From Thermoplasmata archaeon (GTDB lineage Archaea; Thermoplasmatota; E2; JACPAO01; JAHFTW01): DNA of 64,000 bases. Shown here in pieces: positions 1 through 64,000 of this stretch. The stretch is taken from assembly GCA_034667725.1 (NCBI GenBank), contig JAXDQS010000005.1, positions 96,001 through 160,000 of the forward strand. The letters are read 5' to 3'. The notes beneath the pieces were generated by a model. That model was not told the origin of the DNA and ran no database searches. It saw only the letters and a list, made by a program, of their open reading frames with translations. The position numbers were made by a program, and so were the translations under genes. Within the stretch, counting starts at the first letter, position 1. Each line of letters begins with the position of its first letter.

Positions 1-253
1 GGTCGCGCACGAGGGCCGCGACCCCCGAGGGCTGGACCCCGGCGGCATAGTGGCGCAGGTCCCGGCCGTCCCGTCGGCACACGAGCTGGCGGGAGCGCAC
101 AAGGACGCCGAGATGGTAGGTGGCCGTCGAATGGCTGATGAGCAGCTGCTGCGCAACGTCGCGGATCCTGCAGCCCGGGTTGCGCGCGACGAAGGCCCGC
201 ACCGCCTCTTGGTTCCCCATTGCATCGACCTCGATCACGGGACCGACCACCAT
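1..253 (-). CDS. Winged helix-turn-helix transcriptional regulator, truncated at the window edge
   Basis: Manual translation from ATG 253: MVVGPVIEVDAMGNQEAVRAFVARNPGCRIRDVAQQLLISHSTATYHLGVLVRSRQLVCRRDGRDLRHY; ArsR-like wHTH pattern; not in the ORF track because it runs off the window. Confidence 0.75.
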   Translation of the reverse strand, partial: MVVGPVIEVDAMGNQEAVRAFVARNPGCRIRDVAQQLLISHSTATYHLGVLVRSRQLVCRRDGRDLRHYAAGVQPSGVAALVRD

Positions 254-661
254 GCGTCCACGGCCCGAGGCCTACTTGAGGAACGCCAAGGCCTGGCTGA
301 AGGCGTCCCCTGGAGGCGGTCGGCCCTAAGCCATCGTGGCCTTGCCATCGCTCTGGGGCATCGCATCAAAAAATGGGGAAAAAGGAGGTGAAGGGGCCGG
401 TTCGGCTCGGTTTCGTCCACGATTTCGCGGTCCTCGTTTCTCAAGCGCTCGCTCAAAAACCGAGTCCATGGATGGGGGATGCGATCCACGGGCAAGACAG
501 CTTTGAAAATCGGACTCGGCATCGACGATGCTTCAGGTGCGGCTCGCCGGCGCCTGGAGCGCGTCGGCCTGCTCCGCCGCGACGGCACGGGGCGCTTGCA
601 GGCCGCAGGGCCGCCCGAGTCGTGAAATAGGCCGGCCCCGGTCGTTTGGCGGGTCCCCCCA

Positions 662-1060
662 ATGGCACACGACCACAGCCACGCTCCCGTCCTTGCGGCG
701 GCGGTGCGGCAAATGCAGAACCTGTTCGCGACGTCGCAGCAGGCCATGTACGTCTACCTCGATGACGCCAACAAGGCGTGCAACGCGCGCTTCGCCGACC
801 TGCTGGGGTACAGCGACCCTGCGGCGTGGGCGGCGGTCAAGCAGCCGTTCCCTTCGGCCTTCGTCGCGCCGGAGAGCCAGGAGGACCTGGTCGGCACGTT
901 CCAGGACGCGATGGAGCACGGCGCCGGCGGCGTGACCCCGGTCATGTGGAAGCGCAAGGACGGCAAGACCGTGGAGTCCGACGTCATCCTCGTGCCCTTC
1001 GAAGTGGAAGGACACCGCCTCGCGCTGCATTTCGTCGAGCCGGTCGAGGACGAGGAGTAG
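662..1060 (+). CDS. Stand-alone PAS-domain protein
   Basis: CNARFADLLGYS and WKRKDGKTV are typical PAS/PAC motifs. Confidence 0.75.
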   Translation: MAHDHSHAPVLAAAVRQMQNLFATSQQAMYVYLDDANKACNARFADLLGYSDPAAWAAVKQPFPSAFVAPESQEDLVGTFQDAMEHGAGGVTPVMWKRKDGKTVESDVILVPFEVEGHRLALHFVEPVEDEE

Positions 1061-1114
1061 GCCTCGGGCTCGCCCGCAAGCAGCCTTTTCCCGCCCTTCC
1101 CTCCTCGCCGGCCC

Positions 1115-2458
1115 ATGCGCCTCCCGCTTGCCGTCGTGGCCGTCGCCTTGCTTCTGGCCGGCTGCTCCCAGCAATCCTCTGACACGACGACGTCCTCGTC
1201 CCCGACGCAGCCGCCGGCCGCGGTGCCGATGGCGTTCGCGACCCATGTCCTTCCCGCCGTCCACGCAGGCCACGGCCTGTACGAGCCGACCATCGACGTC
1301 TCGGGCTCCGGCGTCCTCTACGTGAGCGCCCACTCGACGGGCGTGGACGTGCAGGGCGCGCCGGCCTTCTTCAGCGTGGACGATGGCGTGACGTGGAGCA
1401 ACCTGCCGCTTCCGGGCTCCCCTGCCGGGGCGCCGGGCGAGGCGCAGGCGGGCACGACGCCGCCGAGCGACGAGATCTTCATCGTGGCGGGCACGGACGG
1501 CACGGCGTGGGGCGTCGACGTCACGCTGTTCGCGTTCCCGGTGAGCGGCTGGTGCAACGACGGCGCCGAGAACTGCTTCTACAGCCCGAACGCCTACGAC
1601 CGGGCGGCCACCACGTGCGCGCCGTCGAGCCTGAACGACCGGCCGTGGGCGGCGTACGCCAACGGCACGCTGCTGATGGTCAACAACCCTGGCGGCGGCC
1701 CCGTCCAGGTGGGCGCCATGAAGGTGCCGCCGTCCGAGCCCCTCGGGGTCGGCAACCCCGCCACGGGCCCGCAGTGGAACATGTGCGCGGGCGAAGGGGG
1801 CGGCTCCATCCCCGGCATCCCCGACATGCGGGAGGACCTGTTCTTCGCCGTGCCGCAGGTGCAGGGCGGGAAGCTGGTGGTCGTGACCGGCAACGCGGCC
1901 GACGTGGGCCAAGTGGAGCAGCATGACGTCCTGGACCAGTCGACGGTCGGCGTGTCCCAGATCGGCGATTCGGGCCAGGTGGCGTTCGACAAGACGGGCA
2001 CGATGTTCGTGGCCACCATGAACAACACGGCCGCCTCCGGCGCCGGCTCGGGCGCCTTCCAGGTCGCCTTCAGCACGGACGACGGAGCGTCGTTCACGGT
2101 GGGCCGCTGGTCCTTCGACCTGCCGGTGAGCTCGGTCTACATCGACGGCAACAAGTTCGGGCCCGGCCTTCTGGTCAACTGGGGCCTGGTCGACCAGGCG
2201 GGCACGGACTGGTACTTCGCGCACGCCTTCGTCGAGGACGGCCAACTCGTCCTGCGGGACGTCAGCCTCGCCGTCGACGACGGCCCCGAGGCGTCGCGCC
2301 ACGTCCAGGGCGCCGCGGCCGGCCCCGACGGCCGTGCCTACATGATCATGTCCGAGGTGTCGGGCAACGACGACGCCGCCATGGCCGCCGCCGTGGGCAC
2401 GATGCCGCTTTCGGTCGTGGTCCAGCAGGCGGGCCCGACGTTGCCCGTCGAGGCTTGA
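1115..2458 (+). CDS. Lipoprotein with sialidase/BNR-like beta-propeller
   Basis: Lipobox LLAGC; Asp-box motifs SVDDGVTW and STDDGASF. Confidence 0.7.
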   Translation: MRLPLAVVAVALLLAGCSQQSSDTTTSSSPTQPPAAVPMAFATHVLPAVHAGHGLYEPTIDVSGSGVLYVSAHSTGVDVQGAPAFFSVDDGVTWSNLPLPGSPAGAPGEAQAGTTPPSDEIFIVAGTDGTAWGVDVTLFAFPVSGWCNDGAENCFYSPNAYDRAATTCAPSSLNDRPWAAYANGTLLMVNNPGGGPVQVGAMKVPPSEPLGVGNPATGPQWNMCAGEGGGSIPGIPDMREDLFFAVPQVQGGKLVVVTGNAADVGQVEQHDVLDQSTVGVSQIGDSGQVAFDKTGTMFVATMNNTAASGAGSGAFQVAFSTDDGASFTVGRWSFDLPVSSVYIDGNKFGPGLLVNWGLVDQAGTDWYFAHAFVEDGQLVLRDVSLAVDDGPEASRHVQGAAAGPDGRAYMIMSEVSGNDDAAMAAAVGTMPLSVVVQQAGPTLPVEA

Positions 2459-2546
2459 CCGGCGCCCCGTCGCGCGCTGGTTTTGGCCGTTTCAAAAAGG
2501 GGGCGTTTGGCAAAGCTACTAGTACCGCCCGCCTTCAGCGGCATTC

Positions 2547-2873
2547 GTGAAATCGGTCTTGGTGGTCGAGGACGACCCCGACACCATGGAGTCGCTCGTG
2601 ACCGTGCTGCGCGGCGAAGGCTGGCTGCCCCATCAAGCCACCAACGTCCACCAGGCGACCGTGACCCTGCACAGCCACAGCCTGGACGCCGTGGTGGCGG
2701 ACAACTGGCTGCCGGACGGCAAGGGCAGCCAGTTCCTGCGGCTCGCGGCCGCGTTGCAGCCCTCGGCCCGCCGCATCCTCTACACGGGGCAGGAGGCGGA
2801 CCCGGCGGGCACGTACCGCATCATCCGCAAGCCGGCCATCGACAAGCTGCTGGCCAACCTGCGCGGCGACTAG
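2547..2873 (+). CDS. Single-domain response regulator (CheY-like receiver)
   Basis: VLVVEDD, phospho-acceptor D in VVADNWLPDGKG, T and KP motif. Confidence 0.85.
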   Translation: MKSVLVVEDDPDTMESLVTVLRGEGWLPHQATNVHQATVTLHSHSLDAVVADNWLPDGKGSQFLRLAAALQPSARRILYTGQEADPAGTYRIIRKPAIDKLLANLRGD

Positions 2874-2875
2874 CC

Positions 2876-4165
2876 TCAGGTCCAGACGATGGTCGGGCCG
2901 GTGACGTTGGCACCAGTGGCGTCGTAGGCGCGGAACGCCACGGGCGCGCCGTTGGGCGCGTGCAGGCTCTTGGCCCAAGTGCCCCAGCTGGTGGCGGGCA
3001 GCGTGGTCCAGGCGCCGTCCGCAACCCGGGCCTCGACCTTCGCCACGGGCTTGGTCGCGGTGACGGCGGCCTCGATCCACCAGTCGTTGCCGACGGCGCG
3101 CGGCTGGAAGGTGGCCGCGAAGCCGGGGTCCTGGAACAGGAACCGGCTGGAGGCGGCGTTCCAGTGGGTCGCGAGGTAGCTGCCGGCCGGCGGGCTGGTG
3201 TGGTAGTAGTCGTCGTGGTTGCAGTCCAGGAAGCGCTCCTGGGTGGAGGCGCACCGGGTCAGCATGGTTTGGCCGGCCTTCAGCTTCCCGTCGTTGTAGC
3301 ACATGCGGTCGGCGTCGTCGACGCAGTGGGCGCCGTTGGTGGCGCGCGGGGCCGAGGCCTGGACGCCGCCGAGGTTGTGCATGAGCTCGTGGGCCTCGAC
3401 GCTGTTCTGCAAGCCCCAGCAGCCGGAGTCGATCCGGGCGTACATGGCGCTCTTGCCGTCGTTGGCGTTCACGGTGCCGTCGCCTTGCGGCGAGTCGTCG
3501 TTGTAGAAGTAGCCGATGCCGCAGTAGACGGTGGCGTCGGCCCACACCAGGTACTTGCGGGCGGCGGAGTTGTAGCCCAGCGCCTGCAACGCGCTGCGCA
3601 TCGTCGAGATCGAGGCTAGGCTGCCGGGCGGCAGGGCCGCGACCTGGACCAGCAGGTGGCATTGGCTGTCGGTCACCCAGCGCACGTGGCGGGTGCCGCC
3701 GGTCTGGGCAGCACTCAGGGCGTAGGTGGCCTCGACGTTGCCGGCGTAGACCGGGAACGAGGTGGCGTAGGTGGCGTAGCGGTTGGGCTTCCCCTGCTCG
3801 TAGGCGTAGATGGCCTGCACCCGCATCCCGGAGCTTCCGTCCTCGCCCGGGGGGCATCGGATGGGGGTCGCCGCGGCGATGGCGGCGGCGGTGGCGGGGG
3901 CGACGGCCGCCGCGACGTTGGCCTCGGCGGGGGCCGCGTCGGGGCCGTGGGTGCAGCCGGCGGCGGCGATCTCCAGCAGGCCTTGGCACAAGGTGCCGGC
4001 CTTGCCGGGCGACAGGCCGTCGAAGACCCGCCCCCGCGCCCGGTCGTTGGCGGGCACTTCTTGGAAGCCCGAATGGGCGTCCACGGCGGCCGGCGGCAGC
4101 GCCATGGCGGCCAGCCCGGAGGTGGTCAAGGTCAGGAGGGCCAAGATGGCCCAGGCAGACTTCAT
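2876..4165 (-). CDS. Secreted zincin-type metallopeptidase-like protein
   Basis: Signal peptide; EAHELMHNLG (HExxH) motif; multiple Cys; C-terminal beta-rich domain. Confidence 0.7.
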   Translation of the reverse strand: MKSAWAILALLTLTTSGLAAMALPPAAVDAHSGFQEVPANDRARGRVFDGLSPGKAGTLCQGLLEIAAAGCTHGPDAAPAEANVAAAVAPATAAAIAAATPIRCPPGEDGSSGMRVQAIYAYEQGKPNRYATYATSFPVYAGNVEATYALSAAQTGGTRHVRWVTDSQCHLLVQVAALPPGSLASISTMRSALQALGYNSAARKYLVWADATVYCGIGYFYNDDSPQGDGTVNANDGKSAMYARIDSGCWGLQNSVEAHELMHNLGGVQASAPRATNGAHCVDDADRMCYNDGKLKAGQTMLTRCASTQERFLDCNHDDYYHTSPPAGSYLATHWNAASSRFLFQDPGFAATFQPRAVGNDWWIEAAVTATKPVAKVEARVADGAWTTLPATSWGTWAKSLHAPNGAPVAFRAYDATGANVTGPTIVWT

Positions 4166-4333
4166 CGGGCGAAACTGGGGTTCCTCTGTCTTGAGCGGCC
4201 CGGCCAGCTTTTACGTCGCAGGGGCCCGGGGAGGCTTGCTACAAGAGGGGGACGGAAGGGGCCGCCCTCCTGAACATGTTTGGGCGGGCAGGCGGTCAAG
4301 TCCTCGCGCCGCCAGAAGATAAGGCGTGATTGC

Positions 4334-5416
4334 ATGCGCCCGGCCACCGTCGTCTTGGGGACGGTCCTCCTGGCGGCCGTCCTGACCGCCATCCTTGCGG
4401 ACCAACAGCCTTGGGCGCCCAGCACGCCCGTGGACCCGACCCGGCCCCAACCGAACCGGACCGCGCCGCCGCGGCTTCCTGACCTCGTCGAGACCCCGGC
4501 GGTCCAGCCCTTGGCGTTCGGCGGCGACGGCGACGGCCTGGCGGAACTGGCCCGGCTCGGCATCCCGGCGGACTACGGCACGGTCTGGGTCGGCGATTGG
4601 ACGCTCCATTGGGGCTGGAAGGAGCCCGACGTCGCGCTGCGGGGCCTGCGCGCCGCCAACGTCACCCCTGTCGTCCACTTTTACTATTGGGGCGACGACC
4701 TCGCGCGCGCCTGCTTCGACCACGGCTGCGCCGGCAAGACCCAGGCGGGCTGGGACCAGTTGGCGACGGAGCTGGCCACGCACCTGAACGACACGATGGG
4801 CGGAGCGCCGTCGCTGGTGCTGCTGGAAACCGAGTTCAACAAGGCGGACGTGGCCCGCCACAAGCCGCTCGACGCCTTGCTGGCCCAGAAGGCCACGGCG
4901 CTCGGGGCCGTCCCCGGCGTCCAGGTCGTGCTGCCGCTGGGCAACTGGAACGTGCCGGCCTGGCCGACCTGGGCCGCCGCAGCCAACGCCAGCGACTTCG
5001 TCGGGCTGCAGGCGCTGGCCGGCTCCACCCGCGACAGCCCGGAGGCGGCGGCCGCCTTGGCCGAGCGGACCCTGGCGGGCGCGCAGCAGCTCCAAGCCAC
5101 CTTCCACAAGCCGATCCTGCTGCACGACCTGGCGGTGTCCTCCTACCCGGAGCCGGAATGGCGGGCCACCCAGGCGGACACGGTGGCCAGCATCTTCGGC
5201 TGCCTGGCGCCGCTCAAGGCCGCCGGCGTGGAGGCGTTGCTCTACCGCAGCCTGCACGACGTCCCGACCATGGACCTCAAGAACCACTACGGGGAGGCGG
5301 AGCGCCATTTCGGCTTGGCGGACGATGCTGGCCTGAAGCCGGCCGGCCGCGCCTGGCTCGACGGCGTCCTGCGCGAGCGGGCCTTCCCTGCCGCCGCCGC
5401 AGAGACCGCATGTTGA
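4334..5416 (+). CDS. Membrane-anchored glycoside-hydrolase-like (TIM-barrel) protein
   Basis: N-terminal TM helix, Pro linker, aromatic-rich motifs (HFYYWGDD, LETEFN, DFVG, HFGL). Confidence 0.55.
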   Translation: MRPATVVLGTVLLAAVLTAILADQQPWAPSTPVDPTRPQPNRTAPPRLPDLVETPAVQPLAFGGDGDGLAELARLGIPADYGTVWVGDWTLHWGWKEPDVALRGLRAANVTPVVHFYYWGDDLARACFDHGCAGKTQAGWDQLATELATHLNDTMGGAPSLVLLETEFNKADVARHKPLDALLAQKATALGAVPGVQVVLPLGNWNVPAWPTWAAAANASDFVGLQALAGSTRDSPEAAAALAERTLAGAQQLQATFHKPILLHDLAVSSYPEPEWRATQADTVASIFGCLAPLKAAGVEALLYRSLHDVPTMDLKNHYGEAERHFGLADDAGLKPAGRAWLDGVLRERAFPAAAAETAC

Positions 5417-5673
5417 CGAGGGGCGGCGAGCGCCGACCGCAGCGCCGCCGTGGTGCGGCTGCCGCGCCAGCACGCCAGCACCGCCTCGGCGGCCTTGCGG
5501 TCGTCCGGGGCCAGCAGGTGACCGTTGGTGTATTCCAGCAGCGTGCGCAGCCGGGCGGCCCGGGCGCGCATCAGGCCGTCGGCGCCGGCGCGGCCGCGCA
5601 GCTTCTGCTCCACTGTGGAGAGGGCCTTGAGCAGCAGCCGCAAGTCCGTGGTCCCGATGGCAGGGACGGGCAT
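5287..5673 (-). CDS. Possible small hypothetical protein (overlaps the convergent gene)
   Basis: ATG at 5673, helical-looking N-terminal half; 130-nt convergent overlap makes it doubtful. Confidence 0.3.
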   Translation of the reverse strand: MPVPAIGTTDLRLLLKALSTVEQKLRGRAGADGLMRARAARLRTLLEYTNGHLLAPDDRKAAEAVLACWRGSRTTAALRSALAAPRQHAVSAAAAGKARSRRTPSSQARPAGFRPASSAKPKWRSASP

Positions 5674-5818
5674 CAGGGGGTTTTCTGCCGTGGGACCCTG
5701 AAAACCCGGCCGGGACCCCAACATGTTGGCAGGCGCTAGGTCGCGCCCCTTTTGCTGGCCCGTCGCTGACCGCCGCCAGCCCAAGCACGATTTATGCCTG
5801 CCCGGCCTTGGCCGGCGG

Positions 5819-6511
5819 GTGTTCGGGGCTTGGCTGAACGCGGCCGCCACGGGGATCGCCGCCCTTGCCTACGCCGGCGCCGCCCGGTCGGCGCTGCGCC
5901 GGGGCAGGCGGCGCGCCGTCCCGACCCTGTTCGGCCTGATCGCGGTCTTCCTGGTGCTGGCGTCGCTGCGCCAGGTGGCCGCGGCGCTCTCGGAGGACCC
6001 GTGGTTCGCGGAGGCCGACCGCCAACTGTTCTTCCTGCTCTTGGTCCCGGCCGCCACCACCATCCTGCCGCTGGTGCACCTGCTAGGCAGCATCCTCTCG
6101 GACGACCCCCGCGTCCCGCGCCTGGCCACCGGGGTCGCCGCGCTGCCCATCGCCGTCGGCCTCTACTTCGCGTTCGCGGAGGGCGTCCACGGCCCCATCG
6201 TCTCCTGGTACGGCACCGACTGGGAGCTGGTGAGCCCCGTCACCAAGGCGATCCTGGTGGGCGTCATCCTGCTGCCCGCCACCGTGGGGTCGGCGTGGCT
6301 CATCCGGCTGGCGCGGGAGCCGGCGGTCCCGTCCCGCCGCATCCTGCTCGTCGGCGTGTCGTCGCTGGTGTTCTTCGTGCTGTTCGTGCTGGACGCCTTG
6401 ACGCTCCCGGGCCCGCTGTTGATCCTGGCGCGCCTCGGCACCGCCGCCGCCGGGGTCGTGGCCTGGGTCGCGTACGCCAAGTCGCCGCCGGAGCCCGCTG
6501 AGGCCGCATGA
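5819..6511 (+). CDS. Multi-pass (about 7 TM) membrane protein, similar in layout to sensor N-terminal 7TM domains
   Basis: Seven hydrophobic segments; GTG start about 25 nt after TTTATG; overlaps the next start (ATGA). Confidence 0.65.
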   Translation: MFGAWLNAAATGIAALAYAGAARSALRRGRRRAVPTLFGLIAVFLVLASLRQVAAALSEDPWFAEADRQLFFLLLVPAATTILPLVHLLGSILSDDPRVPRLATGVAALPIAVGLYFAFAEGVHGPIVSWYGTDWELVSPVTKAILVGVILLPATVGSAWLIRLAREPAVPSRRILLVGVSSLVFFVLFVLDALTLPGPLLILARLGTAAAGVVAWVAYAKSPPEPAEAA

Positions 6512-7776
6512 CGGTGGGGGTCGGACCCGTCCTCCTGGACATCGCCATCCTGGTGCTGGCGGCCAAGCTGGCGGGCGAGCTGTTCGAGCGGATGCGGCAG
6601 CCCGCCGTCGTGGGCGAGCTCCTGGTGGGCGCCGTCCTGGGCGCCTCCCTGCTCGGCCCCTCCATCGGCCTGCCCGACCTCGCCGACGGCCACGGCGCCA
6701 AGGCCGTCGTGCTGGAGACCTTGGCCGGCCTCGGCGCCATCCTGCTGCTGTTCAGCGTCGGCCTGGAGAGCGACGTCAAGCGCCTCGGCAAGGTCGGCGC
6801 CAGCAGCCTGCTGGTGGCGGCCATCGGGGTCGTGGCCAGCTTCGTCGTCGGCTTCGCCGCCAGCCTCGGCCTGTCCCGAGTCTGGGGCGCGTGGCCTTCC
6901 GACGTGCTGCTGCACGTGTTCGTCGGCGCCGCCCTCACCGCCACCAGCGTCGGCATCACGGCGCGCGTGCTGGCCGACCTGGGCCGGCTCCAGACCGCCG
7001 AGGCGCGCACCATCCTGGGCGCCGCCGTCCTCGACGACGTGGCCGGCCTCATCCTCCTCGCCGTGGTCGCGGCCCTCGTCGAAGGCGACGGCTTCTCCGC
7101 GCTCGGCTTGGCGCGCGTCGCCGGCATCGCCATCGCGTTCCTGCTTGTGGCCGTCGTGGGAGGCCTCCGCGTGGTGCCGCGGGCCTACGACGCCTTGGTG
7201 GACCGGTTCCGCGTGTCGGGCTTCCCCGTGGCGCTCGCCGTCGGCTTCGCGCTGCTGATGGCCTACGCCGCGAGCCTCGCGGGCCTGGCCGACATCGTCG
7301 GCGCCTTCGCCGCCGGCCTGCTCTTGGCCCAGACCCGGCACGCCCACCGCATCTTCGAGGACGCCAAGCCCATCGCCGCCCTGCTGGTCGGGCTGTTCTT
7401 CGTCACCATCGGCATGAAGGTGGACCTGCGCGTGTTCGCGGCGGACCCGTGGCCCATCCTAGGGGCCGGGCTGGCGCTTGCCGTCGTGGCGGTGGCCGCC
7501 AAGCTGGCTTGCGGGCTGGGGGTCGTGCGCAACCAGGCCCGGCGGCTGCCGGTGGGCGTCGGCATGGTGCCGCGCGGCGAGGTGGGCCTCATCTTCGCGA
7601 GCCTTGGCCTGGCCACCGGGCTGCTCAATGGCACGCTGTACGCCACGGTGGTGCTGGCGGTGCTGCTCACGACCCTGGTGGCGCCCTTCTGGCTGGCGCG
7701 GCTGCGGGACGGCTTCACGCCGGACGCCGAGGACGACGCGGGCCGCGAGAACCTGGCTCGCGTGCTCGAGGCCTAG
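6508..7776 (+). CDS. Cation:proton antiporter (CPA2, Kef/NapA family)
   Basis: QPAVVGELLVG, TSVGIT, AAVLDD, GMVPRGEVGLI motifs. Confidence 0.92.
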   Translation: MTVGVGPVLLDIAILVLAAKLAGELFERMRQPAVVGELLVGAVLGASLLGPSIGLPDLADGHGAKAVVLETLAGLGAILLLFSVGLESDVKRLGKVGASSLLVAAIGVVASFVVGFAASLGLSRVWGAWPSDVLLHVFVGAALTATSVGITARVLADLGRLQTAEARTILGAAVLDDVAGLILLAVVAALVEGDGFSALGLARVAGIAIAFLLVAVVGGLRVVPRAYDALVDRFRVSGFPVALAVGFALLMAYAASLAGLADIVGAFAAGLLLAQTRHAHRIFEDAKPIAALLVGLFFVTIGMKVDLRVFAADPWPILGAGLALAVVAVAAKLACGLGVVRNQARRLPVGVGMVPRGEVGLIFASLGLATGLLNGTLYATVVLAVLLTTLVAPFWLARLRDGFTPDAEDDAGRENLARVLEA

Positions 7777-8111
7777 GCGACGGCCGCCTCCTTTGCCACG
7801 ACGGCCAGGATGTCGGCGCCGTAGGTCTCGGCCTTGGTGGCGCCGACGCCGCGGACGGCGCGCAGTTCGTCGAGGCTGGCGGGCCGGGCCTCCTCGATGG
7901 CGCGCAGCACGGCGTCGGTGGCGATGACGTAGGGCGGCAGCTGCTTGGCGCGGGCCTGCTCGGAGCGCCAGCGGCGCAGCGCTTCGAACACGGGGCCGCC
8001 GCCGGCGCGGACGCCGCTTGCGCGCAAGGCGTCCTTGAACGCGGCGAGGGCGGTCTCGAGGTTGGCGGTGGCTTGCGCCAGGTCGGGCTTCGGAATGCCA
8101 TCGGGAGGCAT
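7773..8111 (-). CDS. Stand-alone HRDC-domain protein
   Basis: FEALRRWRSEQARAKQLPPYVIATDAVL...VRGVGATKAETYGADIL matches the HRDC pattern. Confidence 0.85.
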   Translation of the reverse strand: MPPDGIPKPDLAQATANLETALAAFKDALRASGVRAGGGPVFEALRRWRSEQARAKQLPPYVIATDAVLRAIEEARPASLDELRAVRGVGATKAETYGADILAVVAKEAAVA

Positions 8112-8321
8112 GAAGGGCAGGAAGCGCGGGGCGGCCTTGGAGGGGCTCGGACGGGCCTTGGCCTGCAAGAAAAGGAGATGGACCCTGGGGCGCGCTGGCC
8201 CCAGGGGGGTTGCGTAACACCTTGCCGCAGGGAGCGGCACTCCAAACCTTGGCGCTCCTGGTTCATGACGGTTGCCCGCGGGAGGCGCGGCCGGTCGGCT
8301 TGAAAACGGCGCCTTCGTGGC

Positions 8322-9119
8322 GTGGGCGTGGGCGCGCGCCTCGGCCAGCATTTCCTCCGGGACGAGCGCGTGCTGGACGCCGTTGTGGCCGCGGCGGGGC
8401 TCCAGCAGGGCCAACGGGTGCTGGAGATCGGCCCCGGGCCGGGCAACCTGACGGAGCGGCTGGCCGCCGCCGTCGGGCCGTCCGGGCGGGTCGTGGCCAT
8501 CGAGGCGGACCCGATGCTGGCGCGGGCGTTGCAGGGCCGGTGGCCGCAAGTGGACCTGGTGGTCGGCGACGCCGTGCAGACGGACCTGGCGGCCCTCGGC
8601 CCGTTCGACCGCATCGTCGCCAACCTGCCTTACCTGATCAGCGGCCCCATCACGGTCGCGTTCCTGGCGCTGGTGCGGAATCCCGCCACCCGCTGGGGCC
8701 GGGCCGTGCTGATGTACCAGGCCGAGTTCGCCGAGCGCCTGCTGGCCCCGCCCGGCTCCGGCGCGTACGGCCGCCTCACGGTCCACGCCTCCCGCTGGGT
8801 CGAGGTCCGCCACGTCCGCGACGTGCCGCCCGGCGCCTTCGACCCGCCGCCCGCCGTCGACTCGATGGTGGTGGCCCTGGTGCCGCATCCCGCCGCGCCG
8901 TTCGCCGTCGCCGACGAGCGCCTGTGGACCGCGGTGGTGGACGGGTCGTTCCAGCAGCGCCGCAAGCAGCTGCGCAACACGGTCCCGCCCGCCGTCGCCG
9001 CGCTTGGGGTCTCGAAGGAGAAAGCCTTGGCCGCGCTGGAGGCGATGGGGTTGTCCTCCGAACGCCCCGAGCAGGTGGCGCCGGCGCGGTTCGCCGAGCT
9101 GGTGGGGCGGCTGGCGTGA
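8322..9119 (+). CDS. rsmA: 16S rRNA (adenine-N6,N6)-dimethyltransferase
   Basis: LGQHFL, VLEIGPGPG, VANLPY, MYQAEFAERL, FQQRRKQLRN. Confidence 0.93.
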   Translation: MGVGARLGQHFLRDERVLDAVVAAAGLQQGQRVLEIGPGPGNLTERLAAAVGPSGRVVAIEADPMLARALQGRWPQVDLVVGDAVQTDLAALGPFDRIVANLPYLISGPITVAFLALVRNPATRWGRAVLMYQAEFAERLLAPPGSGAYGRLTVHASRWVEVRHVRDVPPGAFDPPPAVDSMVVALVPHPAAPFAVADERLWTAVVDGSFQQRRKQLRNTVPPAVAALGVSKEKALAALEAMGLSSERPEQVAPARFAELVGRLA

Positions 9120-9721
9120 AGGTCCCCACGCCCGACGGCGGCACGCTGTTCATCGCGACCCATCCCGAGGTCTACGTCCCAAGCGACGACACCCTGCTGC
9201 TGGCCCGCGCCGTCCACGCCGAGGCCCGGCCGGGCCAAGCCTTCCTGGAGGTCGGCTGCGGCGCCGGCTACGTGGCGCTCGTGGCCGCCCGCGCGGGGGC
9301 CCGCGTGACGGGCACCGACCTGAACCCGCACGCCGTCGAGGTGGCCCGCCACAACGCCCGCGAGAACGGCCTGCGGGCCACGTTCGTCGCGGCGGACCTG
9401 CTGGCGGGCCTCGCCGGGCCGTTCGACCTGGTGGCGTTCAACCCGCCCTACCTGCCCACGGCGCCGGACGAGGTCGTGCCCGGCCCGCTGAACCTTGCGT
9501 TCGACGGCGGCCTCGACGGCAACGGCACGGTGCTGCGCTTCGCCGGCCAGCTTGGGGCGCTGCGGCCGCGGCCCGCCACCGTCCTAGTGGTGCACAGCAG
9601 CCTGTCGGACCCGCGCCCGCTGGCCGACGCCATGGCGGCGCTCGGCTACAGCATGGACGTGGCCATCTCGGAGCGGCTCGCCTTCGAGGAGCTGACGGTG
9701 CGCCGCTTCAGGCTGGCCTGA
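9116..9721 (+). CDS. HemK2/MTQ2-type protein glutamine N5-methyltransferase
   Basis: VYVPSDDT, LEVGCGAG, FNPPYLP, GGLDG; GTG start overlaps the rsmA stop. Confidence 0.88.
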   Translation: MKVPTPDGGTLFIATHPEVYVPSDDTLLLARAVHAEARPGQAFLEVGCGAGYVALVAARAGARVTGTDLNPHAVEVARHNARENGLRATFVAADLLAGLAGPFDLVAFNPPYLPTAPDEVVPGPLNLAFDGGLDGNGTVLRFAGQLGALRPRPATVLVVHSSLSDPRPLADAMAALGYSMDVAISERLAFEELTVRRFRLA

Positions 9722-10629
9722 GCGGCAAGGCCCGCGAGCACCAGCCAGAGCGGGGCCGCCGGGCTGTCCTTCGGCGCGACGGCGGGGCTGGCCGGGCCCG
9801 GAGCGGGCGTCGTCGCGGCCGGGGTGGTGCGTGCGGGCTCCTCGGCGGCGGGGGCCGGCGCCGGCTCGCTCGTGGGCGGCGCCTGGGTCTCGGCCGGCGG
9901 GGGCGGGGCCTGGGCGACGGCGGCCGCCAAGGCGGGCAGCAGCAGGTCGGCGGCGTAGCCGGCGTCGGGCATCCGGTCCCAGCCGTCGGGCGCGAAGCCC
10001 GCCTGCGTGGGGCGCGGCACGCCGCTGCACGGCGACAGCACCGTGCCGTAGGTCGGGACGGCCGGCAGCTCGCTCTGGGTCTGGCAGGCCTGCGGCGAGT
10101 CGTAGGCGAACGCCCGCGTGACCCGGTAGCCCGTCGCGGTGGTCTCGGGCATGTTCAGGATGGCGTGGTCGCGCGGGACCGAGAACAGGACCACGTTCCC
10201 GTCCACCGTGACGGTGGGCGCGCCGTCGAAGGCCAGCACGTCCTCGTCGTCGATCCAGCCCATCTGGGCGCGCAGGGCGGGATCCTCGGCGCCATGCCGG
10301 TACACCACGTAGGAGGTGTTGTAGCCGGCCTGGGCGGGGGCGGGCGCGCCGTCGTCGCGCTCGACCCGGAACTCGACGCGGAACGACACGGTGGCGCTGG
10401 CGCAGCCGTCCGGGCAGGCGGACTGGTCGGCGGGCGGCTCGGGGAGGGCCTTCACCTGGAGCGCGACCTGGAGGTGGGTGGCGTTGGCGGCGAGCCAGAG
10501 CTTCTGGAGGTCCATGCTGTCGTGGCCGGCGTCGTCGTCGGGGTCGGTGGCGTTGGGGTCCCCGTCGGGGGCGGCAAGGGCTGCTGGCAGGGCAAGCAGG
10601 AGGCCCAAGAGCAGGGCGATGCGGCGCAT
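9646..10629 (-). CDS. Secreted protein with Pro/Ala linker and C-terminal anchor
   Basis: Signal peptide; DPDDDA acidic motif; tail SPAAPLWLVLAGLAA..KRR. Confidence 0.7.
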   Translation of the reverse strand: MRRIALLLGLLLALPAALAAPDGDPNATDPDDDAGHDSMDLQKLWLAANATHLQVALQVKALPEPPADQSACPDGCASATVSFRVEFRVERDDGAPAPAQAGYNTSYVVYRHGAEDPALRAQMGWIDDEDVLAFDGAPTVTVDGNVVLFSVPRDHAILNMPETTATGYRVTRAFAYDSPQACQTQSELPAVPTYGTVLSPCSGVPRPTQAGFAPDGWDRMPDAGYAADLLLPALAAAVAQAPPPPAETQAPPTSEPAPAPAAEEPARTTPAATTPAPGPASPAVAPKDSPAAPLWLVLAGLAAQASLKRRTVSSSKASRSEMATSML

Positions 10630-10741
10630 GGCAGGGACGCGGCGCGGGGAGTATTTGTGGAGCCTGGCCGCTTCGCTGGAAGGTTCGGGGAAGCGACAAG
10701 AGCGGAAGGAGGGAAGGAGGGAGGAAGGAGAAGGGGCCGGG

Positions 10742-11980
10742 CTACGCGAGGCGGCGGCGGGTCACGAAGACCATCGCGGCCAGCATCGTGACCAGCTCGA
10801 CCAGCGGCATGTCCGGCGAGTCCTGGCTGGACTGGGTGCCGCCGTCCGTGATGTCGAACGACGCCGTCGTGCTGGTGTCGCTGCCGCCGGTGCCGCCGGT
10901 CCCGCCCGTGCCGCCGGTGCCGCCCGGGCCGCCGGTGCCCGACACGGTCTTGGGGGCCACGTTGAGCTTCATGACGCCCTTGAAGTTGGTGTACTTCAGG
11001 GTGATGTGGAACAGGCCGGCCTTGGCGGGGACGCTCTGGGGCGTGGTCGAGGTGGCGTTCTTGTTGAGGGTGCCCGAGGCCAGCGTCTTGTTGGTGCTGT
11101 CCTTGATGGTGTAGGTCACGGTGCCGTTCGCGACCGTCGCGTTGTAGGACACGTCGACCACGGTGGCCGTCGAGGTCCAGTTGTAGACGTAGGTGTCCGA
11201 CGACGGGCTGGTGAAGGTGTGCGTGATCGCGACCGCGCTGCCGGTGGCGTTCTGGTAGATGGTCTTGGTGCCGGTCGGGACCACGGTGCCGGACTGGTAG
11301 GTGAAGGTCACGGCCGACGCGTAGTCGGGGCTGTCGTAGTAGAACAGCCAGGTGGGGCCGCCGAGGACGGTGTCGACCTCGACCTCGACCGTCAGCTTGG
11401 AGGTGGCGGGGACCACCAGGTTGCCGGAGGGCGACAGCACGACGCCGAGGTCCGCGCTGGAGGCGTCGGGCGTCTGGTCGTCGATGAACTGGTTGATGGC
11501 CACCTGGGCGTCCTTGCACTGCGGCGCGTTGGCGGGCAGGTCAAGGTCGTTGGTGAGGCGGGAGCCGACGGTGGCGCCGTCCAGCTTGACCGTCACGAGG
11601 ACGCGGGGGACGAAGGCCGACTGGGTGGTCTCGCTGACGCAGTAGTGGACGGTGAAGGCGTCGGTCTCGGGGCCGGAGGTGCTGAAGTCGCCGTCGCCGA
11701 TCTCGCCGGACTGGGCGAAGCCGTCCTTCATGGGGAAGACGACGGGGTTCTCGACGATGCCGGCGCCGGCGCTGTGGGAGACGATGATGCGAGGCTCGCT
11801 GCCCGAGGGGGCCGTGGCGTCCAGCCAGGTGTCGCCCGCCGCGGCGGTGTTGTCGAACACCGGCTCGGTGCCGTGGAAGTACAGCGTCATGGCCGTGCCG
11901 GCTTGGGCCGTGGCCGTCGGGACAGGTGCGGCCGCCAAGGCGGCCAGGACAAGCATGGAAGCAACCAGCGTTCCTCGCAT
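10742..11980 (-). CDS. Secreted/cell-surface protein with C-terminal TM anchor
   Basis: Signal peptide, Thr/Ser-rich beta domains, (GGT)n linker, tail SPDMPLVELVTMLAAMVFVTRRR. Confidence 0.8.
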   Translation of the reverse strand: MRGTLVASMLVLAALAAAPVPTATAQAGTAMTLYFHGTEPVFDNTAAAGDTWLDATAPSGSEPRIIVSHSAGAGIVENPVVFPMKDGFAQSGEIGDGDFSTSGPETDAFTVHYCVSETTQSAFVPRVLVTVKLDGATVGSRLTNDLDLPANAPQCKDAQVAINQFIDDQTPDASSADLGVVLSPSGNLVVPATSKLTVEVEVDTVLGGPTWLFYYDSPDYASAVTFTYQSGTVVPTGTKTIYQNATGSAVAITHTFTSPSSDTYVYNWTSTATVVDVSYNATVANGTVTYTIKDSTNKTLASGTLNKNATSTTPQSVPAKAGLFHITLKYTNFKGVMKLNVAPKTVSGTGGPGGTGGTGGTGGTGGSDTSTTASFDITDGGTQSSQDSPDMPLVELVTMLAAMVFVTRRRLA

Positions 11981-12038
11981 GGGCCATCGACCAACCCTCG
12001 GTGCTGATAGACGTTGCGTCGCGGCGGCCGCCGCCCGA

Positions 12039-13199
12039 TCACACCGTCAGGCGGTGCTGCACGACCACGCTGGCCACCGCGAAGGCCGCCGCCCCGATCC
12101 GGGCCTCGCCCTGCGCCTGGGTCATGCGCGGCCCGGTGATGGCAAGGCCCACCGGCCGGTCGAACCGCAGCGCCAGGTCCACCAGGGCGCGGGCGGTGGC
12201 GTCGGCGATGACGACGTCGTGGCCGGTCTCGCCCTGGATGATGCAGCCGATCACCACGACGGCGTCCACGTCGGCGCGCTGCAGCAGGCGCTGGACGGCA
12301 AGCGGCGTGTCGAAGGCGCCCGGCACCTTGGCGTGCGCCACGACGACGGCGCCCAGCCGCTCGGCCTCCTCCTTGGCGGCCGCCGCCATGGCCGACGTGA
12401 TGCCGAGGTTGAACTCGGCCTGCACGAGGCCGATGCGGCAGGCCTTGCCCGGGTCGGGGGCGGGGCGGGGCGCGTCGCTCGTGTGCGGCTGGCGCGCGGC
12501 GGCGGCCTTGGGCGGGCCCGGCAAGGCGGGCGGGACCTCGGGGATCGGGGCGAACAGGTCGTCGTCCTCGTGGTGCACGACCGTCTGGAGCGGCCCGTTG
12601 GCCGTCGGGTTGGACATGACGGCGCCCCGGCTGGCGGCGGCGACGTCGCTGGCGGCGTCCAGGAGGGCCTGGTCGTCCTCCACCTGGGCTTCCTGGGTGG
12701 CCGGGCGGTCGGGGCGGGGCGGCAGCACGCCGAAGCGGCGCGGGGTGGCGACCTGGATGTCGGGCTCCTTCCACTTGGCCAGGATGTCCTGGGCCTTGGG
12801 CTGGGGCGGCGGGTCGGCACGCAGGCCGCGCCCGGTGCGCGGGTGGACGTCGAGGTCGGGCCGGCGGTACTCCTCGAACAGGGCGTCCTCCGTGACCTTG
12901 ACGGCAGGCGCGCCCTCCGCGGGCTGGGCGGGCTGCTGGCCCGGCAGCGCCGGCACCGGCCAGTCGCGCGCCGCCGCTGGCTGGGCGCGGGGAATCTCGG
13001 GCACGCCGAGGCCCTTGGCGAGGTTGGCCTTGGTGAGCGGGACGTTGGGGTCCGGCGGCGGGAACTGGTAGCCGGCCGCGCGCAAGCCCTTGGCGCGAGG
13101 GACGGGGTTGCCCTGCTCGTCGGTGCGCGGCGGGGCGGTGTACTCCTCGAACTCCTCGGTCGCATCGACCTTCGGCTCGTTCGGCTCCGCCATGGGCAT
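12039..13199 (-). CDS. ribH: 6,7-dimethyl-8-ribityllumazine synthase with long Pro-rich N-terminal extension
   Basis: C-terminal about 135 aa: RIGLVQAEFN, VPGAFDTP, GCIIQGETGHD, PVGLAITGP. Confidence 0.88.
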   Translation of the reverse strand: MPMAEPNEPKVDATEEFEEYTAPPRTDEQGNPVPRAKGLRAAGYQFPPPDPNVPLTKANLAKGLGVPEIPRAQPAAARDWPVPALPGQQPAQPAEGAPAVKVTEDALFEEYRRPDLDVHPRTGRGLRADPPPQPKAQDILAKWKEPDIQVATPRRFGVLPPRPDRPATQEAQVEDDQALLDAASDVAAASRGAVMSNPTANGPLQTVVHHEDDDLFAPIPEVPPALPGPPKAAAARQPHTSDAPRPAPDPGKACRIGLVQAEFNLGITSAMAAAAKEEAERLGAVVVAHAKVPGAFDTPLAVQRLLQRADVDAVVVIGCIIQGETGHDVVIADATARALVDLALRFDRPVGLAITGPRMTQAQGEARIGAAAFAVASVVVQHRLTV

Positions 13200-13254
13200 C
13201 CCAGTTGCGGGGCACGGTTTCCACTAATGAATGCTTTTGGACCGGGCCATGGAC

Positions 13255-15123
13255 CTAATTCAGGCCCTCGGCGGTGCCCAGGCGCACGACGATGGTCGGG
13301 CCGGTCGGCAGCCAGAGGTCGCAGCGGAACGTGGCGCCGGGCAAGAGGGGCGGGAAGGCGCACGTGTCACGGGCCATCGCCGTCTCGCCGGTCTCGTCCG
13401 CCTGCATGAAGGCCAAGAGCTCGCCGCGCAGCGTGTCGCGGCGGCCGGTGTTGGCGACCTCGACCGAGAGGTGCTGCACGCCGTTCTCGTCCTCGACGGG
13501 GTCCAGGTCGAGGGTCAGCTTGGTGCGCGAGGAGACGTCGACCGGCTCGGGGCGGGGGCGCTTGGGGTCGGGCAGCCCGAGGGCGGGGCCGCCGGGCGTG
13601 GGCTCGGCCTGCCAGTAGCGGACGTTCTGGAGGCTGACGGTGCCGCCGGGCGAGGTGCCGTTGAGGGCGACGCCGACGGAGGTGTGGCGGTCGCCGCGCA
13701 GCAGGATGACGTCCTGGCCGAGCGCGTCGAGCAGGGAGGCCAGCAGGACCGCGTTGTCCTCGGAGTCGCCGCCGTCGGCCGCCAGCGTCATGGCGGGGCT
13801 GCGCAGGAAGCGGTCGTCGGGGCGCGAGGCCGGGAAGCCGTCCTTGAGGGACTGGACGAACGAGAGCGCGAGGGCCGCCAGCTCGGGGTCGGTCATGCCT
13901 TCCGCGTCCGCGACCTCGAGGAGCTGGTCGGCGACCTGGCCGACGACGGTGGCGGTGCGGGCGTCGTGGATCAAGAGGTCGTAGGCCGGGCCCAAGGCGT
14001 TGCGCGGGATGATGCGGGCCTCGTCGCGGCGCAGCAAGGCGTCGGGGATGCTGGCCGTCACCTTGCGGGCGGTGCCGGCGTGGGTCCAGGAGTAGCTCTT
14101 CTCGACGACGTTCGGGTCCTCGTCGATCACGGGCGGGATGGCCTCGTCGGCCAGGTAGTCCTGGAGGAGCGTGACGTTGGTGCGGCTCCAGTTGTCGTAG
14201 ACCCGGAACTGGCTGGCCTCGCCGTAGGTGACGAACCAGACGTCGCCGTCGTCGACGATGCCGGCCTTGCCGAGGTCGACGACCTCGATGGTGCCGGCGG
14301 CGGTCTCGGAGCGGGTGGGCATGGGGACGCTCTGGGCGACGCTGCCGTCGGTGGCCAGGAAGCGGAAGCGCAGGTCGCTGTAGCGGCTGCCGGGGCTGAT
14401 GGGCTGGATGCGCAGCGCGTGGGTGTCGCCGACCACGATCTCCACGTAGCGCAGGAAGGCTTCCGGCTTGGAGGCCACGGGGACGTCGGGCAGGGCCGGC
14501 TTGGCGCTGTATTTGACGGACCCGCTGGTCTCGGAGGCGCTCTCGGTGAAGGTGGCCTCCAGGAAGGTGCCGTTGTCGCCAAAGCGCCAGCGCTCGCGGA
14601 TGCCGCCCGATTCGCGCAGCAGCACGTGGACGGTCTTGCCGGCCTCCTGCACGCAGGTGGCGGCGAACAGGTGGCTCGGGGTGCCGAAGAAGCTGCTGGC
14701 GTCGCTGTCGGCCAGCCCGCCCAGGGCGTAGTCGTGCAGGCGCTGGGAGAACGCCGGGTCGGCCAGGTCGCGGTGGCGGGTGGCGTTGCCGGTGGCGTTG
14801 ACGGAGTAGAACTCGTTGCCGTAGACGAAGTCGGTGCCGTTCTGGTAGGCCCAGCTGAACGCCTCGCGGGCCGGGTCGGCGGCGTAGACGTTGGTGGTGT
14901 TCTTGCCGGCCACGGTGCTGCGCACCTCGAGGGTCCCGCTGGCGAACCGCAGCACGTCGAGGCGGTCCTGCAGCGCGTTCTCGGCCAGGCAGGCCGGCGG
15001 CGCGGCGGTGGTGCTGCTGGACGTGGTGGTGGACGACGAGGCGGTGCTCGAGTCGGGGCCGTCGCCTGAGCAGCCGGCCAGAAGCAGGAGCGCCAGGACG
15101 GCCGTCGTGGGCAGGATGCGCAC
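13255..15123 (-). CDS. Lipoprotein with transglutaminase-like domain
   Basis: Lipobox LLAGC; LSFVQSL..PAMTL..GGDSEDNAVLLASLL..HTSVGV..YWQAEPT. Confidence 0.75.
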   Translation of the reverse strand: MRILPTTAVLALLLLAGCSGDGPDSSTASSSTTTSSSTTAAPPACLAENALQDRLDVLRFASGTLEVRSTVAGKNTTNVYAADPAREAFSWAYQNGTDFVYGNEFYSVNATGNATRHRDLADPAFSQRLHDYALGGLADSDASSFFGTPSHLFAATCVQEAGKTVHVLLRESGGIRERWRFGDNGTFLEATFTESASETSGSVKYSAKPALPDVPVASKPEAFLRYVEIVVGDTHALRIQPISPGSRYSDLRFRFLATDGSVAQSVPMPTRSETAAGTIEVVDLGKAGIVDDGDVWFVTYGEASQFRVYDNWSRTNVTLLQDYLADEAIPPVIDEDPNVVEKSYSWTHAGTARKVTASIPDALLRRDEARIIPRNALGPAYDLLIHDARTATVVGQVADQLLEVADAEGMTDPELAALALSFVQSLKDGFPASRPDDRFLRSPAMTLAADGGDSEDNAVLLASLLDALGQDVILLRGDRHTSVGVALNGTSPGGTVSLQNVRYWQAEPTPGGPALGLPDPKRPRPEPVDVSSRTKLTLDLDPVEDENGVQHLSVEVANTGRRDTLRGELLAFMQADETGETAMARDTCAFPPLLPGATFRCDLWLPTGPTIVVRLGTAEGLN

Positions 15124-15185
15124 GGAGGCACCACAACGGGGTGGTTTTTAGGGTTGGCCAAGCAAAAGCGGCCGGCCGGGGGCGC

Positions 15186-15830
15186 TCAGGCCTTCCCGGG
15201 GCGCAGGTGGGAGCCGTCGCCGCGCCTCGGGTCGGCGGGGCCGGCGTCCTGGAAGCCCTGGCGCTGGCCGGTGCCGGCGCGGGCCACCAGCTCGTGCGGC
15301 CGCTCCACCAGCCAGACGGCGTTGACGGCGTGCTCGGCGGTGCGGTTGCGGGCCACCTCGATGAGCTCGGCGTCGCTCTTGGCCTCGTCCATGTGGACGA
15401 AGACCTCCAGCACGTGCGTGCTCGTCATGAGCTGCGCCTGCGCGATCGCCATCGAGGCCTCGTGGCCGCACTGCTTGTCGATGGGCTCCGGGCCGACCAT
15501 GCCGCAGGCGACGACGATGGCGCAGCCGTCGCGCTCGACCATGCGCTTGGCGGCCACGGCGAGATCCTTGAAGCCAGGCACGGTGCGGCGCAGGATGCGC
15601 GCCTCGGGGATGCCCTGGCCGCGCAGCGCCTCGACCGCCACGGCGCCCATGTCCACGGTGCTGAAGGTGGTGTCCACGACGCCGTAGCGCACCCCGGCGG
15701 GCGGCTTGGACGTCGTCTCCTCGTAGCCGAGCGAGCGCGACTGCGCCGGCTGCGGCCGCTCGGCGCCGCGGTTCACGATGACCTTGGGCTGGGCGCGGTC
15801 CGGGTCGTCGGGTCTCCAGATGAGGCTCAT
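15186..15830 (-). CDS. ribC: Archaeal riboflavin synthase
   Basis: GVVDTTFSTVDMG, TVPGFKDLAVAAK, EVFVHMDE are characteristic of the archaeal pentameric type. Confidence 0.9.
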   Translation of the reverse strand: MSLIWRPDDPDRAQPKVIVNRGAERPQPAQSRSLGYEETTSKPPAGVRYGVVDTTFSTVDMGAVAVEALRGQGIPEARILRRTVPGFKDLAVAAKRMVERDGCAIVVACGMVGPEPIDKQCGHEASMAIAQAQLMTSTHVLEVFVHMDEAKSDAELIEVARNRTAEHAVNAVWLVERPHELVARAGTGQRQGFQDAGPADPRRGDGSHLRPGKA

Positions 15831-15896
15831 CCTGGCTCCGGCCCTTCGACTCGGGGCGGCCGGTTCAAGGTTCCGGATGGCGGCGGGGGGTGCCGC

Positions 15897-16520
15897 TCAG
15901 GTCTGCTGGACCGGGCTCTGGGTGTTGAAGTAACGCGACGCCTGGGGGGACACCACGAGCGCGATGATGATGATGTCCAGGAACAGGTTCACCAGGTCGC
16001 CGTAGGTGCCGTCGACGATGCGGTAGAGCGAGTAGGCGGCCTCGCAGCCGGCGGCCGTGATGAGCGCGATGCGGCTCCAGCCTTGGCGGGACACGGCGCC
16101 GATGCCGCCGAGCACCATGCCGACGGCGAACAGCAGGTTGCCGATGCCGTGGAACATCGCCTTGGTGGCGTAGCTGCCCGTCGAGATGCCGACATCGTTG
16201 ACGTCGCCGGCGAATTCGCTGGTGGTGAACCAGAAGATGGCGGCGATGACGCACATGCCGGCGGCGATGAAGCCGAGCACGGCGGCGGCGGTCACGAGGC
16301 CGGGGCGGGCCCAGCTGGGCTTGGCCTGGACGATGATGGGGGCGGGGCCGCCGAGGGACGCGTAGCCGGGGTCGTAGGCGATCTGGCGCTGGATGGGCTG
16401 GGCGGGGACGGTGCGCACCGCGACCTTGTGGGAGGCCTGCTTGGGGGCGGCGGCCTTGCGCACCGGCGTGGGCTGGGAGGTGGCGGGGCGGGGGCGCTGG
16501 ACAGGAGGTTGGGCAGGCAT
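15897..16520 (-). CDS. Membrane protein (4 TM) with Pro/Lys-rich N-terminus
   Basis: Hydrophobic segments after a disordered N-terminus. Confidence 0.65.
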   Translation of the reverse strand: MPAQPPVQRPRPATSQPTPVRKAAAPKQASHKVAVRTVPAQPIQRQIAYDPGYASLGGPAPIIVQAKPSWARPGLVTAAAVLGFIAAGMCVIAAIFWFTTSEFAGDVNDVGISTGSYATKAMFHGIGNLLFAVGMVLGGIGAVSRQGWSRIALITAAGCEAAYSLYRIVDGTYGDLVNLFLDIIIIALVVSPQASRYFNTQSPVQQT

Positions 16521-16567
16521 CGGCGACGTTGCCCACGTGAGGGGCCCTTTATGGATTTGTCTAGCCG

Positions 16568-16768
16568 TCAGGTGTCTTCCTCGCCGGGGCGAAGGACGTA
16601 CTGGCCGTCGCGCTGCTCCTGGGTGAGGTTCAGCAGCAGCAACAGCACCAGGAACATCACTGTGGGGATCAGCCCGACCACGACGTGGACCGTGGCCGTC
16701 AGCACCACTTGGGCGGACAGGGCGACGGCCAGCAGGGCGAGCAGGAGGTAGGTTCGTTGGCGGTTCAT
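16568..16768 (-). CDS. Small 2-TM membrane protein
   Basis: MNRQRTYLLLALLAVAL...; ATGA overlap with the FAD synthase stop. Confidence 0.6.
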   Translation of the reverse strand: MNRQRTYLLLALLAVALSAQVVLTATVHVVVGLIPTVMFLVLLLLLNLTQEQRDGQYVLRPGEEDT

Positions 16769-17250
16769 GCGGGGCCCTTCCGGTAGAGGCTCTGCTCGGC
16801 GGCGCGCTCGGCGACGCGCTCGATGATCTTGCGGGTGCCGTCCAGGTCGGAGACGACGTGGGGGAGGCGGACGACCTTGCATTTGTGGCCGCGGCGGGCG
16901 CATTCGGCCTCGACGTCGGCCTCGGCGTACTTCTGGTCGTAGCCGAGGGCGACGATGTCGGGGCGGAGCTCGGTGACGATGCGGTAGTAGTCGCCGAGGT
17001 GGCCGAGGACGGCGCGGTCCACGGGCTTGAGGGCCTCGACCATGGCGCGGCGGTGCTCCTCGGGCGTGATGGGGCGGTGCTTCTCCTTCTCGGCGGAGGC
17101 GTCGCGGGCGATGACGACCACGAGCTCGTCGCCGAGCTTCTTGGCCTCCTCCAGCATCCGGAGGTGGCCGGGGTGCAGCAGGTCGAACACGCCGGTCGTC
17201 ATGACGCGGATGTGCGGACGCAGCGCCCCTTCTGGGGTGAGCGCCGTCAC
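16765..17250 (-). CDS. ribL: FAD synthase (archaeal, cytidylyltransferase family)
   Basis: TGVFDLLHPGH, PDIVALGYDQ; located in the riboflavin operon; GTG start overlaps the ribB stop. Confidence 0.88.
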   Translation of the reverse strand: MTALTPEGALRPHIRVMTTGVFDLLHPGHLRMLEEAKKLGDELVVVIARDASAEKEKHRPITPEEHRRAMVEALKPVDRAVLGHLGDYYRIVTELRPDIVALGYDQKYAEADVEAECARRGHKCKVVRLPHVVSDLDGTRKIIERVAERAAEQSLYRKGPA

Positions 17251-17963
17251 GCCACCGGGATTGCCATGCGGCTCGACCATGCGGACAGGACATCCTGGCC
17301 CGTGAGGAACACGAGGCCGTTGCGCTCCGCGTAGGCTTGGGCGTCCTTTTTAGGGAGCGCCCTGCCGCTCTGGGGGTCGAGCATCTCGCAGATGGTGGTG
17401 CTGGGGACGAGGCCGGCCATGCGGGCAAGCTCCAGCGACAGCTCGGTGTGGCCTTGGCGCTTGGTGAGGCCGCCGTCGGCGCCGTTGAGGAGGATGACGT
17501 GGCCGGGGGCGCGGAACGCGGCGCCGAAGCGGGCGCGGGCCTCGGCGTCGGGGAGCCCGGCGAGGCCGCCCAGGAAGCGGGCCAGCTCGGTGATGGTGAG
17601 GCTGCGGTCGGCGTCCGGGATGCCCGTGAACGTCTTGCGGTGGTTCACGGTGAGGCCGAAGCTGGACTTCGAGGCGTCGTAGCGCAGGTCGTGGGCGCGC
17701 ATCTCGGCGAGGACCGGGTGCTGGCGGGCGGCGTCGGCCAAGAGGTCGGCCAGGAACGGCAGGCCCAGCGCCTTGTGGTGCTCGGGGGCGACGGTGGTGC
17801 AGAGCAGGCCGCCCGCCTCGGTGCGCAGCAGGCGGACCAGGTCCGGGGTGGCGTGCTCGCTTGCGACCACCAGGTCGGTCTCGCCTTCGCGGCCGTCGGA
17901 GTCGTAGAGAAGGACGGGACGGCCGGCGCGCAGGTCGCGCAGCGCGGCTTGCAGGATGCTCAC
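17247..17963 (-). CDS. ribB: 3,4-dihydroxy-2-butanone-4-phosphate synthase
   Basis: YDSDGREGETD, TFTGIPDADR, FRAPGHV, RQGHTE, CEML. Confidence 0.93.
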   Translation of the reverse strand: MSILQAALRDLRAGRPVLLYDSDGREGETDLVVASEHATPDLVRLLRTEAGGLLCTTVAPEHHKALGLPFLADLLADAARQHPVLAEMRAHDLRYDASKSSFGLTVNHRKTFTGIPDADRSLTITELARFLGGLAGLPDAEARARFGAAFRAPGHVILLNGADGGLTKRQGHTELSLELARMAGLVPSTTICEMLDPQSGRALPKKDAQAYAERNGLVFLTGQDVLSAWSSRMAIPVA

Positions 17964-18075
17964 AAGTGGCGCATGGCGCCGCGGAATATCAAGAACGGGT
18001 TTCTACCACAAATCGGGTGAGCCGGTCCAGCGGCGTTGCACCGGGGCTGGACTTCTCTCGTGGAGAACGGGAGGC

Positions 18076-18309
18076 TTACGCGGCAGGCGCGGCGTCGAGC
18101 TCGGCGGCCTCGACGGTGGCGGCTTCCCAGTTCTTGCGGTAGGTGGTGACGTACCCCGCGATGCGGTTGCGGAAGACGGTGGTCTTCACGTCGGTGAGCT
18201 GGGCCACGACCTTCTTGTTGTGCTCGAAGTCGCCCGAGAACTGGTCGTTGTACTTCTTGACCAGGTCGATCGCGACGCGCTTGATGTAGGTCTGCCGAAT
18301 GTTGCCCAA
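18076..18309 (-). CDS. rps17e: 30S ribosomal protein S17e
   Basis: [11 protein letters not shown]...FEHNKK...RNRIAGYVT; TTG start. Confidence 0.95.
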
Positions 18310-18383
18310 GTGGTCACCGGTGCAGGTCGGCGTGAGCCGAAGCGGGATATAACGTTGACCGCGGTGGCCGAGGGGGCGGGCGG

Positions 18384-19043
18384 TCAGCCTAGCAACCGCC
18401 CCCCCTCCAACCGCCGCGTCGTGAACCCCGGCCCCGGGAACGCGGGGTCATGCCCCACAACGACCACGGCCGCCCCCGTCGCCGCCGCGTCCTGCACCAT
18501 CTCGGCGACCCGCGCCGTGCTGTCGGCGTCCAGCCCGGTCGAAGGCTCGTCCAGCAGCAGCAACCCCGGCTCGTGCAGCAGCGCGCGCGCCAGCGCCACC
18601 CTGCGCCGCTCGCCGCCCGACATGGCCGCCGGCAGGTGGTGGAGGCGCCGGCCGAGGCCGGCGCGCTCCAACAGCCGGCGCGGGCGGTCGGCGGGCGTGC
18701 CGGGCAGGGCGCGCGCCACCAGCTCCAGGTTCTCCAGGGCGTTGAGGGAAGGGACCAGATGCAGGTCCTGGAACGCGAAGCCCACCCGGCGCAGCCGGAT
18801 GGCGGCGCGCTCGGGCTCGGCAAGGTCGCGCACTTCTTGGCCGTCGAAGGCGTAGCTGCCGTCGTAGCCGGCGTCCAGCAGGCCGAGCACCGCGACCAGG
18901 GTGGACTTGCCGGCGCCGGAGGGGCCGAGGATGCGCAGGCGGTCGCCGGGGGCCACGTCGAGGTCGAGGCCGGCGAGGGCGGCGACGGGGCCGTCGGGGC
19001 CGGGGAAGGTGCGCGCGACCCCGCGCAGCCGGCACGTCGCCAC
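18384..19043 (-). CDS. ABC transporter ATP-binding protein (LolD/MacB type)
   Basis: [29 protein letters not shown]. Confidence 0.88.
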
Positions 19044-19089
19044 GCCGCGCCAGCCGGGGCGGTTGGCAAGAACCTTATGATTCCCGTAG

Positions 19090-20340
19090 GTGGAGCTTCG
19101 CGTGCCGGCCCGCCTGCTGTTGCGCGGCCAGTGGCGCCGCCGCGCCGGTCGCCAGCTCTGGCTGGGCGCCGCGCTGGCCCTCGGCCTGCTGGCGTTCTTC
19201 CTCGTGGGCATGGCCTTGGCGGGCGCCGAGGAGTCGGTGGTGGAGCCGTTGCGGGCCACCGTCGTGGGCGACGTGCGCGTGACGCAAGGCAGCGTGGACA
19301 TGGCGGGCGGCGAGGCCTGGCCGGACGCGCGCGGCGTGCTGGAGCGCCTGCGGGCGCCGGGCGTGGTGGCGGCGCCGCGCCTGGAGGCGAGCCACGTCAC
19401 GGTGCGCGAGGACCAGCAGGACAACTGGACCGCCGGGCTCCTGCTGGGGATCGACGCGCGGCTGCCGGCCGAGCAGGCGGCGCTGGCCGACCGCCTGGTC
19501 TGGGGCACGGTGCTGCCGGCGGGCTCGCTGTTGGCGCCGGACGGCCGCGCGGTCGTGCCGCTGCTGCTGGGCGAGCCGGCGGCGCGCCGCCTCGGCGTCG
19601 TGGGGCCCGGCCCGGACTTCGCGCATCCGTTGAAGCTCTCCAGCGGCCGGTTCGCCGGCCGCGACGCGCTGCCGATCACGGCGGACGCGGTCGTGGTGGG
19701 CGTCTACCGCAGCGGCCTGGAGCCGCTCGACCGCTTCACCGCGTTCGCGCCCATCGGCGACGTGCGCCACCTGGTGGGCGGCAACGCCGGCGACCCGAGC
19801 GCCAACGCCATCGTGCTGCACGGCGCCGGCGCGGACGCGGGCCAGGCCGAGGCCGCGCTCGCCGGCCTGCCCGGCATCCAGGTGCAAGGGGCCCGCGCGT
19901 TCGCCCAAGGCTACATGGGCGGCCTGTTGGCGGTGCTCGGCATCGCCGGCGGCTTGGCGCTGGCGCTGTTCACCGTCGTCCTCGGCGTCTGGCTGCTGCA
20001 TGAGGTCGCGACCCAGCTGTCGCGGGACGCCGGCGTCGTGGCCGGGCTGCGCGCCATCGGGCTGCCGTTCCGCTCCATCGTGGCGGCCTACGCCGGCCTG
20101 TCGGTGGCGACCGTCGGCGCCGCGGCGCTGGCGGCGGCCGTCGTGGCGGTGCTGGTGTCCTGGCTGGCGCCAAGCGTCTCCGTCGAGACCGGCGGGTTGC
20201 AGGTCACGGTGGCTTGGCGGCTGCGGGCGGTGGACTTGGCGTGGAGCTTGCTTGCGGCGGTCGCGCTGGCGGCGGCGGCGACTTGGCTGGCGGCCCGCCG
20301 GCTGGCGCGCGTCAACGTCGCCGAGGCGCTGCGGTCCTGA
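19090..20340 (+). CDS. ABC permease (FtsX/LolE/MacB type)
   Basis: N-terminal TM, large extracellular loop, three C-terminal TMs, LRAIG, AARRLARVNVAEALRS tail. Confidence 0.8.
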   Translation: MELRVPARLLLRGQWRRRAGRQLWLGAALALGLLAFFLVGMALAGAEESVVEPLRATVVGDVRVTQGSVDMAGGEAWPDARGVLERLRAPGVVAAPRLEASHVTVREDQQDNWTAGLLLGIDARLPAEQAALADRLVWGTVLPAGSLLAPDGRAVVPLLLGEPAARRLGVVGPGPDFAHPLKLSSGRFAGRDALPITADAVVVGVYRSGLEPLDRFTAFAPIGDVRHLVGGNAGDPSANAIVLHGAGADAGQAEAALAGLPGIQVQGARAFAQGYMGGLLAVLGIAGGLALALFTVVLGVWLLHEVATQLSRDAGVVAGLRAIGLPFRSIVAAYAGLSVATVGAAALAAAVVAVLVSWLAPSVSVETGGLQVTVAWRLRAVDLAWSLLAAVALAAAATWLAARRLARVNVAEALRS

Positions 20341-20343
20341 GGG

Positions 20344-21879
20344 CTAGTAGTTGCTGCCCATGAGGGACACGGCGCCCAGCAAGGGCACCAGGCGGGCGGC
20401 GCCCACGCCGACGATGGCGGCGGTCGCGAAGTCGCCGCCGTAGGCCGTCATGCGCTGGGTCGCCTCGGTCGTGAAGACCATGGTGGCGCCCTCGGGGATG
20501 ACGGGCAGCTCGACGCCCTCCATGCCGCGCAGGAACGAGAGGGCGTTCTCGAGCGAGGCGCCGTCGAAGGTCTGCTGGATCTTGGACTGGGCGTACACGG
20601 GCAGGTTGGTGGCGAGGTCGACCCAGTAGGTCAGCTCGACCTTGTGCTCCTTGGCGACGGTGGCGCCTTCGAGCATCCGGAGCGAGAAGGTGTCCGCGAC
20701 CTTGAAGGCGGGGCGGTCCTGGCCGCCGACGGTGCGGTCCTCGACGCCGAGCACCTGGGAGACGTAGCGCATGCTGACACTCTTGCCGAGGTCGTCGACG
20801 GGGCCGGTGGCCTCCAGGCGGATTTCGTCGCCCTCGGCGATGTCGAGGGCGTAAGCGGCCGTGAGGAACTGCACGAGGGTCTTGTCGGGCGCCTGGGTGC
20901 CGAGCGCCAGCGGGTAGGTCTTGCGGGGCTCGGTCTGCTCCATCCAGGGGTGCTGCTGGGGCGGCTCGGCGCCGGGGAAGCCCTCGACGTCCACGTCGCC
21001 ATCGAGGACGAAGTGGTTGGCGTAGGCGACGCTCTTGATCTCGCGCTTGGCGTTGAAGGCCATGTCGAAGGTGGCGGTGGCGTCGAGGCTGGCGGTGCCG
21101 ACGACGGTGCCGTCGATGTCCGCGTCCGGCGTGGTGGCGTCGAACAGGACGTCCACGTCGTAGTCGAGGCCGGCGGACATGTCGAAGTTGACGGCCTCCG
21201 GGCTGGCCTCCACCGAGAGCTTGCCCTCGATGTCCACGCCGAGGTCGATGCGGGCGTGGTTGATGTGGCCGGACGGCTCAGAGACCTCTCGGCAGTCGTA
21301 GTCGTCGCACTCGTAGCGGCTCGAGTCGGGGAGCTCCATGTCGCGGACCTCCGCCTTGAGGCTGCCCTCGGCGTCCATCTCCCAGGTGGTGGTGCCGGCC
21401 TCGGAGGCGGCCAGCGGGATGGGGTGGTTGGCGACGGTGAACCAGTTCTCCACGGCGCCGGAGCGGGCGGACAGGACCTCGCCGGCCGTGTTGACGACCT
21501 TGACGGGGCCGAAGACGCCGGCGGCGGGGCTGGGCTGGATCTTCACCAGGTCGCCGTCGCGCAGGGTGGGGCGGGTGGTGAACTTGGAGAGGGGGGCGGA
21601 GCCGGGGGTGCCGCTCACCAGGGTGTACTGGAAGGTCAGGTCGGCCGGGGCGACGGGGTCGCCGGTGTGGGTGTACTCGTACCAGACGGTCGCGAACGAC
21701 GCCATGGCGGCCTCGATGCTGCCGGCGCGCTCCGCCATGTGGACGCGGTCCTGGTTGATGTCGGCCACGATGTGGCGGACCAGGCCGCTCTTGCCGGGCT
21801 GGGACTCGGCCTCGGGGCTCGTGCAGCCGGACAACAGCAGCGCGGCGACGGCGGCGACGGCGAACAGGGACGACCTCAT
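20344..21879 (-). CDS. Hypothetical lipoprotein
   Basis: Lipobox LLSGC; beta-rich acidic body; hydrophobic C-terminus. Confidence 0.75.
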   Translation of the reverse strand: MRSSLFAVAAVAALLLSGCTSPEAESQPGKSGLVRHIVADINQDRVHMAERAGSIEAAMASFATVWYEYTHTGDPVAPADLTFQYTLVSGTPGSAPLSKFTTRPTLRDGDLVKIQPSPAAGVFGPVKVVNTAGEVLSARSGAVENWFTVANHPIPLAASEAGTTTWEMDAEGSLKAEVRDMELPDSSRYECDDYDCREVSEPSGHINHARIDLGVDIEGKLSVEASPEAVNFDMSAGLDYDVDVLFDATTPDADIDGTVVGTASLDATATFDMAFNAKREIKSVAYANHFVLDGDVDVEGFPGAEPPQQHPWMEQTEPRKTYPLALGTQAPDKTLVQFLTAAYALDIAEGDEIRLEATGPVDDLGKSVSMRYVSQVLGVEDRTVGGQDRPAFKVADTFSLRMLEGATVAKEHKVELTYWVDLATNLPVYAQSKIQQTFDGASLENALSFLRGMEGVELPVIPEGATMVFTTEATQRMTAYGGDFATAAIVGVGAARLVPLLGAVSLMGSNY

Positions 21880-21939
21880 GCGGGACCATCCGCTTCCACG
21901 ATCCTCCGATATTTGGAGTTTGGCAGCGATGCCGTGCCT

Positions 21940-22311
21940 TCAACGCCCGCAGCCGACAGGAGTGCCGGCGCCGGCCCCGAACTCCACGGACCACGCGGGT
22001 TCGCCGCGGTGCGCGACGGCCAGGGCGTGCACCACGTCGCGCTCCGCGGCCTCGAAGCCGAAGCGGCTGCCGGCACGCACGGGCCCTGCGGGCTCCCATG
22101 CCAGCGCGATGGGCGTGCCGTCGAGGGTCGCGGTGACGTTGGCCGTGTCCCAGCCGGTGGGCGCGCGCGTGACGCACCACACTTCGTGGTAGCCCGTGCG
22201 GTCCGGCCGGGAGTCGAAATGGGTGGCCTCGAACGTCGCCTCCGTCTGGAAGGCGGGCCACGCCAGGCCGAGCAGCAGGACCCCGAGGGCCGCGGCGGCG
22301 GCAGCGCGCAC
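21940..22311 (-). CDS. Small secreted hypothetical protein
   Basis: Signal peptide-like N-terminus, beta-rich body. Confidence 0.55.
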   Translation of the reverse strand: MRAAAAAALGVLLLGLAWPAFQTEATFEATHFDSRPDRTGYHEVWCVTRAPTGWDTANVTATLDGTPIALAWEPAGPVRAGSRFGFEAAERDVVHALAVAHRGEPAWSVEFGAGAGTPVGCGR

Positions 22312-22465
22312 GCCACCGCCAGCCGCGGCCTGGGTCTTAATGGCCGCTCTCCAAATCTGGTCAGGATTCCGGACCGGCGCGGGCCGACCGGACTCGGTGT
22401 CGGCCTCCTTGATTCCGGTCGCCCCTCGTGCTCCGGAATGTCCTGCCCAAATTCTGCGAGCGGCT

Positions 22466-25400
22466 TTAGCCGAGCCGGTTCACCTGGCCTTGCAGCGGCG
22501 CCACCAGCGGCGCGGCCGGGGTCGTGGCGGCCGTGCCGAGCACGCCGCCGACGGTCGCGACCGCGGTGGCCTCGGCGCCGGCGACGGTGCCGTCGGGCAG
22601 CACCGCGTAGACGCCATCGACCATCGCCTCGACAAGGCCGCCGTCCTCGAGCGCCTCGTCGGCGGGCTCGGCGGCCGGGTCGACCTCGTCGAACACGGGG
22701 TCGATGACCGGCAGCAGCAGCGAGCCGTCGAGCTCGTGGCGCAGCTCCTCGGTGAGGCCGGTCTCGCGCACGGGGCGGGCCGTGAAGCTCGCCTGGACGC
22801 GCACCAGGGCCGCGCCCCAGTCGTTGCTGGGGCAGGTCGTGATGGTCGAGTCGGTGTAGACGCGCTCGACAGCGCGGAGGCCGACGGCGAAGTTGCGGGC
22901 GACGTTGCCGCAGACGCTCGCGTCGGAGGCGCCGAAGCCGCGCAGCAGGATCGCCGTCGTCTGCGGGTCGTTGGTGCGCACCGTGCCGAACGAGGCCAGC
23001 GTGCCGCCGGCGCCGTCGGGGTCGGTGCGGGCCTGCTGCATCAAGGCGCGCAGGTCGGCGCCGCTGGAGGCGAACTCGCGCGGCACGACGAAGACGGCGT
23101 TGTCCTCGATGGCGACGGTGCCGGTCTCGACGTCGTTGAGCTGGATGGCGGCGAAGCCGTGGCCGCCGCCCGACATGGCGCGGTCGTAGAGGAACACGAC
23201 GTTGTCCTTGAGGTCGATCCAGCCGTCGTTGGCGACGGGGTGGCTGTTGATGCGCTCGGCGCCCAGGTGCTCGATGGCGTCGACGATCTCGTCGGTGACG
23301 GGGTCGCGCTCGACCTCGCTGAAGTCGTCGCTCCAGATCTCGATGCCCGGGGCGTTGAACACGTCCACCCACAGCTTGCCGAGGATGTCGTTGCCGGTGA
23401 CGGCGATGTGGGTCTGGTGGAAGTGCTGCTTCTCCAGCTCCCACATGTCCTCGGAGGCGGCGGTGCGGTCGTCGCCGGCGTGGTCGCGGTCCTCGTAGCG
23501 GAGGCCGTAGCCTTGCGGGTCGATGATGGTGTTGTCCGTGAACGACACCGAGGTCCAGCGCTTGGTGTGGTCGTGGTGCGGCAGCATCCGGCCGTTGGCG
23601 TCCGTCATGTAGGTGCCGTCAGGGTTCTTCATGAAGGCGACCCCGTAGTCGGAGCCGTGGTAGTGCGACTCGCGGGCGAAGAAGCCGGGCGAGTGGTGGT
23701 GGCCGTGCAGGTCGAGGTCCACGGCGCCGTAGATGATGTTGTTGTGGAAGTCGGCCTCGTTGAAGCCGTCGGCGTTGATGGCGCGCTCGCTGGGCGGCGG
23801 GTTGGCGGAGGCGGCCTCGCGCAGGTGGATGCGGCGGCCGACCTCGTTGTTGCGGAACTCGCCGTCGAAGTGGCGGATCTGGCCGATGGTGTAGAACCGG
23901 TTCTCCTCCAGCAATCCGCCGGTGGCGGCGCCGGTGCGGCGGTTGTTGCGGTTGACCCGGAGGTCGTCCACGACGTTGTTGTAGGCGTTGACGCAGATGC
24001 CGTTCCAGTCGAGGATGAGGCGGCCCGCGTTGGCGGGGTCCAGCACGTCGATGGCGGCGTCCAGGACATGGTCCACGAGCGCCTGGAGGGTCGCGAACAC
24101 CAGGCCGGCGTACGCGAAGCGGCCCTCGGCCATGCTCGCGGCGGCGGCCATGGCGGCGCGCTCGGCCTCGGCCACGGCAAGCGCCTGGCCGGCGATGTCG
24201 TCGCGCAGCCCGTCGAGCGCCTCGAGCTGGGGCGCGGCCTCGCGGGCGGCCTCGTCCACGGCCTCGGCGGCCGCGGCGGCGGCCCGGGTGGCCTCGCCGA
24301 ACTTGTCGGTGGCCTCGGCCAGCTTCGCGGCCAGCACCTCGACCTCGGAGTCGGCGGCGGCCTCGGCGGTCTCGGCCTCCGTCACGGCGGCAACAGCCGC
24401 GTCGGCGCTCGCCTCGGCGGCGGCAGCCGCGGACTCGGCGGCGGCCAGCTCGCTCTCCGCGCCGGCAGCGGCGGCGGCCGCGTCGGCGGCGGCGCCGGCG
24501 GCGGCCTCGACGTCCGACCGCAGGCCTGAGAGCACCGCCGCGTAGGCGGCGTAGTCCTCCATGTAGGCCTCGTAGGCGGCGCCGACCTCGTCGGCCACCG
24601 GCTCGGCCTCGTCCAGGAAGGTGGTGTAGGAGGAGGCGAAGCCCACGAGCGCCGGCGGCAGGTCCGCGGCCCCGTGGTGCGTGTCCGGCGGCGGCGCCGG
24701 CACGGCGTAGGCCGCCACGAACGCCTCGAAGTCGTCGGTGAAGGCGTCCAGGCTGTCGCGCAGCGCGGCCACGTCGGCCAGCGCCGCGTCGCGCTCCGTC
24801 CGGGCCGCGTCCGCCGCGGCGGCGGCCACGGGCACCTCGGCGGCGACGGCGTCGGCCGCGGCGACGGCCGCGTCGGCGGCAGCCAGCGCGGCGTCGGCCT
24901 CCGACGCGCGCGCGTCGCGCTGCGCGCTGGCCTCGTCGAGCGCGGCTTGCGCCGCGTCGCGGGCGGCGCGGGCGGCGCCGACCTCGGCGTCGGCGGCCGC
25001 GAGGGCGGCCTCGGCCTCGTCCAGCTTCGCCTCGGCGGCCGCGGCGGCGGCCTCGGCGGCGGGCAGGCCGTCCGTCAGGGCGGCGAGGTCCGCCTCGGCG
25101 GCGGCGAGCGCGGCCTCGGCGTCGGCCAGGACGTCGGCGAGGTCCACGATGTCGGCGGGGTCCACGAGGGGGCCCTGGATGGCGAGCGCCTGGACGACGT
25201 TGTGCCGCACCACGACGCACTTCGAGGTGTCGCGGATCTCCAGCACGTTGCGGATCAGGTAGCCCTCGATGACGTAGGGGTCGGCGGCGGTGCCGTGGCC
25301 GGGGAGGCCCATGGCGGCAAGCGCCGCGTCGCCGACGATGACCATGTCCTTCTGCTCGTGCAGGGCGGCGACGGGCAGCTGGAACGCCTCCTCGCGGTTG

Positions 25401-25756
25401 GCGACGTAGGTGGTGGCGCCGCCGGCGGAGCCGACGACGGCGGTGGCGAGCGGGACCTCGTCGATGGCCGGCTGGTCGGTGAAGGTGTAGGTCTTGAGGC
25501 CGGCCTGGTCGCACGGGTCGTGCAGGACGTCCGCGTGGGTGTGGCCGACCGGCATCAGGGTGCCGCCGTGGCTATGCGCCGTCGTCGCAGGTCCCAGGTG
25601 GTGGTAGTGGGCGTGCCCATCGTCCTCGGAGTGGGCGTGGGGGTCGCCGTAGATGGCGCAGTCCTCGTGCCGCGTGCCGTGGTTGAACAGGTGGGCGCTG
25701 GCGGGGATCGACACCAGGAGGAGGGCCGCGGCCAGGACGGCCGATGCGACGCGCAT
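22466..25756 (-). CDS. Large secreted right-handed beta-helix protein with His-rich N-terminus and inserted coiled coil
   Basis: Signal peptide from ATG 25756; GHGTAADPYVIEG motif; Asn-rich beta-helix rungs; Ala/Glu heptad region about 24030-25170. Confidence 0.8.
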   Translation of the reverse strand: MRVASAVLAAALLLVSIPASAHLFNHGTRHEDCAIYGDPHAHSEDDGHAHYHHLGPATTAHSHGGTLMPVGHTHADVLHDPCDQAGLKTYTFTDQPAIDEVPLATAVVGSAGGATTYVANREEAFQLPVAALHEQKDMVIVGDAALAAMGLPGHGTAADPYVIEGYLIRNVLEIRDTSKCVVVRHNVVQALAIQGPLVDPADIVDLADVLADAEAALAAAEADLAALTDGLPAAEAAAAAAEAKLDEAEAALAAADAEVGAARAARDAAQAALDEASAQRDARASEADAALAAADAAVAAADAVAAEVPVAAAAADAARTERDAALADVAALRDSLDAFTDDFEAFVAAYAVPAPPPDTHHGAADLPPALVGFASSYTTFLDEAEPVADEVGAAYEAYMEDYAAYAAVLSGLRSDVEAAAGAAADAAAAAAGAESELAAAESAAAAAEASADAAVAAVTEAETAEAAADSEVEVLAAKLAEATDKFGEATRAAAAAAEAVDEAAREAAPQLEALDGLRDDIAGQALAVAEAERAAMAAAASMAEGRFAYAGLVFATLQALVDHVLDAAIDVLDPANAGRLILDWNGICVNAYNNVVDDLRVNRNNRRTGAATGGLLEENRFYTIGQIRHFDGEFRNNEVGRRIHLREAASANPPPSERAINADGFNEADFHNNIIYGAVDLDLHGHHHSPGFFARESHYHGSDYGVAFMKNPDGTYMTDANGRMLPHHDHTKRWTSVSFTDNTIIDPQGYGLRYEDRDHAGDDRTAASEDMWELEKQHFHQTHIAVTGNDILGKLWVDVFNAPGIEIWSDDFSEVERDPVTDEIVDAIEHLGAERINSHPVANDGWIDLKDNVVFLYDRAMSGGGHGFAAIQLNDVETGTVAIEDNAVFVVPREFASSGADLRALMQQARTDPDGAGGTLASFGTVRTNDPQTTAILLRGFGASDASVCGNVARNFAVGLRAVERVYTDSTITTCPSNDWGAALVRVQASFTARPVRETGLTEELRHELDGSLLLPVIDPVFDEVDPAAEPADEALEDGGLVEAMVDGVYAVLPDGTVAGAEATAVATVGGVLGTAATTPAAPLVAPLQGQVNRLG

Positions 25757-26016
25757 GGCAGCCGAAGCGGGAACACGGCATTTCCGTCTTTCGCGTCCCA
25801 CGGGCCTTTCCAACGTCCATTTTCGTGCAAAATGCCGGTTTTTGGCCAATGGGCCCGCGGCTTGGCGCTAGGTGGTTCGGCGAAACGACGGGCTCCGTCG
25901 CAAATCCAGGCCAAATCCGCGGCAAGGCGCACGGCACAGGTGCGGCACTTGGCGTCGAAAAAACAGGATGGGAAAGAAGAGGAGGAGCGGACTCTTGCCG
26001 GGTTTGTGCCGCCCGC

Positions 26017-26310
26017 TTACGGGATGCGGCGGTACTTGGTCGAGCGGTTGCCCTCGATGAGGTCACCGATCCAAGCGCCCAGGATGAACACGACCGTCAA
26101 GATGACCACCGTGAGCACCGTGCCCACGATGCCGGTGCCCACAGGCAACGGGTTCGCGTTCAGCGCGCCGCCCAACAGGGCCAGCAGCACGGCCAGGATC
26201 AGACCGATCACAAGCCCGTTCATGAACAGCCGGCTCTTGTCCTGGCGCCCAGGCGTAAGCCAACCATACAGCAGTCCTACCACGAAGATCAACAGTCCCC
26301 ACATGGTCAT
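26017..26310 (-). CDS. Small 3-TM membrane protein
   Basis: Hydrophobic; LYGWLTPGRQDK motif. Confidence 0.7.
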   Translation of the reverse strand: MTMWGLLIFVVGLLYGWLTPGRQDKSRLFMNGLVIGLILAVLLALLGGALNANPLPVGTGIVGTVLTVVILTVVFILGAWIGDLIEGNRSTKYRRIP

Positions 26311-26651
26311 TCACCCTACCCAAACTTCGACGCCGCAGGTCATGTGCCTTTCCCTCGGCCCGGGGCGCGGGCTTCTTCAGGGTGGGAGCGGGTTTTCGGG
26401 GGCCGTCCAGGAGAGGCTGGCGAAGGGTTCTCGTCGGCTTGGGTCGGGACCGGCCCGGAGCATAGCGGGCTTTGCGAAGCGCGGCCCACGCGGCGCCCCT
26501 CCACGTTTTTAACCATCGCCCGCCTCGCGCCGGCCACGGAACCGAAGGCCGGACCCGCCCTTGGAGGCGTCCGGAAGCCTCCCCGTCCCGGCAACCTGTC
26601 GCCGGGGCCATGGGCGGCGAGCCTAGGTCCACCCAACGGGTGAACCCGCAC

Positions 26652-27386
26652 ATGCAGCCCACCGCCGCGACCAACTACGACCGCGCCATCACCGTCTTCA
26701 GCCCCGACGGGCGCCTGTTCCAGGTCGAGTATGCCCGCGAGGCCGTCAAGCGCGGCACCACCGCCGTCGGCGTCCGCGCCAAGCACGGGGTCGCGCTCCT
26801 GGTCGACAAGCGCATCAGCAGCAAGCTGGTGGTCTCCGCCTCCATCGAGAAGATCTTCGCCATCGACAGCCACGTCGGCTGCGCGACCTCCGGCCTGGTG
26901 GCCGACGCCCGCGCCCTCGTGGACCGCGCCCGCGTCGAGGCCCAGATGAACCGCGTCAGCTACGACGAGCCCATCCCGGTGGACACGCTCGCCAAGCGCA
27001 TCTGCGACTACAAGCAGTCCTACACCCAGTACGGCGGCGGCCGGCCCTTCGGCACCGCGCTCCTGGTGGCCGGCATCGACACCTCCGGCCCGCGCCTGTT
27101 CGAGACCGACCCCTCCGGGGCGCTCATCGAGTACAAGGCGAGCGCCGTCGGCTCCGGCCGCACGCCCGCCCTGGAGGTCCTCGAGGCCGGCTTCAAGGAG
27201 GGCCTCAGCCTGGACGCCGCCATCCACCTCGGCATCAAGGCGCTGCACGCGGCCACCGACAACAAGCTCAACGCGGACGCCTTGGAGATCGCCGTCGTGG
27301 AGCCCGCCCTGGACGGCGGCCTCGGCGGCTTCCGGCGCCTGCCCGACGAGGCGGTCAAGGCCGCCCTCAAGGGGAAGGTCGAGTAG
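26652..27386 (+). CDS. psmA: Proteasome subunit alpha
   Basis: YDRAITVFSPDGRLFQVEYAREAVKRG. Confidence 0.97.
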   Translation: MQPTAATNYDRAITVFSPDGRLFQVEYAREAVKRGTTAVGVRAKHGVALLVDKRISSKLVVSASIEKIFAIDSHVGCATSGLVADARALVDRARVEAQMNRVSYDEPIPVDTLAKRICDYKQSYTQYGGGRPFGTALLVAGIDTSGPRLFETDPSGALIEYKASAVGSGRTPALEVLEAGFKEGLSLDAAIHLGIKALHAATDNKLNADALEIAVVEPALDGGLGGFRRLPDEAVKAALKGKVE

Positions 27387-27387
27387 G

Positions 27388-28104
27388 ATGGTCAGCCTGG
27401 AGAAGGCGGTGGTGGCCCGCCTCAGCCGGTTCGGCACCCACTACGAGGTCCTGGTGGACCCCGACCTGGCGGAGGCGGCGCGCGCCAAGCTGGTCGCCAA
27501 CGAGAAGATCTCCCCCGACGAGTTCCGCAAGGTCACCGCCGTGGACACCGTGTTCACGCACTGGTCCGACGGCAAGAAGGCCAGCGAGGAGCAGCTCACC
27601 AAGGCGTTCGAGACCACCGACTTTTCGGCCATCGCGCGCCGCATCCTGCTCGAAGGCGAGGTGCAGCTCACCGCCGAGCAGCGCAAGAAGATGGCCGAGC
27701 AGAAGCACAAGCGCATCGTCGAGACCATCCTCCGGAACGCCTGGAACCCCCAGACCAAGACGCCGCACCCCCGCGACCGCATCGAGCGCGCCCTGGAGGA
27801 GGCCAAGTTCAAGGTGGACCCCCAGCGGCACGTCGAGGAGCAGGTCGAGGCCGCGATGAAGCTGCTGCGCCCCCTGCTCCCGATCGCGTTCGAGCGCGTC
27901 CGCATCGCCATCAAGGTCCCCGCCGAGCACGCGGGCCACACCTTCGGCGTCATCAAGTCCCTCGGCGAGCTGCAGAAGGACGAGTGGCAGCCCGACGGCT
28001 CCCTCGTCTGCATCATCGAGATCCCGGCCGGCATGCAGCCCGAGGTCTACGACCGCCTCAACTCGACGACCCACGGCCACGTCGAGACCAAGCTGCTGAC
28101 CTGA
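27388..28104 (+). CDS. Ribosome maturation factor SBDS/SDO1
   Basis: VVARL..HYEVLVDP, GEVQLTAEQR, NPQTKTPHP; canonical position after psmA. Confidence 0.95.
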   Translation: MVSLEKAVVARLSRFGTHYEVLVDPDLAEAARAKLVANEKISPDEFRKVTAVDTVFTHWSDGKKASEEQLTKAFETTDFSAIARRILLEGEVQLTAEQRKKMAEQKHKRIVETILRNAWNPQTKTPHPRDRIERALEEAKFKVDPQRHVEEQVEAAMKLLRPLLPIAFERVRIAIKVPAEHAGHTFGVIKSLGELQKDEWQPDGSLVCIIEIPAGMQPEVYDRLNSTTHGHVETKLLT

Positions 28105-28123
28105 CATTCCAAGGAGAAACACA

Positions 28124-28921
28124 ATGAGCAAACAAGTGGAAGAACGCAAGCTGGTGCTGCCCGGCGACAAGGTGGGCGACAAGCGCTCCGTCGCGGGCGC
28201 TGGCACCAAGAAGGTCGGCGACGCTTTGGTCGCCACCACCGCCGGCCTGCTGCAGGCCCAAGGCGAGAAGGTCCACATCCTGCCGATGAACGGCTGCTAC
28301 GACCCGCGCCCCGGCGACCAGGTCGTCGGCATCATCCACGAGGCCAATACCGGCAACTGGATCGTCGACATCCGCGCCCCCTGGCTCGCCCCGATGCACG
28401 TGAGCGAAGTGCCCTGGCGCGTCGACTTCGGCGAGACCACGCAGTACCTCAAGGTCGGCGACGCCGTGCTGTGCAAGGTGCTGTTCGTGGACGAGCAGAA
28501 GAAGGTCCAGGTCACCCTCAAGGACCGCAACCTCTCCAAGCTGGAGGGCGGCGAGATCCTCGAGGTGCCGCCGTCGAAGGTGGCCCGCGTCATCGGCAAG
28601 AACGGCTCGATGCTGAACCTGCTGAAGGAGTACGTCGAGGCCTGGATGTTCGTCGGCCAGAACGGCCGCATCTGGCTCAACGGCGAGCCCAAGGAGATCC
28701 TGCTGGCGCGCGACGCCATCGAGGCCGTGTGCGCCTCGGCCCACCTGCCCGGCGTGACGGAGCGCGTCAAGGCCCTCTTGGAGGAGCGCAAGCCCGGCGG
28801 CATCGACGCCGGCATCAAGGTCGAGCGCGTGCGGCCGCAGCGCAACAACGAGGCCGCGAAGGAAGCCGCCGAGGGCGGCGAGACGGCACCGTCGGGCCAG
28901 GCCGACGGCACGGAGGAGTGA
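28124..28921 (+). CDS. rrp4: Exosome RNA-binding subunit Rrp4
   Basis: LVLPGD, S1 domain, KH motif RVIGKNGSM, GQNGRIW. Confidence 0.93.
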   Translation: MSKQVEERKLVLPGDKVGDKRSVAGAGTKKVGDALVATTAGLLQAQGEKVHILPMNGCYDPRPGDQVVGIIHEANTGNWIVDIRAPWLAPMHVSEVPWRVDFGETTQYLKVGDAVLCKVLFVDEQKKVQVTLKDRNLSKLEGGEILEVPPSKVARVIGKNGSMLNLLKEYVEAWMFVGQNGRIWLNGEPKEILLARDAIEAVCASAHLPGVTERVKALLEERKPGGIDAGIKVERVRPQRNNEAAKEAAEGGETAPSGQADGTEE

Positions 28922-28923
28922 AC

Positions 28924-29685
28924 ATGGGCGTCCCCGACCCCACCAAGGAACTTGTCAACAAGAAAGGCGTCCGTCTCGACGGGCGGAAGGCGAACGACAT
29001 CCGGCCGATCCACATCGAGGCCGGCGTGCTGCACCGGGCCGACGGCTCGGCGTACCTCGAGTGGGGCAGCAACAAGGTCATCTGCGCGGTCTACGGGCCG
29101 CGCGAGCTGAACCCGAAGCGCTTCCAGGAGTCCGACAAGGCCGTCGTCCAGGTCCGCTACGGCATGAGCGCCTTCAGCACCTCCGACCGCAAGCGCCCCG
29201 GCCCCGACCGCCGCAGCCAGGAGATCAGCAAGGTCATCGCGGACGCGTTCGAGAACGTCGTCCTCACCGAGAAGTACCCGCGCGGCGCCATCGACGTCAA
29301 CATCACCGTGCTGGAGGCCAACGCCGGCACCCGCTGCGCCGCCTTGGCGTGCGCGGCCGTCGCCCTCGCCGACGCGGGCATCCCGATGAAGGGGCTCGTG
29401 TCCGCGGTCGCGGCCGGCAAGGCCAACGAGCACGTCATCCTCGACCTCGACCAGATGGAGGACAACTACGGCAACGCCGACCTCCCCATCGGCGTCAACC
29501 ACACCACCGGCGAGGTCGTGCTGTTCCAGATGGACGGCCACCTCACCCCGGACCAGTTCGAGAAGGCGCTCGACATGGCCGTCGAGGGCAACAAGCTCGT
29601 CGTCGAGGCGCAGCGCAAAGCCCTGCTGGCGCGGTTCAACGCCACCCTCGATTCCGAGGAGAAGGGCGAGAAGGGAGGCCGCTGA
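28924..29685 (+). CDS. rrp41: Exosome exonuclease Rrp41
   Basis: RLDGRK, ADGSAYLEWG, VYGPRE, PGPDRRSQEISK, NAGTR, EDNYGNAD. Confidence 0.95.
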   Translation: MGVPDPTKELVNKKGVRLDGRKANDIRPIHIEAGVLHRADGSAYLEWGSNKVICAVYGPRELNPKRFQESDKAVVQVRYGMSAFSTSDRKRPGPDRRSQEISKVIADAFENVVLTEKYPRGAIDVNITVLEANAGTRCAALACAAVALADAGIPMKGLVSAVAAGKANEHVILDLDQMEDNYGNADLPIGVNHTTGEVVLFQMDGHLTPDQFEKALDMAVEGNKLVVEAQRKALLARFNATLDSEEKGEKGGR

Positions 29686-29686
29686 C

Positions 29687-30520
29687 ATGGAAGACAACCC
29701 CCTGTCGCTCATCAAGAAGGACTTCATCCGCACCCTGGTCCGCGACGGCAAGCGCGAGGACGGCCGCGGCCCCGACGACCACCGCCCCCTGGACATCCAG
29801 GTCGGCTTCGTCAGCCGCGCCCAAGGCTCGGCCCGCATCAAGCTCGGCAAGACCCAGGTCGTCGCCGGCGTCAAGGTGCAGGTCGAGACGCCCTACCCGG
29901 ACACGCCGAACCGTGGCAACTTCATGACCTCGGCCGAGCTGAACCCGATGGCGAGCCCGCACTTCGAGCCCGGCCCGCCCCGCATCGAGGCCATCGAGCT
30001 GGCCCGCGTCACCGACCGCGCCTTGCGCGAGTCGGGCGTCATCGACTTCGAGGCCTTGTGCATCGAGCCCGGCCAGAAGGCCTGGGCGGTGTTCGTGGAC
30101 CTGGAGATCCTGGACTACGACGGCAACCTGTTCGACGCCTGCAGCATCGCGGGCCTGGCGGCGGTGCTGTCGGCCAAGCTGCCGGCGGTCTGCCCCAAGA
30201 CCAAGTACGTCGCCTACGCGGACGGCAAGGACCGCCCGCTGCCGGTGAAGGTCGAGAACGCCACCTTCAGCACGACCTTCGTCAAGCTGGAGGGCAAGAC
30301 CCTGGTCGACCCCCACCTGCACGAGGAGCTCATCGCCGACACCCGCGTCACCTTCGGCCTGGACCCCCAGGGCAACGTCCGCAGCGGCCAGAAGGGCGGC
30401 TACGGCTCCTGGACCGTCGAGGAGCTCAAAGAGTGCCGCCGCAAGGCGCAGAAGCTCGGCACCAAGGTCTTCGACAAGATCCAGAAGGCCGTCAAGACCG
30501 GGCACTACGCCGACAAGTAG
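29687..30520 (+). CDS. rrp42: Exosome subunit Rrp42
   Basis: REDGR, GSARIKLG, PYPDTP, FEPGPP, ELARVTDR, DGNLFDA. Confidence 0.95.
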   Translation: MEDNPLSLIKKDFIRTLVRDGKREDGRGPDDHRPLDIQVGFVSRAQGSARIKLGKTQVVAGVKVQVETPYPDTPNRGNFMTSAELNPMASPHFEPGPPRIEAIELARVTDRALRESGVIDFEALCIEPGQKAWAVFVDLEILDYDGNLFDACSIAGLAAVLSAKLPAVCPKTKYVAYADGKDRPLPVKVENATFSTTFVKLEGKTLVDPHLHEELIADTRVTFGLDPQGNVRSGQKGGYGSWTVEELKECRRKAQKLGTKVFDKIQKAVKTGHYADK

Positions 30521-30530
30521 CCGCACGGCC

Positions 30531-30580
30531 CCTCTCCCCGTCTCTTCCTTCCTTTTCCTTCCTTCTTCCCCATTTTTTGT
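30531..30580 (+). terminator. Pyrimidine-rich/oligo-T archaeal terminator after rrp42
   Basis: CCTCTCCCCGTCTCTTCCTTCCTTTTCCTTCCTTCTTCCCCATTTTTTGT directly after the stop codon. Confidence 0.6.
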
Positions 30581-30657
30581 CCGGCCAGGAGTCGCGGATA
30601 CAGGCAGCAGGCCTTATCGCCAAGCCGGGGGTTTCGGCGGTGTCCTGGAGCCCCAGC

Positions 30658-31662
30658 ATGACGGAACCGAACTGCCGAGCCACCGTTGTGCTGGCCCTCG
30701 CCCTCGTGCTCGCGGCCGCCGCCGGCGGATGCGTCGGACAGGCGCAAGAAGGGGTCGTCCGGCTCGGCTACTTCCCCAACCTGACGCACGCCCAGGCCCT
30801 CCTCGGCACCGCCACCGGCTCCTACCAGGCGGCCTTGGGCGACACCAAGCTGGAGACCTCGGTGTTCAACGCCGGCCCGTCCGCGCTGGAGGCCCTCCTC
30901 GGCGGCCGGGTGGACGTCGTGTACGTCGGCCCGAGCCCGACCATCAACGCCGTCGAGAAGGCTGGCCTCGACAAGCTGGTCGTCATCGCAGGAGCCGCCT
31001 CCGGCGGCGCCCTGTTCGTGCTGCGCGACGGCGTCCGGCTGGAAAGCGACGCGGACTACGCCGGCAAGACGTTCGCGACCCCGCAGCTCGGCAACACCCA
31101 GGACGTCGCGCTCAAGCACCACCTCAAGGAGCACGGCCACACCACCACGGACCAAGGCGGCGACGTCGAGGTCGTCAACGCCCAGAACCCGGACATCGTG
31201 TCCCAGTTCGCGCTCGGCCGCATCGACGGCGCATGGCTTCCCGAGCCCTGGGCAAGCCGCCTGGTGCTGGAGAACGGCGGCCAAGTGTTCCTCGACGAGT
31301 CCGACGCCTGGCCCGGCGGCCGCTTCGTCACCGCCCACATCGTCACCACCCGCGCCTTCCTGGCCAGCCACCGCGCCGACCTGGACCGCCTCCTGGGCGC
31401 CCACCAGAACGCCACCCGCCAGCTCCAGAACGCGACCGCCGCCACCTTGGACGCCGTCAACCGCGGCATCGAGATCGCGACCGGCAAGCGCATCGGGGAC
31501 GCCATCGTCGTGGCGGCCATGCGGAACATCGTGTTCACCGACGACCCGCTCGCGTCGACCTTCGAACGGCAGTACGCCATGTCGAACGAGCTGGGCTTCG
31601 TGGGCCCGCCGCCCGCCGACCTGTCCCGGCTTTGGGACCTGGGCCTGCTGAGGAACCCATGA
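30658..31662 (+). CDS. ABC substrate-binding lipoprotein (SsuA/NitT/TauT family)
   Basis: VRLGYFPNLTHAQA, FNAGP, ATPQLGNTQD, PEPWA. Confidence 0.9.
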   Translation: MTEPNCRATVVLALALVLAAAAGGCVGQAQEGVVRLGYFPNLTHAQALLGTATGSYQAALGDTKLETSVFNAGPSALEALLGGRVDVVYVGPSPTINAVEKAGLDKLVVIAGAASGGALFVLRDGVRLESDADYAGKTFATPQLGNTQDVALKHHLKEHGHTTTDQGGDVEVVNAQNPDIVSQFALGRIDGAWLPEPWASRLVLENGGQVFLDESDAWPGGRFVTAHIVTTRAFLASHRADLDRLLGAHQNATRQLQNATAATLDAVNRGIEIATGKRIGDAIVVAAMRNIVFTDDPLASTFERQYAMSNELGFVGPPPADLSRLWDLGLLRNP

Positions 31663-32414
31663 GCGGCGCACGGGTCACGCTGCGCGGCATCCACCATACC
31701 TTCCAAGGCGCGCGCGGCCACACCGAGGCGGTGCGCGGCATGGACCTGGAGGCCCAGCCCGGCGAGTTCGTCGCCATCGTCGGCCCCAGCGGCTGCGGCA
31801 AGTCCACGCTGCTGCACTTCGTCGCCGGCCTCGACCGCCCCCAGCAGGGCACCGTCGAGGTGGACGGCAAGCCGGTGACCGGGCCGCACGCGTCGCGCAT
31901 CCTGGTGTTCCAGCAGGCGGCGCTGTTCCCCTGGCTGGACGTGGCCGGCAACGTCGGCTTCGGCCTGCGCGCCGCCCGCGTGCCCGGCGCCGAGCGCCAG
32001 CGCCGCGTCGAGGAGGCGCTCGAGCTGGTGGAGCTCAAGGCGTTCGCCCGCGCCCGCGTCCACGAGCTCTCCGGCGGCATGAAGCAGCGGGTCGCGTTGG
32101 CGCGCGCCTTGGTGCTGGAGCCGAGCGTGCTCCTGATGGACGAGCCGTTCGCCGCCTTGGACGCCATGTCGCGCGGCCGGCTGCAGCAGGAGGTGTCGCG
32201 GCTGTGGGAGCGCTCGCGCCCGACCGTGCTGTTCGTCACCCACGACGTCCACGAGGCCGCCATCGTCGCCGACCGCATCGTGGTCATGTCCGCCCGGCCC
32301 GGCCGCGCCATCGCCTCGCTCGACGTGCCGCTGCCCCGCCCCCGCCAGCCCGACGCGCACACCGTCGCCGACGCCGCCAAGGTCGCCCGCCAAGCCTTGC
32401 AGGACGGGACCTGA
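31659..32414 (+). CDS. ABC ATP-binding protein (SsuB/TauB-like)
   Basis: GPSGCGKST, LSGGMKQR, LMDEPF, FVTHD. Confidence 0.92.
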   Translation: MSGARVTLRGIHHTFQGARGHTEAVRGMDLEAQPGEFVAIVGPSGCGKSTLLHFVAGLDRPQQGTVEVDGKPVTGPHASRILVFQQAALFPWLDVAGNVGFGLRAARVPGAERQRRVEEALELVELKAFARARVHELSGGMKQRVALARALVLEPSVLLMDEPFAALDAMSRGRLQQEVSRLWERSRPTVLFVTHDVHEAAIVADRIVVMSARPGRAIASLDVPLPRPRQPDAHTVADAAKVARQALQDGT

Positions 32415-33172
32415 TGCGGCGCATCGTGCTGCCGGCGCTGTTTTTGGCGGTCTTCCTGGCCGCCTGGCACCTGGTCTACCTCAACTCGCCTTGGGACGCC
32501 ACCCAGTTCGCCGGCCCCCGCCAAGTGTGGGACAGCATCGTCCGCCTGTCGTTGGACGGCTCGCTGCGCGTCGGCCTGGAGGCGACCTTGCGGCGCCTGT
32601 TCGCCGGCTTCGCGCTCTCGATGCTGGCGGGCGGCCTGCTTGCCATCGGCATGGCCCGCCTGCGCCCGATGCGGGAAGGCCTCCGGCCGTTCCTGCTCGG
32701 CGCCCAGAGCCTGCCCAGCATCGCCTGGGTGCCGCTGGCCGTGCTGTGGTTCGGCCTGACCGAGGAGGCCATCGTCTTCGTCACCGTCATCGGCAGCGTG
32801 TTCGCCGTCACCATCGCGTTCACGGACGCCTTGAACTCGGTGCCGCCCGACCACGTCCTGGCGGCGCGCAACATGGGCAGCCACGGCCTGGCGTTGGTCA
32901 CCCGCGTGCAGATTCCCGCCGCCCTGCCGCCGCTTCTGTCCGGCACGCGGCAGTGCTGGTCGTTCGCGTGGCGGTCGCTGTTGGGGGCCGAGATCATCAT
33001 CCACACCGTCGGCCTGGGCTTCCTGCTGGACCAAGGCCGCAACTACTTCGACGTGCCGCAAGTCATGGCGGTGATGGCGGTCACGCTGGCGGCCGGGCTG
33101 CTGTTCGAGGTGCTGGTGTTCTCGACGCTGGAGAAGTCGGTGCGGCGCCGCTGGGGACTATCGCGGGACTGA
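32414..33172 (+). CDS. ABC permease (SsuC/TauC-like)
   Basis: QSLPSIAWVPLAVLWFG, AARNMG, AWRSLLGAE. Confidence 0.9.
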   Translation: MRRIVLPALFLAVFLAAWHLVYLNSPWDATQFAGPRQVWDSIVRLSLDGSLRVGLEATLRRLFAGFALSMLAGGLLAIGMARLRPMREGLRPFLLGAQSLPSIAWVPLAVLWFGLTEEAIVFVTVIGSVFAVTIAFTDALNSVPPDHVLAARNMGSHGLALVTRVQIPAALPPLLSGTRQCWSFAWRSLLGAEIIIHTVGLGFLLDQGRNYFDVPQVMAVMAVTLAAGLLFEVLVFSTLEKSVRRRWGLSRD

Positions 33173-33178
33173 TCCGCT

Positions 33179-33562
33179 TCAGTCGGCCAGCTGTTCTTGC
33201 AGCGTGATGAGCATCTCGGTCAGGAGGTCCTCGAACACCGTGTTCTTGTATTCCTTCTGGCCGGACTCGGTCACGGTGCGGGCGATGAAGAAATGGCCTT
33301 CCTTGACGATCTCGATCTGCGCGAGCTGCTGCGGGAAGCCGGACGTCTTGTGGAGGCGCAGCGGCATCTCGCCCTCGGTCATCTGGCGGGGGCCGGCCTT
33401 CGTCGGCGCGGGGGCCTTCTGAGGGGGCGCAGGCGCGGGCGGGGCCGGCGCCTTGGCAGGTGCGGCGGCCTTGGCGGGCGCCTTGGGCGCCGCCTTGTCG
33501 GCCTTGGCCGGCGCCTTGGCAGGTGCGGCGGGCTTGGCGGGCGTCTTCTTGGCGGAGGCCAT
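33179..33562 (-). CDS. Small protein with Lys/Ala/Pro-rich N-terminal tail and acidic globular C-terminus
   Basis: ATG 33562 lies 25 nt after a CTTAAG box; MASAKKTPAKPAAPAK... Confidence 0.7.
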   Translation of the reverse strand: MASAKKTPAKPAAPAKAPAKADKAAPKAPAKAAAPAKAPAPPAPAPPQKAPAPTKAGPRQMTEGEMPLRLHKTSGFPQQLAQIEIVKEGHFFIARTVTESGQKEYKNTVFEDLLTEMLITLQEQLAD

Positions 33563-33609
33563 GGCGAGCCGTGGAAGCCAGCCCCCCTTAAGCCCTTCTG
33601 GGGACGGCT

Positions 33610-34281
33610 TTAGCGCCGGCCCGGCCGGCCCCGCGCCCCTTGGGGCGGGCCGCGCCGGCGGGCGCCCACCTTCTGGCCGGTGCGCGACTTGACGGGGGCC
33701 AGGTCGGCGAACACGCGGCGGATGTTGCGGGCGAACAGGTAGCCGCGGTGCAGGGTGCGGTTCTGGTCCGACTTGAGGGTCTTGACGACGAGGCGCACGC
33801 CTTGGACCTCGCGGACGGTGCCGACGTGGATTTCCTCCTCCGGCGGGACGTCCTCCTCGAAGCTGCGCGTGAGCTCGCCTTGGTTGAGGGTGTAGAGCAG
33901 CCGGACGGTGTCGAACACGACGGCGTACAGGACCTTGATGTCGCGGCCCAAGGCGGAGGTCGGGCGGACGCCGCCGGCCAGCTCGACGGCGGTGACGCGG
34001 ACGCGATGGCCCTCGTGCTCGAACTCGTCGTTGGTGCGGACCCGGCTGTCGAGCGGCACGGCGAGCTGGATGGTGCGCGAGGCGGCGCCTTCGCTCAGGA
34101 TGGCCGGCACCGGGACGTAGCGCTCCTGCTTCGGGGCTGGCAGGGTGCGGGTGGTCTTGCACTCGACGCATTGCACGGTCCAGCCGGAGGCGGCGGCGCG
34201 CAGCACCTCGTGGGGCACCAGGTCGTCGCAGGTGGGGCAGTCGAGCTCGACCAGGTCGACCTCCTCCTCCGTGTCGGTCAT
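33610..34281 (-). CDS. Archaeal zinc-finger protein (HVO_0476-like)
   Basis: CPTC..HEVL..VQCVEC N-terminal Zn ribbon followed by two beta repeats. Confidence 0.8.
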   Translation of the reverse strand: MTDTEEEVDLVELDCPTCDDLVPHEVLRAAASGWTVQCVECKTTRTLPAPKQERYVPVPAILSEGAASRTIQLAVPLDSRVRTNDEFEHEGHRVRVTAVELAGGVRPTSALGRDIKVLYAVVFDTVRLLYTLNQGELTRSFEEDVPPEEEIHVGTVREVQGVRLVVKTLKSDQNRTLHRGYLFARNIRRVFADLAPVKSRTGQKVGARRRGPPQGARGRPGRR

Positions 34282-34478
34282 CAGCGGGCCTCGGCGGTCT
34301 TCTTGAGGTAGGGAAGCCCGGTGCGCTTGTTGAAGGCCAGCGTGTAGCCGGGCGGCATCTCGACGGGGACGCCGGACTTCGGGTTGCGCTGGCTGAAGAA
34401 GTAGATGACCTGCTTGTGGCCGCCCTTGAGGGCGACCTCGCGGGCGTGCAGGGTGTAGCCGTTGTGCTGGAAGGCCAC
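34281..34478 (-). CDS. Small basic hypothetical protein
   Basis: YTLH..V.LKGG..Q.IYFFS...PPGY...N.RTGLPYLK; stop overlaps the next start. Confidence 0.75.
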   Translation of the reverse strand: MAFQHNGYTLHAREVALKGGHKQVIYFFSQRNPKSGVPVEMPPGYTLAFNKRTGLPYLKKTAEAR

Positions 34479-34502
34479 GGCCCGGCCAAAACGAGGGCGG
34501 TC

Positions 34503-35135
34503 TTAGCCTTGCAAGGGCTCGACCCGCGTCCCCGCCGTCGCCTGGAACCACCCCTCCAGCAGAGGATGGGGTTGCGCCGCCGACACACGGATTCGTTCCG
34601 GGATCCGCAGCGTCGCGGCAGCGGCGGCGGGCACGACCACCATCGCCGGCTCGGCCCCCGCCAGCACCAGGTCCACCGTGTCGCCGTGGGCGTCCATCCG
34701 GACCAGGATGCCCGTCAGGTCCCGCGCCGTCGCCGCCGGCGGGGCGCACAGCTCCAGCCGGCCGCCGCCGATGGTCAGCTCGACGCCGCCGCGGTAGCCG
34801 GCCTTGACGGTGGCGCCGCGCAGCACGACGCGGGCGCCGGGCTGCAGGACGGGCTCGCGCAGCAGTTTGGTCTCGTCGTCCCACAGCACCAGCTCGACCT
34901 CGCCGGAGGCGTCCGCGAGGGTGACGCGGCCGAGCAGTCCTTCGCCGCCTTGCTTGCGGCGGTAGGGGCGCACGGTGCCGGCGCGGACGACCTCGGCCTC
35001 CAGGACACCCCATTGGCCGGGGGCAAGGGCCACGACCGCGAGCTGGTGGGGTCCGTCGCCCGCCTCCAGCCGCTCCTGGGTCGCCGCGTCCACCAGCATC
35101 AGGTCCAGCCAGGAGGACCGGGTGGAAAGAACCAT
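34503..35135 (-). CDS. OB-fold (RPA/SSB-like) nucleic-acid-binding protein
   Basis: RPYRRKQGGEGLLGRVTLADASGEVELVLWD...VKAGYRGGVELTIG; start could be 35099. Confidence 0.75.
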   Translation of the reverse strand: MVLSTRSSWLDLMLVDAATQERLEAGDGPHQLAVVALAPGQWGVLEAEVVRAGTVRPYRRKQGGEGLLGRVTLADASGEVELVLWDDETKLLREPVLQPGARVVLRGATVKAGYRGGVELTIGGGRLELCAPPAATARDLTGILVRMDAHGDTVDLVLAGAEPAMVVVPAAAAATLRIPERIRVSAAQPHPLLEGWFQATAGTRVEPLQG

Positions 35136-35162
35136 ACGGCGGGAGCGACCAAACCCAACGCC

Positions 35163-35507
35163 ATGACGACGGAGGAGACCATGTCCAGCGTGCTGGCGCG
35201 CTACGAGTCCCGCGGATTCCGCGGGCAGTTCTCGGCCCGTCCAGGGGCCCAGGTGCGCTGCCTCGGCTGCATGAGGGACCTCCTCCCCTCCGCCGTGGGC
35301 GTGCAGGCCATCCACCGGCTCGAAGGCTCCTCCGACCCCGACGACATGGCCGCCGTCGCCGCCCTGGAGTGCCCCGCCTGCCACCAGAAGGGCACCATCG
35401 TCCTCACCTACGGCCCCAGCGGCTCGCCCAACGACGGCAGCATCCTGAAAGACCTGCACGACGAGCGCGGCCGCGCCGGCAGCTCCGGCCTCGCCCCCGG
35501 CGTCTGA
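35163..35507 (+). CDS. Small Zn-binding hypothetical protein
   Basis: CLGC and CPAC pairs; RLEGSSDPDD; LTYGP. Confidence 0.75.
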   Translation: MTTEETMSSVLARYESRGFRGQFSARPGAQVRCLGCMRDLLPSAVGVQAIHRLEGSSDPDDMAAVAALECPACHQKGTIVLTYGPSGSPNDGSILKDLHDERGRAGSSGLAPGV

Positions 35508-35516
35508 CCACCCACC

Positions 35517-36119
35517 ATGCGCCTGCCCCGCTCGTTCTACGCCCGCGGGGCCGACGTGGTCGCGCGCGAGCTCTTGGGCACGATCCTCGTCCGCCGCACG
35601 CCCGACGGCCTGCGCCGGGCCCGCCTGGTGGAGACCGAGGCCTACGTCGGCCCGCACGACCTGGCCAGCCACGCCCGCTTCGGCCGCACCGCCCGCAACA
35701 GCGTCATGTGGGGCCCGCCCGGCCGCGCCTACGTCTACTTCGTCTATGGCATGCACAACATGCTCAACGTCGTGTGCGCCCCGGAAGGCGACGCCCAGGC
35801 CGTGCTGCTGCGCGCCGCCGAACCCCTCTACGGCTGGACCGCCCGCCTCAACGGCCCCGGCCTCCTGGCCCGCGGCTTCGGCGTGACGCGCGCCGACGAC
35901 GGCGCCGACCTGGTGCGCGGCGGCGACCTGTGGCTGGAGCCCGGCGCGGCCCCCGCGCGCATCGTGGCCGACCGGCGCGTCGGCATCGACTTCGCCGGGC
36001 CGTGGGCGCACGAGCATCTCCGGTTCCTCGACCCGGCGTCGCCGTCCATCTCAAGACACCCGCGGGGTTCGGCGACGCCGTGGACCGCCGCCCGTTCTCC
36101 GGCTCGACCGCCCTCGTGA
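35517..36119 (+). CDS. mpg: 3-methyladenine DNA glycosylase (MPG/AAG family)
   Basis: VARELLG, VETEAY, YVYFVYGMH, AVLLRAAEP, NGPG, RVGI. Confidence 0.93.
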   Translation: MRLPRSFYARGADVVARELLGTILVRRTPDGLRRARLVETEAYVGPHDLASHARFGRTARNSVMWGPPGRAYVYFVYGMHNMLNVVCAPEGDAQAVLLRAAEPLYGWTARLNGPGLLARGFGVTRADDGADLVRGGDLWLEPGAAPARIVADRRVGIDFAGPWAHEHLRFLDPASPSISRHPRGSATPWTAARSPARPPS

Positions 36120-36817
36120 CCGGCGGCGCCCGCCGCCTCGGCCGCGTCCTGGCGCTGCGGCTTGCGGCGCTGGGCTGCGACCTCGTCGTCCACCACCACG
36201 ACTCCGCCGCCGAGGCGTTCGGCCTCGCCTCGGAGCTGCAAGCGCTCGGCGTGCAGGCCACCGTGGCGCAGGCGGACCTCCGCGAGCCGGCCGCCGCCGC
36301 GCGGCTGGTGGAGCAGGCGCGCAAGCAGGCGGGCCGGCCCCTCCGGTTCCTCGTCAACAACGCCAGCGACTTCCCGCCCGTCAAGCTGGAGGCGCTGGAG
36401 TGGCCGGAGCTGGAGGCGACGCTGCGGCTCGACGCCTGGGCGCCGTTCGCGCTGACACGCGCGTTCGTGGCGCAGGCGCCGGCGCACGCCGCGGTCGTGA
36501 ACCTGCTGGACACGCGCATCGCCGACTACGACTGGGAGCACGCCGGCTACTACCTCGCCAAGCGGATGCTGGCGGACCTGACACGGCTGTGCGCCGTCCA
36601 GTTCGCGCCCAAGGCGACCGTGAACGGGGTCGCGCCCGGCCCCGTCAAGATGGGCACCGACCTCGACCACCTCGCCAAGCACCTGCCGATGCGCAAGCTG
36701 CCGCACCCCGACGACGTCGCGGACGCGGCGCTCTACCTGCTGGGCGCGCCGGCCGTGACCGGGCAAGTCCTGCATGTCGATGGCGGCCGGCACTTGGGAC
36801 GCGCCGTGTACGGGTAG
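36080..36817 (+). CDS. SDR oxidoreductase, pteridine reductase/FolM-like
   Basis: TGGARRLG, VNNASDF, YYLAK, VNGVAPG, TGQVLHVDGG. Confidence 0.85.
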   Translation: MDRRPFSGSTALVTGGARRLGRVLALRLAALGCDLVVHHHDSAAEAFGLASELQALGVQATVAQADLREPAAAARLVEQARKQAGRPLRFLVNNASDFPPVKLEALEWPELEATLRLDAWAPFALTRAFVAQAPAHAAVVNLLDTRIADYDWEHAGYYLAKRMLADLTRLCAVQFAPKATVNGVAPGPVKMGTDLDHLAKHLPMRKLPHPDDVADAALYLLGAPAVTGQVLHVDGGRHLGRAVYG

Positions 36818-36860
36818 CCCGAGGCCAAAGGTCATCCCCCCGCGCCGGTTGCCGACCGCG

Positions 36861-37349
36861 ATGGAGCTGAAGGAGGGCGACGTGCTGCCCGAGGTGGGCC
36901 TCGCCACCGCCGTCACGGCGCGCATGGTGGACACCACATTCCTGCGCAGCCGCAAGGTGGTCGTTGTGGTGCACGGCGCCCGGTCCACCGAGGCCCCCAA
37001 GGAGGTCGCCAAGGCGGTGCGGGCGCGCTGGCCAAGCCACGAGGAGGTCGTGCTGGTGTCCGTCGTGGACCTGCGGCCGTTCGGCGGCTTGTGGAAGCGG
37101 GTCGCGGAGGCGCAGCTCAAGGCCAGCTACGAGCGGCTCGCGGCCAAGGCGAAGGAGGCGGGGCTGCCGCCGGAGGAGCACGTGCTGGTGTGCCCCGACT
37201 GGGAGGGCACGGTGGCGGCCCGGCTGGGCGCGCCCAACGCGGACCAGGAGCCCGTCGCCATCGTCGCCGGCCACGACCTGCGGGTGCGGGCCGTGTGCAA
37301 AGGTCCCCAGATGGCCGAGGGCGTCGTGGCGGCGCTGGCGGCCGACTGA
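36861..37349 (+). CDS. Thioredoxin-like-fold hypothetical protein
   Basis: LKEGDVLP start and DWEGTVA motif as in redoxin-like folds; no CxxC. Confidence 0.55.
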   Translation: MELKEGDVLPEVGLATAVTARMVDTTFLRSRKVVVVVHGARSTEAPKEVAKAVRARWPSHEEVVLVSVVDLRPFGGLWKRVAEAQLKASYERLAAKAKEAGLPPEEHVLVCPDWEGTVAARLGAPNADQEPVAIVAGHDLRVRAVCKGPQMAEGVVAALAAD

Positions 37350-37403
37350 ACCCCCACCGCCGCGACCCAAGCGGTTTAGGGCAAGGCGAGGGTTCCCAAC
37401 GGC

Positions 37404-38561
37404 ATGAGAGACGTCTGCGTCGTCGGCGTGGGGACCACCAAGTACGGCCGCCACGACCTTGCCGCCCGCGAGCTGATGGCATCGGCCGCCCAGGCCGCCA
37501 TCGCGTCGGCGGGCATCGACCCCGCCAAGCTCCAGTCGGGCTTCTTCGGCAACGCCTTCGGGGTCGCGGAGAAGCAGGGCCACCTCGGCCCGCTCATCAT
37601 GAGCGCCTTGGGCCTCGACTCGGTGCCGGCCACCGTGGTCGAGACCGCGTGCGCCTCCGGCGGCACGGCGTTCCACCACGGCTACCGCGAGGTCGCCGGC
37701 GGCTTCTCGGACGCGGTGCTGGTGGGCGGCGTCGAGCGCGTCTCGATGCTGGACACCTTGACGGCGACGACCTACTTCGCCTACGGCTCCGACTACACCT
37801 ACGAAGGCGGCACCGGCTGCTCGTTCCCAGGCCTCTACGCCACCATGGCGCGCGGCTACTTCCAGCGGCACGGCGCCACCGAGCAGGACCTCGCCGCGGT
37901 CGCCATCAAGAACCACGCCAACGCCGTCCACAACCCCGTCGCGCACCTGCAGAAGGCGATCACGCTGGAGGACGTCATGGGCAGCATGAAGGTCGCGGAT
38001 CCCCTCAAGCTCTACGACGCCTGCCCGTTCTCGGACGGCGCCGCCGCGGCCATCCTGTGCAGCGAGGAGATGGCGCGGGAATTGACGGACACGCCAGTCT
38101 ACATCGAGGCCTCCGAGCGCCGCGGCAGCATCGCGAGCCTGCACGACCGCGAGGATTTGACCAGCCTGCCCGGCGCCGTCGAGGCGTCCCGCGTCGCGCT
38201 CGCCAAGGCCAAGGTCGGCCTGGACGACGTCGACTTCTTCGAGGTCCACGACTGCTTCACCATCGCCGAGATCGTTGCCTCCGAGGACATCGGCCTGTTC
38301 AAGCGCGGCACCGGCGCCAAGGAGGCAGTCGCGGGCACCACGGCCCTCGGCGGCCGGCGCCCCATCAACCCGAGCGGCGGCCTCAAGGCCAAGGGCCACC
38401 CGGTCGGCGCCACCGGCGTCGGCCAGGTCGTCGAGGTCTACGAGCAACTGCTCGGCGAGGCTGGCGGCCGGCAACTGGACGAGCCCCTGCGCGGCATGAC
38501 CCACAACGTGGGCGCCACCGGCGGCACCGTCGTCGTCAACATCCTGGCCCGGAGGAACTAG
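37404..38561 (+). CDS. Thiolase (acetyl-CoA acetyltransferase), archaeal type
   Basis: ETACASG, EVHDCF, NPSGGLKAKGHPVGATG. Confidence 0.93.
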   Translation: MRDVCVVGVGTTKYGRHDLAARELMASAAQAAIASAGIDPAKLQSGFFGNAFGVAEKQGHLGPLIMSALGLDSVPATVVETACASGGTAFHHGYREVAGGFSDAVLVGGVERVSMLDTLTATTYFAYGSDYTYEGGTGCSFPGLYATMARGYFQRHGATEQDLAAVAIKNHANAVHNPVAHLQKAITLEDVMGSMKVADPLKLYDACPFSDGAAAAILCSEEMARELTDTPVYIEASERRGSIASLHDREDLTSLPGAVEASRVALAKAKVGLDDVDFFEVHDCFTIAEIVASEDIGLFKRGTGAKEAVAGTTALGGRRPINPSGGLKAKGHPVGATGVGQVVEVYEQLLGEAGGRQLDEPLRGMTHNVGATGGTVVVNILARRN

Positions 38562-38562
38562 C

Positions 38563-39003
38563 ATGACGGCAGGCAAACCCCAGGTCGTCGTCGCGGCGCA
38601 GCACGGCCACGGCGAGGACTCCCACCTGTCCGCGCGGCCCATCATGAGCCTCAAGGAGCAGCGCGACGCGCTCAAGGACGGCCGCGTCGTCGGCTTCCAC
38701 TGCGCCAACTGCAAGGTCGACCGCTTCAGCCCGATGCTGCGCTGCCCCAAGTGCGCCGGCACCAACATCCAGCAACGCGAGTTCAGCAAGACCGGCGCCG
38801 TCGTCAGCTACACCATCCAAAGCGTCGCCTCGGAGCAGTTCCTCAACGAGACGCCGTTCGCGTTCGCCGTGATCCAACTGGACGACGGGCCGAAAGTGTC
38901 CGGGTGGATTCCGTGGATCGCGAAGCCCAAGGACTTGTCGATTGGGCAGAAGGTCGAGTACGTCCCGAGCTACAAGCCGGGGATGATGTTCGAGAAACGT
39001 TGA
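38563..39003 (+). CDS. DUF35 Zn-ribbon/OB-fold thiolase partner
   Basis: CANC..P..CPKC, G.VVSYT, AVIQLDDG; adjacent to the thiolase. Confidence 0.9.
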   Translation: MTAGKPQVVVAAQHGHGEDSHLSARPIMSLKEQRDALKDGRVVGFHCANCKVDRFSPMLRCPKCAGTNIQQREFSKTGAVVSYTIQSVASEQFLNETPFAFAVIQLDDGPKVSGWIPWIAKPKDLSIGQKVEYVPSYKPGMMFEKR

Positions 39004-39023
39004 GCATGGCATCGCTGAAGCGG

Positions 39024-39471
39024 ACGACCCACACATCCTCGGATTCTGCGGGGTCTGTGGAATTGATGGCTGCCCCTCCATCACCCAAAGCGTCTGTGGA
39101 ATCTGTGCCCGCCGGAATGCGGCGACCCACACAGATTCCGCAGATAGCTGCTCAAGCTTCCTCAAACCCTCTGTGGAATCTTTGCCCGGCCGAATTGCGC
39201 CGACCAACACAGATTCCCCAGATCGTCGCCCAAGCTTGGTGGGCCGCAAAGCAACTCCTCAGACCTCTATGGAAATCTGGGCCCGCCAGGTTACGACCCA
39301 CACAGATTCCACAGACCGTTGCTCAAGCTTGATGGGCCGCAACGCAATTCCCCAGATTCTCTGTGGAATCTGTGTCCGCCCGGAATGCGACGACCCACAC
39401 AGATTCCACAGACCGTTGCTCAAGCTTGATGGGCCGCAACGCAATTCCTCAGATTCTCGGTTGAATCGGTT
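39024..39471. repeat. Array of palindromic hairpin repeats (TCTGTGGAATCTGTG...CACAGATTCCACAGA), 4 units plus degenerate ends
   Basis: Arm pairs 39093-39107/39130-39144, 39170-39184/39208-39222, 39266-39280/39301-39315, 39360-39374/39398-39412. Confidence 0.9.
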
Positions 39472-39892
39472 GTCGTGCCGCATGGCCCGCGAAGGCCTCC
39501 TCGGTGTGCCGTGCTGGCTCGGCGTGACGGCCCACGACCCGGATGAACTGCAATTCCGATGAGCCGAAGTTCAGCAGGAGCCCGACGGGCAGCCGAGTCA
39601 CCGCGAGGTAGTTCGCAAGCTGTCCCACCTCGCGCCGCCCGACCGTGTCCAGCGCCTTCAGCTCCACGAGGATGGACTTGTGGCAAATGTAGTCGGCCCG
39701 GAACGATTTCGTAAGTTGGACGCCGTCGTACCACACGGTCAGCGGCACTTCGGACTCCGCGGGGATGCCGCGGCGCTTGAACTCCACGCCCAAGGCTTCC
39801 TGGTACACGGACTCCAAGTAGCCTGGCCGGAGTTCCCGATGGACCTTCATCGCGGCGCCGATGATGGCGAACGTCCGCGCGTCGTTGCGCAT
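39449..39892 (-). CDS. GxxExxY protein (PD-(D/E)XK nuclease-like)
   Basis: IIGAAMKVHREL.PGYLESVY, RADYIC..ILVELKA, QLANYL, GLLLNFG. Confidence 0.92.
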   Translation of the reverse strand: MRNDARTFAIIGAAMKVHRELRPGYLESVYQEALGVEFKRRGIPAESEVPLTVWYDGVQLTKSFRADYICHKSILVELKALDTVGRREVGQLANYLAVTRLPVGLLLNFGSSELQFIRVVGRHAEPARHTEEAFAGHAARQPIQPRI

Positions 39893-39970
39893 GGGGGGCG
39901 GCACGGGCGGATTACAGTTTCACAGTTGGCTGAACTCAAGTGAAACTACTCATCTGGGAATCCCTCCCAG

Positions 39971-42900
39971 TCAAGCCGCTTCCACCGCCGCCGGCCGCAC
40001 CGTCCGCGTCGGCTTGACCTCGGCGCGCACGACGGCGCCGTCGATGTCCCACGCGGGGCCTTTGGTGGCCGGGCCGAACGACAAGTGGCGGGCGCGCACT
40101 TCGGCCTTGAGCACGTGGAGGAACTGCTGGAGCTGGGCTTCCTGGTCGGGGCCGCAGCCGATTTCGACGTCGACCTCCTCGGCGATGGGCAGGTCCAGTT
40201 CCTTGCGGACCTCCTGAATGCGGCGGACGACCTCGCGCACGAGGGCTTCGGCCAGGAGCTTCTCGTCGCGCAGGACGTGGAGCGCCAGGATGACGTCGCC
40301 GACCTTGGTGGTGGCCCAGCCGGGGCGGTCGCGCTCCTCGAACAGCACGTGCTCGGCGCCGAGGGCGTGGTCTTGGCCTTCGACGTTGACGCCGACGGTC
40401 TTGCCGGCGGCGAGCTGGCGGTGGGCGGCGTCGCCGTCGAGGCCTTCGATGGCGTCCGCGATGGGGCCGCCGAGCTTCTTGAACGCCTTGCCCAAAGCGG
40501 CGCGGTTGGGCTTGGCGACGAACTGCTTGAAGGCGGCGGCGTCGGGGGCGGTCTCGATGGCCTTGACGTTGATCTCTTCTTGGAGGATGGCGCCGAACCG
40601 GCCGGCCTCCTGGCCCACCAGGACGGCGCGGCCGAGCGGGTGGCGGGTCGGGATGTTGACCTTGCTGCGGAGGGCGCGGGCGGCCTCGGCGAGGCTCCGG
40701 ACGGTGGCCATCTCGCGCTCAAGGGCCTCCTCGCGGGCGCCGGGCTCGGGCAGGAGGGCGAGATGGACGCTGGCGGGGTCTTGGTCGGTGCGCAGCAGGG
40801 GCCACATCGACTCGACCATGAAGGGCGCGAACGGCGCCACCATGCGGCTGATCGTGTGCAGCGCGGTCCAGAGGGCGCTGTGGGCGGAGCGCTTGTCCTT
40901 GGAGTCGCGTTCGGCCCAGAAGCGGTCGCGGCTGCGGCGCAGCCACCAGTTGGAGAGGTCGTCGATGACGAAGGCCTCGATGGCGCGGGTGGCCTTGTGC
41001 AGGTGGTAGCGGTCGGCCTCGAAGCGCGCCTCGGTAAGGGTGGCGTTGAGGCGGGACAGCAGCCAGCGGTCCAGGTCGCTCCACTCCTTGGGCGGCACGG
41101 CTTGGCTGGGCGTCCAGTGGTCGAGGCCGGCGTACTGGTGGTGGAACAGGAAGGTGTTCCAGAGGGTGCTGAAGAACTTCCCGAAGGTCTCGCGGACGGC
41201 CTCCTCGTAGAACCGCTTGTCCTGCCAGGGCGCCGTGGCCGACAGGAGGTACCAGCGGGTGGCGTCGGCGCCTTGGGTGGCAAAGACGTGGTCGGGCGGG
41301 ACGTAGTTCTTCTTCGACTTCGACATCTTGGTGCCGTCTTCCGCCAGGATGAGGCCGTTGACCACGCAGTTGCGGTAGGCAGGTCCCTGGAACAGGCCGG
41401 CGGCCTTGGCGTCGGGGGCTTGGCCGAGGGCGGTGGCAGACGCCAGGAGCGAGTAGAACCAGCCGCGGGTCTGGTCGAGACCTTCCGAGATGAAGTCGAT
41501 TGGCCACTGGGCCTGGAGGTTCGGGTTCTGGAGGCTGGTGGCCTTCCATTGCGCGAACTGGGCGGCGCCGGAGTCGTACCAGACGTCGATGACGTAGGGC
41601 TCGCGCTCGGCCTTGCCGCCGCACTTGGCGCACGCAATCGGCTGGTCGACGTAGGGGCGGTGCAGCTCGGGGGCCTTGATGCCGGCCTTCTCCAGTTCGG
41701 CGCGGCTGCCGAGGCAGCGCTGGGCGCCGCAGGAGGTGCAGGTCCAGATTGGCAGCGGCGTGCCCCAGAAGCGGCTGCGGCTGAACGCCCAGTCCTTGAC
41801 GTTGCGCAGCCAGTCGCCCATGCGGCCCTCCTGGATAGTCTCGGGCACCCAGTTGATCTGCTGGTTGTTCGCCAAGAGTTGGCCGCGCAGCTGGCTCATG
41901 CGGATGTACCAGGAGTCCATCGCGTAGTACAGGAGCGGGTGGCCGGTGCGCCAGCAGTGCGGGTAGCTGTGCTCGTAGGTCTCGGAGCGGTAGAGGGAAT
42001 CCGTCGCCTTGAGATGCTGGAGGATGCGTGCCTCGGTGTCCGCCGCCTTGACGGGGAGCCCGCCGACGCCGCCGGGGACGTGGCCGAGGAAGCTGCCGTC
42101 GAGGCCGACGGTGTGCTGCGCGGGCAGGTTCTCGCGCATCCCGAGCTGGTAGTCGTCCTCGCCGTACATCACGGCGGTGTGGACAACACCGGTGCCGTCC
42201 TCGGTGGTGACGAACTCGGCGGGCACGACGACGAACGCCTTCTTGCCGGTGGGGTCGACGGCGCCGGGAAACAGCGGGCGGTACTTCCTGCCCACCAGGT
42301 CGCGGCCCTTCATCTCCGCGATCACCTGCGACTCGTTCCGAAGCGCCTTCTTCTGGAGCGCCTTGGCGACGATCAGCACCTCGCCCTCCTTGGCGTCGGC
42401 CTTGTCGGAGGCCTTGAGCACGCGGACCTTGACGTACTCGATGTCGGGCCCGACGGCGAGCGCGACGTTGCCGGGCAGCGTCCACGGCGTCGTGGTCCAG
42501 GAGAGGACGCGGGCGCCGTCCTTGTCGCCCTCGAGGTGGAACTTGACGAAGACCGCGGTGTCCTTGACGTCCTTGTAGCCGAGCGCCACCTCGTGGCTGG
42601 AGTAGCTGGTGCCGGTCTGCGGGCAGTAGGGGACGACCTTGTGGGCCTTGTGCAGCAGGCCCTGCTCCCACAGGCGCTGAAGGCTCCACCACACGGACTC
42701 GATGTAGCCGTCGTCCATCGTGACGTAGGGGTCGGCGTAGTCGAGCCAGAAGCCGACGCGCTCCGACATGGCCTCCCAGTCCTTCTTGTAGCGGAACACG
42801 GAGTCGCGGCACTTCTGGTTGAACCGGTCCATGCCGTACTCCAGGATCTGGCCGACATGCTCGATGCCCAGCTCCTTCTGCACCTCGATCTCGACCGGCA

Positions 42901-43189
42901 GGCCATGGCAGTCCCAGCCGGCCTTGCGCGGCACCCACTTGCCCTGCATCGCGTGGTAGCGGCAAACGGCGTCCTTCAGGGTGCGCGTCAGCACGTGGCC
43001 CGGGTGGGGCAGGCCGTTCGCGGTCGGCGGGCCCTCCAGGAACACGAACTTGCGGGCAGGGTCCTGCGCCGCGTTGGCCTTGCCCTGCTCGACCTGGCGC
43101 TGGAAGGTGCCCTCGCGGGCCCACTTCTCGAGGACGCGCCGCTCCATCACGTCGGGCACGTAGCGCTTGGGGACGGCGGGGCGTTCCAT
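39971..43189 (-). CDS. ileS: Isoleucine--tRNA ligase (archaeal/eukaryote-type)
   Basis: EGPPTANGLPHPGH, GWDCHGLP, WTTTPWTLP, GTGVVH, EGLDQTRGWFY, KMSKS. Confidence 0.97.
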   Translation of the reverse strand: MERPAVPKRYVPDVMERRVLEKWAREGTFQRQVEQGKANAAQDPARKFVFLEGPPTANGLPHPGHVLTRTLKDAVCRYHAMQGKWVPRKAGWDCHGLPVEIEVQKELGIEHVGQILEYGMDRFNQKCRDSVFRYKKDWEAMSERVGFWLDYADPYVTMDDGYIESVWWSLQRLWEQGLLHKAHKVVPYCPQTGTSYSSHEVALGYKDVKDTAVFVKFHLEGDKDGARVLSWTTTPWTLPGNVALAVGPDIEYVKVRVLKASDKADAKEGEVLIVAKALQKKALRNESQVIAEMKGRDLVGRKYRPLFPGAVDPTGKKAFVVVPAEFVTTEDGTGVVHTAVMYGEDDYQLGMRENLPAQHTVGLDGSFLGHVPGGVGGLPVKAADTEARILQHLKATDSLYRSETYEHSYPHCWRTGHPLLYYAMDSWYIRMSQLRGQLLANNQQINWVPETIQEGRMGDWLRNVKDWAFSRSRFWGTPLPIWTCTSCGAQRCLGSRAELEKAGIKAPELHRPYVDQPIACAKCGGKAEREPYVIDVWYDSGAAQFAQWKATSLQNPNLQAQWPIDFISEGLDQTRGWFYSLLASATALGQAPDAKAAGLFQGPAYRNCVVNGLILAEDGTKMSKSKKNYVPPDHVFATQGADATRWYLLSATAPWQDKRFYEEAVRETFGKFFSTLWNTFLFHHQYAGLDHWTPSQAVPPKEWSDLDRWLLSRLNATLTEARFEADRYHLHKATRAIEAFVIDDLSNWWLRRSRDRFWAERDSKDKRSAHSALWTALHTISRMVAPFAPFMVESMWPLLRTDQDPASVHLALLPEPGAREEALEREMATVRSLAEAARALRSKVNIPTRHPLGRAVLVGQEAGRFGAILQEEINVKAIETAPDAAAFKQFVAKPNRAALGKAFKKLGGPIADAIEGLDGDAAHRQLAAGKTVGVNVEGQDHALGAEHVLFEERDRPGWATTKVGDVILALHVLRDEKLLAEALVREVVRRIQEVRKELDLPIAEEVDVEIGCGPDQEAQLQQFLHVLKAEVRARHLSFGPATKGPAWDIDGAVVRAEVKPTRTVRPAAVEAA

Positions 43190-43235
43190 CGGCGTCCCGG
43201 GAGTGTCCCCTGGTTCAAAAACGGCTAGTGGGGCG

Positions 43236-43610
43236 TCACTGGACCGTCAAGGTGCCGCTCATCTGGGTGCCGTGAATCTTGCAGTAGTAGCGGACCGTGC
43301 CCTTCTCCGCGAAGGTGCGCTGGTACTCGCTGGGGCCGCCGGGGCCGCCGACCTTGCCGCCCATCTCGTCGGAGCTCCAGGCCTCGCCGGCCTCGGTGAC
43401 GTCGTGGGGCGCCGTGCCGTCGAGGACCCAGACGACGGTGGCGTTGGCGGGCACGGCGGCGTCGGCGGGGACGAAGCGCAGCGCCGAGGTCATCTTGATG
43501 ACGTAGCGGCCTTCGGCGTCGCGGGGCGGGGTCGCAGGGCCGGTGGTCTGGGTGGCGCAGCCCGCCAACAGCGGGGCGGCCAAGAGCAGGACCAGCAGGA
43601 ATGCCTTCAT
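43236..43610 (-). CDS. Plastocyanin/halocyanin-like cupredoxin lipoprotein
   Basis: Lipobox LLAGC; PHDV and YYCKIHGTQM type-1 Cu ligands. Confidence 0.88.
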   Translation of the reverse strand: MKAFLLVLLLAAPLLAGCATQTTGPATPPRDAEGRYVIKMTSALRFVPADAAVPANATVVWVLDGTAPHDVTEAGEAWSSDEMGGKVGGPGGPSEYQRTFAEKGTVRYYCKIHGTQMSGTLTVQ

Positions 43611-43655
43611 GGGCCGCGGCACCGGGACCTCGCCAAAAGCGCTTGCGATGGGGCG

Positions 43656-44138
43656 TCAAGCCGTCCGGCGGCGCACGAGGGCCGCCCCGACCAAGGCCAG
43701 CGGCAGCAGGGCGGCGGGGGCGGGCGCCCCGTTGTCGGTGGAGCCGGTGCCGACCGGCATCCGGCCCTTCATGCCGACCCCTTGGTGGGGCGCGCAGAAG
43801 TACTCCACGACGCCGTCGGCGTCGGTGGTGAAGGTCCCGGTGGCCGACTCGCCCTTGTTCAGGAGCCGGGCCACCTGCTTGTCGCCGACGTGGAAGTCGT
43901 GCTGCATGGTGCCGTCGTTGCGCACCTCGAAGGTGTAGGCCGTGTTGGGCTGCAGCACCACGCTCGGGTTGCGGCCGGGGATGCCCTCGAAGGTGAACCA
44001 GAACTGGCCGTTGAGGTCGTGGGCCGTGACGTGGAAGGTGTTGGGCTCGCTGTGCGCGCCCGCCAGGGGGGTCGCCGCCAGGGCCGCCGCGACGGCCGCC
44101 AAGGCCAGCCCGGCGCCAAGGCGGGCCCGCATCGTCAC
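43656..44138 (-). CDS. Cupredoxin with C-terminal membrane anchor
   Basis: QHDF and YFCAPHQGVGM; tail PAPAALLPLALVGAALVRRR. Confidence 0.85.
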   Translation of the reverse strand: MTMRARLGAGLALAAVAAALAATPLAGAHSEPNTFHVTAHDLNGQFWFTFEGIPGRNPSVVLQPNTAYTFEVRNDGTMQHDFHVGDKQVARLLNKGESATGTFTTDADGVVEYFCAPHQGVGMKGRMPVGTGSTDNGAPAPAALLPLALVGAALVRRRTA

Positions 44139-45289
44139 GCCGCCTTCCGGCGGCGGACGAGGGCGGCGGCCGCCAGGAGGCCGAGGGCCAGGGCGGGCCC
44201 GACGCCGGGGGCGAGCGGGTCCTGCGGGGCGGCGTCCTCGACGTCGACGCGGCCGCGCACCGGCGGGTCGAGGGGGGTGTGGTCGTTGTGGACCAGCTCG
44301 ACGATGAGGATCTGGCCCTCCTCCAGGCCGGTGTAGCGGAACGCGGTGTCGGAGGTCATGGAGTCGCCGGGGGCTTGCTTGCAGGCCTCGAAGTCGTTGG
44401 TGCGCTCGGCGCGCTCGCAGACCAGGTAGTGCAGGTGGCCGGTGCCGGCGCTGCGGGGCTGGCCGACGGGCTCGGCGAGCGTGAAGCCGCTGACGGTGAC
44501 GTTGATGTCGTAGGCCTGGCCGGCGCGGGGGACGCCGGAGCCGACCGTGATCTTGGGGGCCGTCACGACCTGGACGGCGCGGCGGGCGGGGTTGTAGGAG
44601 GTGCCGTCGTGGTTCACGAGCTCGACGGCGACGCGGTCGGCCAGCTTGAGGCCGTGGAACACGAACTTGTCGGCGCCGGTGGCGGCGGGCGCGCCGCCGG
44701 AGCAGTTGCCCGTGCAGGGGACGCCGTTGAGGGTGTAGAGGAAGTGGCCGGAGGTGCGGTTCTGGGGCAGCGGCGTCGGGGTGGGGGCCACCACCGTGAA
44801 GCCGATGGGGACGGCCTCCATGATGTAGTCCCCGGCGTTGGGCGTGCTGGTGCGGATCGCGACCGCGGGCTGCTCGTTGGGGGACGACTGGAGGCGGACG
44901 CCCTGCTCCACGAGGACGGGGGGGTCGTAGCTGGTGCCGTTGGCTTGCAGCACCTCCACGCTGACGCGGTCGCCGGCCTGGAGGTTGGCGAAGGTGAAGG
45001 TGGTCGCCGTCGTGCGGTAAGGGGCGCCGTGGGCGCAGATGGCGGCGCAGGGGGCCCCGTTCAGGCGGTACTCCAGGAAGGCGGTGGCTTTCTCCTGGTC
45101 GGAGGTGGCGTTCTCGCCCAGGCTGCCGCCGGGCGCCATGAGGGTGACGTTGCCGACCGCGACCACCATGGTGTGGTCGCCGACGCGGGGCGCCGGGCTC
45201 AACACCTCCAAGGCGGGGCGGGCCGAGGCGGCGGCAGCGGCGAGCGGGACGACCACCAGGAGGGCCACCAGGGCCACCGTCGGACGCAT
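44135..45289 (-). CDS. Secreted protein with three beta-sandwich repeats (GHxHY...VELVxxD) and C-terminal anchor
   Basis: Start at ATG 45289; three internal repeats; tail APGVGPALALGLLAAAALVRRRK. Confidence 0.75.
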   Translation of the reverse strand: MRPTVALVALLVVVPLAAAAASARPALEVLSPAPRVGDHTMVVAVGNVTLMAPGGSLGENATSDQEKATAFLEYRLNGAPCAAICAHGAPYRTTATTFTFANLQAGDRVSVEVLQANGTSYDPPVLVEQGVRLQSSPNEQPAVAIRTSTPNAGDYIMEAVPIGFTVVAPTPTPLPQNRTSGHFLYTLNGVPCTGNCSGGAPAATGADKFVFHGLKLADRVAVELVNHDGTSYNPARRAVQVVTAPKITVGSGVPRAGQAYDINVTVSGFTLAEPVGQPRSAGTGHLHYLVCERAERTNDFEACKQAPGDSMTSDTAFRYTGLEEGQILIVELVHNDHTPLDPPVRGRVDVEDAAPQDPLAPGVGPALALGLLAAAALVRRRKAA

Positions 45290-45349
45290 CGCGCGAAGCA
45301 GAGGCCTGCGCCGTTTAGGCCTTCTGGGATTGGCGCCTTGCCCGCCGCG

Positions 45350-46192
45350 ATGCCCGAGCCGGTCCCCGTGCACGACAACCACTTCCACTGCCACCCGGGC
45401 GGCTGGAAGGGGATGGGCGCGGTGCGGGAGTTCATGGCGGCCGGCGGCACCAGCATCGCCCACGTCCGGCTGCCGACGTATCCGGCGACGGTGGAGCGGT
45501 TCGAGGCGGACTGCCGGGCCCACCTGGCGTTCTCGGCCGCCATCCGGAAGGAGACGGGCTGCCGGGCGTGGTCCGCCGTCGGCCCGTACCCGTTGGAGCC
45601 GATGAAGGTGGCCGAGGCGGACGGCTGGGAGGCGGCGGAGGCGTTCGCGCGCGGCTGCTACGACGTGGCCGCCCGCCTGTGCGAGGAAGGGCTGGCCCAT
45701 TGCATCGGCGAGGTGGGGCGGGCGCACTTCGAGGTCCCCGCCGAGACCCAGCACCGGCTCAACGGGCTGCTGGAGTACGGGATGGGGCGCGCGAAGGACG
45801 CCGGCGTCCCCATCATGCTGCACACCGAGCACACCGAGCCGGCCACCATGGCGGAGTTCGCCGCGATGGCCGACCGGGCGGGGCTGGCCCGGGACCGCGT
45901 CATCAAGCACTACTGCGGGCCCCTCGTGCTGGACGGCGAGACGCATGGGCTGGTCCCCAGCATCATCGCGGGCCGCAGCAACATCCGGGCCGCGTTGCAG
46001 AAGGCGCCCGGCCAGGCGCGGTTCGTGCTGGAGACCGACTACATCGACGAGCCGACCCGCCCCGACGTCGTAATGCCGTGCGACACCGTTCCCAAGCGGG
46101 TGAAGGGCTTGTTGCAGAACGGGGATTTGACGGAGACGCAAGCCTGGTCGATCGGGGACGGGATGCCCAGGAAGCTCTACGGCGAGCCGTGA
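45350..46192 (+). CDS. TatD-related metal-dependent hydrolase (archaeal type)
   Basis: DNHFH, IGEVGRAH, MLHTE, IKHY, LETDYID. Confidence 0.88.
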   Translation: MPEPVPVHDNHFHCHPGGWKGMGAVREFMAAGGTSIAHVRLPTYPATVERFEADCRAHLAFSAAIRKETGCRAWSAVGPYPLEPMKVAEADGWEAAEAFARGCYDVAARLCEEGLAHCIGEVGRAHFEVPAETQHRLNGLLEYGMGRAKDAGVPIMLHTEHTEPATMAEFAAMADRAGLARDRVIKHYCGPLVLDGETHGLVPSIIAGRSNIRAALQKAPGQARFVLETDYIDEPTRPDVVMPCDTVPKRVKGLLQNGDLTETQAWSIGDGMPRKLYGEP

Positions 46193-46269
46193 AGGCGAAA
46201 GCAACGCCGGAAGCTTTTGCGAAGGACGCAGCGTTGCTTGCGGGAGTCGTGCAGGCAGGCGGCTGCGTC

Positions 46270-46298
46270 CCAGCGCGCTCGGTGGGATTCGAACCCAC
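46270..46298 (-). repeat. 29-bp direct duplicate of the tRNA-Arg 3' end
   Basis: CCAGCGCGCTCGGTGGGATTCGAACCCAC is identical at 46270-46298 and 46398-46426. Confidence 0.92.
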
Positions 46299-46401
46299 CC
46301 GCTACGGCCCTCAGGAGGGCCGCAGCGTCCGGGCGCGCTTCGCTGCCCTGTGGGCCCGACTCCCAGCCGCGCCTCTGCCCGGCGCGCTTCGCGGCCTCCA
46401 G

Positions 46402-46476
46402 CGCGCTCGGTGGGATTCGAACCCACGTGCTCTGGCTTAGGAGGCCAGTGCCCAATCCAAGCTAGACGACGAGCGC
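46402..46476 (-). tRNA. tRNA-Arg (anticodon CCT)
   Basis: Acceptor stem GCGCTCG/CGAGCGC; anticodon arm CTGGC-CTCCTAA-GCCAG; T arm GTGGG-TTCGAAT-CCCAC; CCA not encoded. Confidence 0.93.
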
Positions 46477-46560
46477 AGCGGCTTTTGCCACGGGCCGCGC
46501 CGTTTCAACGCTTCGCCGGTGGCCAGAAGCTCCTTGAACCGACGGCTGGCTGCCCGTCCC

Positions 46561-47013
46561 GTGCCCAAGCTGTGGATTGCCGCATTGCCCTGTTTGTTGC
46601 TGCTCGCCCCCGCCGTCGCCGGCGACCACCTCCAGGAGCAGGTCGTCACCCGGGCGTGCGTGGTCAAGGCCGGAGGGCAGGACGTCGCGTCCACGTGCGA
46701 CTACTACCTGCAGCACTCGGTGACCAAGCAGTCGTGCAACCTTGCCACCTGCCGCATCAAGCACACCTGCATCGTGACGCTGTACGGCCACTTGGCGGAG
46801 TCGGACTACCTGTGCGGCGACGAGGCGGGCGCCCTCGCCGTGGCCCCCCTTGCCAGCTACGCCTACGCCAGCCGCACCGACGCGGACTTCCTCGCGCCCC
46901 TTGGCACCTGCTACGACTTCACGGTGTCCGGCAGCGCCCGGGCCCCGGTCGTGGCTGGCACCCCCGTCGGCACCACGGGGTCGTTCGCGCACACCATCAG
47001 CGTCTGCGCGTAG
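46561..47013 (+). CDS. Small Cys-rich secreted hypothetical protein
   Basis: Signal peptide from GTG 46561; 8 Cys in the mature part. Confidence 0.65.
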   Translation: MPKLWIAALPCLLLLAPAVAGDHLQEQVVTRACVVKAGGQDVASTCDYYLQHSVTKQSCNLATCRIKHTCIVTLYGHLAESDYLCGDEAGALAVAPLASYAYASRTDADFLAPLGTCYDFTVSGSARAPVVAGTPVGTTGSFAHTISVCA

Positions 47014-47072
47014 CGTCCTTCCACCAACCCCCGCCCGCCCACCCTTAAGCGGCCGCGGCATCTCCAGGCTCC

Positions 47073-48752
47073 GTGCTGCGCCTGCTCGCGCTGCCCCTGC
47101 TCCTGCTGGCCGTCCCCCTCGCCGGCGCCGACCCGATGCTGGTGGCCGTGGTCCCGGACCTTCCCGGCAGCGAGGCGGGCGGCGAGGCGTTCGCGGTCGG
47201 CAGCGACACGGCCGCCGACCTGTCGGGCTGGACGGTCACGGACGGCGACCGCGCCTTCACGTTCCCTGCGGGCACGGCCGCCACGCCCGGCCAGCCCGTC
47301 TGGGTGGCGATGAACCAGGCCGAGTGGGCCCGCCACGGCGGCCCGCCCGCCCTCCTGGGCGACCTGCGGCTGGGCAACGACGGCGACACGCTGCGCCTTC
47401 TGGACCCGGCCGGCGCGGAGGCGGATGCCGTTTCCTGGGAGAGCGCCAGTCCCGGCCTCGTGCTCCAGCGCGACCGCGACCCGCTCTGGGTGGACACCGA
47501 CCGCCCCCAAGACTGGGCGACGCCGCGCACCCACAAGGTCGGCGAGACCGCGCTGCCGCAGCCCACGTTCACGGTCCAGGCCATCACGGCCTACGCCTCG
47601 CCGGACAGCAGCTTCGCGGTCCTCGACGGCTTGGCGCGGGGCGCGCGGGAGCGGCTGCACCTGCACGTGTACGAGCTGCGCTCGATGGAGCTGGTGGACG
47701 CCTTGGTCGCGGCCAAGGCGGCGTCCCCCGGCCTCGACCTGCAGGTCCTGGTGGACGAGGCGCCCGTGGGCATGACGGCCAGCGAGCGCCACCTGACGGC
47801 CGACGCGCTGCGCCGCGTCCAGGCCGCAGGCGGGCAGGCGTGGCTGGCGCAGCCGGGCCGCTACGACGACTGGCACCTCAAGGTGCTGGTCGCGGACGGT
47901 GTCGTCGCCCTCCAGTCCGAGAACTGGGTCGCGTCCGGCGTGCCGGTGGACCCGTCGACCGGCAACCGCGGCTGGGGCGTCGCGCTCCAGAGCCGCGAGG
48001 CCGCCGACTGGTTCGCCGGCTGGATGGCGGCCGACCGCGCCGCGTGGGACGTGGCGCCGTTCGAGCTCGCGGCCTTCGACCCCCAGTTCGAGCCGCCGGG
48101 CCGCGCCGCCGCCCGCGTCGGCGACTACGGCCCCCTGGTGCCGGCGCGCCGGCTCGACGGGCCGTTCGAAGTGGTTCCCCTGGTCGCGCCCGACCACACC
48201 GCCGACCCGCGCCGCGACCCGGTCGCGCGCCTGGTGGCGGCCGCGCAGCGCCGCGTCGACGCCCAGCAGCTCGACCTGGCCGTCGAGGCGCGCAACCAGG
48301 TCGGCTGGGCCGGCCCCGACCCGCTGGCGGCCGCCTTCGCCGAGGCGGCGGGGCGCGGCGTCGCGGTGCGGGTGCAGGCCGCGGCGCCGTTTGCCGCGAC
48401 CGACGCCGGCAACGGGCCGGAGCTGGCTTGGCTGGCGGCGCGCGGGGTGGCGACCCAGGTGCTGGACCGGCCCGGTCTGGGGACGCTGCACAACAAGGGG
48501 ATCGTCGTGGACGACGCCGTGGTGCTGGGCAGCATGAACGGGAACCACCACTCCCGCAGCGAGAACCGGGAGGCGGGCGTGGTGCTGCGCGGGCCGGGCG
48601 TCGCCGACTACTACGCGGCCTTGTTCGAGGCCGACTGGGCGGGCGAGACGGAGCGCGACTGGTCGGTCGTGGGCCAAGACCTGCGCGGGCTGCCTGCGCA
48701 GGGGCCAATCGTTATCCTCGGGTTGCTTTTGGCGTCCCGGAGCCGCCGTTGA
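47073..48752 (+). CDS. Secreted phospholipase D-family protein with N-terminal lamin-tail-like domain
   Basis: DLSGWTVTDG and LGNDGD (LTD-like); HLKVLVAD..SEN and HNKGIVVD..GSMN HKD motifs. Confidence 0.88.
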   Translation: MLRLLALPLLLLAVPLAGADPMLVAVVPDLPGSEAGGEAFAVGSDTAADLSGWTVTDGDRAFTFPAGTAATPGQPVWVAMNQAEWARHGGPPALLGDLRLGNDGDTLRLLDPAGAEADAVSWESASPGLVLQRDRDPLWVDTDRPQDWATPRTHKVGETALPQPTFTVQAITAYASPDSSFAVLDGLARGARERLHLHVYELRSMELVDALVAAKAASPGLDLQVLVDEAPVGMTASERHLTADALRRVQAAGGQAWLAQPGRYDDWHLKVLVADGVVALQSENWVASGVPVDPSTGNRGWGVALQSREAADWFAGWMAADRAAWDVAPFELAAFDPQFEPPGRAAARVGDYGPLVPARRLDGPFEVVPLVAPDHTADPRRDPVARLVAAAQRRVDAQQLDLAVEARNQVGWAGPDPLAAAFAEAAGRGVAVRVQAAAPFAATDAGNGPELAWLAARGVATQVLDRPGLGTLHNKGIVVDDAVVLGSMNGNHHSRSENREAGVVLRGPGVADYYAALFEADWAGETERDWSVVGQDLRGLPAQGPIVILGLLLASRSRR

Positions 48753-49723
48753 GCCTGCACCCCGCTTCCTGGGCCGCCCTTGGCTGCATCGCCGCGACCA
48801 TCGCCGTGGCGCTGTGGCGCCGCTGGCCGGCGACCGGGGTCCTCATCGCGGGCAACGTGGTGGTGTTCCTGCTGTCGCTGGCGGGGCCCCAGTTCGCGGA
48901 GCAGTTCCTGCTCTCGGACGGCCGGGTCTACCAGACGATGAGCCCGCTGGTGAGCGAGCAGCTGCTGTTCCACAGCGGCAACCTGCTGGAGTTCGTCCCC
49001 ATCGGCGTCGTCCAGCTGGTGTCGCACCAGTTCCTGCACGCCGACTTCCTCCACCTGTTCGGCAACATGCTCATGCTGTTCTTCCTCGGCTTGCCCTTCG
49101 AGGAGCGCATTGGGGCGCGCCGCTTCGTGGCCATCTACCTGTTCGCGGGCCTTGTTGGCGCGCTGGCGGAGCTTGTGGTCGCCCTGCCCGGCACGGTGCG
49201 GATGCTGGGCGCCTCGGGGGCCGTGGCGGGCGTCATCGGCGCGTTCGCCGTCAGCCACCCCAACCAGCAGGTCCCCATGCCGGTGCCGGCGATCTTCATC
49301 ACCTTCTTCGTCCGGATGCGGGTGTGGATCGCCGCCGTGCTGTTCGTGACGCTCCAGTTCGTCTACATGTACGCCTTCGGCGGCCGCGACAACACCGCCT
49401 ACATCGCGCACATCGGCGGCCTGCTTGGAGGTGCCCTGATGTCGTTCCTGATCGTCCGGCGCTCCAAGGAGGCGGGGGTCGTGCGCCCGGTCGCGGTGGA
49501 CCTGAAGAACCTGGCCCGGTTCGCCAACGACCCGAACACCCAGCAGGTGCTGCGCCACATGCAGGTCAACCACGACGAGCCGGCGGTGTTCCAGGCCTGG
49601 CTCGACCGGTTCTTCACCTCCGCCACCTGCCCGACCTGCCAGCACAAGGTCGCGCCCCGCCACCAGGGCGAAGTGGTCTGCACCCAAGGCCACCGCTTCG
49701 ACGTCCGCCAGGCCAAAGCCTGA
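48749..49723 (+). CDS. Rhomboid intramembrane serine protease with C-terminal Zn ribbon
   Basis: FLHADFLHLFGNM, GASGA, AHIGG; CPTC..C..GH.FD; TTG start overlaps the PLD stop. Confidence 0.9.
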   Translation: MSLHPASWAALGCIAATIAVALWRRWPATGVLIAGNVVVFLLSLAGPQFAEQFLLSDGRVYQTMSPLVSEQLLFHSGNLLEFVPIGVVQLVSHQFLHADFLHLFGNMLMLFFLGLPFEERIGARRFVAIYLFAGLVGALAELVVALPGTVRMLGASGAVAGVIGAFAVSHPNQQVPMPVPAIFITFFVRMRVWIAAVLFVTLQFVYMYAFGGRDNTAYIAHIGGLLGGALMSFLIVRRSKEAGVVRPVAVDLKNLARFANDPNTQQVLRHMQVNHDEPAVFQAWLDRFFTSATCPTCQHKVAPRHQGEVVCTQGHRFDVRQAKA

Positions 49724-49736
49724 AGGCGACGCCGCA

Positions 49737-50291
49737 TTGGGCCTCCGCGTGCCCGTCGCGCCGCAGATCCACCCCACCAGCGTCCTGTGCCCTGGCGCCG
49801 TCGTCATCGGCCAGGTCACCATCGAGGCGGAGTGCTTCATCGGCCCCAACGCGGTGCTGCGCGGCGACATCGAGCCCATCGTGGTGCGCCGCGGCTCCAA
49901 CATCCAGGACAACTGCATAGTCCACACCGAGAAGGGCTCCCCCGTCGTCATCGGGCCGGACGCCTCGGTCGGCCACGGCGCCGTCGTCCACGGGGCCACC
50001 ATCGGCGAGCGTGCGCTCGTCGGCATGAATGCGGTGGTGCTGAACGGCGCCTCCGTGGGCGAGCGGGCCGTCGTCGGCGCCCTCACCTTGGTGCCCAGCA
50101 ACTTCCACGTCCCGCCCCGCAGCCTGGCCGTCGGCGTCCCCTGCACCGTCAAGAAGCAGGGCGACGCTGCGGTCGCGGAGATGGCGTTCCAGAACACCGA
50201 GCGCTACCACCGCTACCGCAACGAGCACTTGGAAGGCAAGTGGGGGACCGTGCGCGGCCCCGCGAACGACCACGGCGTCTTCCCCCGTTAG
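49737..50291 (+). CDS. Gamma carbonic anhydrase-family hexapeptide protein
   Basis: VLRGD, NIQDNCIVH, VGHGAVVHG. Confidence 0.9.
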   Translation: MGLRVPVAPQIHPTSVLCPGAVVIGQVTIEAECFIGPNAVLRGDIEPIVVRRGSNIQDNCIVHTEKGSPVVIGPDASVGHGAVVHGATIGERALVGMNAVVLNGASVGERAVVGALTLVPSNFHVPPRSLAVGVPCTVKKQGDAAVAEMAFQNTERYHRYRNEHLEGKWGTVRGPANDHGVFPR

Positions 50292-50292
50292 C

Positions 50293-51624
50293 ATGGTCGC
50301 CATCGCCCCGTTCCGGGCCTTGCGCTTCCGGAACGGCCTCGACCTTGCGGCCCTCACGACGCCGCCGCACGACTGCATCCCCGAGCCGCTGCTGCGCCAC
50401 TTCCGCGCCGGCGACCCGCGCAACGTCGTCCACGTCGTGCTGCCCGAGGACGCTTCCAGCGACGGGCCCGAGGCGAAGTTCCAGCGCGCCGCCGCCCTCC
50501 TGGCCAAGCTCATGGCGGACGGCGACCTGGCGCGCGACGCGCGGCCCGCGTTCTACCTTTACCACGCCACCCACGGCCCGGCCGAGTCGCGCGCCACCAT
50601 GCGGGCGCTGTTCTGCCGGCTGCGCCTCGACCCCGCCCACAAGGAGGTCAAGCCGCACGAGAAGACCCTGCGCCGCGCCAAGCAGGACCGGCTCCACCTC
50701 CGGGTCGCGACCCGATGCGACGTCGAGCCCATCTGGCTGCTGTACCGCGACCCCCGCGGCTGGGTCGAGGAGCTGCTGGAGTCCAACAGCTTCGACGAGC
50801 TGGCCCGCTTCACCGACGAGGAAGGGACCGAGCATCGCCTGTGGCGCGTCGACCGCCCCGAGGCCGTCGGCGAGATCGTGGCCCAGTTCGAGGACCGCAC
50901 GCTCGTCATCGCGGACGGCCATCACCGCTACCAGACGGCGCTCGACCACCACGCCCAGACCGGCCGCCCCGAGCATGGCAGCATCCTGGTCGGCCTGGTG
51001 CGCGACAACGACCCCGGCCTGCGCATCGAGGCCACGCACCGCCTCGTCCACTCCACCGGCATGACCCTGGCCCAGGCCCTTGCGAAGGCCACCCACCACA
51101 CCGTTCGCCGCATCCACTCCGACGACCTGCTTGCCGACGCGCACGACCTGGCCGCCATGCCGGGAGCCGAAGGCCGGCAGGCGGTCGTCGTCGGCAAGGG
51201 CGCCGACGGCCGGCTGGAGGCGCACCTCTTGACCCTGAAGCCCGGCTCCGAGCTGGCGACCGGCCGCGGCCGGCTCGACACGCTCGCCGTCACGCGGGTC
51301 CACGAGCGCCTGCTGCGGGACGGCTGGGGCTTCGACCTGGAGAAGCCCGAGGCGCACCTGCGCTTCAGCCGCGACCCGCACGCCGCCCTCCAGGAAGTGG
51401 CGCACGGCGGCTGCGAGTTCGCGCTGCTCTTGAGCCCCGAGCCGGTGGCGGCGGTGCTGGACGTCGCGTCCGAGGGCCAGCTCATGCCCCAGAAGGCGAC
51501 CTACTTCGTGCCCAAGCTGCGCAGCGGAGTGGTGCTGTCGCCGCTGGATGAGCCGTTGCCGGTGGGCTGGACCGAGGTCGCGGGCGACGGCGGCAGGCCG
51601 GACACGCGGTTGCCAAAAATCTGA
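50293..51624 (+). CDS. DUF1015 family protein
   Basis: IAPFRALR, PPHD, PHEKT, IADGHHRY, MPQKATYFVPK. Confidence 0.9.
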   Translation: MVAIAPFRALRFRNGLDLAALTTPPHDCIPEPLLRHFRAGDPRNVVHVVLPEDASSDGPEAKFQRAAALLAKLMADGDLARDARPAFYLYHATHGPAESRATMRALFCRLRLDPAHKEVKPHEKTLRRAKQDRLHLRVATRCDVEPIWLLYRDPRGWVEELLESNSFDELARFTDEEGTEHRLWRVDRPEAVGEIVAQFEDRTLVIADGHHRYQTALDHHAQTGRPEHGSILVGLVRDNDPGLRIEATHRLVHSTGMTLAQALAKATHHTVRRIHSDDLLADAHDLAAMPGAEGRQAVVVGKGADGRLEAHLLTLKPGSELATGRGRLDTLAVTRVHERLLRDGWGFDLEKPEAHLRFSRDPHAALQEVAHGGCEFALLLSPEPVAAVLDVASEGQLMPQKATYFVPKLRSGVVLSPLDEPLPVGWTEVAGDGGRPDTRLPKI

Positions 51625-51687
51625 AAGTCCACGCCCATGGGTCGCCGATGGCCGGCGAGGCCCGGCCCCGGCGTTGAGGGTGGCGCG

Positions 51688-52233
51688 TCAGCGCCCCGCT
51701 GAACGCGAAGCGGAAGCGGCTCGGTGGGTCGCGCGCGGAGCGTCGCGGCCCGCCAGGGGGTCCAAGGGGCGAAGCCCCTTGCGGCCCATCTTGACGATGG
51801 CGTCGAAGTGCGCCTTGTCCACCGGCTGCACCGACAGCCGCGACGCCTTGCCCGACGTCAGCAGCATCCCGTTCAGGGCGTCGCTGTCGCGCAGCGCCTC
51901 CAACGGCACGAGGGCGGGGAACGCCTCCACGAACCCGAGGTCCACCGCCTGCCAGACGGGGTTCTCCGGGCTGGCCTTCGGGTCGTAATGGTGGTCCTTC
52001 TTGTTCCACGCCGTCGCGTCGGGATGGGCCGTGCCGACCACCTTGGCGACGCCCACGACGCCGGAGGGGTCCGCGTTGGAGTGGTAGAACAACACTTTGT
52101 CGCCCTTGCGCATCGCGACCATGAAGTTGCGTGCCTGGTAGTTGCGGACGCCGTCCCAGGAGGTCGTGCCGTCGCGCTCCAGGTCGTGGATGCCGTAGGA
52201 GCCGGGCTCGGACTTCATCAGCCAGTAGGCCAC
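51688..52233 (-). CDS. EVE-domain protein
   Basis: YWLMKSEP, WDGVRNYQARN, LFYHS, SRLSVQPV. Confidence 0.92.
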   Translation of the reverse strand: MAYWLMKSEPGSYGIHDLERDGTTSWDGVRNYQARNFMVAMRKGDKVLFYHSNADPSGVVGVAKVVGTAHPDATAWNKKDHHYDPKASPENPVWQAVDLGFVEAFPALVPLEALRDSDALNGMLLTSGKASRLSVQPVDKAHFDAIVKMGRKGLRPLDPLAGRDAPRATHRAASASRSAGR

Positions 52234-52244
52234 GCGCCGCGGAC

Positions 52245-53438
52245 TCAGGCTTTGGCGATAATCTTCACCACATCGCCCGCCCCCAGCACGTGGTCCGCCC
52301 CGATGGTGCGCTTGGTGCGGCAGTCGATGGCGCGGATGAAGTGCTCCGCCAGGTCGGTGTGGACCTTGGCCGCCAGTTGCCGCGCCGTCGTCCCGGGAGG
52401 CACCAAGTGGCAGTCGGGCAGCACGCGGTCCTGCTTGTCGGTGAGCTTGGCCTCGTCCTCGACGGGGAACACCGGGATGCGGCCCAGCAGCCGCAGCACC
52501 GCCGTCTCCAGCGCAGGCACGACGCCCGTCGAGCCGTGCGGCTTCAGCACGTGGTCGCGGATGTAGTCGAGGCCCTTCTGCTGCGGCGCGGACAGGGTCC
52601 CCTTGACGGTGAACTCGGAGCCGCCGGGCGCGTAGTCGACGAGGCCCGCGGCGGCGGCCTTCTGCAACGCCAGCTCGGACTGGGCGCTGGTGCGCACCGC
52701 CGGCAGCCCGCCCGCCTCCGCCTCCAGCTTCGCAAGCGCGGCCGGCTCGGCCAGGTCGGCCTTGTTGAGCGCCAGCACCATCGGCTTGGACGAGCGCCGC
52801 AGCGCCCGCGCCAGCTCCAGCAGCCGGGGGCCGCCGAGGTCGGTCGCCTTCAGGCCAACGAGCCCCGCGTCGCGCAGGCCCTTGGCCGCGAGCGCCTCGG
52901 TGATGCCGATGCCGCCGAGCTTCTCGGCCAGCACGACCTCCAGCTTGCGGTTCTCCATCTGGCTGCGCTTGGCGATGCGGTCCCAGCCGTCGGCCAGGAT
53001 GCCCTCGATCCAATGGTCGACCTCGTCGGGCAGGAACCGGATGTCGGACGCGACGTCGTGGCCGCGCTGGGGCAGGACGTTGCCTTCGGCGTCCGTGCCG
53101 CCCGAGGCGTCGACGACGTGCACCAAAACGTCGGCCTGCGCCAGGTCGCCGAGGAACTTGTTGCCGAGGCCGCGGCCCTCGTGGGCGCCGGGGACGAGGC
53201 CGGCGACGTCCACCAGCTCGATGGGCACGTAGCGGGTGCCGCCGACGACGCGGCCGTGGCGGGGCGTGCTCTGGACGCCGAAGGCGGGGCCCGGATCCGG
53301 GACGCGCACGGCGGCGACCCCGTGGTTGGCCTCGATGGTGGTGAAGGGGTAGTTGCCGATGGCGGCCTCGGCGGCCGTGGCGGCGGCGAAGAACGTGGAC
53401 TTGCCGACGTTGGGTTTGCCGACGAGGCCGACCTTCAA
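52245..53438 (-). CDS. Obg-family translation-associated GTPase (archaeal YchF-like)
   Basis: GKPNVGKST, NYPFTT, DVAGLV, NKAD, C-terminal TGS domain. Confidence 0.93.
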   Translation of the reverse strand: MKVGLVGKPNVGKSTFFAAATAAEAAIGNYPFTTIEANHGVAAVRVPDPGPAFGVQSTPRHGRVVGGTRYVPIELVDVAGLVPGAHEGRGLGNKFLGDLAQADVLVHVVDASGGTDAEGNVLPQRGHDVASDIRFLPDEVDHWIEGILADGWDRIAKRSQMENRKLEVVLAEKLGGIGITEALAAKGLRDAGLVGLKATDLGGPRLLELARALRRSSKPMVLALNKADLAEPAALAKLEAEAGGLPAVRTSAQSELALQKAAAAGLVDYAPGGSEFTVKGTLSAPQQKGLDYIRDHVLKPHGSTGVVPALETAVLRLLGRIPVFPVEDEAKLTDKQDRVLPDCHLVPPGTTARQLAAKVHTDLAEHFIRAIDCRTKRTIGADHVLGAGDVVKIIAKA

Positions 53439-53463
53439 GGCGAGCGGCCCAGCGGACCCGGGC

Positions 53464-54060
53464 TCAAATCGTTGGCGGGGCGCCGCCCGGCTGGAGGGCG
53501 TCGTGGTTGGCGTGCGACGGCGCGCCGGCGCCGGGCAGGCCGATCTGCGACTGCTCGACGTCGGTCAAGAGCTCGGCGAGGCCCTGCTGCGGGAAATAGC
53601 GGTTGCTCTGCAGGCCGCGGCGCTCGTGCACCAGGCCCTCGGCCAGGAGCGGCTCGATGGAGGCGCGGAAGGTCTTGCGCGAGACGTTGACGGCGTCGCA
53701 GACGTCCACCTGGCGGGCGCCGGGGTGGTCGCGGATGAAGGCGGCGACCTCCTGGCGGCGGCCTTGGTGGAGGACGGCCAGCAGGCGGGCCCGGCCGGGC
53801 TCGACCTCCTGGGGGAAGAACCGGCGCTCGCGGCCGGCCTCGATGGCGGTGACCATGTCGGTCTTGCCGAGCAGGCTGAGATGGTACTGGACGGTGCCCC
53901 AGGGCTCGCCGGCGGTGCGGCAGAGCTCGCTGGCGTGGATGCCGGGGCGTTCGTGGATGATGGTCAGGAGCCGCCGCCGAAGCGGCTGCTCCCCAAGGCG
54001 GGCTTCTTCGACGCGGCCCACGAGTGAGCCGGCAAGCAGTTGGGCAACAAGGTCGAACAT
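53464..54060 (-). CDS. Tandem winged-HTH transcriptional regulator
   Basis: IIHERPGIH..EL...GTVQYHL and FIRDHPG..QVDVC double wHTH. Confidence 0.85.
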   Translation of the reverse strand: MFDLVAQLLAGSLVGRVEEARLGEQPLRRRLLTIIHERPGIHASELCRTAGEPWGTVQYHLSLLGKTDMVTAIEAGRERRFFPQEVEPGRARLLAVLHQGRRQEVAAFIRDHPGARQVDVCDAVNVSRKTFRASIEPLLAEGLVHERRGLQSNRYFPQQGLAELLTDVEQSQIGLPGAGAPSHANHDALQPGGAPPTI

Positions 54061-54072
54061 GGTGTTTCACTC

Positions 54073-55662
54073 CTAAGCGTACCCGCTCGCATCCCGCGGC
54101 TCGGGGGGCGAGGGGGGTCGTACTGGCGGCGCGGCACTTGTAGTTGCCGCTCTGCCCATCCTTTCCTGCACGTCCTTCAGGAGGGCGGGGGTCCGCCGAA
54201 CCGCTTCCTCGAACGAGGAGCGGGCCTCCTCCAGGCGGCCCAGCTCGTGCTGGGCGACCCCTAGGACGTAGTGGAGCACGCCGTCGGTGGGGCGGCGCGT
54301 CTGGAGGTGGTGCCGGACCTCGCGCACGACGACGCGGTGCCGGCCGGACTTGGACAGCGCGATGGCGCGGCTGAGCATGGCGTCCTCGGAGTCGGGGCGC
54401 CGGAGGAGGATGCGGCGGGCGTCGCGGGCGGCCCGGCGGAAGGCGTTGGCCTCCAGGGCGGCCTCGACGTCGGCCAGGATGGGGAGCCGGCGCATCCGGC
54501 GGTAGACCAGGTAGGTGCAGGCGAGGCCGGCCACCAGGACGACGGTGCCGGCGGCGACCCCTTCCAGGATGGCGTCCGGCGGCGAGGCGTAGACGGGGCC
54601 GTCGGGGATGGGGTGGCCCTCGGCGTCCACCGGGACCAGGTCGAGGTCCAGGACGCTGCCCTCGGGGCGGGCCGCGAGCCCCTGGGGGCCGCGCAGCTCC
54701 AGCTGGGGGCTGCTGACATGCACGGGCGGGTCGTCGGCGGCCGCGACCATGCCGGTGGCGGACTGGACGACGGCGACGCCTTGGACGTAGGTGGAGAGCA
54801 GCGACGGGCCGGACCAGGAGGCGGCGGCGTCGGGGGAGCTGAAGGTGAGCACGCCGTCCTCGACCAGGACGCGCAGGAAGACCTCGCGGACCTCGTGCAG
54901 GCTCTCCTGGCCGGGCTGGCCGGGGGCAAGGGCGGACTCCCAGCGGCCGCTCTCGAAGGCCCAGGCGCGGCTCGGGGTGGCGACCTCGCCGGAGATGCCG
55001 ACGGCCTCGAGGGTGAAGTCGCCGCGCCAGGTGACGGTGGCGGGGCCGGCGCTGGCCGAGTGGACGTGCGGCGAGCTGGCCTGGGGGCGGGACCAGTAGG
55101 GTGAGGCCTGCGGGCTCTGCTGCTCGATGGGGACGTTGTTGTCCGCGATGCCCATGTGGGTCAGGATGGGCTCCTGGAGGACGCCGACGCGGGGCGAGGT
55201 GGTCTGCGCGTCGTGGCGCAGGGTGCTGGCCTCGTTGAAGACGATGATGGTGAAGCCGGCCTGGGCGCCGCCGACGACGAGGCGGGCGTCGCGGCCGGAG
55301 TTCTCCACGGGCTCCGGGGCCTGGCCCAAGGAGCGCATGTACTGGCCGGTGTAGGCGGCGACCGAGTCGGGCTCGTCCATGAACGGGACGTCCTGCGGGA
55401 AGGGGGCGCGGGCCTCGTGGCCTTGGTCCTCGTATTGGATTGTGGTGATGCGGGCGGCCTCGATGGTCAAGGTCGGGGCGGGGCCGGTCTGGTTGCGCGC
55501 GAGGTGGCCGAACTGGACGAGCCCCTCCTCGCGGACGTCGGCGTCGAACACCACGGCGTCGCCGTTCAGGTTGCCGCGGGAGCTGGGCGTGGCCGAAGCC
55601 GATCCGGCGACCAGCAGGGCGGCGATCGCCGCGAAGACGAGGATGCGGGCGACCAGGCTCAG
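54073..55662 (-). CDS. Single-pass membrane protein: ectodomain + TM + cytoplasmic TPR (copy B)
   Basis: Frame open up to a signal peptide starting at CTG 55662; TM GTVVLVAGLACTYLVY; TPR motif LHYVLGVAQHELGRLEEA. Confidence 0.78.
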   Translation of the reverse strand: MSLVARILVFAAIAALLVAGSASATPSSRGNLNGDAVVFDADVREEGLVQFGHLARNQTGPAPTLTIEAARITTIQYEDQGHEARAPFPQDVPFMDEPDSVAAYTGQYMRSLGQAPEPVENSGRDARLVVGGAQAGFTIIVFNEASTLRHDAQTTSPRVGVLQEPILTHMGIADNNVPIEQQSPQASPYWSRPQASSPHVHSASAGPATVTWRGDFTLEAVGISGEVATPSRAWAFESGRWESALAPGQPGQESLHEVREVFLRVLVEDGVLTFSSPDAAASWSGPSLLSTYVQGVAVVQSATGMVAAADDPPVHVSSPQLELRGPQGLAARPEGSVLDLDLVPVDAEGHPIPDGPVYASPPDAILEGVAAGTVVLVAGLACTYLVYRRMRRLPILADVEAALEANAFRRAARDARRILLRRPDSEDAMLSRAIALSKSGRHRVVVREVRHHLQTRRPTDGVLHYVLGVAQHELGRLEEARSSFEEAVRRTPALLKDVQERMGRAATTSAAPPVRPPSPPEPRDASGYA

Positions 55663-55669
55663 TGTGCCT

Positions 55670-56233
55670 TCACGCTCCGATGGGCGAGACGGTCAGGTAG
55701 GTCTTGAGGGGACCGCCGGAGGCGGCGGACGCCCAGTCGATGCGGCAGGCGTCGAGCTCGTACATGGTCATCCCGGAGTAAACCTGGACGCGGGGGCCGG
55801 AGCCTGAGCCGCTGCCGCCGAGGGGCAGGCACACGACGCGGTGGGCCTCGACGCCGTCCTCCTCGCCCTCCTCGGTGACGGTGACGGTGGCGGGGACGCC
55901 GTAGCGGGCGTCGCGCAGCACGGTCCCCACAAGGGGGCCGTCCTCCAGGACGCCGTCCCGGAAGACGCAGTTGTTGACCACGATCATGTTCAGCACCGGG
56001 TACATCTTGATTCCCGGGCGGTCGCCGGTGCCCTCGACGGGGTAGCAGGTGCCCTCCACTTGGCGGTCGGGGACCATGGAGTAGTCGACCGTGATCTGCA
56101 GCTGCACCGGGAGGCCATGGTAGGGGCAGCTGCTGTCCACGCAGTAGTCGCCGGCCGAGGCCAGGCCGCCGGGGGCCGCGACGGCGGCAAGGAACAAGGC
56201 CGAAAGGACGGCGGGGACGACCGGGCGGGCCAT
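55670..56233 (-). CDS. Small Cys-containing secreted protein (copy B)
   Basis: Signal peptide; CYPVEGTGDRPG..YPVLNMIVVNNC. Confidence 0.75.
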   Translation of the reverse strand: MARPVVPAVLSALFLAAVAAPGGLASAGDYCVDSSCPYHGLPVQLQITVDYSMVPDRQVEGTCYPVEGTGDRPGIKMYPVLNMIVVNNCVFRDGVLEDGPLVGTVLRDARYGVPATVTVTEEGEEDGVEAHRVVCLPLGGSGSGSGPRVQVYSGMTMYELDACRIDWASAASGGPLKTYLTVSPIGA

Positions 56234-56320
56234 GGAGACGGCAGGGACATTCCTTGCGAGGGCCTATAGGTTCGCAACCGTTTCCTTTCTGCCGGCCAGA
56301 AGGGCAACAGGAGGGAAAAG

Positions 56321-57886
56321 TCAGGCGTAGCCGCCCGGCTCCTGGCGGGACGGGCCGCGCGCCGCCGCCCCGCTGGCGGGCGTCGCCGGCCGGGGGTCGT
56401 CGCCGAGGCGCTTCTCGACGTCCGCCTGGAGGGAGGGGGTGCGCTGGACCGCCTCCCGGAACGAGGTGCGCGCGTCGGCCAGCTGCCCAAGCTCATGCTG
56501 GGCCACGCCGAGGACGTAGAACAGGACGCCGTCGGAGGGCTGCCGGGTCTTGACGTAGGGCTCGATCTCGCGCACGACGGCGGTGTGCCGGCCCGACTTC
56601 GAGAGCGCGATGGCCAGGCCCAGCCGGGCGTCCTCCGCCTCGGGGCGGCGGTGCAGGATGCGGCGGGCCGAACGGGCGGCGCGGCGGTAGTCGCGCGACT
56701 CGAGCGCCGCCTCGACCTGGCCCATGGTGGGCACGTTGCTGCGCTGGTGGACGCGCCAGCCGCCCATGACGCCGAGGGCCAGCAGGGTGCCGGCCGCCAT
56801 GACGCCCTGCACCACCGGGTCGCGCGGGCTCTCCATCACGGGCAGCGCCAGCGGCTGGCCGTCGCCGTCCAGCGGGACGACCCCGACGTCCATCTGGCGG
56901 CCGAGCGGCCGCAGCGCCAGCAGCACGGGCGGCGCCAGCTCGATGGCGGGCTCCTGGACGCGCTGCTGCGGGCCGCCGTAGGCGCCCAGCAGGCCGGCGG
57001 CGTCGGTGAGGCCCGCCGTGCCCGACAGGACGCTGTTTTCGACGTTGGGGCCGGACCACTGCAGCGCGCCGTCGCTGTCGGCGAACTCCAGGACGCCGTC
57101 CACGACCTCGATGCGCAGGAACGATTCGCGCAGCGTGGTGGCGCCGGTGGCGCCCGTGGGGCCGGCTGGGCTGACGGGGGACTCCCAGTGGCCGCTCGCG
57201 ACGTCCCAGCCGCCTTCGCTGCCGACCAGGCGGCCGGACAGGCCGACGACCTCGATGGTGAACGTGCCTTCCAGGCGGAGCTTGAAGCCTTCGGGGGCGG
57301 TGGTGCGGACGTGGGGGCCGCTGGCGACCGGGCTCGACCAGTACGCCGACCCCTTGCCGCTCTCGACGCCGTCGGCATCCTCCACGCCGTCGAGGTGGTT
57401 GAGGGCGGGGTGCTCCACCACCTCGAGGCAGGCCTCGCCGAGCGAGGAGGATTGGCCGAAGGTGCCCATCGAGAACACCATGACGACGTAGCCTTCCTGG
57501 GCCTCCTCCGGCGTCACCTGCGCCTGGGTGGCTTCATGCTGGACCGGCGGCGGCGCCTGGCCGAGCGAGCGCAGCGTCTGCGCCGTGGACACGCTGTAGG
57601 GCTCGCCCACGGGCGGCGTGGCGCGCACCACGTGGCCCTCGTCCGACACCTCGTAGGTGTGGATGCGGGCCGCCGCGATGCTCCAGGCGGGGGGCTCGGA
57701 GCCGCCCCCGCCCATGTGGACGAACTGGCCAAGGCCGCGCTGGAGCACGTCGCCCTCCACGTGGGCCGTGGCGGCGGACAACGTGCCGCCGACCGGCTCG
57801 GCCGCGGCCGCCGGCAAGGCGAGCACGGCCAGGAGAAGGGCGGCCGCGGCCCGCAGGCCGGGCCAGCTCCAGCGCGACGGGTTCAA
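56321..57886 (-). CDS. Single-pass membrane protein: ectodomain + TM + cytoplasmic TPR (copy A)
   Basis: TTG start overlaps the upstream stop; signal peptide; TM; TPR motif LFYVLGVAQHELGQLADA. Confidence 0.78.
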   Translation of the reverse strand: MNPSRWSWPGLRAAAALLLAVLALPAAAAEPVGGTLSAATAHVEGDVLQRGLGQFVHMGGGGSEPPAWSIAAARIHTYEVSDEGHVVRATPPVGEPYSVSTAQTLRSLGQAPPPVQHEATQAQVTPEEAQEGYVVMVFSMGTFGQSSSLGEACLEVVEHPALNHLDGVEDADGVESGKGSAYWSSPVASGPHVRTTAPEGFKLRLEGTFTIEVVGLSGRLVGSEGGWDVASGHWESPVSPAGPTGATGATTLRESFLRIEVVDGVLEFADSDGALQWSGPNVENSVLSGTAGLTDAAGLLGAYGGPQQRVQEPAIELAPPVLLALRPLGRQMDVGVVPLDGDGQPLALPVMESPRDPVVQGVMAAGTLLALGVMGGWRVHQRSNVPTMGQVEAALESRDYRRAARSARRILHRRPEAEDARLGLAIALSKSGRHTAVVREIEPYVKTRQPSDGVLFYVLGVAQHELGQLADARTSFREAVQRTPSLQADVEKRLGDDPRPATPASGAAARGPSRQEPGGYA

Positions 57887-58419
57887 CCCAGGGCCTCCAG
57901 CGACAAGTCCAGGACCACCGTGAACGTGTCCCAGCTTGCGCCGGGGACCAGGGAGCAGGCATCGAGCGCGTAGCTGGACAGGACCGCGTAGACGTTGACC
58001 GACGGCGGGTCGATGGCGCCCGCGGGCGGGCTGCACGCCACGGCGACGGCCGTCCAGGAGTCGCCGTCGTCGCTCGTGATGGTGACGTTGGACGGCATGC
58101 CGCGGCCGTGCCCGAGGCCGCCTGCCAGCACGACGGGGCCCTCCAGCATGCCCACCGGGGCGCCGACGGAGCATTGGTTGATCGTGTACATGTTGAGGAC
58201 GGGGTAGACCACGAGGCCCGGCTCCTCGCCGGTGCCCTCGATGGGCTGGCACTCCTCCCTGCCATCGCGGGGACCGAGGGCCGTCATGATTCGGGCGTCG
58301 GCCTTGACGGTGGCGTCCTCCCAATAGGAAGTGCCGTAGCCCGCGGGGGCGGCGGCGGCCGGTCCAAGGGCGATGGCAAGCAACGCAGCCAGGCCGCAGG
58401 AAAAAGCGCGGGATCGCAT
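57883..58419 (-). CDS. Small Cys-containing secreted protein (copy A)
   Basis: Signal peptide; CQPIEGTGEEPG..YPVLNMYTINQC. Confidence 0.75.
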   Translation of the reverse strand: MRSRAFSCGLAALLAIALGPAAAAPAGYGTSYWEDATVKADARIMTALGPRDGREECQPIEGTGEEPGLVVYPVLNMYTINQCSVGAPVGMLEGPVVLAGGLGHGRGMPSNVTITSDDGDSWTAVAVACSPPAGAIDPPSVNVYAVLSSYALDACSLVPGASWDTFTVVLDLSLEALG

Positions 58420-58708
58420 GGAACGTGCCAGAAGAACGGGCCGCACGATGCAAGGCTTCGGACGCCGGCAATGCCCAACAGTAGGCCAAACGTCGTTGGA
58501 TGTATCCAACCTGCCGGGCGAGGAGCACGCGATCGCGAGGGGGTTTGTATGCTCGTCGATGGAGGAAAGCCACGGCGGCGGCGCCCCGGGAAGCGCGGCG
58601 GGGGCGACCCTTGGAAGACGGCCTGCGCGGCCAAGGGCACGGGTTGGCGCTCGCCTCACGGGAGCGGCTGCGCGAGGAGCCCGTGGGACCGATGCTGCCG
58701 TGAGCGCC

Positions 58709-59425
58709 TTAGTGCTGCGACTTCTCCAGGACGCGCACGTGCTCGCCCTTGACGGTGATGGGGATCGGCACCATGGACTCGATGAGCTCCACCGTGATCT
58801 CCTCCTTGGTGTCGTCGACGCGGGTGACCTTGGCCTTCTCGCCGCGGAACGGACCGCTCACGAGCTCCACGATGTCGCCCTCCGCGATCTTGGCGACGGC
58901 GGACACCGGCGTCAGGAAATGCGCGATCTCCGAGAACGGAATGTCCACCGGAATCTTGCGGGTGACCACCTTGCCGCGGCGGTCGCGCGCGATGTTGCCG
59001 TTCTCGTCCCGGACCTCCTCCTGGCGCGTCACGAGGGCGCGGGCGTAGGAGACGCCGCGGATGCCCTTCTCGGCCTCCAACGGGTTCGAGGTCTCCAAGA
59101 AGACGAAGCCGCGCAGCTCGGCGGGGCTCAGGATGGCGCTGATCGGGAGCTTGAAGCGGCGCGCCTTGTTGCCCAGCGCCTCCGCCACGCGGCGCTCCTG
59201 GCCGACCTGGGTCTTGAGGACCAGGATCTGGCTGCCGGTGAGCGCCTCGGGCTCGGTGTCCGCGATCTCGGCGCGCTTGGCCTTCTTGCGACGCGGCGTC
59301 TTGGCGTCCTTCGGCTCCGCGGGGTTGTCCTGCGTGACGGCGGGCGTCGCGGTGGGCTTGGCCTGGGCCTTCTGGGCCAGCTCTTCCTTCGTGGGTAGGA
59401 TGCCGAGGTCGCCTTCGTCCTGCAT
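58709..59425 (-). CDS. spt5: Transcription elongation factor Spt5
   Basis: KTQVGQE, LRGFVFLE (NGN domain); GDIVELVSGPFRGEKAKV (KOW), VPIPITV. Confidence 0.93.
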   Translation of the reverse strand: MQDEGDLGILPTKEELAQKAQAKPTATPAVTQDNPAEPKDAKTPRRKKAKRAEIADTEPEALTGSQILVLKTQVGQERRVAEALGNKARRFKLPISAILSPAELRGFVFLETSNPLEAEKGIRGVSYARALVTRQEEVRDENGNIARDRRGKVVTRKIPVDIPFSEIAHFLTPVSAVAKIAEGDIVELVSGPFRGEKAKVTRVDDTKEEITVELIESMVPIPITVKGEHVRVLEKSQH

Positions 59426-59552
59426 GGATTTTCACCGCTTGCTCCCGCTGGGTCCCAACAAGAGCAAGGGTCGCGACAAGGCGACGGTATTTGGGCGTTG
59501 CGCAGAAGGCGGTCGATTTCCAGGGTTGGCTCGCCGTTGGCTGCTCAACTCA

Positions 59553-59820
59553 GAAGATTCCCACAGAGGCCTGTGGAGTCTGTGTCTAGTTGCGGTCGCG
59601 ACGAGCACTGATTCTCTCAGATTCGGAAGATTCCCACAGAACTCCGTGGAATCTGTGTCTAGTTGCGGCCGCCCACGAGCACTGATTTACCCAGATTCGG
59701 AAGATTCCCTCAAAACTCTGTGGAATCTGTGTCCAGTCGGCGGCTCCGCGACGAGCACTGATTTGCACAGATTCGGAAGATTCCCACAGAACTCTGTGGA
59801 ATCTGTGTCCAGTCGGCGGC
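59553..59820. repeat. Tandem array of about 3.6 units of 73-76 bp sharing the TCTGTGGAATCTGTG core
   Basis: Units start with GAAGATTCC at 59553, 59626, 59700 and 59776. Confidence 0.92.
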
Positions 59821-59878
59821 GTGTGGTTCCACCGACCCCGTCCACGCCCTGAAGAATCCTGCCCGGCTCTTGCTGCCC

Positions 59879-60043
59879 ATGCACCCGCTCCACCTTGCCC
59901 TGCACGCCGACGGCGCCTGGACCGCCACCTGCGGCGACGACGAGCTGGACGGCATGGCCTTCGGCGAGACGCCCGCCATCCGCGCCACCATGACCCTCTG
60001 GGGACCCGCCACGCCGGGCGTCCTGCGCGCCGTCGCCGCCTGA
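59879..60043 (+). CDS. Possible 54-aa hypothetical protein
   Basis: ATG..TGA, high GC at third codon positions: MHPLHLALHADGAWTATCGDDELDGMAFG... Confidence 0.4.
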   Translation: MHPLHLALHADGAWTATCGDDELDGMAFGETPAIRATMTLWGPATPGVLRAVAA

Positions 60044-60234
60044 GCTTCCTGTGCAACCCGCGGCGATCTGCCGCCGCCCCCGCCCCCATCAGCCGGGCTT
60101 CCGGCACGGAACCCCCAGCGGCCGGTGGAGGCAAGGCGCGGAACGCGGGTGCTCCACTGGAAACCCTACCGTTGTTTCCGACAAGCCGGGGTCTCTGCGA
60201 TGGGGTTTTGTGGGGACCTGTGGTTCGCGCCCCG

Positions 60235-60552
60235 ATGAGCCCGTTCCCCATCGCCCCACCTCGTAGCGACGACCGCGACGCCTGGATGTCCTTGCAGGAG
60301 AACCCGCACATCGACGGCGACACTGCCCACGACCTCATGCGCCTGGGCATCCGCCGCGGCGAGGACCTCACGGACAAGGACCCGCTGGACCTCTACCGCC
60401 GCCTGTCCGCGCTCGACCAGGAGTCGCACGACGTCCGCAAGGCCCGCCTCTACGCCATGGCGATCGAGGCCGCCCGCCGCGAGCCCGACCTCGGCCCCGC
60501 CGCCGGCACGCGCCGGCCGGGCGGCTTCCTCGCGCGCTGGCGCCACAAGTAG
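60235..60552 (+). CDS. Small helix-hairpin-helix protein (Cdd1/TfoX-C-like)
   Basis: AHDLMRLGIRRGEDLTDKDPLDLYRRL. Confidence 0.7.
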   Translation: MSPFPIAPPRSDDRDAWMSLQENPHIDGDTAHDLMRLGIRRGEDLTDKDPLDLYRRLSALDQESHDVRKARLYAMAIEAARREPDLGPAAGTRRPGGFLARWRHK

Positions 60553-60554
60553 GC

Positions 60555-61766
60555 CTACAGGACGCGGACCTGCGCCGCCGCCCGCTTCGCCTTGGCGCGC
60601 GCCTCGGAGATTGTCGCCCCACTGGCAACAATCACGCCCATGCGGCGGTTGCGGTGCGCCGCGGGCTTGCCGAACAGGCGGATGGCGGTGCCGGGCTCGG
60701 CCAGCGCCGCCTCGACGCCTTCGAACGCCGGCGGCTCCGACGACGCCGTGGCGAGGATGACGGCGCTGGCGGTCGGGCCGAGGTGGCCGACGTCGGGGAT
60801 GGGCAGGCCGGTGATGGCGCGGACGTGCAGCGCGAACTCCGACAGGGTCTGGCTGCCGAGGGTCACGAGGCCGGTGTCGTGCGGGCGCGGGCTGACCTCG
60901 GAGAACCAGACCTCGTCGCCGGCGACGAACAGCTCGACGCCGAACAGGCCGCGGCCGCCGAGCGCCTCGGTGACGCTGCGTCCAATGGCTTGGCTGCGCT
61001 GGAGGGCGACGGGGGACATGGCCATGGGCTGCCAGGACTCGCGGTAGTCGCCGTCGACCTGGACATGGCCGATGGGCGGGCAGAAGGTGGTGCCGCCGGC
61101 GTGGCGGATGGTGAGGAGCGTGATCTCGTACTCGAACGGGATGAACGACTCGACGATGACGCGGCCGGTGTTGACGCGCCCCTGCATCGCGTAGGCCCAC
61201 GCCTTGTCCACGTCCGCGTGCGCGCGCACGACGCTCTGGCCCTTGCCGCTGCTGCTCATGGTCGGCTTGACGACGCACGGGAACCCGATGGCGGCGACGG
61301 CGGCGCGGAACTCCTCCGGGCTGCTTGCGAATTGATAGCGGCTCGTGGGCAGGCCCAAGGTCTCGGCGGCCAGGCGGCGGATGCCTTCGCGGTCCATCGT
61401 GAGGCGGGCGGCGCGCGCGGTCGGCACCACGTGGAACCCCTCGGCCTCCAGCTTCTCCAGCTCGGCGGTGGCGATGGCCTCGATCTCCGGCACGATCCAG
61501 TCCGGGTCCTCCTGCTCGATGACGGCGCGCAACGCCTTCGAATCGGTCATGTCCACGACGTGGCTGCGGTGCGCCACCTGCATCGCCGGCGCGTTGGGGT
61601 AACGGTCCACGGCCACCGTCTCGATCCCCAGCCGCTGCGCCTCCAGCACGACCTCCTTCCCAAGCTCGCCGGAGCCCAAGAGCAGCATCTTGCGGGCGTT
61701 GCTGGCAAGCGGGGTGCCCCAGGCCACGGCCGCCGTGCGCGAAGCCACCGATATAGACGTTTCCAC
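60555..61766 (-). CDS. purT: Formate-dependent phosphoribosylglycinamide formyltransferase
   Basis: [49 protein letters not shown]. Confidence 0.96.
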
Positions 61767-61804
61767 GCCGGTTCATCAAGCTCCCGCCCCCCAAACGGGG
61801 GCCC

Positions 61805-62929
61805 ATGCGCCTTGAACAGCGCGTGTGGGACGCAGCCGAAGGCTGGCATGGCGAAGCAGCCCTCCCGGAGGCCCAGCTCGTCCTGGTCTTCGGCGGCCGC
61901 GACGGCCTCGCCCCCGCCTCGCTCGACCGCTTGGCGCACGACTACCCTGGCGCCATCCTGGCCGGCTGCTCGACCGCCGGCGAGATCGCGGGCACCCACG
62001 TCCACGACGACCACGCCGTCGCCACCGCCGTCCGCTTTGCCGGCACCCCCGTCCGGGCGGTCCACATCGACCTCCAGCAAGGCGAGGCCTCGGAGGCCGC
62101 CGGCGCCCGCCTGGCCGCCCAGCTCCCCGCCGCCGGCCTGGTCCACGTCCTCGTGTTCTCCGACGGCCAGCACGTCAACGGCAGCGCCCTCGTGGCCGGG
62201 ATGCAGCAGCGTCTCCCCGCCGGCGTGCAGCTCACCGGCGGCCTGGCCGGCGACGGCCCGCGCTTCCAGCACACCCTCACGGTGGCGGCCGGCGAGGCGC
62301 GCGAGGACCGCATCGTCGCCGTCGGCTTCTACGGCCCCCGCCTCCGGGTCGGCTTCGGCTCGCTCGGCGGCTGGGACCCCTTCGGCCCGCAGCGCCGCGT
62401 CACCCGCGCCGTCGGCAACGTCCTGTACGAACTCGACGGCCAGCCCGCCCTCGCCCTCTACAAGCGCTACCTCGGCGACCAGAGCGCCGGGCTGCCCGCC
62501 ACCGGCCTGCTGTTCCCGTTGAGCCTGCGGCGCGACGACGGCGGCGAAGTGGTGCGCACCATCCTCGCCGTCAACGAGGCCGACCAGTCGATGACGTTCG
62601 CCGGCGACATCCCGGAAGGCCTCATGGTGCGCCTCATGAAGGCCAACTTCGACCGCCTGGTGGACGGCGCCCACGGCGCCGCCGAGACCAGCCAGGCCGC
62701 CCTGGGCTCCGACCACGCCGAGCTGGCGCTCCTGATCAGCTGCGTCGGCCGCAAGCTGGTGCTCAAGCAGCGCGTCGAGGAGGAGCTGGAGGCGGTGCAG
62801 CAGGTCGTCGGCCACGGCGCGGCGCTTGCCGGCTTCTACTCCTACGGCGAAATCTGCCCCGCGGCCCCGGCGGCCAGCTGCGAGCTGCACAACCAGACCA
62901 TGACCATCACCACCTTCGCCGAGGCATGA
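61805..62929 (+). CDS. FIST-domain sensor protein (NosP-like)
   Basis: GCSTAGEI, GGLAGD, GWDPFG, LYELDG, SCVGR, GFYSYGE, LHNQT. Confidence 0.92.
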   Translation: MRLEQRVWDAAEGWHGEAALPEAQLVLVFGGRDGLAPASLDRLAHDYPGAILAGCSTAGEIAGTHVHDDHAVATAVRFAGTPVRAVHIDLQQGEASEAAGARLAAQLPAAGLVHVLVFSDGQHVNGSALVAGMQQRLPAGVQLTGGLAGDGPRFQHTLTVAAGEAREDRIVAVGFYGPRLRVGFGSLGGWDPFGPQRRVTRAVGNVLYELDGQPALALYKRYLGDQSAGLPATGLLFPLSLRRDDGGEVVRTILAVNEADQSMTFAGDIPEGLMVRLMKANFDRLVDGAHGAAETSQAALGSDHAELALLISCVGRKLVLKQRVEEELEAVQQVVGHGAALAGFYSYGEICPAAPAASCELHNQTMTITTFAEA

Positions 62930-64000
62930 ATGCACAAGCTCCTGGAACGGCAGCTCCGCAGGGCCTTCGGCGGCCCCGACGGCGTGCCGCCAGGGCTCCA
63001 GCCGCTCCTGGACGCCATCGACGCCACCTACCGGGGCAACGACGAGGACCGCGCCCTGCTGGAGCGCTCGATGGAGCTGACCTCCCAGGAGCTCCTGGCG
63101 CTCAACGACGAGCTGCGCGGCCAGCGTGACCAGCAGCGCGTCATCTTCGACTCGGTGCCCGCCCTCATCTTCTACAAGGACACCGAGAACCGCATCCTGC
63201 GCCTCAACGCGCCGGCAGCCGCCGTCTTCGGCGCCAAGGTCGAGGACATCGAAGGCAAGTCCACCTACGACCTCATGCCGCACGACGCCGCCAAGCGGCT
63301 GCACGACGACGACCTGGAAGTCGTCCGCAGCGCCCAGCCCAAGCTCGGCATCCTCGAGTCCCACCCCGACGGCGCCGGCAACCTCCGCTGGGCCCGCACC
63401 GACAAGGTGCCCTACCGCGACGCCGCCGGCAAGGTCGCCGGCGTCCTCGTGCTGTCGCAGGACATCACCGAACGCCGCCGCGCCGAGGCAGCGCTCCGGG
63501 AGTCCGAGCGCCGCTACCGCCTCATCGTCGAGACCGCCACCGAAGGCATCTGGAGCGTCGACACCGAAGGCCGCACCACCTACGCCAACGCCGTCCTGGC
63601 GCAGATGCTCGCCGTCACCCCCGAGGAGATTCAGGGCCGCAACGTCCTCGACTTCATCGGCCCGGACGACCGCGCCGCCGCCGAGAGCCGGCTTGCCCGC
63701 CTGTTCGCCGGCGGCAGCGCCCGCATGGACCTCCGGTTCCGCCGCGGCGACGGCGCCGTCCTGTGGACCCAGGCCTCCGGCTCCGCCATCCGCGACGGCG
63801 ACGGCAAGGTCGTGGGCGCGCTCGGGATGCTCACCGACATCACCAAGCGCCGCGAGGCCGAGGAGGAGCTGCGCGCCGCCTACACCCGGCTCCAGCAGGT
63901 CGACCAGTCGCGCATCCACTTCCTCAACACCGCCGCCCACGAGCTGGGCACCCCGCTGACGCCCTTGGTCCTGCAGATGCGCGTCCTCAAAGGGATGCTC
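62930..64000 (+). CDS. PAS-PAS sensor histidine kinase, truncated at the window edge
   Basis: Manual translation: MHKLLERQLRR..., two PAS/PAC domains (DITERR, DITKRR), H-box FLNTAAHELGTPLT. Confidence 0.9.
   Translation, partial: MHKLLERQLRRAFGGPDGVPPGLQPLLDAIDATYRGNDEDRALLERSMELTSQELLALNDELRGQRDQQRVIFDSVPALIFYKDTENRILRLNAPAAAVFGAKVEDIEGKSTYDLMPHDAAKRLHDDDLEVVRSAQPKLGILESHPDGAGNLRWARTDKVPYRDAAGKVAGVLVLSQDITERRRAEAALRESERRYRLIVETATEGIWSVDTEGRTTYANAVLAQMLAVTPEEIQGRNVLDFIGPDDRAAAESRLARLFAGGSARMDLRFRRGDGAVLWTQASGSAIRDGDGKVVGALGMLTDITKRREAEEELRAAYTRLQQVDQSRIHFLNTAAHELGTPLTPLVLQMRVLKGML

Follow-up and report, generated by a model that had tools for sequence, protein, structure and literature searches.

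A GxxExxY nuclease-like gene joined to a hairpin repeat array in a Thermoplasmatota genome: a possible rearranged member of a family of nuclease-repeat cassettes

A small gene for a GxxExxY nuclease-like protein that runs, at its 3' end, into an array of hairpin-forming repeats raises the question of whether gene and repeats belong together and, if they do, whether the protein acts on the repeats or even spreads them. We addressed this question in G000, a Thermoplasmatota metagenome-assembled genome (MAG) of 2.32 Mb in 26 contigs (71% GC, 90% completeness), where the locus lies within a stretch of 64,000 nt (C5:96001-160000) hereafter called the window. A preliminary description had proposed a candidate REP/RAYT-like system. 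Thiolase matches at 74-85% identity all come from Thermoplasmata/Thermoplasmatota MAGs (soil, sand and groundwater), which marks the host as an uncultured archaeon. The features of the locus, in window positions, are the following.

38563-39003, plus strand: DUF35/ChsH2-type gene, converging with ileS
39024..39470: tandem array of four to five units, with a period of 78 and then of 94-97, each unit holding inverted copies of a 15-nt core
39093..39144: hairpin 1, arms 39093-39107 and 39130-39144, loop of 22 nt
39170..39222: hairpin 2, arms 39170-39184 and 39208-39222, loop of 23 nt
39266..39315: hairpin 3, degenerate left arm 39266-39280 (one extra base), right arm 39301-39315, loop of 20 nt
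39360..39412: hairpin 4, perfect 16-nt arms, loop of 21-23 nt
39437..39473, minus strand: degenerate 3' (right) arm of the cassette itself, with the stop codon inside it; it is also the first array unit and can be aligned with the right arms in the cassettes of G007 and G006
39449..39904, minus strand: GxxExxY/PDDEXK_3 nuclease gene, open reading frame (ORF) from a GTG at 39904 with a likely ATG start at 39892 (protein of 147 aa), matching PF13366 and TIGR04256
39905..39970, minus strand: 5' leader (GC 50%); a single sub-terminal motif resembling a unit stands near 39950-39965
39971-43189, minus strand: ileS, its stop codon (39971-39973) abutting the 5' leader of the GxxExxY gene

Our analysis confirms the layout first described for this locus. 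At its 3' end the gene is met by four hairpin units, with arms of 15-16 nt (15 bp had been given) and loops of 20-23 nt, and they start 77, 96 and 94 nt from one another. TRF divides the array into a period of 78 (2.0 copies) and a period of 97 (3.2 copies), and for the 15-mer core, with up to two mismatches allowed, the window has 11 matches where 0.02 would be expected. Folded as single-stranded DNA, the stretch 39040-39480 yields these same hairpins at -95.4 kcal/mol, compared with -66.2 kcal/mol for shuffles (z -5.8). As had also been stated, the cassette sits between the convergent DUF35 (plus strand) and ileS (minus strand) genes, the stop codon of the GxxExxY gene (39449-39451) falls inside the last, degenerate repeat unit, and the array lies in DNA of lower GC content, at 57.9% compared with 71.8% for the whole window, the gene being at 65.4% and the 5' spacer at 50%. 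This spacer, 66 nt long, separates the GxxExxY gene from ileS, which lies upstream on the same strand and whose stop codon is 5 nt from the sub-terminal unit-like motif of the leader. A search of Rfam with window positions 38000-41000 gave nothing meaningful.

As for the flanks, the thiolase and DUF35/ChsH2-type OB-fold genes (37404-39003), which we take to be an archaeal acetoacetyl-CoA thiolase module, are conserved as a pair in all genus relatives having a match. Synteny with these relatives stops exactly at the repeat and the cassette, ileS being a neighbor in none of them. At the corresponding site, 11 genus relatives retain the thiolase-DUF35 pair with neither an adjacent ileS nor a GxxExxY gene.

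The gene itself is intact, with all predicted catalytic residues present: G18, E21 and Y24 of the GxxExxY motif, D61, and E71 and K73 of the E-x-K motif are invariant in 17 sequences, including this protein. Its ORF matches PF13366 with 119.2 bits (cut-off 22, E 1.6e-34) and TIGR04256 with 127.8 bits (cut-off 35, E 2.4e-37), and searches of Pfam and NCBIfam with the protein returned only PDDEXK_3/GxxExxY, with no GIY-YIG domain (cd10448). The AF2 model (pLDDT 96.3) displays an alpha-beta nuclease core whose best Foldseek match is the Cas4 protein SSO0001 (PDB 4ic1), with a TM of 0.63, followed by weaker matches to XisH, Hjc and I-Bth0305I; among solved structures there was no sequence match to the protein. 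The nuclease domain ends near 39538, after which a tail of 25-30 aa reads into the repeat. The GC3 of the gene is 0.84, compared with 0.93-0.96 in its neighbors, and it is the only PF13366 gene of the host genome. PF13366/TIGR04256 is a very common protein family, the function of which is given as unknown in a survey of the PD-(D/E)XK superfamily (PMC3424549).

How did the array arise? Similarity is 90% between the two gene-proximal units and 71-81% for those farther out. The unit interiors (44 nt and 22 nt) have no second occurrence anywhere in the G000 genome, and only the 15-23-nt core is shared with other genomic loci. Because the unit interiors are unique to this locus, the array is a local tandem amplification of the 3'-arm region rather than a stack of a dispersed mini-element, and ordinary tandem duplication explains it. 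On the other side of the gene, the alignment to L022 and L043, two cassettes of genus relatives, has a gap where their left arms stand, so that the outer 5' arm is absent here. The cassette at this locus thus appears, from these alignments, to be rearranged, with its outer 5' arm missing and its 3' arm amplified locally.

To quantify inverted arms around GxxExxY genes, we took two stretches of 300 nt, one around the gene start and one around the gene end, and scored the best ungapped inverted repeat that they share (the bracket score), with a threshold of at least 14. The gene under study scores 8, which is background level and speaks against reading it as a cassette, since it has no clean bracket of its own: a degenerate 3' arm and a sub-terminal 5' unit stand where 82 of 123 loci in relatives have a bracket of inverted arms made of tandem 8-10-nt units. 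These 82 comprise 27 of 40 loci of the genus (15/20 and 12/20), 15 of 23 loci from other families of the phylum, including a genome of 37% GC, and 40 of 60 metagenome homologues (termite gut, rumen, marine and soil; 38-60% GC). The controls were 1/300 for random G000 positions (mean 9.3, maximum 14) and 0/85 for shifted positions in the same metagenome loci. The repeat enrichment near GxxExxY homologues that had been suggested as a check was therefore found in the genus, in the phylum and in unrelated metagenomes.

The arms have a characteristic architecture. Each consists of two to four tandem units of 8-10 nt with a 6-nt core, CAC-N-GA, inverted on both sides of the gene; 37 cassettes have a unit period of 9, ten a period of 10 and three a period of 8. 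The arms are 15-50 nt long and stand 420-720 nt apart, AACC or ATCC often precedes the first unit at their outer end, and in 15 of 24 genus cassettes the ORF extends into or through the 3' arm, as it does in this locus. Over 50 cassettes, mismatches between the two arms amount to 3.0% at core phases and 16.1% at spacer phases (odds ratio 6.3), or to 4.0% and 15.3% when a more circular definition of the core is used. Mismatches that avoid the unit cores argue for sequence-specific recognition and not for mere hairpin pairing. Moreover, where cassettes of different species share a site, all units of both arms differ together (L010 compared with L017 and L041), and every unit likewise differs between a solo arm of G000 and the arms of G001 and G009 at one site. 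Iterated binding sites for a co-evolving reader would predict both the core-sparing mismatches and the concerted change of units, and a plain hairpin requirement would predict neither.

Gene and repeat also occur together. Within the genus, a three-unit pattern is found in 12 of 12 relatives, with 1-122 copies each, and the 12 other species of the genus carry 1-8 PF13366 genes per genome. In 28 genomes from 25 further genera of that family, order and class, the pattern is down to 0-2 copies; the gene is absent from 27 of these genomes and present once in G033. For the phylum, gene and repeat were scored on the same set of 301 genomes: at least three copies of the pattern are found in 16 of 23 PF13366-positive genomes, from at least six families, and in 2 of 278 negative ones (G109 and G190), so the repeats are far from equally common where the gene is lacking. 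Since kin are not independent, we also counted lineages, which gave about 9 of 13 positive genera and 2 of approximately 124 negative ones. Copy number of the 15-mer does not correspond to gene number within the genus, as illustrated by G002 with 167 copies and by G001 with 43 copies and one gene, the arms of which are of CACGAAT type.

The type of arm, in turn, follows the protein clade, this gene included, so that the co-variation of gene and repeat that had been put forward as a check is seen. Among 24 genus cassettes, protein identity and arm similarity are correlated with a Mantel r of 0.45, or 0.34 when same-site pairs are left out, and 0 of 5000 permutations reached either value. The nearest protein in the genus is that of L022 in G007 (57% identity), the arms of which are of CACAGATTC type, like those of L043, and the arms of L022 and L043 are, among genus cassettes, those most like the array core. 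When metagenome homologues are ranked by similarity to this protein, CACAGAT arms stand on both sides in 12 of the 23 best and in 1 of the 37 weaker ones, and all four homologues with 54% identity, which come from DNA of 42-50% GC, carry them. That non-coding DNA should still be recognizable at such a protein distance implies constraint, and this is the main reason for our view that the protein would read the unit. Common descent of gene and arms, without a biochemical link, would also produce both co-variation and co-occurrence.

The repeat is abundant in the host genome, where we found 130 copies of the core 15-mer with up to one mismatch (0 for a reversed control) and, with up to two, 163 copies in 64 loci; the genome-wide count that had been suggested thus reveals a dispersed repeat. 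Some 46-64 further intergenic loci carry gene-less arms of CACAGATTC type, in the form of foldback hairpins and tandem arrays. Three contexts of the 15-mer can be told apart: head-to-tail arrays of a unit of approximately 75 nt made of four left-type and two right-type 9-nt units, a variant with a 43-nt insert, and foldback hairpins with short and dissimilar loops. When any repeated CAC-N-GA unit is sought by regular expression, two further gene-less families emerge in G000, CACGGA at 27 loci and CACCGA at 16 loci, neither with an evident cognate GxxExxY gene in this genome with its one PF13366 gene. Altogether, 73 of 94 repeat loci lie between genes according to rough gene calls, in 42 tandem, 22 convergent and 9 divergent gaps, and most of the other 21 are at the edges of over-extended gene calls. 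Gene-less examples are listed below.

59550..59810 (window), plus strand: second array of the core; its four units, 73-76 nt long and arranged head to tail, belong to the type seen across the genome, with four left-type and two right-type 9-nt units
C1:146359-146414: CACGGA foldback
C3:171719-171776: CACGGA foldback
C10:437530-437585: CACGGA foldback

The second array of the window lies between purT (60555-61766, minus strand) and an Spt5/NusG gene (58709-59425, minus strand), a position that puts it just upstream of an essential transcription-factor gene. CACGGATTG and CACCGAG are other repeat units of the genome that holds CACAGATTC. The CACGGA foldbacks mostly carry three 9-nt units in each arm around a loop of 8-10 nt, and in the CACGGA and CACCGA hairpins the 6-nt cores are mirrored and the 3-nt spacers often are not.

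With G000 as the reference, we compared the flanks of 38 cassettes from other species in order to follow inheritance and turnover. In three same-site sets the proteins are each other's nearest, at 69-87% identity, which fits vertical descent. Three other one-site sets (L043/L045, L019/L024 and L027/L054/L055) hold proteins only 44-55% identical, with different arms, and one cassette type, with CACGAAT arms, is found at two sites in different species (L016/L021 and L050/L053). In G001 and G009, a full CACGAAT-armed cassette lies between two conserved genes where G000 has only a solo two-unit right arm (C10:98950-99097), directly followed by the ribosome-binding site of the next gene. Degenerate, fragmentary and frameshifted cassette copies exist as well. 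These comparisons point to a history of birth-and-death with occasional relocation.

The preliminary description went further and proposed that the protein spreads the palindromes. This part of the claim finds no support, since target-site duplications and movement were not observed and the gene-less CACGGA and CACCGA families have no evident cognate gene. Direct repeats flanking 55 cassettes match the control distribution, which led us to reject a cut-and-paste transposon of the IS/MITE kind despite the presence of arms. Recent movement of the cassette was not seen either, the best metagenome homologue being only 54% identical and contigs from sequencing runs being uninformative: they break at the repeats without a reliable joint, and one skip of 1,287 nt has only 22 letters on its shorter side. 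The stretch is present in only two soil DNA sequencing runs, one of which is probably its source, with no RNA run among the listed holders. Phages contain no homologue of the protein, and on plasmids homologues are found in 8 of 72,556 records, all of them large non-mobilizable replicons. Several repeat families lacking an evident cognate gene, together with the missing target-site duplications and recent movement, leave self-mobilization no more than a possibility. What stands of the proposed REP/RAYT-like system is that gene and repeat belong together.

What, then, is this locus? With our confidence evenly balanced, we read it as a rearranged member of a family of GxxExxY cassettes, in which a unit-reading nuclease and its arms form a selfish or semi-domesticated partnership. 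A cassette would comprise the gene for a PD-(D/E)XK nuclease of approximately 115 residues, with a Cas4/RecB-like fold, normally placed between two inverted arms. Several protomers would recognize the repeated unit cores of both arms and cleave there or close by, gene and arms would be inherited as one unit and occasionally relocated, and gene-less arms would be derivatives or targets of such cassettes. It is this combination of unit reading, joint inheritance and gene-less derivatives or targets that would make the whole behave as a selfish or semi-domesticated partnership of nuclease and repeat. The parts of this reading differ in strength. Gene and arms are very probably one evolutionary unit, as judged from their sequences across genomes, and the balance tips toward the protein acting on the units. 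That it drives mobility of the cassette or of the repeats seems somewhat unlikely. The bracket, co-occurrence, co-variation, core conservation and intact catalytic motif are observed; binding, cleavage and any role of the nuclease in repeat spread are inferred. In the most far-reaching version, GxxExxY proteins would be unit-reading, site-specific nucleases that mobilize a cassette of approximately 0.5 kb and gene-less arms by cutting at 9-nt units, which host repair would then copy; this we consider doubtful.

Four other explanations deserve consideration. The locus could belong to a domesticated system like Ssn, that is, a site-specific nuclease, possibly acting on single-stranded DNA, which would cut dispersed repeats for the host (in DNA uptake, recombination or defense) and would not be self-mobile, its gene being flanked by its own sites as ssnA is by NTS repeats. 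The Ssn family (PMC11893778) has an equal layout, with a small nuclease gene flanked by hairpin repeats that are cut and of which hundreds are dispersed. Several of our cassettes stay at one site across species, target-site duplications are absent, and the repeats are intergenic with few in divergent, promoter-bearing gaps. Yet up to eight paralogous cassettes per genome, with different arm types and pseudogenized copies, suggest selfish units undergoing birth-and-death rather than a single host function; cassette types are discordant with sites, and the fold differs, GIY-YIG being absent. We therefore regard domestication of this kind as rather unlikely. It is also quite improbable that the repeats are independent REP-like elements, kept or copied by host factors or another enzyme as mRNA-end structures or protein-binding sites, with GxxExxY genes as passengers that would by preference insert into foldback loops or persist there. 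This idea draws on the gene-less foldbacks, which are 10-100 fold commoner than the genes, on the presence in G000 of three families and one gene, on G019, with 10 copies of a core variant and no PF13366 match, and on the unit triplets of G109 and G190. It is at odds with the near absence of this style of repeat in 276 of the 278 gene-negative genomes, with an arm type that follows the protein clade over very distant hosts, unlike a host-specific repeat, and with the joint change of all units of a cassette between species at one site.

The two remaining explanations fare worse. In a system acting at the RNA level, the arms would pair in the transcript around the ORF, affecting processing or stability as in the intervening sequences of 23S rRNA, or small RNAs from the repeats would guide the nuclease. 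Complementary arms would indeed give a long-range stem around the ORF, which often reads through the 3' arm, but complementarity is kept at unit cores and not at spacers, the 9-nt internal periodicity would have no role in a plain stem, and no Rfam family matched; we consider such a system very improbable. Chance adjacency of a genome-wide repeat and the only GxxExxY gene, with an array arising by replication slippage, has in its favor that the array is a local duplication and that 64 repeat loci in approximately 1,650-2,300 intergenic gaps would give some 5-8% of genes such a neighbor. It is strongly disfavored by the comparative data, namely the bracket statistics and the match of clade and arm, and the arms of related cassettes can be aligned with the 3' arm of this gene, itself a part of the array. 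Chance is thus extremely unlikely, and the link between gene and repeat appears to be real and general.

A characterized example had not been known to the authors of the preliminary description. For GxxExxY this holds, our literature search having found no paper linking PF13366/TIGR04256 to repeats, but the design is in print for other folds, in REP/RAYT and in Ssn/NTS (PMC11893778), which are the closest published counterparts of the cassette. Ssn systems consist of small GIY-YIG nuclease genes flanked by hairpin repeats that they cut and that exist in hundreds of dispersed copies. The resemblance extends to a small single-domain nuclease gene flanked on both sides by a hairpin-forming repeat dispersed in tens to hundreds, to repeat variants that co-vary with the homologue and to a wide distribution. 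GxxExxY has a PD-(D/E)XK and not a GIY-YIG fold as in SsnA, its arms are two to four tandem 9-nt units where Ssn has one hairpin motif, and its cassettes occur in archaea and bacteria with several paralogues per genome. With REP/REPIN elements and their RAYT (Y1/HUH) genes (PMC3116915, PMC3733652, PMC6006769), the cassettes share one or few enzyme genes flanked by inverted repeat copies, intergenic dispersal of the repeat as hairpins, doublets and clusters, and a lack of target-site duplications. They differ in the fold of the enzyme and in having arms that are periodic unit arrays, starting with AACC or ATCC and then CAC-N-GA units without a GTAG/CGTC head. We rejected membership of REP/RAYT because that head is absent and because the 90%-complete genome has no match to the Y1/HUH transposase (PF01797), for which controls matched.

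Likenesses to other mobile systems are more partial. Insertion sequences with their MITEs, as well as Tn7 and Mu, also have terminal inverted repeats around one gene and far more numerous gene-less derivatives, and each end of a GxxExxY cassette holds several binding-site-like units, as do the multi-site ends of Tn7 and Mu. Unlike them, the cassette is 420-640 bp long, lacks a known transposase family and would depend on a nuclease of approximately 115 residues alone, without known strand-transfer activity. I-Ssp6803I is a PD-(D/E)XK homing endonuclease, and such homing endonucleases and Cas4 belong to the same fold superfamily as GxxExxY. Spread by cutting and repair, as in homing, would leave no duplications and fit gene-less arms as targets, but the cassettes have no intron or intein context. 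The modeled fold matches Cas4 (PDB 4ic1) only modestly, at a TM of 0.63, and no Fe-S cluster module is seen in it. A CRISPR array with a Cas4-like nuclease was rejected, as a similarity of 71-90% extends over entire units, "spacers" included, and the arms are in inverted and not in direct orientation.

If the protein does read its own arm units, this would give a function to a large family and an origin to many "orphan" hairpin repeats that lie between genes in archaea and bacteria, and it would open up a natural repertoire of small nucleases whose short DNA specificities have diversified, as with Ssn. Should the mobilizing version hold as well, it would define a new class of mobile element without target-site duplications, found in archaea and bacteria, whose specificities have diversified together with the arm units. 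With a single gene, a matching repeat in high copy number and two additional families as built-in specificity controls, the host genome makes a useful test case.

Three minor observations complete the picture. At C5:34600-35000, approximately 61 kb before the window, stacked GC-rich folding cassettes of approximately 100-130 nt lie behind a tRNA gene; such tRNA-tail and gene-end cassettes of G000 were rejected as kin of the array, with which they have no CAC-N-GA units in common. In a second soil metagenome, from another study (run X2), a contig of 151 nt is identical to the interior of the nuclease gene (window 39545-39695), the pieces of this run over DUF35 and ileS are only approximately 86-90% alike and the array bins are uncovered, which could mean either that this gene recurs in a different background or that one and the same strain is thinly covered. 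Finally, in the G007 cassette (L022 1797-1814), the codons of a conserved LLLNFG motif look like an arm unit and show complementarity to a sub-terminal part of the 5' leader, a likeness that suggests a possible origin of the arm units in the gene's own 3' part.

Follow-up and report, generated by a model that had tools for sequence, protein, structure and literature searches.

Two sensor pairs, apparently arisen by tandem duplication, in a candidate kinase-free transmembrane signalling cassette of Thermoplasmata

Within a 64,000-nucleotide stretch of Thermoplasmata archaeon DNA (hereinafter the window), we found five open reading frames on the minus strand (positions 53464-58419), coding in order for a small secreted protein (smA), a single-pass receptor-like membrane protein (recA), a second such pair (smB and recB) and a double-wHTH regulator. 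The locus is best explained by supposing that, in a three-gene cassette, the sensor half has been duplicated in tandem; on the same explanation, the cassette is confined to one order of Thermoplasmata. Gene order, paralogy, receptor topology, domain identities, co-occurrence across the family, a gradient of conservation and a conserved cis-element are all established directly. Our preferred reading of the cassette, to which we give slightly less than an even chance and in which we infer all of the binding steps, is that of kinase-free signalling, where the TPR and C-terminal tail of the receptor would control the regulator in a manner resembling the SdpC/SdpI/SdpR system.

The gene order and common strand given in the initial annotation hold for all five ORFs (Table 1). 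Its further statement that the genes within the modules are separated by very short gaps stands in part: the TTG start of recA and the stop codon of smA overlap by 4 nt (as TTGA), and the regulator lies 12 nt past recB (and 2.26 kb from recA), but the 7-nt spacing between smB and recB requires that recB start at a CTG codon. No ATG, GTG or TTG precedes the signal peptide of recB; the first canonical start, a GTG at 55554, lies past it and would yield a product of 493 aa lacking the signal peptide, and the recB orthologue in the orthologous locus L001 displays the same absence of a canonical start before the signal peptide. Between the modules, recA and smB are 87 nt apart.

Table 1. Genes and candidate promoter elements of the five-gene locus (positions in the window).
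Feature	Position	Strand	Description
smA	57883..58419	-	178 aa; small secreted protein
recA	56321..57886	-	521 aa; type-I single-pass membrane protein; TTG start
smB	55670..56233	-	187 aa, 6 Cys; smA paralogue, small secreted double Cys-loop protein
recB	54073..55662	-	529 aa from in-frame CTG 55662; recA paralogue, ends DASGYA
Double-wHTH regulator	53464..54060	-	198 aa; ArsR-like (PF24266 HTH_HVO_0163_N + HTH_24/MarR_2); common to both modules
Conserved box CGGCAGAAAGGAAAC	56280..56294	-	candidate operator ahead of smB; marks module B promoter
BRE/TATA-like element AACCTATAGG	56263-56272	-	between box CGGCAGAAAGGAAAC and smB
Second box copy CGGCAGGTTGGATAC	58502..58516	-	~85 nt upstream of smA start
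Further block GTCCGAAGCCTTGCA	58449-58463		conserved with L001

The two small proteins are paralogues (39% identical, E 9e-18), in each of which the Cys loop is internally repeated to give two loops. In smA, the signal peptide is followed by two Cys-loop hairpins, the first of the form C-x25-C with the motif C.P.EGTG..PG...YPVLNM...N.C and the second a degenerate copy that ends Y.LDAC. Neither Pfam nor NCBIfam returned a match for smA, and a word-based homologue search with smB recovered its L001 orthologue as the sole match. The Atlas model of smA is poor (pLDDT 0.32), with every feature match below 0.9; none of Pfam, NCBIfam and this model with its feature matches pointed to a toxin-like family or fold. 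Outside the Cys loop, the small proteins of the cassettes are hypervariable.

The receptors are likewise paralogues (42% identity over 494 aa, E 2e-99), both of which match the ectodomain profile at E ~1e-83 and retain every residue that is invariant in the family. Phylogenetic analysis places the recA clade as sister to the recB clade (SH-aLRT 99), with window and L001 copies in each. From its N-terminus, recA comprises a signal peptide (residues 1-29), an all-beta ectodomain (~30-357), a TM segment (358-380), a three-repeat TPR with a cap helix (385-495) and a disordered tail (496-521) ending EPGGYA. This bears out the topology first proposed for the receptors, with a signal peptide, an ectodomain, one TM with basic residues past it and a cytoplasmic TPR; the motifs listed alongside it (RSLGQAP, YWS.P.AS.PHV, SG.WES, WSGP, the TPR tail and GYA-COOH) were all recovered in the receptors, and a Pfam search of the five genes likewise found no kinase or other enzyme domain. 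On the receptors themselves, Pfam detects TPR repeats alone: in recA, TPR_16 at 33.7 bits (cut-off 32.7) and TPR_19 at 30.1 bits (cut-off 25), whereas the TPR of recB falls under the Pfam cut-offs, yet is homologous to that of recA. The recA TPR model resembles three-repeat peptide-binding TPRs (Hop/Sti1, CHIP, PP5, Sgt2) at Z 14-16, with an rmsd of 2.0-2.5 across 111-116 residues. The tail ends in the pattern acidic-x-x-[G/A]-Y-A-COOH, and the C-termini of recA (GGYA) and recB (SGYA) both fit the form [G/A]-Y-[A/V/T/S].

In the full-length model this tail (pLDDT ~33) is undocked from the TPR, an observation that counts against our preferred reading. So does the first A helix of the TPR, where, on a placement read off the sequence and the predicted helix positions, the invariant residues appear to be acidic (E392, E396), unlike those of a classical carboxylate clamp; the notion of such a clamp binding the receptor's own tail is thus unsupported by the sequence.

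Fold searches with the full-length receptor model were dominated by the TPR. With the ectodomain alone (~320 aa, all-beta with very long strands, model pLDDT 93.7), neither Foldseek nor VIA-align gave a convincing match to a solved fold: Foldseek matches to aerolysin- and secretin-type proteins reached E ~1e-4 but with TM <= 0.13 and probability <= 0.33, and the top VIA-align hit (Z 5.6) covered 100 of 330 residues.

The regulator, in which no TM segment was seen (peak 19-residue hydropathy 0.84), matches the Pfam models PF24266 HTH_HVO_0163_N (50.2 bits, cut-off 31; 2.7e-13), HTH_20 (29.6 bits, cut-off 27) and HTH_24 (33.1 bits, cut-off 21.9), and its matches in the PDB are ArsR-family proteins. 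The window genome encodes ~23 paralogues of this wHTH family, five of which adjoin a receptor on its downstream side, so that the family as a whole is not dedicated to receptors; the adjacency of wHTH and receptor could be plain operon autoregulation. A single complex prediction, pairing the recA cytoplasmic domain with the wHTH, gave scores of 0.00 and 0.01, the mark being 0.32; this result weighs neither way.

A between-species comparison of the window genome with L001 separates the parts of the cassette predicted to lie outside the cell from those inside. The outside parts diverge fast, with 58-60% identity in the small proteins and 63-65% in the ectodomains, while the TPR (83-94%) and the wHTH (90%) are conserved to near the level of the housekeeping neighbours, Spt5 (95%) and the GTPase (93%). 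Synonymous rates are unreliable here because amino acid identity is ~60% and GC3 ~95%. Between modules A and B, the outside parts are 37-38% identical. The gradient between window and L001 fits the earlier suggestion of variable sensors feeding a conserved output.

Beyond the window, the receptor family comprises 143 clusters, nearly all of whose representatives are ~500 aa long; a signal peptide, an ectodomain of ~320 aa, a TM, a TPR and a [G/A]-Y-x C-terminus are found in ~115 of the 143, with the C-terminal [G/A]-Y-[A/V/T/S] being kept across clusters that are <=50% identical. Of 58 receptors, 47 have a small ORF with a signal peptide directly upstream; a Cys-x12-32-Cys loop close to the C-terminus is present in 44 of these 47 small proteins. 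Downstream, a same-strand wHTH gene begins within 4-200 nt of 34 of the 54 receptors with readable flanks, and a further 8 have one within 2.4 kb. The receptor tail and an adjacent regulator tend to occur together: a wHTH directly downstream accompanies 31 of the 42 receptors with a Y/F-x tail and 3 of the 12 without one, the exceptions being these 3 together with 6 of the 42 tailed receptors that have no wHTH nearby, although the loci were drawn from related genomes and the counts are consequently not independent. In the window genome, six Y-x-tailed paralogues are distributed over four contigs, all with a wHTH directly downstream; recA and recB have one in common, unlike the remaining four. 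The initial annotation had named a lack of co-occurrence of the three gene types elsewhere as part of what would undermine its proposal. In fact they do co-occur well beyond this locus, among distant paralogues whose positions in the genome are unrelated to it. In the main clade, the cassette lies in conserved synteny between spt5 and a YchF-like GTPase gene and is apparently vertically inherited.

Both modules of the window locus are preceded by the conserved box (Table 1), and the arrangement of box and TATA ahead of the small-protein gene recurs in 12 orthologous cassettes. When scanned genome-wide, a PWM of the box proved unspecific, in that the module B site ranked 21 and several of the higher scorers resemble ribosome-binding sites; its specificity is too low for a regulon to be defined by this route.

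In the mechanism that we propose for signalling by this cassette, the hairpin protein, acting as ligand or co-receptor, would bind the ectodomain, and this binding would alter the state or the oligomerisation of the receptor. The TPR and C-terminal tail would then hold the soluble regulator at the membrane or let it go, and the regulator would act at promoters with the conserved box beside BRE/TATA, including both of those in the window locus. Such a mechanism would operate without phosphorylation, and two diverged sensors would feed one output. A more far-reaching proposal, which we consider possible though on balance somewhat improbable, is that the cassette typifies a new class of archaeal transmembrane signalling with neither kinase nor second messenger: a hairpin protein would be read by a receptor with an ectodomain of new fold; the TPR and Tyr-Ala tail of the receptor would gate an ArsR-like double wHTH, and, with two pairs sharing one regulator, the cell would combine two cues from outside, perhaps sent by its neighbours. 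A role of the cassette in cell-cell or kin signalling is purely conjectural.

The layout of the cassette invites comparison with several known systems. SdpC/SdpI/SdpR consists of a secreted disulfide-bonded protein, an autorepressor of the ArsR family with a wHTH, and a membrane protein that holds this repressor at the membrane. The Bacillus subtilis system (PMC2910880) is like ours in having three proteins and no kinase. The two are not related in sequence or fold and differ in gene order; SdpI is polytopic, without a large ectodomain or TPR, whereas the receptors described here are single-pass, with a 320-aa beta ectodomain, a TPR and a Y-x tail, have one TM after the signal peptide and gave no SdpI match in Pfam at E <= 1. 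Further, the cassette is archaeal, its regulator is a double wHTH and sequestration is, in its case, putative. ECF sigma/anti-sigma systems (FecA-FecR-FecI, RsgI-SigI) also use a single-pass protein to link an outside sensor to a transcription factor encoded by a neighbouring gene and also occur as many paralogous modules per genome; however, anti-sigmas have the N-terminus inside, and the cassette receptor is inverted (N-out, C-in). To our knowledge, archaea lack sigma factors, and Pfam and NCBIfam searches found no anti-sigma or sigma-70 domain in the cassette. The transmembrane transcription regulators ToxR/ToxS, TcpP/TcpH and CadC likewise control transcription from the membrane without a kinase, some with a small periplasmic partner (ToxS, TcpH), but they combine the DNA-binding domain and the TM in one chain (PMC10269533), whereas here the wHTH is a separate, soluble protein and the receptor lacks a DNA-binding domain. 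The RRNPP regulators (PlcR/PapR, Rap, NprR) share with the cassette a TPR, an HTH output and a small secreted product encoded by an adjacent gene, and PlcR itself was matched in the structural search with the TPR (Z 13.7); they are nevertheless cytoplasmic and bind short re-imported peptides, as against a TPR tethered to the inside of the membrane and a folded partner of 150 aa outside.

Several other explanations of the cassette have to be weighed against kinase-free signalling. It is unlikely, but more than a formal alternative, that the hairpin protein and receptor form a structural or adhesive envelope assembly anchored inside by the TPR, with the wHTH merely setting the expression of its own operon and receiving no signal from the receptor. 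The size of the wHTH family, the majority of whose members stand alone, is in keeping with this, as is the weak and unspecific resemblance of the long-stranded ectodomain to oligomerising aerolysin-type and secretin proteins, and fast evolution of the outside parts would be expected of any exposed protein. Such an autoregulated surface complex leaves unexplained why a two-residue C-terminal motif is kept on a flexible cytoplasmic tail across such divergent clusters and why this motif tracks the adjacent regulator; moreover, a genome may have as many as six cassettes, each accompanied by a regulator that has diverged along with it, which is more like a sensory expansion than a structural component. 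Quite unlikely, in our estimate, is a toxin/bacteriocin sensing-immunity or kin-recognition unit, in which the hairpin protein would be an antimicrobial or identity factor and the receptor would sense or neutralise it and capture the ArsR-like repressor, thereby turning expression on. The three-part kinase-free logic with an ArsR-family regulator, as in SdpC/SdpI/SdpR, the secretion, disulfide bonding and hypervariability beyond the loop of the small proteins, and the duplicated, diverged pairs, which would suit specificity variants, all speak for it. The single-pass receptor with its large ectodomain and lack of an SdpI-family match in Pfam, and the lack of a toxin-like family or fold among the Pfam, NCBIfam and model matches of smA, speak against it. 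Mobile bacteriocin loci are usually neither syntenic nor vertically inherited, and the synteny of the main-clade cassette, with its apparently vertical inheritance, is hence a further argument on that side.

Two more specific proposals concern the cytoplasmic end of the receptor. The [G/A]-Y-x tail might act as a partial HbYX motif by which the receptor docks on the 20S proteasome for signal-dependent degradation of a TPR-bound regulator or client at the membrane, an idea that we consider very unlikely. At the core of HbYX motifs are a penultimate Tyr and a free carboxylate that follow a disordered linker, and the retention of the receptor motif in most of the family representatives is consistent with this. 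The activators PAN, Cdc48, PbaB and Blm10 similarly have disordered tails ending in Tyr-X-COOH (PMC12352868, PMC3605417), a tail that has the Tyr without a hydrophobic group is termed partial HbYX, and the archaeal proteasome gate is reportedly opened by occupancy of a hydrophobic pocket (PMC12352868). The receptors, however, have Gly or Ala at the Hb position and offer one tail per receptor, with neither the ATPase ring nor the assembly-chaperone character of those activators; and since the Cdc48-like ATPase of the genome ends in MEFL and another ORF with a single Walker A motif in SAKR, there is no local precedent for an ending of the receptor type. Finally, the initial annotation had raised intramembrane proteolysis, by which a signal would free the TPR tail to act on the cytoplasmic regulator. 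The single-pass topology is compatible with this and nothing further favours it: the TM segments of the family are weakly conserved, in none of the contexts read does the cassette include a protease gene, whether of the site-1, site-2, rhomboid or any other kind, and the receptor lacks a DNA-binding part that could be freed, which together leave the proposal unsupported and, to our minds, highly improbable. The ectodomain-TM-wHTH fusions that the same annotation had suggested looking for were not found: among the 143 ectodomain representatives there was no match of ~700 aa, and a search for longer proteins with the wHTH as query was empty, the latter being weak evidence.

Archaeal transmembrane signalling is known chiefly from two-component and chemotaxis-type systems and a few membrane-bound regulators. 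The literature that we searched on HVO_0163, archaeal membrane TPR/wHTH proteins and TPR transcription factors of Thermoplasmatota contained no description of the cassette, in agreement with the original impression that no archaeal system of this layout had been described. The ectodomain is in its own right relevant to fold classification, as a high-confidence model for which no solved relative was found. The system is also directly testable: its parts are small, its soluble domains expressible, and the two-residue tail and the promoter box offer precise mutational targets. If kinase-free signalling is indeed what the cassette performs, a multi-copy, lineage-wide unit through which a secreted protein and a receptor whose fold is unrecognised are linked to a transcription factor would constitute a new mode of sensing, and it could offer an initial way into the study of protein-based communication between archaeal cells.

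The five-gene cluster between the genes for Spt5 and a YchF-related GTPase in the window (GC ~72%) is a real, conserved and previously undescribed gene system with an inferred function. Two modules, A and B, each comprising a small secreted protein (smA, smB) followed by a single-pass receptor (recA, recB), precede one gene for a double winged helix-turn-helix (wHTH) regulator, with a TTGA overlap between smA and recA, 87 nt between recA and smB, and 12 nt between recB and the wHTH gene. Our re-derivation of the same-strand order, paralogy and domains bore out the initial annotation of these genes, and all the motifs that it quoted were found in the window proteins. The small proteins share 39% identity (E 9e-18) and the receptors 42% across 494 residues (E 2e-99). 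Pfam matches are restricted to TPR repeats in the receptors and to PF24266 (HTH_HVO_0163_N), HTH_20 and HTH_24 in the regulator, with zero in smA and smB; as the annotation had also claimed, no kinase or other enzyme domain is detected by Pfam in any of the five proteins.

Features of the duplicated cassette and its flanks (window coordinates)
Feature	Position	Strand	Remark
YchF-related GTPase gene	52245-53438		flanks the cluster on one side
Double wHTH	53464-54060	-	198 aa
recB	54073-55662	-	529 aa; coordinates and length counted from in-frame CTG
smB	55670-56233	-	187 aa
AACCTATAGG	56263-56272		follows the box
Box	56280-56294	-	ahead of smB
recA	56321-57886	-	521 aa
smA	57883-58419	-	178 aa
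Block GTCCGAAGCCTTGCA	58449-58463	-	~30 nt upstream of smA start
Box variant	58502-58516	-	ahead of smA
Spt5 gene	58709-59425		flanks the cluster on the other side

The order small ORF, receptor, PF24266 wHTH recurs in the contexts of relatives: the cassette is duplicated exactly as in the window in another species (locus L001), occurs as a single copy in L002, L004, L024 and L025, and is seen with a divergent wHTH in L026 and without one in L027. Scanning 41 related genomes with local profiles and taking all family matches, we found a same-strand wHTH gene at most 200 nt downstream of 34 of the 54 receptors for which 450 nt or more of sequence was available on that side; eight further receptors have one within 2.4 kb. 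In the window's own genome, six ORFs on four contigs carry a C-terminal Y-x tail, and all six have a wHTH directly downstream, the window pair having one in common. The ectodomain profile matches four of the six; the ORF at C1:119459 passes the threshold solely when the whole genome is searched with a 13-sequence profile, and that at C3:660027 was assigned from its architecture and tail alone. The seventh paralogue, with the C-terminus DPSVA, lacks a downstream wHTH. Given that these cassettes occupy unrelated sites and encode proteins with just 20–30% identity, the linkage of the triad is not merely inherited synteny. One distant paralogous cassette (L008, C10:163589-165984) has a small partner that by eye appears fibronectin-III-like, with a C-x17-C loop at its end, and a receptor that ends in EGYT and whose stop is overlapped by a 146-aa wHTH. 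The 2.3-Mb genome encodes ~23 PF24266-type double-wHTH paralogues (E < 1e-8; e.g., C1:231265-231711, C2:96374-96811 and C3:233192-233617), only five of which follow a family receptor.

A word-indexed search of 5.8 billion proteins recovered only 13 relatives of the receptors, and a full HMMER search with the ectodomain profile yielded 143 representatives (clusters at 50% identity), nearly all of 450–600 aa. A script run over these found a hydrophobic N-terminal segment and a single TM near residue 340–390. In ~115 of the 143 the C-terminus is [G/A]-Y-[A/V/T/S/G] (GYA in 53, AYA in 25), preceded by a linker variable in both length and sequence. Receptor tail and adjacent regulator occur together: a wHTH directly follows 31 of the 42 receptors that carry Y/F at position -2, compared with three of the 12 that do not, and counting any wHTH within 2.4 kb the present/absent ratios are 36/6 versus 6/6 (Fisher p = 0.016, a value that overstates the significance because the loci are related). 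In a minority class (P0108, P0111, P0114, P0131, P0140 and, in related genomes, L047 and L060) the tail is replaced by [F/W/Y]-W-[L/M/Q]-[L/Q]-P, which may be an additional motif that docks a different partner; neither of the two such receptors with readable context has a wHTH directly downstream. The family is present in 12/12 whole genomes of the genus, 19/24 of the family and 4/6 from two other families of the order, often with several matches per genome, and in 0/10 from other families of the class. The relatives are named 'Thermoplasmata archaeon', with one 'Halobacteriales archaeon'. Two giant proteins, P0052 (5589 aa) and P0127 (1857 aa), contain repeated short matches to the ectodomain profile (16 and 5 stretches, the best at profile positions 167–190 and 259–298); large surface proteins may use the conserved strand motif as a repeat unit.

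Small proteins of different cassettes cannot be aligned with one another. Still, for 47 of the 58 receptors a same-strand ORF stops 10–70 nt ahead of the receptor's signal-peptide core. Each of these ORFs encodes a hydrophobic N-terminus followed by 55–215 mature residues, and 44 of the 47 contain a C-x12-32-C loop within the last 70 residues, with recurrent content (main clade, C-x-P-V ... P ... N-P-[VIL]-L-[GN] ... D-x-C; others, ...V-D-P-D-G-C). The annotated motif C.P.EGTG..PG...YPVLNM...N.C corresponds to this loop. As BLAST aligns the N-terminal half of smA and of smB on its own C-terminal half, each holds two Cys-closed copies, and both are double-loop forms of this small protein. Between the window and L001, identity is 95% for Spt5, 93% for the GTPase, 90% for the wHTH, 83% (A) and 94% (B) for the TPR regions, 63–65% for the ectodomains and 58–60% for the small proteins; family-wide it is 55–72% for the wHTH, 40–54% for the cytoplasmic domain and ~17–36% for the ectodomain. 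The outside pair changes quickly and in concert, and the inside is kept constant. In a quick tree the recA and recB clades are sisters (SH-aLRT 99), and since each holds the copies of both species, the duplication is older than their split.

Modeled at full length (pLDDT 82.5), recA shows an all-beta ectodomain followed by a single long TM helix, seven helices on the cytoplasmic side and a 26-residue tail (pLDDT ~33). The helical part matches three-repeat peptide-binding TPR domains (Hop/Sti1, CHIP, PP5, Sgt2, YrrB) with Z 14–16 and rmsd 2.0–2.5 across 111–116 residues; as this Z equals or barely exceeds the level common for helical repeats with the tool, the match establishes the TPR fold only. 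The ectodomain alone, modeled with very high confidence from 48 sequences (pLDDT 93.7, pTM 0.90), has strands of 20–43 residues. All Foldseek matches are of low probability and low TM (<= 0.13) and point to aerolysin-type toxins, secretins and barrels, and the best hit of an exhaustive aligner (Z 5.6 across 100 of 330 residues) lies under the tool's usual noise level. The predicted ectodomain is without a recognized fold, which does not by itself make the fold novel.

Upstream of the small-protein genes, orthologous cassettes have a common box, TTCG[GA][CT]A[GA]..[GA]GG.A[AC]C, 6–8 nt ahead of a GCAA[GA]CCTTTTAC element that we read as a putative BRE/TATA. The box is a candidate operator, and its occurrence ahead of both smA and smB suggests separate promoters under similar control; a genome-wide scan had too low a specificity to name further targets. 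L001 has the block close to the smA start in identical form, although the intergenic DNA around it has diverged. The recB gene encodes a good in-frame signal peptide, LSLVARILVFAAIAALLVAGSASA, with no ATG, GTG or TTG between it and the upstream stop (55554-55673, - strand). A GTG overlapping the smB stop opens only a four-codon frame (GTG AAG GCA CAC TGA), one base off recB and requiring a -1 shift to join it; 7 nt past that stop there is a CTG in frame with recB. The L001 orthologue, on an independent contig, likewise lacks these three codons ahead of its signal peptide (L001:8430-8470). There, an ATG overlapping the stop (TGATG) would again need a -1 shift, and a CTG 10 nt past the stop is in frame; the gene caller shortened it to 450 aa. 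Expression of recB would proceed through either a non-canonical CTG start or a -1 shift.

The best-supported reading of the cassette is kinase-free signaling from the hairpin protein through the receptor and its TPR/tail to the ArsR-like regulator: outside, the secreted protein would work with, and presumably bind, the receptor, and inside, the TPR and tail would control the soluble regulator, presumably likewise by binding. Its rivals are that the cassette is an autoregulated surface complex, or a toxin-immunity or kin-recognition unit. A further proposal, that the tail is a partial HbYX motif recruiting the 20S proteasome, is weakened on two counts: Gly/Ala takes the place of the hydrophobic residue, and in this genome the Cdc48-like ATPase and another AAA-type ORF have different ends. 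That ATPase, a 758-aa double-Walker-A protein on the plus strand of C1, ends in MEFL, with Phe and not Tyr as the penultimate residue. For release by intramembrane proteolysis, as the initial annotation had envisaged, nothing in our analysis speaks. As PMC10269533 uses the term, the cassette is no transmembrane transcription regulator: the wHTH has no TM, and no ectodomain-TM-wHTH fusion was found among the 143 ectodomain representatives or in a wHTH-based search. For the signaling reading, the closest analogy is the SdpC/SdpI/SdpR system (PMC2910880), and the cassette would represent kinase-free membrane control of a transcription factor, a known principle, built in archaea from unrelated parts.
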